Source of the DNA: a virus
Taxonomy: Duplodnaviria > Heunggongvirae > Uroviricota > Caudoviricetes
Virus record (IMG/VR): IMGVR_UViG_2698536640_000007
Span: 1 to 5,140 of that record
DNA: 5,140 nucleotides
Direction: 5' to 3' (one strand)
Shown: positions 1 through 5,140 of the stretch, in pieces
How positions within the stretch are numbered: position 1 is the stretch's first letter
How the letters are laid out: every line of letters starts with the position of its first letter
Translations under genes and position numbers: made by a program
The notes under the pieces: generated by a model
What the model saw: only the letters and a program-made list of their open reading frames with translations
Databases searched by the model: none
What the model was told of the DNA's origin: nothing

Positions 1-348
1 AATTTTGTAAATCTTCACACCCAGCCGACCACCAAGAACAAGCTGACCACGTACAATATTGATTTCATCAAACTGCTCATCGTCCATTAACAACCCCGCA
101 TGCGTAAGCGCATCCAGCGGTGCTTTCAGAATATTGTCCAGGTCACGGCGGCGCTTATCCGGTGGTTCTGCAATAATTTTTATTGCCAACCGTCCGGACA
201 GGCTTAATTTCAAGCGCTGCTGGCGAACAATAAGCGCCACTGCCCGGCGATAACGCTCCCCGGCTTTTGATACAAAATATGTGCTGCCACGGCGTCGCCA
301 GTAAGTGTTCACCGTCGGCGGGTAAGGTAAAACCAAATCTATGAGCAT
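1..348 (-). CDS. rusA: Holliday junction resolvase RusA (crossover junction endodeoxyribonuclease); C-terminus cut by window edge
   Basis: Minus-strand frame from ATG at 348-346 is open to position 1 (116 codons) and translates MLIDLVLPYPPTVNTYWRRRG...DKRRRDLDNILKAPLDALTHAGLLMDDEQFDE..., matching RusA as recalled, including the acidic DxD and DD motifs. SD AAGAGGTG lies 4 nt upstream. The ORF-track entry 155..355 is a different, out-of-frame reading of the same DNA. Confidence 0.8.
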   Translation of the reverse strand, partial: MLIDLVLPYPPTVNTYWRRRGSTYFVSKAGERYRRAVALIVRQQRLKLSLSGRLAIKIIAEPPDKRRRDLDNILKAPLDALTHAGLLMDDEQFDEINIVRGQLVLGGRLGVKIYKI

Positions 349-360
349 CAGTCACCTCTT

Positions 361-1410
361 TTACCCAAGCACGCCAGTTGCAAAGGCGTGATCAAGAAAA
401 CGAAAAATTAAATCAACCTGAGAACCATGCTTTTCTTCGAACGCCAGCGGATCCGCATGAAGCTCGTTGTGATGCTCCCGACACAGCGGTAGCGTGAAAA
501 TATCGTGAGATTTTGTCCCCATTCCGCCCTGACCATGACCAATCAGGTGATGGGGATCGTCGGCTGGCTTACCACAACACGCACACGGCTGTGTCTTCAC
601 CCAGCGTTTGTATTTCTCGTTAACCCAGCGGCGACGTTTAGGTCGTTTCATGAAAGATTCCGGAGACTCAGGATCAACGGCAATGCTGACCACCGTCTTT
701 TCCTGTGGTGAGTTCTGTTGCTGGTGGGCGTGAGGCAGCGGCGCAAGATTTTTTGTGCGCTGTTTCAGGATGCTGGTGGCGGTCTGCTCTCCCGGCACGA
801 TGTCGCTCTCGCGGTATACTGAGCGAATTTTTTCCGCACGTAACCCCAGAGAACGACGTAATGCTGCCTCTGGTAGCGCGTCCGCCACCTGATTGCAGAC
901 CGCCCACCAGGATAATTCAGCCAGCGATAATTCCCGCTCCTGCGTGCCATTCATTGCATGGCGTATGACGTCAATCATCCATGCTGACAAGTTTTGATGA
1001 GCAAGTTGCTCGAGTGATTCGGATGTCTGGTCACGCAGCTGGTTGTCGCAGTGCCAGCACAACACCATTGCGCCGGTACCATAACGGTGAATAACGGTTT
1101 CGCTGTGATGATAATCGCCGTGTGGCCACTGGCAGGATTTAATATGGCGCAACAGCCAGTCAGACAATGCACCAGCACCACCAGCAGCACGAATTACCCG
1201 TGCGTTACTGAAAAACGGCAGCAATGTTTTGTCTTCCACCAGCGGCTGGCGAACGGCAGGAACGACCCCGGACGGCAGATTACGCATGCTTTTCGGTTCC
1301 GGCTCCACCAGTACCCGGGTATTGTGGAATATAGGCATGGATTCACGGCCTGGCTTAAGGACCACCAGCCCGAGTTCCGGAACCAGTACAGGTCGAAGTA
1401 ATACCCGCAC
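361..1410 (-). CDS. ydfU: YdfU-like DUF968 prophage protein with C-terminal Cys/His HNH-like zinc-finger motif (NinG-position gene)
   Basis: 349-aa ORF from the track. Start is GTG at 1410-1408, preceded by GGAGGT (1421-1416); the upstream gene's TAA stop (1414-1412) sits inside this SD. C-terminus carries CACCGKPADDPHHLIGHG...CREHHNELH. Length and position next to rusA match E. coli Qin prophage YdfU as recalled. Confidence 0.8.
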   Translation of the reverse strand: MRVLLRPVLVPELGLVVLKPGRESMPIFHNTRVLVEPEPKSMRNLPSGVVPAVRQPLVEDKTLLPFFSNARVIRAAGGAGALSDWLLRHIKSCQWPHGDYHHSETVIHRYGTGAMVLCWHCDNQLRDQTSESLEQLAHQNLSAWMIDVIRHAMNGTQERELSLAELSWWAVCNQVADALPEAALRRSLGLRAEKIRSVYRESDIVPGEQTATSILKQRTKNLAPLPHAHQQQNSPQEKTVVSIAVDPESPESFMKRPKRRRWVNEKYKRWVKTQPCACCGKPADDPHHLIGHGQGGMGTKSHDIFTLPLCREHHNELHADPLAFEEKHGSQVDLIFRFLDHAFATGVLG

Positions 1411-1411
1411 G

Positions 1412-1690
1412 TTACCTCCAGATGCGTTGCTGGAATGTGCGGGACGGACGCGGTGGGCGTTCAGAGTAAGGAAGCCTGACGGAGATTATCCAGTGACGAT
1501 AATCGAGGCTGAGGGTTTTCCTAAACTCATACCCACGTCTGCGGTAGTTCTGAATCAGCCATTCGGCCTGTTCTTCAGTGCATGGGGCGTGCTGGAACCA
1601 GTCAGATTTGAATGCATGAGAACGCCGCCCGTGCCTGCTGGCAAAGACGGCTGAATTATCAGAATTGTATAATTTGGTATCGTGCGCCAT
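1412..1690 (-). CDS. Hypothetical phage protein, 92 aa (MAHDTKLYNSDNSAVF...)
   Basis: The track ORF 1412..1771 begins at a TTG inside the U-tract of an intrinsic terminator; the only in-frame ATG is at 1690-1688. Stop TAA at 1414-1412 abuts the ydfU-like start. The SD is weak (AGAGA), so the exact start is uncertain. Confidence 0.55.
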   Translation of the reverse strand: MAHDTKLYNSDNSAVFASRHGRRSHAFKSDWFQHAPCTEEQAEWLIQNYRRRGYEFRKTLSLDYRHWIISVRLPYSERPPRPSRTFQQRIWR

Positions 1691-1758
1691 CGGTTGTCTC
1701 TGCTGGCGCAGCAGGTGCCAGTTGTTCAGGCTGGCATGCGAATTGTAAACCAGAATGC

Positions 1759-1790
1759 CAGGAAAAAACAAAACCCGCCGAAGCGGGTTA
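1759..1790 (-). terminator. Rho-independent terminator of the hok transcript (minus strand)
   Basis: On the minus strand: AACCCGC-UUCG-GCGGGUU (7-bp GC-rich stem 1772-1778/1783-1789, 4-nt loop) followed by UUUUGUUUUUUCC. The plus-strand reading has no T-tract, so it is unidirectional. Confidence 0.7.
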
Positions 1791-1791
1791 A

Positions 1792-1808
1792 GTGCGGGTG
1801 CGTTGAGG
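1792..1808 (-). promoter_or_regulatory. fbi-like 3' fold-back element of hok mRNA, complementary to the transcript 5' end
   Basis: Plus 1792-1808 GTGCGGGTGCGTTGAGG is near-identical to the reverse complement of plus 2173-2188 (CTGCGGGTGCTTGAGG): 15 matching positions with one single-base bulge, about 370 nt apart on the same transcript. Confidence 0.6.
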
Positions 1809-1857
1809 ATGCCTGACTCATCAGAGGTGGCGAGGGATTTCTCCCTCGCCAGGTCTC

Positions 1858-2013
1858 TTACTCCTCAGGTTCGTAAGCTGTGAAGACAGCGACCTCCGTC
1901 TGGCCGGTTCGGATTCGTACCTCGCAGAGGTCTTTCCTCGTTACCAGTGCCGTCACAATGACGGTAATACAGATGACGATCAGGGCGATTAACATCGCCT
2001 TTTGCTGCTTCAT
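1858..2013 (-). CDS. hokD: Hok/Gef family type I toxin, 51 aa (MKQQKAMLIALIVICITVIVTALVTRKDLCEVRIRTGQTEVAVFTAYEPEE)
   Basis: Hand translation of the minus strand from ATG 2013-2011 to TAA 1860-1858. SD AAGGAG lies 9 nt upstream. Single transmembrane helix followed by the conserved RKDLCEV...TEVAVF...YE periplasmic tail of Hok/Gef proteins; closest in memory to HokD/RelF and HokC. Absent from the ORF track because it is below the length cut-off. Confidence 0.85.
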   Translation of the reverse strand: MKQQKAMLIALIVICITVIVTALVTRKDLCEVRIRTGQTEVAVFTAYEPEE

Positions 2014-2071
2014 AGCCTGCTTCTCCTTGACCTTTCGGTCCGTAAGAGGCTAACCTACGTGTGTAGAGCAT
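1865..2071 (-). CDS. mok: Mok-like overlapping reading frame (modulator of killing), 68 aa
   Basis: Track ORF that starts 58 nt upstream of hok and overlaps almost all of it in another frame, as mok does in the R1 hok/sok locus. GAGG lies 9 nt upstream of its ATG. Confidence 0.55.
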   Translation of the reverse strand: MLYTRRLASYGPKGQGEAGYEAAKGDVNRPDRHLYYRHCDGTGNEERPLRGTNPNRPDGGRCLHSLRT

Positions 2072-2130
2072 AGATATGGCCTCAGATTAATGTTAAGCGT
2101 CTTGCCGGACGCGTAATGTTAACTGGGGCT
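2060..2130 (+). ncRNA. sok: Predicted Sok-like antisense RNA (coordinates approximate)
   Basis: Inferred from hok/sok architecture: the antisense RNA should be complementary to the hok mRNA leader around the mok start. A candidate plus-strand promoter is TTGACC (2027-2032), 18-nt spacer, TAACCT (2051-2056). I could not define a clear 3' terminator. Confidence 0.3.
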
Positions 2131-2172
2131 TTTCTCTATCTGCCTTTTGGTGTTCATGCCTGAGACAGATAG

Positions 2173-2196
2173 CCTCAAGCACCCGCAGCGATTTTA
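2173..2196 (-). promoter_or_regulatory. hok mRNA 5' end (tac-like element) with candidate -10 hexamer
   Basis: Minus-strand TAAAAT (2196-2191) followed by GCGGGUGCUUGAGGCUAUCUGUCUCA, which resembles the R1 hok mRNA 5' end as recalled and pairs with 1792-1808. The predicted transcription start is about 2184-2186. Confidence 0.45.
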
Positions 2197-2227
2197 CAGA
2201 AATAAGTTATTATTTTCTATCTCACCC

Positions 2228-2254
2228 TTCACTTATCTCATTCCTAGCTATACT
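2228..2254 (+). promoter_or_regulatory. Candidate sigma70 promoter for the 57-aa plus-strand ORF
   Basis: TTCACT (2228-2233), 15-nt spacer, TATACT (2249-2254), about 30 nt upstream of the ORF at 2286. The spacer is short, so this is tentative. Confidence 0.3.
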
Positions 2255-2285
2255 CATCGTTCACACAACATTAAAGGGCATAAAA

Positions 2286-2459
2286 ATGACCGTTCATGGT
2301 ATACAGGAAGGCAGTATTGTTAACTTACGTGAAAAAGATGGGGAATGGCTTGTAGTACAAACTATTAAAAACGACGACCTTACATATCAACTCCGAAATA
2401 CAGATACCAACGAAGAAGTAAACGTCGCACTTCAGGACATTATCTCCCCAAATAAATAA
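2286..2459 (+). CDS. Hypothetical small protein, 57 aa (MTVHGIQEGSIVNLREKDGEWLVVQTIKNDDLTYQLRNTDTNEEVNVALQDIISPNK)
   Basis: ATG at 2286 with SD AAGGG 7 nt upstream and TAA stop at 2457-2459. It is the only plausible plus-strand gene in the window, divergent from hok and convergent with the 114-aa gene. No confident family assignment. Confidence 0.5.
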   Translation: MTVHGIQEGSIVNLREKDGEWLVVQTIKNDDLTYQLRNTDTNEEVNVALQDIISPNK

Positions 2460-2468
2460 TCAAATCAG

Positions 2469-2489
2469 CGGGGCGCACGATACCCCGCA
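2469..2489. terminator. Hairpin between convergent genes (possible terminator)
   Basis: GCGGGG-CGCACGATA-CCCCGC, a 6-bp GC stem. On the minus strand it is followed by the U-rich stretch UGAUUUGAUUAUUUAUUU; on the plus strand the downstream sequence is not T-rich. Confidence 0.3.
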
Positions 2490-2580
2490 CTATTCCACTT
2501 ATCACCCCAGCGGCAAATCGAATACACCACCAGCGCCACCGCCATTGCAATTCCTACCGTTGTTAATGCTTCAGGCCAGG

Positions 2581-2925
2581 TCATCGTAAAATATCCTCCA
2601 CGCTTATCAGTCCGTTCCGCTCCAGATAACTCATCGCCTTATCCGGTAATTTGCAGTCTGGCTTCGCTTTCCTCAGTTGCCAGGTTAACTGCTTTACCAG
2701 CATGGTTAACTCATCGACCAGACGCTGATATCCCACTGGTTTGTATTCATGCAATTTACCGGCTGGCTCTGCTGCCAGCGATACCAGTGCGATTTCCAGA
2801 ACAGCAATATCCATCTTATATGTGCGGATGATGTCATGGTCGATTGTGCCCGGTATGCACAGTCTCTGTGCTTCAATAGTCTCCTCTGCGTGAGCTATTA
2901 ACTGCTCTCTGGTAAAAGTCGTCAT
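2581..2925 (-). CDS. Hypothetical protein, 114 aa, translationally coupled to the upstream HNH endonuclease gene
   Basis: Track ORF. Its ATG (2925-2923) overlaps the HNH gene's TGA (2924-2922) as ATGA; SD AAGGGG lies 7 nt upstream. No family recognised. Confidence 0.7.
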
Positions 2926-3287
2926 GCCGTAGCCCCTTCTTGATATTTTTCAAACCAGAACACAACCGGGTCAGATTTCATTTCAACCAATCCCATACGA
3001 ACCAGCGCTTTGCCTTTCCCGGACGCAAGGAATTCACGACGACCATCACTGATAATTCGCCGATAATCTTCCAGACTACTGCAATGCTTGTGCAGATTGC
3101 ATGGGTGGCATGCCGGAACCATGTTGGATATATCGTCACGTTCCTGGTGAAGCATATTTCCATTAAAACGAATGACCGGTTTTACATGGTCTGCATGCCA
3201 CTTTTCGCCAAGTTCGCAGCCGCAATAAGCACAGCGACCACCGAACTTCATGCGCAGTTCTGCGCGTTGTTTTTTCGTCAGTGCCAT
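2922..3287 (-). CDS. HNH endonuclease, 121 aa
   Basis: Start moved to the internal ATG at 3287-3285, which has SD AAGGAAA 8 nt upstream; the track's longer ORF 2922..3377 runs into the preceding gene. Protein [38 protein letters not shown]...[14 protein letters not shown] carries the CxxC...HxxH...CxxC...H pattern of HNH nucleases. Confidence 0.85.
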
Positions 3288-3288
3288 A

Positions 3289-3519
3289 TCAGCTTTCCTT
3301 ATACGGATTAATTTTATTGTGCAGTGTGTTGAATGACGCACATACCACGTCGTTATACAATTCAATAACTGGCTCAATTATTTTTCCGATTATCCAGACT
3401 AGGATTAACGGGGATATCGGTATCATCAACCCCATCCGTCGGTTGCTGAGTCTCACCCACTGCCAGACGCCAGGAGCGTTTCTACGAACTAACAGAATCT
3501 TTGCTTTACGGTTTTTCAT
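3289..3519 (-). CDS. Hypothetical small protein, 76 aa, basic N-terminus and hydrophobic core (possible membrane protein)
   Basis: ATG at 3519-3517 with a strong SD (AGGAGA, 8-nt spacer). Stop TGA at 3291-3289 is 1 nt from the HNH start. The 3' half lies in AT-rich DNA, so it is less certain as a coding region. Confidence 0.45.
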   Translation of the reverse strand: MKNRKAKILLVRRNAPGVWQWVRLSNRRMGLMIPISPLILVWIIGKIIEPVIELYNDVVCASFNTLHNKINPYKES

Positions 3520-3691
3520 CGCTTTGCTCTCCTGCGTCTCTTTGCTGCTCGTCGTGCCGCTGCAATACCGGTATGGCGGCGCTTTGGTGCCGGGATGATG
3601 TTGTCAGCCATCAGGACATGTGGCTTTGCAATTAGCGCAGAAGCCCAAAAACGAGTCGGGTACGGTAACAAGCCGATACATGCCACACGCA

Positions 3692-4477
3692 TTACTCACC
3701 TCCTTTGATGCGAATGCCAGCAGCGCGTGGCACATTAACTTCCACGATGCGCACTGTTGGTTTGTACATCTCAATCGCTGTCAGCCAGTCAGCTCCTGTC
3801 ATGCGCTTTTCCGCATCGCCATTAGTCCACTTAACCGGTACACCAATAGACTTCATCGCGATTTCTATTTCCCCGGCGATGGCGCTTTTTCCGCAACCAG
3901 TAAAACCAGATACAACGACAAGAACTTCGCCTTTGGCTGGTTTTATTTCCCGTGCTTCCTGCCCTGATTTGCGCAGCAAAACAGCGTACTTTAATGCGTC
4001 CTGGGCTTTCTGAAATTTCAGTGCATAGTCAGTGGCGATTTTCTCCAGTTCAGCAATACGCTTACTCCCATCCGAGATAACACCTTCGTAATACTCACGC
4101 TGCTCGTTGAGTTTTGATTTTGTCTCCTCAAGCTCAACTCTCAGCTTCCCAACCGTAAGCGCAATATCCTCGTTCTCCTGGTCGCGGCGTTTGATGTATT
4201 GCTGGTTTCTTTCCCGTTCATCCAGTAGCGCCAGTACGGTAGCTGGGTTAGCATCTGCTATAAATTCAGCGTTTGCATAAGCCTGAGCATCTGATTCAAT
4301 CAGGCAGTTAACATGACATTCGGCAATCACGCCACCGGGTTCTCCTTTCCATTTTTGACAAACAAAAACTCCTGTTAAATTGCCGTGCTGGTTAACAGAT
4401 GTATGCCCTACGATGTAGCTTCCTTTAGTTGCTTTCTCTGCCTTTTCACGCAGTGCCTGATAGTTAATCTCGCTCAC
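3692..4477 (-). CDS. Ead/Ea22-like prophage protein, 261 aa, with central coiled-coil
   Basis: GTG start at 4477-4475 with SD GGAGG 7 nt upstream, overlapping the upstream TGA as GTGA. N-terminal ...QALREKAEKATKG...AEFIADANPATVLALLDERE... resembles Ea22-family proteins as recalled. The middle is rich in heptad-like charged residues. Confidence 0.6.
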   Translation of the reverse strand: MSEINYQALREKAEKATKGSYIVGHTSVNQHGNLTGVFVCQKWKGEPGGVIAECHVNCLIESDAQAYANAEFIADANPATVLALLDERERNQQYIKRRDQENEDIALTVGKLRVELEETKSKLNEQREYYEGVISDGSKRIAELEKIATDYALKFQKAQDALKYAVLLRKSGQEAREIKPAKGEVLVVVSGFTGCGKSAIAGEIEIAMKSIGVPVKWTNGDAEKRMTGADWLTAIEMYKPTVRIVEVNVPRAAGIRIKGGE

Positions 4478-4698
4478 TCTTCATCCTCCAAGTCGGCAAC
4501 GGCGTCCATCACATCAGAACCGCGAATAACCTCAAAAGCACGGCAGGCCATTTGAAATACCAGTTGCTCTTGCGGGTGAGGAGACTCCCAATATTTGAAG
4601 CCTGGGCGATGCGTGTACCCCATCATTGAATAAAAATCACCAGCAAGCTTAATCGCGGCATCGACAAGCTCTCTGTTAGTCATTCTTTTTCCGCTCAC
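4474..4698 (-). CDS. Hypothetical small phage protein, 74 aa
   Basis: GTG start at 4698-4696 preceded by AGGAGG with a 6-nt spacer; overlaps the upstream TGA as GTGA. An in-frame ATG at 4683 is an alternative start (69 aa). Confidence 0.6.
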   Translation of the reverse strand: MSGKRMTNRELVDAAIKLAGDFYSMMGYTHRPGFKYWESPHPQEQLVFQMACRAFEVIRGSDVMDAVADLEDEE

Positions 4699-5045
4699 TG
4701 GTTGCCTCCTTTGCGAAGCTGGGCGGCTAACTCATCACATATGTGCGTCAAAGAACAAAGTTTGATTGATGGATGTTCGCGCATCATCTCTACCCCCTGC
4801 GCCCGCACTTCAGACAGGAAAGCATCGGTGGCTGGCATATTTCCTGTTGCCTTCATTGCCTCCAAAATAACCAGAACGCCATCTCGCCCAATCTCCTCGC
4901 AGATAACCTCGGTGCTGTCGCCAACAACATCGCAAAATGCCTGAACTGCTTTACGAGCCAGCGCATCTTCCGCCCTGTGAAACGCCTCGCGGTTGAAATT
5001 TTCATATCCCGTCATTGGACCGGCAATATAAACTCTCACCCTCAC
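4695..5045 (-). CDS. DUF4406-like (nucleoside 2-deoxyribosyltransferase-like fold) protein, 116 aa
   Basis: GTG start at 5045-5043 preceded by GGAGGT with a 6-nt spacer. N-terminal MRVRVYIAGPMTGYENFN matches the YIAGPMTG signature I associate with DUF4406/NDT-like proteins; the rest of the protein is not recognisably conserved. Confidence 0.5.
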   Translation of the reverse strand: MRVRVYIAGPMTGYENFNREAFHRAEDALARKAVQAFCDVVGDSTEVICEEIGRDGVLVILEAMKATGNMPATDAFLSEVRAQGVEMMREHPSIKLCSLTHICDELAAQLRKGGNQ

Positions 5046-5140
5046 TCCATCACCTCCTGAAAGTTTCCCCGATAGAACGCCAGCACACGCTGCATAACTT
5101 CGCTCCTCCTGCTCTCACGACAAATTATGTTCTGCCGTCT
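5042..5140 (-). CDS. 3' end of an upstream phage gene (partial; N-terminus beyond window)
   Basis: Minus-strand frame open from the window edge to TGA at 5044-5042 (...RQNICRESRRSEVMQRVLAFYRGNFQEVME*), and the stop overlaps the next GTG start as GTGA. Alternatively only the last 17 codons (ATG 5095, SD AGGAGGA) are translated. Confidence 0.35.
   Translation of the reverse strand, partial: RRQNIICRESRRSEVMQRVLAFYRGNFQEVME

Follow-up and report, generated by a model that had tools for sequence, protein, structure and literature searches.

An intact hok/mok/sok-type toxin-antitoxin cassette in the nin region of an Escherichia coli lambdoid prophage, with a proposed role in lysis after induction

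Introduction

What occupies a stretch of about 430 bp that looks empty on the map of a lambdoid prophage? The question is raised by 5,140 nucleotides of phage DNA (positions 1 to 5,140 of IMG/VR record IMGVR_UViG_2698536640_000007; hereafter the window, by which this whole stretch is always meant), which carry a run of minus-strand lambdoid-prophage genes. The answer that we defend here, with high confidence, is that the gap holds a type I toxin-antitoxin cassette, hok/mok/sok, which is intact, belongs to the HokD/HokW subgroup and is seated at a conserved early-right (nin) site of an E. coli lambdoid prophage, with a mechanism and a role in lysis after induction as proposed below. An earlier note on this DNA had called a complete hok/mok/sok module, and the call is borne out by protein and RNA models, by alignment with the copy in phage 933W and by a full set of regulatory elements.

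Elements of this kind are already known: they have been annotated in 933W, studied experimentally in 2021 and are present in most E. coli genomes, and since earlier work has described the family, how its RNAs act and how it is enriched in prophages, no new question is opened by finding one more. The main value of the present analysis is one of annotation, because ORF callers can easily overlook the 51-aa toxin gene, the mok frame and the Sok RNA (RefSeq records at the module locus annotate hokD only). A correct call accounts for 430 bp of the prophage map that would otherwise seem 'empty', and the window copy provides an intact reference for the degenerate hokD of E. coli K-12.

The toxin gene

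The hok gene lies at 1858-2013 on the minus strand, where the earlier note had placed a 51-aa Hok/Gef gene. The reading frame is there, and its product, MKQQKAMLIALIVICITVIVTALVTRKDLCEVRIRTGQTEVAVFTAYEPEE, matches Pfam HOK_GEF (PF01848) over the entire model (1-42 of 42), with an E-value of 9.7e-24 and a score of 83.2 bits (cut-off 22). A second match is to PHROG 251, 'MokW-like host killing' (E 2.8e-33), whose category is 'moron, auxiliary metabolic gene and host takeover'. The peptide has a hydrophobic stretch at residues 7-24 and a cysteine at position 30, as expected of Hok/Gef proteins, which have an N-terminal hydrophobic helix and a conserved periplasmic Cys. The closest named relatives are HokD (RelF) of K-12, identical at 50 of 51 positions (98%), and HokW of phage 933W, identical at 46 of 51 (90%), and HokD is the RefSeq name given to near-identical proteins. 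Membership of the HokA or R1-type subfamilies was considered and dropped, since both NCBIfam scores of the peptide fall under their curated cut-offs: 48.1 against 73 for NF007279 (Hok subfamily) and 39.9 against 89 for NF007290 (HokA equivalog). The earlier note described the gene as missing from the ORF track; at 51 aa, the frame is shorter than the 60-aa threshold usually applied when ORFs are listed.

Upstream of the start codon, a Shine-Dalgarno sequence (GGAG, 2023-2026, minus strand) can be read from the sequence, and it is mostly paired in every predicted fold (P unpaired ~0.25). Within the gene, the Tyr47 codon UAC is followed by GAA, which creates a UACG motif at 1875-1872 (1872-1875, minus strand) that is a candidate site for A-to-I editing by TadA, changing Tyr to Cys. 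A Tyr at the matching Hok position followed by a conserved GAA codon was described in a preprint as the signature of TadA editing, which was reported for hokC/D/E, and by analogy full toxicity of the window Hok may also require that Tyr47 be edited to Cys. A Pfam match to DUF6232 (18 bits, under its cut-off of 27) was set aside.

The hok mRNA

A consensus scan predicts a hok promoter at 2191-2219 on the minus strand, with a -35 box TAGAAA (2219-2214), a 17-nt spacer and a -10 box TAAAAT (2196-2191), matching consensus at 9 of 12 positions. The earlier note had bounded the module at 1757-2196, which is nearly right and takes in the -10 box, but leaves out the -35. The -10 box sits 7 nt upstream of the 5' end (2184) of an Rfam match described below, so transcription is predicted to start at about 2184-2186, i.e. 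where that match begins. Homology with most relatives starts at 2197, between the two boxes, which implies that the -35 of the window copy derives from a different upstream segment: in the window this segment is AT-rich (34-39% GC), while most relatives share upstream sequence of a TTTGCGG type. The level of hok expression is uncertain for this reason. The replaced -35 region, together with a Tyr47 whose editing may be required before the toxin is fully active, is what one could expect if the cassette, though intact, had no function and were, like most chromosomal hok loci, a passenger that is selfish or in decay. This is the null hypothesis, which we regard as very unlikely and to which we return below.

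The transcript would open with a typical hok leader. The region 2011-2184 (minus strand) matches Rfam RF01794 across the full model (1-157), scoring 109.5 bits (gathering score 59; E 4.4e-25), in agreement with the claim in the earlier note that the module has its own 5' leader and with its suggestion to check hok/sok RNA families. Although RF01794 is named 'sok', what it models is the hok leader, since the match has the orientation of hok and runs up to its AUG; Sok is complementary to part of it. The loci of 933W, of R1 type and of Vibrio are matched by the same model, whereas the truncated hokD of K-12, which has lost its leader, is not. That the ORF and the RNA structures arose by chance in phage intergenic DNA, an idea favoured by nothing but the shortness of the ORF, can be discarded outright, given protein E-values of 1e-23 to 1e-33, an RNA E-value of 4e-25 and matches in thousands of genomes. 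Sub-threshold Rfam matches to isrK (27.8 bits against 50), CsrC and ceN48 were rejected, being explained by the hok 3' hairpin and terminator or by the leader.

At the other end, there is an intrinsic terminator at 1763-1789 on the minus strand, with a 7-bp stem (1789-1772) that contains five G-C pairs, a UUCG loop and a T tract (1771-1763), in line with the terminator described in the earlier note. Promoter and terminator together delimit a predicted full-length hok mRNA of ~419 nt (1768-2186, minus strand). Folding of this transcript (2186 to ~1768), a check that the earlier note had proposed, gives -180 kcal/mol, with a z-score of -8.7 relative to shuffles. In an alignment of 10 relatives, 96.2% of cells are paired in the window fold (a figure to be read with the caveat that one member of the alignment supplied the structure) against 33-41% with slid partners, and changes on both sides of a pair number seven against one or two in the slid controls. 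A 10-bp stem-loop in the 3' UTR (1828-1851, minus strand), which was identified by folding, shows one compensatory change, from A-U to G-C, among relatives. Such helices, which stay paired by compensatory change, argue against a decaying passenger, as does the fact that all of the elements are intact.

A further structure joins the two ends of the mRNA. The first 14 nt of the transcript form a tac-like 5' end (GCGGGUGCUUGAGG, 2173-2186, minus strand), which in the full-length fold pairs with 1794-1808 with a P(unpaired) of 0.00. Its partner is an fbi-like element (CCUCAACGCACCCGC, 1794-1808, minus strand), found 49-66 nt past the hok stop codon. The duplex is 14 bp long, with a predicted stability of -27.7 kcal/mol that is equalled by only one of 300 shuffled 3' regions, and we interpret this modelled pairing as the 5'-3' clamp of the Gerdes model. 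The same register is common to the loci of 933W, R1-type (GGCGCUU/AAGCGCC) and a Vibrio plasmid (GGGUGCUCUUGGU/ACCAACGAGCACCC), so that the sequences change on both sides across distant loci and the pairing is retained. It was not found in one locus (L007), whose 3' region is a group II intron. Among the 10 close relatives the 14 pairs are invariant, which again speaks against a silent cassette, and support from covariation comes solely from the distant loci.

What happens when the clamp is lost can be partly followed by equilibrium folding. A 5' hairpin (2156-2182, minus strand) that would sequester tac in nascent or 3'-truncated mRNA appears in folds of 2130-2186 and of truncated transcripts, and once fbi is deleted in silico, the 5' end adopts this tac hairpin instead. 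In the same equilibrium calculations, the Shine-Dalgarno sequence of mok is no more accessible after fbi removal (P(unpaired) 0.25 in both states), and the notion that it would open after 3' trimming is borrowed from the literature.

The mok frame and the Sok antisense RNA

The mok-like frame that the earlier note had seen overlapping hok is present at 1865-2071 on the minus strand, and comprises 68 codons. It is supported by the ORF itself, by comparison with mok of R1 and by a match to phrog_37205 (E 1.6e-20). The frames of mok and hok differ, with the mok stop lying 7 nt ahead of the hok stop. Eight nt upstream of the mok AUG (2071) there is a Shine-Dalgarno sequence (GAGG, 2080-2083, minus strand; read from the sequence), which falls within the region complementary to Sok. 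The window thus has a mok frame (2071-1865) that overlaps hok and has a Shine-Dalgarno sequence of its own, as is characteristic of hok/sok loci, and coupling of hok to mok is predicted. Across this prophage lineage, mok is out of frame with hok in four loci, including the window, and in frame in 11.

On the opposite strand and convergent with hok, a Sok promoter was found by eye at 2027-2056 (plus strand), with a -35 box TTGACC (2027-2032), an 18-nt spacer and a -10 box TAACCT (2051-2056). The consensus promoter scan made no call here, the site being below its threshold, with a -10 that matches at three of six positions. The promoter was nevertheless accepted because this -10 is homologous, and in fact identical, to the -10 element of sokW, which has been validated by mutation: Takada et al. 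obtained a promoter-less sokW by replacing TAGGTTA, as read on the hok strand, with CCGGCTC (primers YO-421/422). Transfer of the annotated 933W sokW coordinates by alignment then places a Sok-like antisense RNA of ~71 nt at 2063-2133 (plus strand), complementary to the mok Shine-Dalgarno sequence and AUG. Its predicted fold has the canonical Sok shape, in which a 5' tail of 15 nt stays unpaired ahead of a long hairpin that is followed by a U tail (-28.6 kcal/mol, z -5.4). With its promoter and U tail, this predicted RNA would be the cis-encoded antisense Sok characteristic of hok/sok systems. Another allele of the Sok hairpin is found in the PPompW phages and in one further locus (L010), and we infer that such allelic differences may limit cross-talk among copies present in one cell.

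Proposed mechanism

From the anatomy of the window and the literature on R1 and hokW, the cassette would be expected to work as follows: (i) a weak constitutive promoter would produce a stable hok mRNA of ~419 nt, (ii) clamping of tac to fbi would keep this full-length mRNA closed to translation, (iii) slow 3' trimming would strip fbi and let the 5' end refold, (iv) the ~71-nt Sok, made from the convergent promoter in the leader, would pair over the mok Shine-Dalgarno sequence and AUG and block translation of mok, (v) as hok translation would depend on that of mok, this block would reach hok and (vi) the duplex of Sok and hok mRNA would be cut by RNase III. If Sok synthesis stopped, the trimmed hok mRNA would be translated, and the 51-aa Hok would enter and collapse the inner membrane.

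Relatives in 933W, K-12 and R1

The closest known system is mokW/hokW/sokW of the Stx2 phages 933W and Sp5 (VT2-Sakai), which is ~91% identical to the window at the nucleotide level from the -10 box to fbi, with homology ending on both sides. The Sok hairpin, the Sok -10 box and the tac/fbi sequences are identical in the two, and each module is carried by a lambdoid prophage and shares its strand with an early operon. They nevertheless differ in several respects. In 933W, a 1-nt difference puts mok in frame with hok, which yields a 70-aa fusion ORF, whereas mok is out of frame in the window; sokW departs from the window Sok at several positions of the 5' tail, as does the target of that tail; the -35 region is unlike that of the window; and fbi is followed by other sequence without an equivalent terminator, whereas the window has a terminator of the K-12 type. 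The 933W copy lies near attR at the right end of the prophage, while the window copy lies in the nin region. The 933W record annotates the module as mokW/hokW/sokW, 'prophage maintenance', which, albeit a prediction, fits the idea that the main role of such a cassette is to stabilise the prophage by post-segregational killing of cured cells (see below).

The second relative, hokD (relF) in the Qin prophage of K-12, is identical to the window in the hok Shine-Dalgarno sequence, the 3' UTR, fbi and the terminator. Everything upstream of the hok Shine-Dalgarno sequence (tac, the mok start, the Sok gene and its promoter) has been lost there and relBE is found instead, whereas all of it is intact in the window. 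The order in Qin is ydfU-rem-hokD-relE-relB, with hokD upstream of ydfU, which is a prophage position shared with the window. The left neighbour is rem in K-12 and a 92-aa ORF in the window, and both genes occur together in the PPompW phages. K-12 hokD is a truncated relic, of which the window shows the intact, ancestor-like form. A truncated copy at the matching prophage position is an argument for regarding such cassettes as passengers on the way to decay.

The prototype of the family, hok/sok (parB) of plasmid R1, has the same architecture as the window: its leader matches the Rfam model that the window leader matches, its tac and fbi pair in the register seen in the window, and its Sok is likewise convergent. 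Its mok has 70 codons (in locus L005, which encodes the exact R1 Hok) against 68 in the window, and in both cases mok overlaps hok out of frame. R1 and window Hok are only ~41-44% identical, and the hokW paper gives 44% identity between HokW and R1 Hok. The pairing elements also differ in sequence, with tac/fbi GGCGC/GCGCC in R1 against GGGUGC/GCACCC in the window. The C-terminal Tyr is found in R1 Hok as well, but the residues around it are different. Unlike the window copy, hok/sok of R1 is plasmid-borne and has a demonstrated role in post-segregational killing.

Genomic setting and distribution

On one side of hok lie the 92-aa ORF (1412-1690), DUF968/YdfU (361-1410) and a partial RusA gene (1 to ~355), which is how the earlier note had described these neighbours. 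On the other side it had placed hok next to an HNH cassette, and here the description needs correcting: the HNH gene (2922-3290) is not directly adjacent, as three ORFs (of 114 aa, 39 aa and, on the plus strand, 57 aa) intervene. The 57-aa ORF has a marginal match to PDC-M49B in PADLOC (E 0.003), which we regard as due to chance.

Is the cassette a moron, as the earlier note had it? It has a promoter and a terminator of its own, and its Hok falls in a PHROG category that bears that word. When other phages and plasmids are compared, homology breakpoints coincide with the module edges (~1764-1786 on the left, 2197-2206 on the right). Moreover, the module occurs in at least three settings, i.e. 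the nin region (as in the window), the right end of 933W by attR, and plasmids, mostly non-mobilizable and of ~90-100 kb. Own promoter and terminator, breakpoints at the edges and several settings together fit a mobile moron. Against this, an empty site was not found in the contexts of the exact 92-aa neighbour, in phage matches to the DUF968/92-aa flank or at the PPompW locus, and the position is conserved. In all 10 distinct contexts of the exact 92-aa neighbour, hok is present at equal spacing and DUF968, RusA and Q come after, with variable genes upstream, while in the PPompW phages the order is Q-rusA-ydfU-92aa-rem-hok. Since hok is there in every context examined, the insertion would be old, and in the lineage of the window the module marks, as a fixed landmark, where a variable accessory region meets the conserved ydfU-rusA-Q block. 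With this proviso, 'moron' is a reasonable label.

The module is widespread. It has matches in 4970 of 5426 complete E. coli genomes (labelled hokD in RefSeq), with a median of two places per genome and a maximum of 11, as well as in 102 phage records and 600 plasmids. In one assembly (L011), the module is 100% identical to that of the window and positions 1-2942 of the window are 99.8% identical. So many copies per genome would fit the selfish spread of a silent element.

Biological role

The biological role of the window module is not settled, and the discussion is best started from hokW-sokW, which is the subject of the only direct experimental work on a prophage copy (one whose mok is in frame, unlike that of the window). 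The 2021 study of the Sp5 copy established it as a working type I toxin-antitoxin system, in which HokW is toxic and sokW neutralises it, with contributions of RNase III and Hfq. Both RNAs are present in the lysogen, and Sok RNA vanishes upon RecA-dependent induction. HokW localises to the inner membrane and appears ~1 h before the endolysin. Deletion of hokW-sokW delays growth arrest by ~40 min and halves phage release (~2-fold), and has no growth phenotype when the prophage is not induced. By analogy, the likeliest role of the cassette in the prophage would be to bring about earlier lysis and more phage release after induction, with prophage retention and exclusion of other phages as possible side effects. 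We therefore rank assistance to lysis above stabilisation and exclusion, the two roles that the earlier note had put forward and that are legitimate suggestions.

The same findings weigh on the alternatives. That a 91%-identical cassette is active and has a measurable phenotype speaks against the window copy being a mere passenger, although that reading does find some comfort in reports that chromosomal hokA/B/C give neither post-segregational killing nor a rifampicin response. The failed killing tests also count against stabilisation of the prophage through the killing of cured cells, which is the classical role of hok/sok on plasmids and which we consider rather unlikely as the main role here: loss of hokW-sokW is without a growth phenotype absent induction, and excision of the prophage is normally followed by lysis anyway.

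Defence is another role to be weighed, whereby an invading phage that shuts off host transcription would let Sok decay, and the ensuing release of Hok would cause abortive infection or superinfection exclusion. The precedent comes from R1 hok/sok, whose effect on T4 the earlier note had mentioned, correctly as cited in two papers: carried on a high-copy plasmid, it made T4 plate 42% less efficiently and form plaques ~85% smaller. This effect is modest, however, and was seen at high copy number. In addition, the PADLOC defence catalogue has no model for Hok and gave no match for the window Hok, a survey preprint covering 44,248 Hok homologues saw enrichment in prophages but none near defence systems, and the sole study of a prophage copy found an effect in favour of the phage that carries it. 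Defence as the main role is thus unlikely in our eyes, and a contribution to lysis after induction remains the preferred reading.

How could such a cassette sense induction? In both contexts examined, hok lies at the downstream end of an antiterminated early operon and is co-directional with it: the operon concerned is the rightward one (O/P-nin-Q) in the window and the leftward one in 933W, in the latter case only once excision joins attR to attL. A tentative idea, which builds on gene orientation and on the published phenotype and to which we would give rather long odds, is that this placement makes the module an induction sensor, in which read-through from the early operon would hit the convergent Sok promoter, silence Sok through transcriptional interference and release Hok. 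If true, it would explain why Sok RNA is lost only on induction, a point left open by Takada et al.

A hybrid predicted promoter and a possible second, AT-rich moron next to hok

At the upstream edge of the hok module, homology to most of its relatives begins at position 2197, exactly between the -35 and -10 elements of the predicted hok promoter. Most relatives have the AAAACGGTTTGCGG sequence in common upstream of hok, whereas in the window this is replaced by a -35 element (TAGAAA) that derives from the adjacent AT-rich segment. To judge from these alignments, the predicted hok promoter in the window is a hybrid.

The neighbour that supplies the -35 element (2197-2460) has a G+C content of 34-39%, compared with 50-57% in the flanks, and is rare, with at least 80% of its length covered in eight genomes. 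It contains a promoter-like site (2260-2287) and a 57-aa ORF (2286-2459, plus strand), which is convergent with the prophage operon and is annotated as hypothetical in the RefSeq record of one relative (L010). This ORF has no match in Pfam, PHROG or NCBIfam, and its only PADLOC match, to PDC-M49B, is marginal (E 0.003). The AT-rich segment and its ORF look like a second moron, separate from the adjoining hok. Just upstream of this segment and of hok lies a terminator-like site (2468-2488), in which a T-rich tail comes after a G+C-rich hairpin. The site is formed by the last codons of a hydrophobic 39-aa ORF (2465-2584, minus strand) that overlaps the 114-aa ORF by ATGA.

On a larger scale, L011 is the closest of the relatives found: its identity is 99.8% over positions 1-2942, and it diverges beyond, near the point where the 114-aa ORF meets the HNH gene. 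In no complete E. coli genome does coverage of the window reach 80%. Together, the break at ~2942 and the lack of such genomes show the usual lambdoid mosaicism.

Variation within the module

Within the module itself, a 1-nt indel near position 2033 toggles the mok frame; it falls in a hairpin with a GAAA loop that separates the start of mok from that of hok. In the window and three relatives (L002, L011 and L013), mok is out of frame and encodes 68 aa, as in R1, while in phage 933W (L001), L010, L012 and L014-L021 it is in frame with hok, giving a 70-aa fusion that is the form annotated as MokW in 933W. Both states are found within one prophage lineage, at the same position.

In its evolution the antisense (Sok) region looks like a variable cassette, since two relatives, PPompW (L021) and L010, have a different Sok-hairpin/target allele that is 20 nt shorter (aligned to ~2085-2125), although their hok is almost unchanged. 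The Rfam family RF01794 ('sok antitoxin') matches positions 2011-2184 on the minus (hok-sense) strand and its match ends at the hok AUG; despite its name, this family in practice models the hok mRNA leader and not the antisense Sok RNA. The Rfam model of isrK, an sRNA from a Salmonella prophage, gives a weak match (1768-1849, minus strand; 27.8 bits, below the threshold of 50) that spans the hok 3' stem-loop and terminator, and this is probably a mere resemblance between pairs of hairpins.

As for the toxin, the Tyr47 codon (UAC) is followed by G, which creates a UACG motif (1872-1875, minus strand) that is also present in HokW of 933W. UACG at this conserved Hok position has been reported as a signature of TadA A-to-I editing (Tyr to Cys).

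Rearranged hok loci in other replicons

The relB-relE-hok arrangement of the K-12 Qin prophage (L003) is also found on a Citrobacter freundii IncFIA plasmid (L009, 1-647), so the relBE-hok fusion is itself mobile; in both loci the hok leader is absent and there is no Rfam match. In a Salmonella plasmid locus (L007), a group II intron (713-860; Rfam D1-D4-7, 111.6 bits) lies directly downstream of hok, where it eliminates the fbi region and lengthens the Hok ORF to 59 aa. Phage 933W has an above-threshold match to the Rfam family sRNA-Xcc1 (5249-5337, minus strand; 69.1 bits, threshold 53), without annotation in the record, ~2.4 kb upstream of hokW and near the right end.

Follow-up and report, generated by a model that had tools for sequence, protein, structure and literature searches.

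A probable complete hok/mok/sok cassette with tac/fbi pairing of its mRNA ends in a lambdoid prophage

The pairing of the two ends of hok mRNA through the elements tac and fbi was described in the 1990s for plasmid R1 and its relatives, and both this mechanism and the covariation of the two elements across the hok family are textbook knowledge. In the hok/sok (parB) locus of R1, pairing of the 5′ end with the 3′ end blocks translation and antisense binding until the 3′ end has been trimmed; the model as summarised comprises tac/fbi, ucb, dcb and a metastable hairpin, and a role for a hairpin in the 3′ UTR has also been described (PMC9841398). Among lambdoid prophages, the Stx2 phages 933W and VT2-Sakai (Sp5) carry hokW-mokW-sokW. 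There, experiments show that hokW-sokW works as a toxin/antitoxin pair and depends on RNase III and Hfq, and that Sp5 releases half as many phages after mitomycin C once the pair is lost; truncated hokW RNAs were also observed, which the study left uncharacterised (PMC8621323). Three further systems, aapA3/IsoA3 of Helicobacter pylori and dinQ and tisB of Escherichia coli, share with hok a primary transcript kept from translation by sequestering structures, activation by ribonucleolytic trimming and the use of co-transcriptional metastable hairpins against premature translation (PMC9841398; PMC5066626), but their sequences and toxins are unrelated and they are without tac/fbi, ucb/dcb and the mok leader ORF. 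Activation of dinQ and tisB, moreover, proceeds by 5′ rather than 3′ processing.

Here we analysed a 5,140-nt stretch of viral DNA (the window) in which two distant segments are complementary. These segments are the known tac/fbi end pairing that folds the mRNA of the Hok membrane toxin shut, in a cassette that is apparently intact. In our judgement positions 2219–1763 (−) very probably make up a type I toxin-antitoxin cassette, hok/mok/sok, that is complete, belongs to the hokD/hokW lineage and works by the tac/fbi lock proposed below; a lambdoid prophage carries it in its early-right (nin) region (Table 1). The window is a new copy of a known system and holds no new principle.

The cassette and its relatives

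The Rfam model RF01794, which is named "sok" and describes the hok leader, matched positions 2184–2011 (−) over its whole length (model positions 1–157 of 157) with 109.5 bits (gathering score 59). The 51-aa Hok ORF covered the full 42-position Pfam model PF01848 (HOK_GEF) with 83.2 bits (cut-off 22; E = 9.7e-24), and its match to the NCBIfam Hok subfamily fell below the cut-off (48 vs 73). Translation of hok is probably coupled to the overlapping mok leader ORF. The neighbouring prophage genes (DUF968/YdfU, a rem-like ORF, HNH, Ea22-like and DUF4406) all lie on the (−) strand, and in related loci RusA and Q-like genes come next. We found close copies of the cassette in 4955 of 5426 complete E. 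coli genomes, where most are annotated hokD, as are the window's close homologues in RefSeq, and also in many Stx and other lambdoid phages, where they are annotated hokW/mokW/sokW. The hok 3′ UTR additionally resembled isrK in Rfam (27.8 bits, gathering score 50). We rejected this identity as a generic hairpin-plus-terminator resemblance; the IsrK literature gives another origin and no hok link.

On the opposite strand, the sokW annotation of VT2-Sakai (AP000422) maps to 2063–2133 with 65 of 71 positions identical, and the putative Sok RNA folds with −31.8 kcal/mol (z = −4.8). The candidate Sok promoter lies where sokW and R1 sok have their −10, and across 27 aligned loci the columns complementary to it (AGCCUCUUAC...CAAGGAG) are mostly invariant or at least 90% conserved. 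A consensus promoter scan made no call for this promoter, which has a weak −10 and an 18-nt spacer.

When set against R1, the window shows the same predicted arrangement. From the promoter it leads through the 5′-terminal tac, the metastable hairpin, ucb and the putative Sok target to the mok Shine-Dalgarno (SD) sequence and mok itself; dcb with the candidate Sok promoter comes next, then hok, the 3′ hairpin, fbi and the terminator. An R1-type locus (L064) aligns with the window transcript along the full length, and the differences between the two are quantitative. The Hok proteins are only ~41% identical, and tac reads GGCGCUUGAGGC in R1 and GGGUGCUUGAGG in the window, where it is one nucleotide longer at the 5′ end (an extra G). 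The helix of the window, with 12 bp and one bulge, is longer and more stable than the R1 type, in which 7 bp and a mismatch are followed by a few more bp. Finally, the leader hairpin of the window is without the ~16-nt insertion present in R1, and the replicon is a prophage rather than a plasmid.

The hokW phages have 91.5% DNA identity to the window from the −10 box to just past fbi, and identity reaches 100% in tac, fbi, ucb, dcb and the Sok-target hairpin, both cassettes being housed in lambdoid prophages. The two toxins differ at the C-terminus (…VFTAYEPEE in the window, …VFVDYESEK in HokW), and an extra T at position 2030 means that mok and hok, which share a frame in VT2-Sakai, are out of frame in the window. 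Past fbi the sequences are unrelated, terminator included, and the neighbouring genes differ, with rem-like and DUF968/ydfU genes downstream in the window. It is hokD (relF) of the E. coli K-12 Qin prophage that has the same 3′ UTR with fbi and terminator and the same downstream rem/ydfU context, and its Hok differs from that of the window by one residue (I16 for L). However, K-12-type hokD lies after relBE without the entire 5′ leader (promoter, tac, ucb, mok start and Sok), and matches to it span query positions 214–477 only (H24–H27). Whereas fbi is an orphan in K-12-type copies, the window has both partners; this prophage appears to carry a structurally complete hok/sok module, unlike the relic of K-12 hokD type.

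Table 1. Positions of the predicted and annotated elements of the hok/mok/sok cassette in the window
Feature	Position	Strand	Description	Basis
hok promoter, sigma-70-like	2191–2219	(−)	−35 TAGAAA (2219–2214), 17-nt spacer, −10 TAAAAT (2196–2191)	Promoter scan
Predicted full-length hok mRNA	1763–2184	(−)	422 nt, +1 G2184, 3′ end in U-tract past terminator	Promoter and terminator scans, Rfam model start at 2184, fold
tac (translational activator element)	2173–2184	(−)	GGGUGCUUGAGG, 5′-terminal 12 nt	MFE and centroid pairing with fbi, covariation, identity in hokW
tac partner in co-transcriptional metastable 5′ hairpin	2156–2166	(−)	nt 19–29, pairing with nt 3–13	Folds of first 30 and 45 nt
ucb / anti-SD	2125–2131	(−)	AAGCCCC, transcript nt 54–60; mok SD partner when closed, tac partner when open	
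mok SD	2083–2080	(−)	GAGG, 8 nt upstream of mok	Position and pairing in fold
mok reading frame	1865–2071	(−)	68 codons, overlaps hok out of frame	ORF list
dcb core	2046–2050	(−)	GCCUC, pairs with mok SD region in open truncated form	Constrained fold
hok toxin gene	1858–2013	(−)	51 aa, MKQQKAMLIALIVICITVIVTALVTRKDLCEVRIRTGQTEVAVFTAYEPEE	ORF, Pfam PF01848; 98% identity to HokD-annotated proteins
G+C-rich 3′-UTR hairpin	1829–1850	(−)	GGCGAGGGAG AAAU CCCUCGCC	Fold, inverted-repeat list (I3); compensatory changes across 27 loci
fbi (fold-back inhibitory element)	1796–1808	(−)	CCUCAAcGCACCC, C1802 bulged, 49–61 nt past hok stop codon	Duplex and fold
Intrinsic terminator	1763–1789	(−)	AACCCGC UUCG GCGGGUU and U-tract (stem-loop 1789–1772)	Terminator scan
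Putative Sok antisense RNA	2063–2133	(+)	~71 nt; 5′ single-stranded tail over mok start, long hairpin, U-rich end	Collinear with annotated sokW
Candidate Sok promoter	2027–2056	(+)	−35 TTGACC (2027–2032), 18-nt spacer, −10 TAACCT (2051–2056)	Read from sequence

Pairing and predicted folding of the hok transcript

A preliminary description of this DNA had proposed that 2173–2188 and 1792–1808, about 370 nt apart, pair over 15 bp with one bulged base, and that the hok transcript begins at 2188. RNAduplex applied to (−)-strand segments 2188–2173 (CUGCGGGUGCUUGAGG) and 1808–1792 (CCUCAACGCACCCGCAC) did give a 15-bp duplex of −27.4 kcal/mol in which C1802 alone bulges out, joining 2173–2187 with 1793–1808 across 365 nt. 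The proposed start and the three outermost pairs fared less well. The 5′ end of hok mRNA is most likely G2184: the −10 box TAAAAT ends 6 nt ahead of it, and 25 of the 26 homologous haplotypes introduced below have a TAnnnT hexamer at the same 6-nt distance ahead of the G that opens tac. Pairs 2185–2187 with 1793–1795 fall upstream of this predicted +1 and outside the predicted transcript, and they are not conserved. Positions −1, −2 and −3 can pair with bases 3′ of fbi in 8/26, 11/26 and 18/26 haplotypes, respectively, the pairing at −3 being mostly G-U and adjoining U-rich sequence. As predicted from the sequences, the conserved helix is therefore one of 12 bp with one bulge, 2184–2173 with 1808–1796, starting at the predicted +1. 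The helix begins at +1 in R1 as well, where hok mRNA has the 5′ end GGCGCUUGAGG, in line with the R1-type locus L064. The three extra pairs would be either a lineage-specific coincidence or relevant only to a read-through RNA.

In the window sequence taken by itself, the best duplex of the 16-mer with the rest of the transcript reached −27.5 kcal/mol, against −18.0 ± 2.1 kcal/mol in 1000 dinucleotide shuffles (0/1000 as good), and for the 12-mer from the predicted +1 the corresponding values were −21.1 and −14.3 ± 1.9 kcal/mol, an energy that 4 of 1000 shuffles equalled. Ungapped, the tac/fbi inverted repeat is a 9-mer only (I18), one of 20 comparable pairs in the 5.1-kb window. The single-sequence signal is moderate and the decisive evidence is comparative, so that the case for tac/fbi rests on context and comparison. 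The shuffles that match the 12-mer, the shortness of the ungapped repeat and the two other partners that tac does have would all suit a chance complementarity of two G+C-rich segments, with the 5′ end kept for its tac-ucb and metastable pairings and the 3′ segment kept as a terminator-proximal or processing signal; the comparison of loci given below bears directly on this reading. Another inverted repeat (I6, 1403–1416 with 1786–1799) suggested that fbi might have a further partner where the DUF968 gene begins, but it was attributed to chance, the shared core being only 7–8 nt. The 10-mer TGCGGGTGCT had no other occurrence within the window, and the 12-mer was absent from all loci examined.

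The predicted 422-nt RNA (2184–1763) has an MFE of −174.8 kcal/mol (z = −7.7 vs shuffles), and in both the MFE and the centroid fold nt 1–12 are paired with nt 377–389 in a helix that closes the molecule, leaving tac a probability of 0.01 of being unpaired. The mok SD, GAGG, has the CCCC of ucb (nt 57–60) as its partner in this closed MFE form. A nascent RNA of 30–45 nt is predicted to form a metastable hairpin that sequesters tac (−16.9 kcal/mol), and in folds of 60–110 nt the tac-ucb stem is preferred, a stem that the Rfam consensus also contains. Forcing fbi to be single-stranded cost 12.1 kcal/mol. The unconstrained MFE of the 3′-truncated RNA did not yield the open translatable form and kept both the 5′ metastable hairpin and the ucb-SD pairing, and we therefore compared constrained energies. 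Relative to the MFE, the tac-ucb open form lies at +12.8 kcal/mol in the full-length RNA and at +2.6 to +4.1 kcal/mol with fbi and the terminator removed; because the open truncated form is still less stable by this amount, thermodynamic prediction alone does not reproduce activation. In the fbi-less open form, under constraint, the mok SD switches to pairing with dcb. As far as such modelling goes, the predicted folds reproduce the R1 model element for element.

In the following scheme, processing, the kinetics of refolding and the biological consequences are carried over from the R1 paradigm. Transcription of hok mRNA would start at G2184, and during synthesis tac would be held in the local metastable hairpin. 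Once the 3′ UTR has been made, tac would pair with fbi over 12 bp and a bulge and the ~420-nt RNA would become closed and circle-like, with ucb free to sequester the mok SD. In this closed form neither mok nor the translationally coupled hok would be translated, and Sok binding would be disfavoured. Slow 3′ exonucleolytic trimming to the stable 3′-UTR hairpin, the expected protective 3′ end of processed (truncated) hok mRNA, would then remove fbi, upon which tac would pair with ucb and the mok SD region with dcb. The opened RNA would be both translatable and a target of antisense Sok, which would normally trigger its decay, and Hok would be produced only once the unstable Sok is no longer replenished.

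Covariation of tac and fbi across genera and plasmids

We collected 60 Hok-encoding loci from one-genome-per-species contigs and nine plasmid loci and, at every locus with an intact leader, sought the best partner of the first 12 nt up to 110 nt past the hok stop, without reference to the window. A 230-nt search range had placed the fbi of R1-type plasmids beyond the transcript; the 110-nt limit recovered the published CUGAAGCGCC site. We obtained 26 distinct tac/fbi haplotypes, which come from at least eight genera and plasmids and all keep the helix. The two segments co-vary across Escherichia, Kluyvera, Photorhabdus, Pantoea, Erwinia, Citrobacter and Vibrio/IncF plasmid loci. In 25 of the 26, the partner of tac lies 44–60 nt past the hok stop with energies of −16.7 to −25.0 kcal/mol. 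The exception is an intron-disrupted locus (L066) with its partner at 71 nt and −13.5 kcal/mol.

At several positions, substitutions within the helix were matched on the other side. At position 4, 14 haplotypes have U-A and six (Photorhabdus, Pantoea) have C-G, with two U-G intermediates and one C/A mismatch. At position 12, 14 haplotypes have G-C and seven have A-U, the A-U occurring on both the U-A and the C-G position-4 backgrounds. Position 11 is A-U in Citrobacter youngae (L051). Positions 8–10 are all changed and all paired in the Vibrio plasmid (GGGUGCUCUUGG with CCAAcGAGCACCC), and in R1-type plasmids GGCGCUU pairs with AAGCGCC. Cognate tac/3′-UTR duplexes had a mean of −20.7 kcal/mol vs −17.9 kcal/mol for non-cognate ones. 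An independent MAFFT alignment of 27 full transcripts gave 86.8% standard pairs in the helix, against 33–59% (maximum 58.9%) when the register was slid by 1–3 columns; five helix pairs were changed on both sides, and the covariation score was 0.222 compared with 0.158 ± 0.012 after shuffling (0/500). MAFFT puts the unbulged (Photorhabdus-type) and bulged (Escherichia-type) fbi one column out in the inner half-helix, which depresses the formal pair counts at columns 446–451; the per-sequence duplexes gave the true partners. RNAalifold, unprompted, recovered the outer tac/fbi helix, the SD-dcb stem (columns 121–125 with 157–161) and the 3′ hairpin.

With correlated double-sided substitutions at positions 4, 8–10, 11 and 12, with cognate duplexes more stable on average than non-cognate ones, and with pairing dropping from 87% in a slid register, a chance complementarity of two independently kept segments becomes extremely improbable. 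Within Escherichia, tac/fbi is nearly invariant. The covariation signal comes largely from few clades (Photorhabdus, a Kluyvera-like group and the plasmids), and for this reason the number of independent covariation events is modest, about five. Judged by sequence comparison, the helix itself is under selection, as its covariation among genera and plasmids shows. What we demonstrate here comprises the sequence elements, a preference for fold-back on thermodynamic grounds and the tac-fbi covariation. The fold-back inhibition arrangement put forward in the preliminary description is supported by the Rfam and Pfam matches, by the 5′/3′ helix that closes the full transcript in both predicted folds, and by the compensatory conservation of the two segments among the haplotypes.

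The two segments might instead form an inverted repeat at the DNA level that bounds a mobile hok cassette, as a recombination or insertion footprint. Homology with hokW phages or P1-like plasmids extends from a point shortly before the −10 box to a few bases past fbi (query 44–455), and therefore both segments lie near the ends of the shared module. However, the start of the helix coincides exactly with the predicted +1 rather than with the edge of the homology, the bulge is tolerated at variable positions among the haplotypes, and the helix is the closing stem of the strongly non-random RNA fold described above. G-U wobbles, moreover, occur in 12 haplotype-cells of the 26 haplotypes, where the opposite strand would have C-A mismatches; they are tolerated only in hok-strand RNA, and the constraint therefore acts at the RNA level, on the hok strand. 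A DNA footprint is thus highly improbable as an account of the repeat, and we retain the RNA helix.

Integrity and possible role of the prophage locus

It had also been suggested that the locus is intact and regulated rather than a remnant, and in silico this is supported: all known regulatory elements appear to be present, the five named above (tac, fbi, ucb, dcb and the Sok-target hairpin) match those of the functional hokW-sokW pair (PMC8621323) without a change, and the window is free of the lesions seen in decayed copies. Those lesions are of several kinds. In one locus (L003) tac is mutated, with a duplex of −6.2 kcal/mol and an Rfam score of 48 bits, below the gathering score. Three others (L004, L028 and L069) have the relBE-hok arrangement of K-12 hokD, with no leader, no tac and no Rfam match. 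At L017 replacement of the 3′ flank has removed fbi, at L066 a group II intron follows directly after hok, and at L049, L050, L057 and L059 hok is frameshifted. An intact structure does not prove biological activity, and by likeness to hokW-sokW we would expect Hok to be toxic and Sok to neutralise it at the window locus. Since mok, Sok and the UTR elements are usually missing from annotations, their placement here has annotation value, and it also guides the choice of prophage hok loci for functional study.

Although the pairing is real, the cassette could be something other than an active killer of the plasmid type: a silent or otherwise used prophage module, for example an aid to lysis and phage release on induction as for hokW-sokW, whose conservation would stem from recent common ancestry and phage spread and not from selection for post-segregational killing. 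The cassette sits among prophage genes (Ea22-like, HNH, DUF968/YdfU), the near-invariance of tac/fbi within Escherichia fits recent ancestry, and earlier-tested chromosomal hok loci gave no post-segregational killing according to work cited in a preprint (bioRxiv 10.1101/2025.08.07.668861). This reading concerns biological role, however, and not the RNA mechanism; every regulatory element of the classic mechanism appears to be present, and the covariation across genera and plasmids points to selection on the helix. We regard an inactive killer as rather unlikely, though a reading to be taken seriously, and favour an intact cassette controlled by the tac/fbi lock.

A more doubtful idea, which we offer tentatively, is that in a lambdoid prophage the tac/fbi lock serves as a delay timer for prophage induction and not as a sensor of plasmid loss. 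If so, an inert pool of full-length hok mRNA would be activated and would escape Sok only after induction or host shut-off, and membrane damage by Hok would add to holin/endolysin lysis. Because hok and the early-right operon share one orientation, tac would come to lie in the interior of an antiterminated read-through RNA that extends beyond the hok terminator, and such read-through would yield a second hok RNA species under different regulation.

Predicted helix, reading frames and codon 47 in the hok transcript

Across an alignment of 27 full hok transcripts made with MAFFT (A1), RNAalifold predicted a conserved long-range helix between columns 192–202 and 321–335, one arm lying in the hok start-codon region and the other towards the 3′ end of its coding sequence. 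The helix carries compensatory changes, for example C-G/U-A in seven sequences and A-U/G-C in seven. This pairing probably helps to keep the hok initiation region occluded.

In the window the leader ORF mok and hok are read in different frames because of one additional T at 2030 on the (−) strand, GGTCAAGG. The same T stretches the spacer of the promoter for Sok, the antisense RNA, to 18 nt. Plasmid R1 resembles the window in having mok out of frame with hok, whereas mok extends hok in frame at its N-terminus in VT2-Sakai, hokC-type loci and some plasmid loci (L071, 426–638).

Codon 47 of the window hok is UAC (Tyr) followed by G. The resulting UACG is the motif that TadA recognizes and that reportedly permits A-to-I editing (Tyr to Cys) in the hokB, hokC, hokD and hokE mRNAs. 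Given that the C-terminal half of the window Hok has a single genomically encoded cysteine, C30, editing of Tyr47 could supply the second cysteine required for a disulfide bond.

Coordinates of features in the window
Feature	Position	Strand	Remark
Long-range helix arms	about 2015–2005 with about 1889–1878	−	RNAalifold on A1
Hok codon 47 and next base	1872–1875	−	UACG
IsrK-like match	1768–1849	−	sub-threshold Rfam match
Inverted repeat	1403–1416 / 1786–1799		14 nt
57-aa ORF	2286–2459	+	opposite strand, just upstream of hok promoter
Minus-strand ORFs	361–5045	−	DUF4406, Ea22-like, HNH, hok, rem-like (1690–1412), DUF968

The 3′ edge of the hok module

Homology shared with hokW phages and P1-like plasmids ends a few bases past fbi, the 3′-UTR partner of the 5′-terminal tac segment (window about 1786–1795; L071, L072). 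The terminator is not constant but varies by lineage, and no obvious hairpin terminator was seen in the aligned stretch of VT2-Sakai. From these sequence comparisons, the homology stop and the lineage-specific terminators place fbi at the 3′ edge of the exchangeable hok module.

The Salmonella Gifsy-1 sRNA IsrK gave a match spanning the 3′-UTR hairpin, fbi and the terminator (27.8 bits versus a gathering score of 50, E = 0.004). The IsrK literature holds no link to hok and derives IsrK differently, from an ASH-domain gene; the match probably reflects a generic hairpin-plus-terminator likeness. An inverted repeat (12/14 complementary) joins the fbi/terminator flank with the junction where the rem-like ORF stops and the DUF968 ORF starts. 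It does not stand out among the 20 pairs of this kind in the window, and its motif was not found in other loci; it likely arose by chance.

Natural loci with an apparently disturbed fold-back

Directly 3′ of hok in L066, a locus on Salmonella plasmid CP074641, lies the D1–D4 domain of a group II intron (713–860; RF02012, 111.6 bits). The hok ORF there is lengthened to 59 aa, and the usual 3′ UTR including fbi is displaced; the fold-back appears to have been disrupted naturally at this locus. Three further loci (L004, L028 and L069) carry a hokD-type hok immediately downstream of relBE, with no promoter, tac, ucb (anti-SD box), mok start, Sok or Rfam match; fbi survives in them as an orphan (CCUCAAcGCACCC or CUUCAUAGCACCC). 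The relBE-hok arrangement was also found on a Citrobacter plasmid, and is therefore not specific to K-12.

Prophage gene neighborhood

No Pfam family matched the 57-aa ORF, and in the closest E. coli genome (L061) nothing is annotated in the corresponding interval. Every sizeable ORF between 361 and 5045 lies on the minus strand, so hok runs in the same direction as the early-right/nin operon of the prophage. Read-through RNAs made under antitermination would carry tac internally and continue past the hok terminator.

Follow-up and report, generated by a model that had tools for sequence, protein, structure and literature searches.

A probable sok antitoxin RNA gene opposite mok in a lambdoid prophage hok/mok/sok cassette

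The question raised by this locus is whether the DNA strand opposite a small Hok-type toxin gene carries a gene for the matching antisense antitoxin RNA and, if so, where that gene begins and ends. The window, i.e., the whole stretch of 5,140 nucleotides that was analysed, is a mosaic lambdoid prophage region, with lambdoid genes (DUF968, HNH, Ead/Ea22 and DUF4406) flanking the toxin locus. An earlier note had proposed, from the letters alone, a Sok-like antisense RNA and its promoter opposite the start of mok. This proposal is borne out by the coincidence of position 2063 with the starts of sokW and sokC and by a -10 hexamer, TAACCT, that is the -10 of sokW. At a probability of roughly 0.88, we take plus-strand positions 2027-2139 of the window to be the sok gene that, together with hok and mok, makes up an intact type I toxin-antitoxin cassette of the hokW/sokW subgroup, carried by a prophage.

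The comparisons described below draw on two samples. A 541-nt query around the locus was compared with 5426 complete E. coli genomes and with phage records, and it matched 4955 of the 5426 genomes, at a median of 2 places per genome, as well as 102 phage records. In addition, 140 related loci, chosen by Hok similarity, were collected and yielded 77 distinct leader sequences.

The hok/mok cassette and its Rfam model

The minus strand of the window carries the following features:

1766-2184, minus strand: predicted full-length hok mRNA (minimum-energy fold, terminator scan and RF01794 coverage)
1858-2013, minus strand: hok toxin gene, 51 aa, Hok/Gef family (Pfam PF01848, E = 9.7e-24)
1865-2071, minus strand: mok reading frame of 68 codons (ORF list), with its ATG at 2071-2069 and the Shine-Dalgarno (SD) sequence GAGG at 2084-2081
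2184-2173, minus strand: tac, the 5' element GGGUGCUUGAGG, which pairs in the fold with fbi, the 3' element CCUCAACGCACCC, at 1808-1796
1789-1772, minus strand: hok terminator hairpin and T-run (terminator scan)
2191-2219, minus strand: probable hok promoter TAGAAA-17-TAAAAT (promoter scan, 9/12), with a start near 2184

The Hok protein scores 83.2 bits against PF01848, for which the cut-off is 22. The mok frame begins upstream of hok, overlaps it in another frame and is preceded by GAGG 9 nt upstream of its ATG; by analogy, translation of hok would be coupled to that of mok. The mok ATG, which reads CAT on the plus strand, is invariant across the leaders of the 77 relatives, and both 933W and phage Rac record MN652886 have an annotated mok at the equivalent place. 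Position 1 of the Rfam model RF01794 falls on the predicted hok mRNA start near 2184, and the minimum-energy fold of the full-length mRNA (-174.8 kcal/mol, z = -7.6) joins its 5' and 3' ends, with nucleotides 1-12 pairing with 1808-1796, a tac/fbi arrangement that has been described for the hok mRNA of R1 (PMC9841398). The locus thus combines a Hok/Gef toxin gene, an overlapping mok, an antisense RNA gene with a promoter (see below) and an RF01794 match above the gathering score, which together place it in the hok/sok family.

The covariance-model search that the earlier note had called for returned a strong match to RF01794 ("sok"), at 109.5 bits against a gathering score of 59, and this establishes homology of the locus. 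The match lies on the minus strand, however, where it covers the full length of the model (1-157) from 2184 to 2011 and stops at the hok AUG, and it therefore gives no support to transcription of the plus strand. The same model also matches the strand opposite the annotated Sok at hokC/sokC and hokB/sokB of K-12 and at sokW of 933W (L004 502-654, L005 567-718 and L001 2723-2897), and RF01794 models the hok mRNA leader that holds the Sok target rather than Sok itself. Because the model hits the hok-sense strand at sokC, sokB and sokW too, the match shows the locus and not the strand. It was rejected as direct proof of Sok, the hok strand being the one matched at every reference locus. In genome scans, strand calls made with RF01794 should accordingly be read as the strand of the hok leader, and are not to be taken as that of Sok.

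Further signals were encountered. On the minus strand, a promoter-like site, TTAACA-18-TATGCT (9/12), is located at 2096-2067 in the hok leader and overlaps the mok ATG. A hok transcript of the leaderless type could begin from it near 2060, although the site may be a chance match. Sub-threshold Rfam matches to isrK, ceN48 and CsrC were dismissed as chance matches or generic hairpins. That to isrK, a Salmonella prophage Hfq-binding sRNA (1768-1849, 27.8 bits against a gathering score of 50, E = 0.004), spans the 3' UTR hairpin and the terminator of the hok mRNA and probably reflects generic hairpin similarity.

Promoter, ends and strand of the predicted Sok RNA

Opposite the mok start, the plus strand carries the following features:

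2027-2032, plus strand: -35 hexamer of the Sok promoter, TTGACC (sequence)
2051-2056, plus strand: -10 hexamer of the Sok promoter, TAACCT, matching the consensus TATAAT at 3/6 positions (sequence)
2063-2133, plus strand, with the 3' end somewhere in 2133-2139: predicted Sok antisense RNA of about 71 nt (71-77), mapping onto the annotated sokW misc_RNA
2063-2077, plus strand: predicted single-stranded 5' recognition tail of Sok, about 15 nt, mostly unpaired in the minimum-energy fold
2078-2130, plus strand: Sok stem-loop and predicted terminator hairpin, 23 pairs of which 5 are G-U (fold)
2130-2137, plus strand: U-rich tract TTTTCTCT on the 3' side of the hairpin, forming the terminator tail (sequence)

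The two hexamers are separated by 18 nt (2033-2050), and G2063, 7 nt 3' of the -10, is the start implied by this promoter; the same base aligns with the annotated 5' ends of sokW in 933W and of sokC in K-12. A plus-strand promoter TTGACC-18-TAACCT with a start near 2063 had been postulated beforehand, and it is upheld here by homology rather than by its hexamer match. The window contains 10 sites of equal or better hexamer quality, while first-order Markov simulations gave 7.3 +/- 3.0, and the Sok hexamer pair is by itself no better than chance. Judged from the sequence comparisons, the significance of the promoter comes from its position-for-position homology with annotated and tested Sok genes and from its conservation in the 77 distinct leaders. 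The -35 position is kept as TTGACC or TTGCCT in 75 of these 77, the promoter types including TTGCCT-17-TAACCT (45 leaders), TTGACC-18-TAATCT (9) and TTGACC-18-TAACCT (6, the window among them). The -35 shares 2 nt with the hok SD AAGGAG (2028-2023) on the opposite strand, and its conservation is confounded by that SD. The -10 of the window is identical to the sokW -10 of 933W/Sp5 and is homologous to the TATCCT position of the R1-type locus. The built-in promoter scan of the window did not list the Sok promoter site, but this silence was not taken as absence because the thresholds of the scan exclude a 3/6 -10.

A plus-strand RNA that begins at 2063 is antisense to the mok initiation region, as had been suggested, because the mok ATG (2071-2069) and its GAGG (2084-2081) both fall inside the predicted Sok. 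The RNA does not reach the hok ATG (2013-2011), which is located upstream of the Sok start, within the Sok promoter region. The reverse complement of plus-strand positions 2063-2092 reads 5'-CATTAATCTGAGGCCATATCTATGCTCTAC-3', and the Sok tail is the complement of the mok AUG and, in the target hairpin, of the loop and the 5' arm. No ORF of at least 25 aa was found on the plus strand within 2063-2133 in the ORF list.

The fold of 2063-2136 (-29.7 kcal/mol, z = -4.7) consists of a largely free 5' tail followed by the 23-pair hairpin and then UUUUCUCU, i.e., the architecture expected of a Sok RNA, with a single-stranded 5' tail and one stable stem-loop. The earlier note had found no convincing terminator, a statement that is contradicted by the hairpin at 2078-2130 and the U-tract that follows it. 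The boundaries given there, 2027-2130, are right at the start but fall short at the end, since the transcript probably extends a few bases past 2130, to 2133 by equivalence with sokW or to 2139 by equivalence with sokC. The Sok terminator is not listed by the built-in terminator scan of the window, an omission that is probably explained by mismatches inside the stem. The terminator corresponds to the stem-loop and GGGGCU..UCUU tail of R1-type Sok, and the GGGGCTTTTCTCT tail is kept in nearly all relatives, hokC-type and Erwinia loci included. The conservation of the U-tract is confounded, as the same bases contribute, on the opposite strand, to a helix of the hok leader.

The weakness of the promoter hexamers leaves room for other readings of the locus. 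It could be argued that the locus descends from a hok/sok cassette but that its plus-strand promoter is too weak or silent, 2027-2137 being conserved only through constraint on the hok leader, with no functional antitoxin RNA. Such a reading, which we consider improbable, would fit the 3/6 -10 and its omission by the scan, the chance-level hexamer match, the hok-sense orientation of the matching Rfam model and the description of the K-12 chromosomal hok loci as inactive (PMC1635323). It is at odds with the completeness of the remainder of the cassette: hok, mok, tac/fbi, the hok promoter and the hok terminator are all intact in the window, and such a locus, if unrepressed, should be toxic. In line with this, R1 hok with an inactivated Sok promoter is toxic even from the chromosome (PMC9841398). 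More radically, nothing on the plus strand might be functional, the hexamers and hairpin being by-products of the minus-strand gene; the chance-level hexamer matches are equally compatible with this proposal, which is the least credible of those considered here.

Both of these readings are confronted by the strand on which the hairpin is more stable. The conservation of the hairpin is itself confounded by the Rfam-modelled hok leader helices on the other strand, and the 30 long-hairpin sequences give weak formal covariation: only 2 pairs change in a compensatory manner, and most measures do not exceed those of shuffles. As this group is too little varied, the argument was based on strand asymmetry instead, compared over independent types of hairpin. 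In every one of the 35 distinct alleles, the Sok hairpin is 4-14 kcal/mol (mean 10.3) more stable when folded as the Sok strand than as the hok strand, and these alleles include the unrelated, shorter hairpins of the hokC type, the L106 type and Erwinia. The 5 G-U pairs of the hairpin are invariant in the 30 long-hairpin sequences, and the Sok-strand hairpin is the more stable because these pairs would be A-C mismatches on the hok strand. Constraint on the leader alone does not predict an advantage of about 10 kcal/mol for the Sok strand in every allele, nor is it expected if the hairpin is a by-product of the minus-strand gene. The sequence of the window sok gene, its positions, folds and homology and the strand asymmetry are direct observations, and favour a sok gene on the plus strand.

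Comparison with experimentally studied Sok loci

The closest studied relative is the hokW-sokW cassette (933W / Sakai prophage 5; AF125520, AP000422), which is the same cassette and likewise resides in a lambdoid prophage. The 933W record AF125520 annotates mokW, hokW and sokW, the latter as a 71-nt misc_RNA that maps to window 2063-2133 in a three-way alignment. The window locus is 91.5% identical to 933W over ~410 nt, and the toxins are 96-100% identical within the group. The window Sok RNA and sokW are both 71 nt long and identical at 65 of 71 positions (92%), the 6 differences all falling in the first 16 nt; identity is complete from nt 17 on, and the hairpin, the TAACCT -10 and the 3' tail are the same. 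The -35 regions differ, with TTGACC and an 18-nt spacer in the window as opposed to TTGCCT and 17 nt in sokW. This near-identity over both RNA and promoter places the window locus in the sokW subgroup. In 933W, an above-gathering match to the Rfam sRNA-Xcc1 (RF02221; L001 5249-5337, minus strand, 69.1 bits against 53) was also observed ~2.4 kb from hokW/sokW.

It has previously been demonstrated that hokW is toxic and that a fragment containing sokW and its own promoter neutralises this toxicity (Takada et al. 2021, PMC8621323). Mutation of the sokW -10 TAACCT abolishes antitoxin activity and results in Hok-dependent growth arrest, which is partially rescued by sokW in trans (PMC8621323); mapping of the oligonucleotides onto 933W indicates that the bases exchanged by primer YO-421 are precisely TAACCTA, the counterpart of window 2051-2057. 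Furthermore, northern blots probed with YO-592, an oligonucleotide complementary to sokW nt 1-30, reveal sokW RNA, which is gone after mitomycin C; the antitoxin activity of sokW partially requires RNase III and Hfq (PMC8621323). These findings weigh against a silent promoter, as the identical TAACCT -10 drives functional sokW and the TTGACC -35 of the window is nearer to the consensus than the TTGCCT of sokW. The experimental detection of a 92%-identical RNA, together with the strand asymmetry and all other support for a sok gene, similarly argues against the plus-strand elements being by-products.

The sokW data also bear on where the antisense RNA starts. It might begin elsewhere, for example at TTAACA-18-TAGCCT (1989-2018, plus strand), a site whose hexamer score equals that of the Sok promoter (8/12), and the longer RNA would then also cover the hok SD and AUG and block hok directly. 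This is very unlikely: none of the annotated Sok RNAs (sokW, sokC, sokB) begins there, and most of the alternative promoter is missing from the sokW clone with rescuing activity in trans, whose start, set by primer YO-406, corresponds to window 2011. The position of the site within the coding region of hok makes its conservation uninformative. The start at or near G2063 is therefore preferred.

The window locus resembles the hok/sok (parB) locus of R1 in architecture, although sequence similarity outside the conserved blocks is distant only, and Hok of R1 is ~44% identical to HokW (PMC8621323). The order of elements is the same, and in R1 the hok SD and ATG are overlapped by the Sok -35. R1-type loci and the window share the GTAAGAGGCTAxCCT -10 block, a mok ATG located just inside Sok, the hairpin and the GGGGCU..UCU tail; both Sok RNAs consist of a free 5' tail and a stem-loop; and the R1 hok mRNA exhibits the same tac/fbi closure and is matched by the same Rfam family in the same relative orientation. 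With its 64 nt, of which 11 form a single-stranded tail ahead of a stable stem-loop (PMC1635323), R1 Sok is shorter than the ~71 nt predicted for the window RNA, which has a ~15-nt tail and a longer hairpin; the R1 -10 is TATCCT (4/6) rather than TAACCT (3/6). The settings also differ, R1 hok/sok acting in plasmid post-segregational killing while the window locus is in a prophage.

The chromosomal loci of K-12 are more divergent. The annotated start of sokC aligns exactly with window 2063 and its end with ~2139, and sokC and sokB have the promoter block and the GGGGCTTTTCTCT tail in common with the window, yet hokC(gef)/sokC and hokB/sokB have a short hairpin of ~39 nt as against 57 in the window and a different -10 region, CACTCT. 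The toxin of hokD (relF) from the K-12 Qin prophage is 98% identical to that of the window. K-12-type hokD copies (L009, L054) are without the hok leader, mok and the Sok region, unrelated sequence abutting the hok start, whereas the window has the complete regulatory cassette.

A YUNR U-turn in the hok target loop (Franch et al. 1999, cited in PMC1635323) is regarded as facilitating rather than defining. In isolated-hairpin predictions, the target loop of the window, CUCUACACA, is without YUNR, while R1 has CUAG and 933W has CUGA. The motif is present in 20 and absent from 18 of the 38 distinct target alleles, likewise as isolated hairpins, and its absence from the window loop is not disqualifying because those 18 alleles are also without it. 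The points that speak against the window sok gene are the weak -10 (3/6), its omission by the promoter scan, the chance-level hexamers, the confounded conservation, the weak covariation, the absence of YUNR from the predicted loop and the inactivity that chromosomal hok/sok loci can show, as is said of those of K-12 (PMC1635323).

Transcription of the window Sok, its instability, the RNase III step and its biological role are proposed by homology with R1 Sok and SokW. Transcription of Sok, its instability and the cleavage of the duplex by RNase III have been shown for R1 (PMC9841398, PMC1635323) and in part for sokW (PMC8621323), and the same holds for the other steps of the mechanism proposed here. 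On this basis, a sigma-70 promoter, TTGACC-18-TAACCT, would drive a constitutive RNA of ~71-77 nt from at or near G2063, with transcription ending at the U-tract after the stem-loop. In hok mRNA that has been processed at its 3' end and has refolded, the Sok tail would then meet the loop of the hairpin holding the mok AUG, and pairing would extend across the mok SD, thereby blocking mok translation; no Hok would be made if hok translation is coupled to mok, and RNase III would cut the Sok-hok duplex. Once sok transcription stops, e.g., upon prophage induction, loss of the element or host shut-off, the unstable Sok would decay, and the stable hok mRNA could be translated into Hok, which would depolarise the inner membrane.

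A variable recognition tail and the prophage setting

The window Sok and sokW are probably not interchangeable at the recognition step because all 6 differences between the two RNAs fall in the recognition tail and its target. The predicted duplex of the window tail with its own target has an energy of -24.0 kcal/mol, and that with the 933W target -8.4. These differences lie in a sharp variability hotspot of 21 nt (2057-2077, both strands) that covers the Sok tail, the surroundings of the mok AUG and the target loop. Nucleotide diversity among 56 closely related loci was as follows:

2057-2077 (Sok tail / mok start region), both strands: 0.337
hok four-fold degenerate sites, minus strand: 0.076
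Sok hairpin, plus strand: 0.021

The 77 leaders contain 37 distinct alleles of 2057-2077, and copies within one genome carry different tails. When each allele was folded, all 38 kept the target hairpin, with energies between -9.6 and -16.7 kcal/mol; inspection by eye for simple pairwise covariation in the hypervariable tail showed no clear pattern. On average, a tail is predicted to pair with its cognate target at -24.1 kcal/mol and with a non-cognate one at -10.8. According to PMC9841398, R1 hok is repressed by none of the Sok RNAs encoded on the K-12 chromosome. It is conceivable, though we hold it only tentatively, that 2057-2077 is a diversification hotspot which renders the hok/sok cassettes of co-resident prophages mutually orthogonal; each Sok would then recognise its own hok mRNA only, with the rest of the cassette near-identical. 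Alternatively, relaxed constraint may explain the hotspot: no other part of the leader than 2057-2077 both lies outside the conserved helices and encodes no needed protein. 

As regards its surroundings, the cassette is located where two modules of the mosaic meet, a conserved one with DUF968/RusA/Q and a variable one with ead/Ea22-HNH-DUF4406, and no complete E. coli genome covers at least 80% of the window, the best reaching 71% coverage in 2 pieces at 98.8% identity. Directly upstream of the hok promoter, and transcribed away from it, is a 57-codon ORF (MTVHGIQEGSIVNLREKDGEW..., 2286-2459, plus strand) that has a Shine-Dalgarno-like AAGGG and, at 2260-2287, a sequence resembling a promoter; a search of this ORF against Pfam gave no match. 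A decayed copy of the cassette was observed in E. coli ECMA0423 (L008; CP178302.1, 1947710-1949062), in which the Sok -35 is changed to TGTGCC, the hairpin and U-tract contain deletions and the tac region is mutated (GCCACATGCAG). From its sequence, this hok/sok copy seems to have been inactivated, and the genome also contains intact copies.

Sok genes of this type are already known, annotated and experimentally studied, and the window copy is real but ordinary. Its annotation deserves comment. At a 99.4%-identical locus (L002 4001-4541, NZ_CM129862.1, corresponding to window 1750-2290), the RefSeq/PGAP annotation consists of a hokD CDS alone and omits both mok and sok; the RefSeq protein named HokD is identical to the window Hok. 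PGAP applies this name because the toxin is 98% identical to K-12 hokD; the name links the window toxin to a gene without an antitoxin RNA and hides the Sok gene. A complete and, as far as its sequence indicates, probably active toxin-antitoxin cassette is easily overlooked in this way, because only the "HokD" CDS is annotated and K-12 hokD has no antitoxin RNA. The homologous cassette of Sp5 makes lysis occur earlier and doubles phage release after induction (PMC8621323), and for this reason the window cassette may plausibly affect the induction behaviour of its prophage as well.

Follow-up and report, generated by a model that had tools for sequence, protein, structure and literature searches.

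Introduction

The hok/sok (parB) locus of plasmid R1 is the paradigm of type I toxin-antitoxin (TA) systems. In the general mechanism described for hok, the mRNA is closed by pairing of its tac and fbi elements, its 3' end is trimmed, the mok Shine-Dalgarno sequence becomes exposed, and Sok binding leads to decay by RNase III (PMC9841398). A phage-borne relative, hokW-sokW, is a working type I TA system in which the toxic HokW protein (44% identical to R1 Hok) is neutralised, partly via RNase III and Hfq, by the sokW RNA, which has its own promoter and of which 71 nt are complementary to the hokW 5' untranslated region (UTR); upon mitomycin C induction Sok decreases and Hok increases, and the locus approximately doubles phage release (PMC8621323). 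A further relative is hokD (relF) of the Qin prophage of Escherichia coli K-12, the third gene of the relBEF operon, where the gene order is ydfU, a 92-aa gene, rem, hokD, relE, relB, ydfV and flxA. An ancestral hokD of approximately 70 codons is stated to have become the 51-codon gene of Qin owing to relBE integration (PMC6379469, citing Ramisetty and Santhosh 2016).

Here we analyse a 5,140-nt stretch of tailed phage DNA (IMG/VR record IMGVR_UViG_2698536640_000007, positions 1 to 5,140; hereafter the window). It very probably carries a complete and autonomous hok/mok/sok type I TA cassette (approximately positions 1764-2219) that would work in the manner of R1 and hokW, and that represents the ancestral-like form, relative to which the K-12 form is derived.

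Gene content of the window and anatomy of the hok locus

The large genes of the 5.1-kb window are all located on the minus strand and resemble the nin/Q-proximal part of a lambdoid prophage, in which the hok cassette is a moron. No complete E. coli genome was found to hold the whole window intact; as the best coverage was only 71%, the window is a typical prophage mosaic. The following features were identified, from left to right:

Left edge, minus strand: C-terminal fragment of RusA, aligned with the annotated RusA gene in loci L001 and L004
361-1410, minus strand: DUF968/ydfU-like gene
1412-1690, minus strand: 92-aa gene
1708-1763, no strand: 56-bp spacer where K-12 and BL21 have a 422-bp segment with rem (blastn, tblastn)
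1772-1789, minus strand: intrinsic terminator forming the hok mRNA 3' end, AACCCGC-UUCG-GCGGGUU followed by a U run (terminator scan)
1796-1808, minus strand: fbi (fold-back inhibition) element CCUCAACGCACCC, predicted to pair with the mRNA 5' end (minimum-free-energy fold)
1858-2013, minus strand: hok toxin gene of the hokD type, 51 aa (Pfam, PHROG, comparison with K-12)
1865-2071, minus strand: mok-like ORF of 68 aa, overlapping hok (ORF list, frame analysis)
2014-2184, minus strand: 5' leader of the hok mRNA, in which lie tac, the region targeted by Sok and the Shine-Dalgarno sequence of hok (Rfam, alignment)
2027-2056, plus strand: predicted sok promoter, -35 TTGACC (2027-2032), 18-nt spacer, -10 TAACCT (2051-2056) (positional homology)
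2063-2137, plus strand: predicted Sok antisense RNA of approximately 72-75 nt, with inferred ends
2191-2219, minus strand: hok promoter-like site, TAGAAA, 17 nt, TAAAAT (promoter scan)
2198-2505, no strand: AT-rich insert of 308 bp (alignment, GC content)
2286-2459, plus strand: 57-aa orphan ORF, divergent from hok (ORF list)
2465-2584, minus strand: 39-aa hydrophobic ORF, at the end of the upstream minus-strand gene string (ORF list)
Further right, minus strand: a 114-aa ORF and genes of the HNH-domain, Ead/Ea22-like and DUF4406 types

A preliminary description of this DNA had reported a hok locus with mok and a full leader, a divergent 57-aa gene upstream of it, and no relBE between 2014 and 2580, and all three are borne out by the results given below. 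The product of hok matches the Pfam family HOK_GEF (PF01848; E = 9.7e-24; 83.2 bits, the cut-off being 22) as well as PHROG 251, 'MokW-like host killing' (E = 2.8e-33), and is thus a Hok/Gef-family toxin of approximately 50 aa. It equals K-12 HokD at 50 of 51 residues, with I16 in place of L16 as the sole change, and this near-identity, together with that of the 3' UTR, places the gene in the hokD orthologue group. The Tyr47 codon of hok is UAC, followed by G, at 1875-1872. The terminator at 1772-1789 is conserved in K-12 and BL21.

The stretch from 2014 to 2580 holds the regulatory half of the cassette. Rfam family RF01794 is named sok yet is modelled on the hok sense strand, up to the AUG of hok. 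The minus strand at 2011-2184 is matched by the entire model (model positions 1-157 of 157; 109.5 bits with a gathering threshold of 59; E = 4.4e-25), and this full-length match to a covariance model makes the leader a member of the structured-leader family. The leader, which aligns with those of hokW, BL21 hokD and R1-type hok, includes the tac element at 2173-2184 and the hok Shine-Dalgarno sequence AAGGAG at 2023-2028.

The mok-like ORF starts upstream of hok, overlaps it, possesses its own Shine-Dalgarno sequence (GAGG, 2083-2080) and matches PHROG 37205 (E = 1.6e-20). Its ATG precedes that of hok by 58 nt and is not in frame with it, whereas in BL21, O157, the 933W type, loci L005, L006 and L009, and the R1-type plasmid it is located at -57 and in frame, an arrangement that gives an N-extended Hok of 70-71 aa. 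The difference is due to one extra A at 2030, adjoining a small hairpin in whose stem the base pairs have changed in a compensatory manner (UGCC/GGCA to GACC/GGUC); in L005 a deletion appears to compensate. This indel could decide whether the N-extended 70-aa Hok is made. With a 65-nt query (1998-2062), an exact full-length match was present only in the top match among the matches listed, and as a count of the -58 variant the identity bands of this query are confounded by partial matches of the K-12 type.

The predicted sok promoter has counterparts at the same position in the R1 type (TTGCGC-17-TATCCT) and the hokW type (TTGCCT-17-TAACCT); it falls below the threshold of a consensus promoter scan, and its -10 hexamer TAACCT is weak. 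Downstream of it, the 5' tail of the predicted Sok is complementary to the mok Shine-Dalgarno sequence and start codon, and a hairpin at 2078-2129 (-29.7 kcal/mol, z = -4.8) is followed by CUUUUCUCU, with a U-rich tail. The predicted elements would thus provide an antisense Sok, with a promoter and a terminator hairpin over the mok start, whose predicted size of approximately 72-75 nt agrees with the 71-nt complementarity of sokW (PMC8621323). Transcription of hok itself is predicted to start near 2184, from a promoter-like site of which the -10 lies within the conserved module and the -35 within the rare insert.

Folding of the 417-nt transcript from 2184 to 1768 (z = -8.3 relative to dinucleotide shuffles) predicts that tac (2184-2173) pairs with fbi (1808-1796), and this long-range closure is present in both the minimum-free-energy and the centroid structures. 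In the R1-type plasmid GGCGCUU pairs with AAGCGCC at the same two places, which indicates that tac/fbi pairing is kept via compensatory changes. In a comparison of eight hokD-type loci, variation within the leader was greatest over the stretch comprising the Sok 5' tail and the mok start, where approximately one third of the sites vary, as against 2-7% in neighbouring parts.

Comparison with K-12 Qin and the BL21 prophage

Alignment with K-12 Qin revealed 85% identity (blastn) between window positions 361-1707 and K-12 ydfU with the 92-aa gene, and 97% nucleotide identity between 1764-2027 and the 3' UTR, coding sequence and Shine-Dalgarno sequence of K-12 hokD. The locus thus shares synteny with Qin on the side of ydfU (DUF968), and the window hok is the hokD paralogue itself, set in homologous and not in unrelated lambdoid surroundings. 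Between the 92-aa gene and hokD, K-12 carries a 422-bp segment with rem, downstream of hokD, where the window has 56 bp and no rem. This further difference had been missed in the preliminary description.

At 2027|2028, which lies within the -35 hexamer of sok and 14 nt upstream of the ATG of hok, homology to K-12 stops, and K-12 continues with relE. The K-12 locus keeps only the hok Shine-Dalgarno sequence, coding sequence, fbi and terminator, which fits the known co-transcription of the relBEF operon; the sok promoter, Sok, the mok start, tac and the hok promoter are absent, with relE-relB-ydfV-flxA in their place. A search with a word size of 7 identified no displaced leader remnant elsewhere in the 10-kb K-12 locus. 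Conversely, tblastn of K-12 RelE, RelB and Rem against the window gave chance matches only (best E = 0.12), blastn of the K-12 relE-relB-ydfV DNA matched only the 14 nt adjoining the hok ATG, and no ORF overlapping 2014-2580 exceeds 58 aa besides the 68-aa mok-like ORF. The window therefore differs from the relBEF arrangement in having no relB-relE upstream of hokD and a leader that is unbroken to 2184, the break being a feature of the K-12 locus. The K-12 arrangement from which the preliminary description had argued, with a truncated hokD downstream of relB-relE and close to rem and ydfU, is correct.

An intact counterpart is present in BL21 (E. coli B). Its prophage is collinear with K-12 Qin: a hypothetical gene, rem and hokD occupy corresponding locus coordinates, and identity to K-12 is 95% as far as the breakpoint, beyond which the BL21 prophage continues into an intact leader (94% identity, to window position 2197) and has no relBE. 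Beyond the leader lie a DUF977 gene and two further genes, of which one is annotated 'hypothetical protein' and the other 'toxin YdaT family protein', followed by a Cro-like repressor gene. In place of these 1.84 kb K-12 has 2.07 kb, from relE to ydfX, and homology resumes at dicC/cro. The BL21 locus differs from the window in that it has rem, a mok in frame at -57 and DUF977 directly upstream, and lacks the insert with the 57-aa ORF. Of the two intact loci, that of BL21 is closer to the K-12 locus; the window, lacking rem and bearing a rare 308-bp insert, is not a direct precursor of K-12.

The frequency of the two forms was assessed in 5426 complete E. coli genomes, a genome being counted if it had a place covering at least 80% of the query. 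The hok leader (window 2014-2197) was present in 4274 genomes, a number that may include plasmid-borne and multi-copy prophage loci since places and not orthologous sites were counted (in genomes with any match, a median of two and a maximum of nine places). The junction of hokD and relE of K-12 was present in 1165 genomes, and among the matches listed those that are not junctions stop at query position 99, i.e. at the same breakpoint. In addition, the cassette was identified in 63 phage records, many of them Stx phages with the annotation mokW/hokW or 'RelF', and in 449 plasmid records.

It might be argued that the relBE-hokD arrangement of K-12 is ancestral and that the window arose from it by loss of relBE. 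Beyond K-12 having been described first, nothing speaks for this order of events, which would require the re-creation of a 170-nt leader homologous to those of plasmid and phage hok/sok loci; moreover, the K-12 break cuts through the sok -35, a functional element that adjoins the Shine-Dalgarno sequence of hok, and the junction form is in the minority (1165 against 4274 genomes). We consider it exceedingly improbable. The number of genomes with the leader, its occurrence in phages and plasmids, its homology to plasmid leaders and the position of the K-12 break together argue that the earlier reading of this site as a variant, ancestral-like state was right, provided that the window is not taken for the K-12 precursor itself. 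The intact form is thus the common, ancestral-like state and the truncated K-12 form the derived one, in which the regulatory half of a once intact cassette was lost by replacement. On this reading, approximately 2 kb (relE-relB-ydfV-flxA and beyond) took the place of all sequence upstream of the hok Shine-Dalgarno sequence, leaving hokD without a promoter and without Sok as the third gene of the relBEF operon. This contrast with K-12 is correct but already known, the same conclusion having been published (PMC6379469).

The AT-rich insert, the 57-aa ORF and the flanks of the cassette

The insert has a GC content of 38.6%, compared to approximately 50% in its flanks, and stands in place of approximately 32 bp that are present in O157-type loci. 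It may have entered precisely at the hok promoter in place of the native -35 region, in which case it could affect the transcription of hok. To its right, a terminator hairpin at 2468-2488 (terminator scan) overlaps the 3' end of the 39-aa ORF, and the stretch 2505-2584 is conserved in approximately 1248 E. coli genomes.

The 57-aa protein had no match in Pfam, PHROG or NCBIfam, nor did tblastn against 50,697 phage records return any. Homologues of the ORF were found only in E. coli prophages; an exhaustive HMMER search yielded three close clusters besides repeat proteins. The latter (polyubiquitins, Tudor-repeat and SpaA-repeat proteins) were judged to be spurious remote matches, as their scores were summed over many repeats. 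Close homologues (75-100% identity) adjoin hok in L001 and L004-L006, while L007 is too short to show hok; among the close homologues dN/dS ranges from 0.9 to 1.6, values that carry no information on just 7-21 substitutions. A further copy, in L012, is 71% identical with in-frame indels and a dN/dS of 0.33; it is homologous to the window from 2196 to 2584, a stretch that also takes in the terminator hairpin and the 39-aa ORF. This copy is located in a different prophage region that has no hok nearby, and is flanked by a PerC-like gene and by abc2/exonuclease/ssb/erf/kil/cIII. The AlphaFold2 (AF2) model of the protein is a small SH3/Tudor-like beta barrel (pLDDT of 80.9 in one of five models), for which Foldseek returned generic SH3, Tudor, PWWP and KOW barrels only, none at E <= 0.001.

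The head-to-head orientation of the ORF and hok, the supply of the hok -35 region by the insert and the adjacency to hok in L001 and L004-L006 would be in keeping with a functional partner of hok/sok, such as a regulator sharing the intergenic promoter region. Such a partnership is very unlikely, since the insert (window 2198-2584) is present in 8 of the 5426 genomes and thousands of genomes have the hok leader without it, and since the L012 module is located between its PerC-like and abc2/exo/ssb neighbours away from any hok. As the ORF also occurs elsewhere without hok, it is probably a real small moron gene that is unrelated to hok/sok or relBE. The ORF may represent a new family of orphan morons, which would change position among prophages along with the terminator hairpin and a small membrane ORF. 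That the insert carries an expressed SH3/Tudor-like orphan moron and alters hok, with the mok indel separately deciding whether a 70-aa Hok is made, is a joint reading that we regard as rather doubtful.

Prophages vary in what they carry between the terminator of hok and the 92-aa gene. This slot holds rem in K-12, BL21 and L006, a NirD/YgiW/YdeI-family gene in O157 SS52, an HTH gene with a hypothetical gene in CMZE046, and a PF06296 RelE-like and HTH_3 pair in L005, and it is empty in the window, SW070917 and ECO2947. Both flanks of the cassette act as exchange slots, having received relBE, rem, the RelE/HTH pair, the YgiW-like gene or the 57-aa ORF.

Proposed working of the cassette

Alongside the observed anatomy, homology and population frequencies, the expression, toxicity and Sok control of the window copy would be expected by analogy with the R1 paradigm and hokW-sokW. 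According to this model, a weak promoter would give rise to a stable 417-nt hok mRNA that is kept closed and untranslatable by pairing of 5' tac and 3' fbi. Slow 3' trimming would open the mRNA and expose the mok ribosome-binding site, and translation of Hok would be coupled to that of mok. An unstable Sok RNA transcribed from the other strand would pair over the mok Shine-Dalgarno sequence and start codon and direct the mRNA to RNase III decay, so that Hok, a membrane-damaging peptide, would be made only once Sok is no longer replenished, e.g. upon loss of the element or prophage induction.

A structurally complete cassette may nevertheless be silent, as a decaying chromosomal hok without killing or without Sok control, similar to the hok loci of the K-12 chromosome. 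Chromosomal hokA, hokB and hokC are cited in a preprint (bioRxiv 10.1101/2025.08.07.668861) as reportedly unable to bring about post-segregational killing, and the window has an unusual 1-nt insertion that sets mok out of frame at -58 and lengthens the sok spacer to 18 nt, a variant that appears uncommon among the matches listed. All elements are, however, intact, with no IS insertion, stop codon or deletion; the compensatory pairs in the hairpin beside the indel suggest that structure is still under selection, and the 91%-identical hokW-sokW is active (PMC8621323). We therefore hold silence to be unlikely and favour a functional, autonomous cassette.

The textbook hokD (relF) of K-12 is thus an atypical, truncated form, whereas in E. 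coli prophages a full hok/mok/sok cassette is the usual form, and for this reason the biology of hokD is better studied on such copies. The value of the present locus as a discovery is small, as the cassette is ordinary, common and already explained.

Comparison with hokW-sokW and with hok/sok of plasmid R1

The hokW-sokW locus (with mokW) of the Stx2 prophage Sp5 and phage 933W is the same hokD-type cassette and is likewise a prophage moron. The copy in 933W-type phages is 91.5% identical to the window at the nucleotide level over positions 1786-2197 and is collinear with it through the promoter -10, tac, the Sok hairpin, the mok start, the hok coding sequence and fbi; the primers used for hokW-sokW deletion match the 5' end and 3' UTR of the window mRNA almost base for base. 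The two differ in their setting, hokW being located near the right end of the 933W-type genome by antirepressor-side genes and not by DUF968/rusA. They also differ at approximately one third of the positions in the Sok 5' tail and mok-start region, in the mok ATG (-57, in frame with hok and with a 70-aa product, in hokW; -58 in the window), and in the Hok C-terminus (VDYESEK against TAYEPEE), and hokW lacks the terminal hairpin seen at window 1772-1789.

The hok/sok locus of R1 shares its architecture and Rfam family with the window, including a sok promoter that overlaps the hok Shine-Dalgarno sequence at the same position and a tac/fbi pairing maintained by compensatory changes. Its sequence is distant and its carrier is a conjugative plasmid, whereas the window is carried by a prophage, and the role of the window cassette may accordingly differ from that of R1, serving phage release rather than plasmid maintenance.

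The mok reading frame and the variable part of the hok leader

An extra A at position 2030 of the window, in the stretch 2014–2071, places the mok ATG at -58 relative to that of hok, out of frame with hok and opening an ORF of 68 aa, whereas in six other hokD-type loci and an R1-type plasmid the mok ATG lies at -57, in frame, resulting in an N-terminally extended Hok of 70–71 aa. The same additional nucleotide converts the sok -35 element from TTGCCT to TTGACC. In the adjoining hairpin the stem is altered by compensatory pairs, and the comparison prophage locus L005 possesses this window-type hairpin plus an upstream 1-nt deletion that restores the -57 spacing.

Across eight hokD-type loci, approximately one third of the sites vary in the region 2057–2083, which comprises the Sok 5' tail together with the mok Shine-Dalgarno sequence and start, as opposed to 2–7% of sites in the neighbouring Sok hairpin and tac stem. 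Hok leaders were located at a median of two places per genome, and the variability could be a sign that Sok specificity has diversified in genomes holding several copies.

The 3' end of the hok mRNA

A sub-threshold Rfam match to isrK, a Salmonella prophage-encoded Hfq-binding sRNA, was obtained at 1768–1849 (minus strand; 27.8 bits, gathering score 50, E = 0.004), and spans both hairpins of the hok mRNA 3' UTR. The hokC, hokD and hokE mRNAs are reported to undergo A-to-I editing, which converts a late Tyr into Cys (bioRxiv 10.1101/2025.08.07.668861). The UACG motif is retained at 1872–1875 (minus strand), where it consists of the Hok Tyr47 codon UAC and the following G.

Mosaicism around the hok cassette

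In no complete E. coli genome does a single place account for more than 71% of the window (1–5140). To the right of position 2585 (a 114-aa ORF, an HNH gene and an Ea22-like gene) the window belongs to a different mosaic block from that of the best hok-side matches. The unit at 2196–2584, composed of the 57-aa ORF, a terminator hairpin and a 39-aa hydrophobic ORF, recurs at 3912–4302 of prophage locus L012, in a different prophage region that is near int and devoid of hok. Between the two copies, the product of the 57-aa ORF shows 71% identity (dN/dS of 0.33); its predicted fold is a small SH3/Tudor-like barrel.

The cargo immediately beyond the hok terminator also varies between prophages:

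L005, 3529–4210: PF06296 RelE-like gene and HTH_3 gene pair
L008, 2609–2953, and L009, 1179–2913: NirD/YgiW/YdeI-family gene, or HTH gene with hypothetical gene

In L005, hok is adjoined by a second, different RelE-family TA system. Each side of the cassette behaves as a point of exchange.

Comparison with K-12 and BL21

The gap between hokD and the 92-aa gene is filled in K-12 and BL21 by a 422-bp segment containing rem; the window lacks rem and has 56 unrelated bp (1708–1763) there. In K-12 Qin, a relE-to-ydfX segment stands in place of the hok leader (L002 5249–7316 versus 5249–7083 of the BL21 locus, L003), and likewise replaces the DUF977 gene, adjacent hypothetical gene and ydaT-like gene that in BL21 separate hok from the Cro-like repressor gene.
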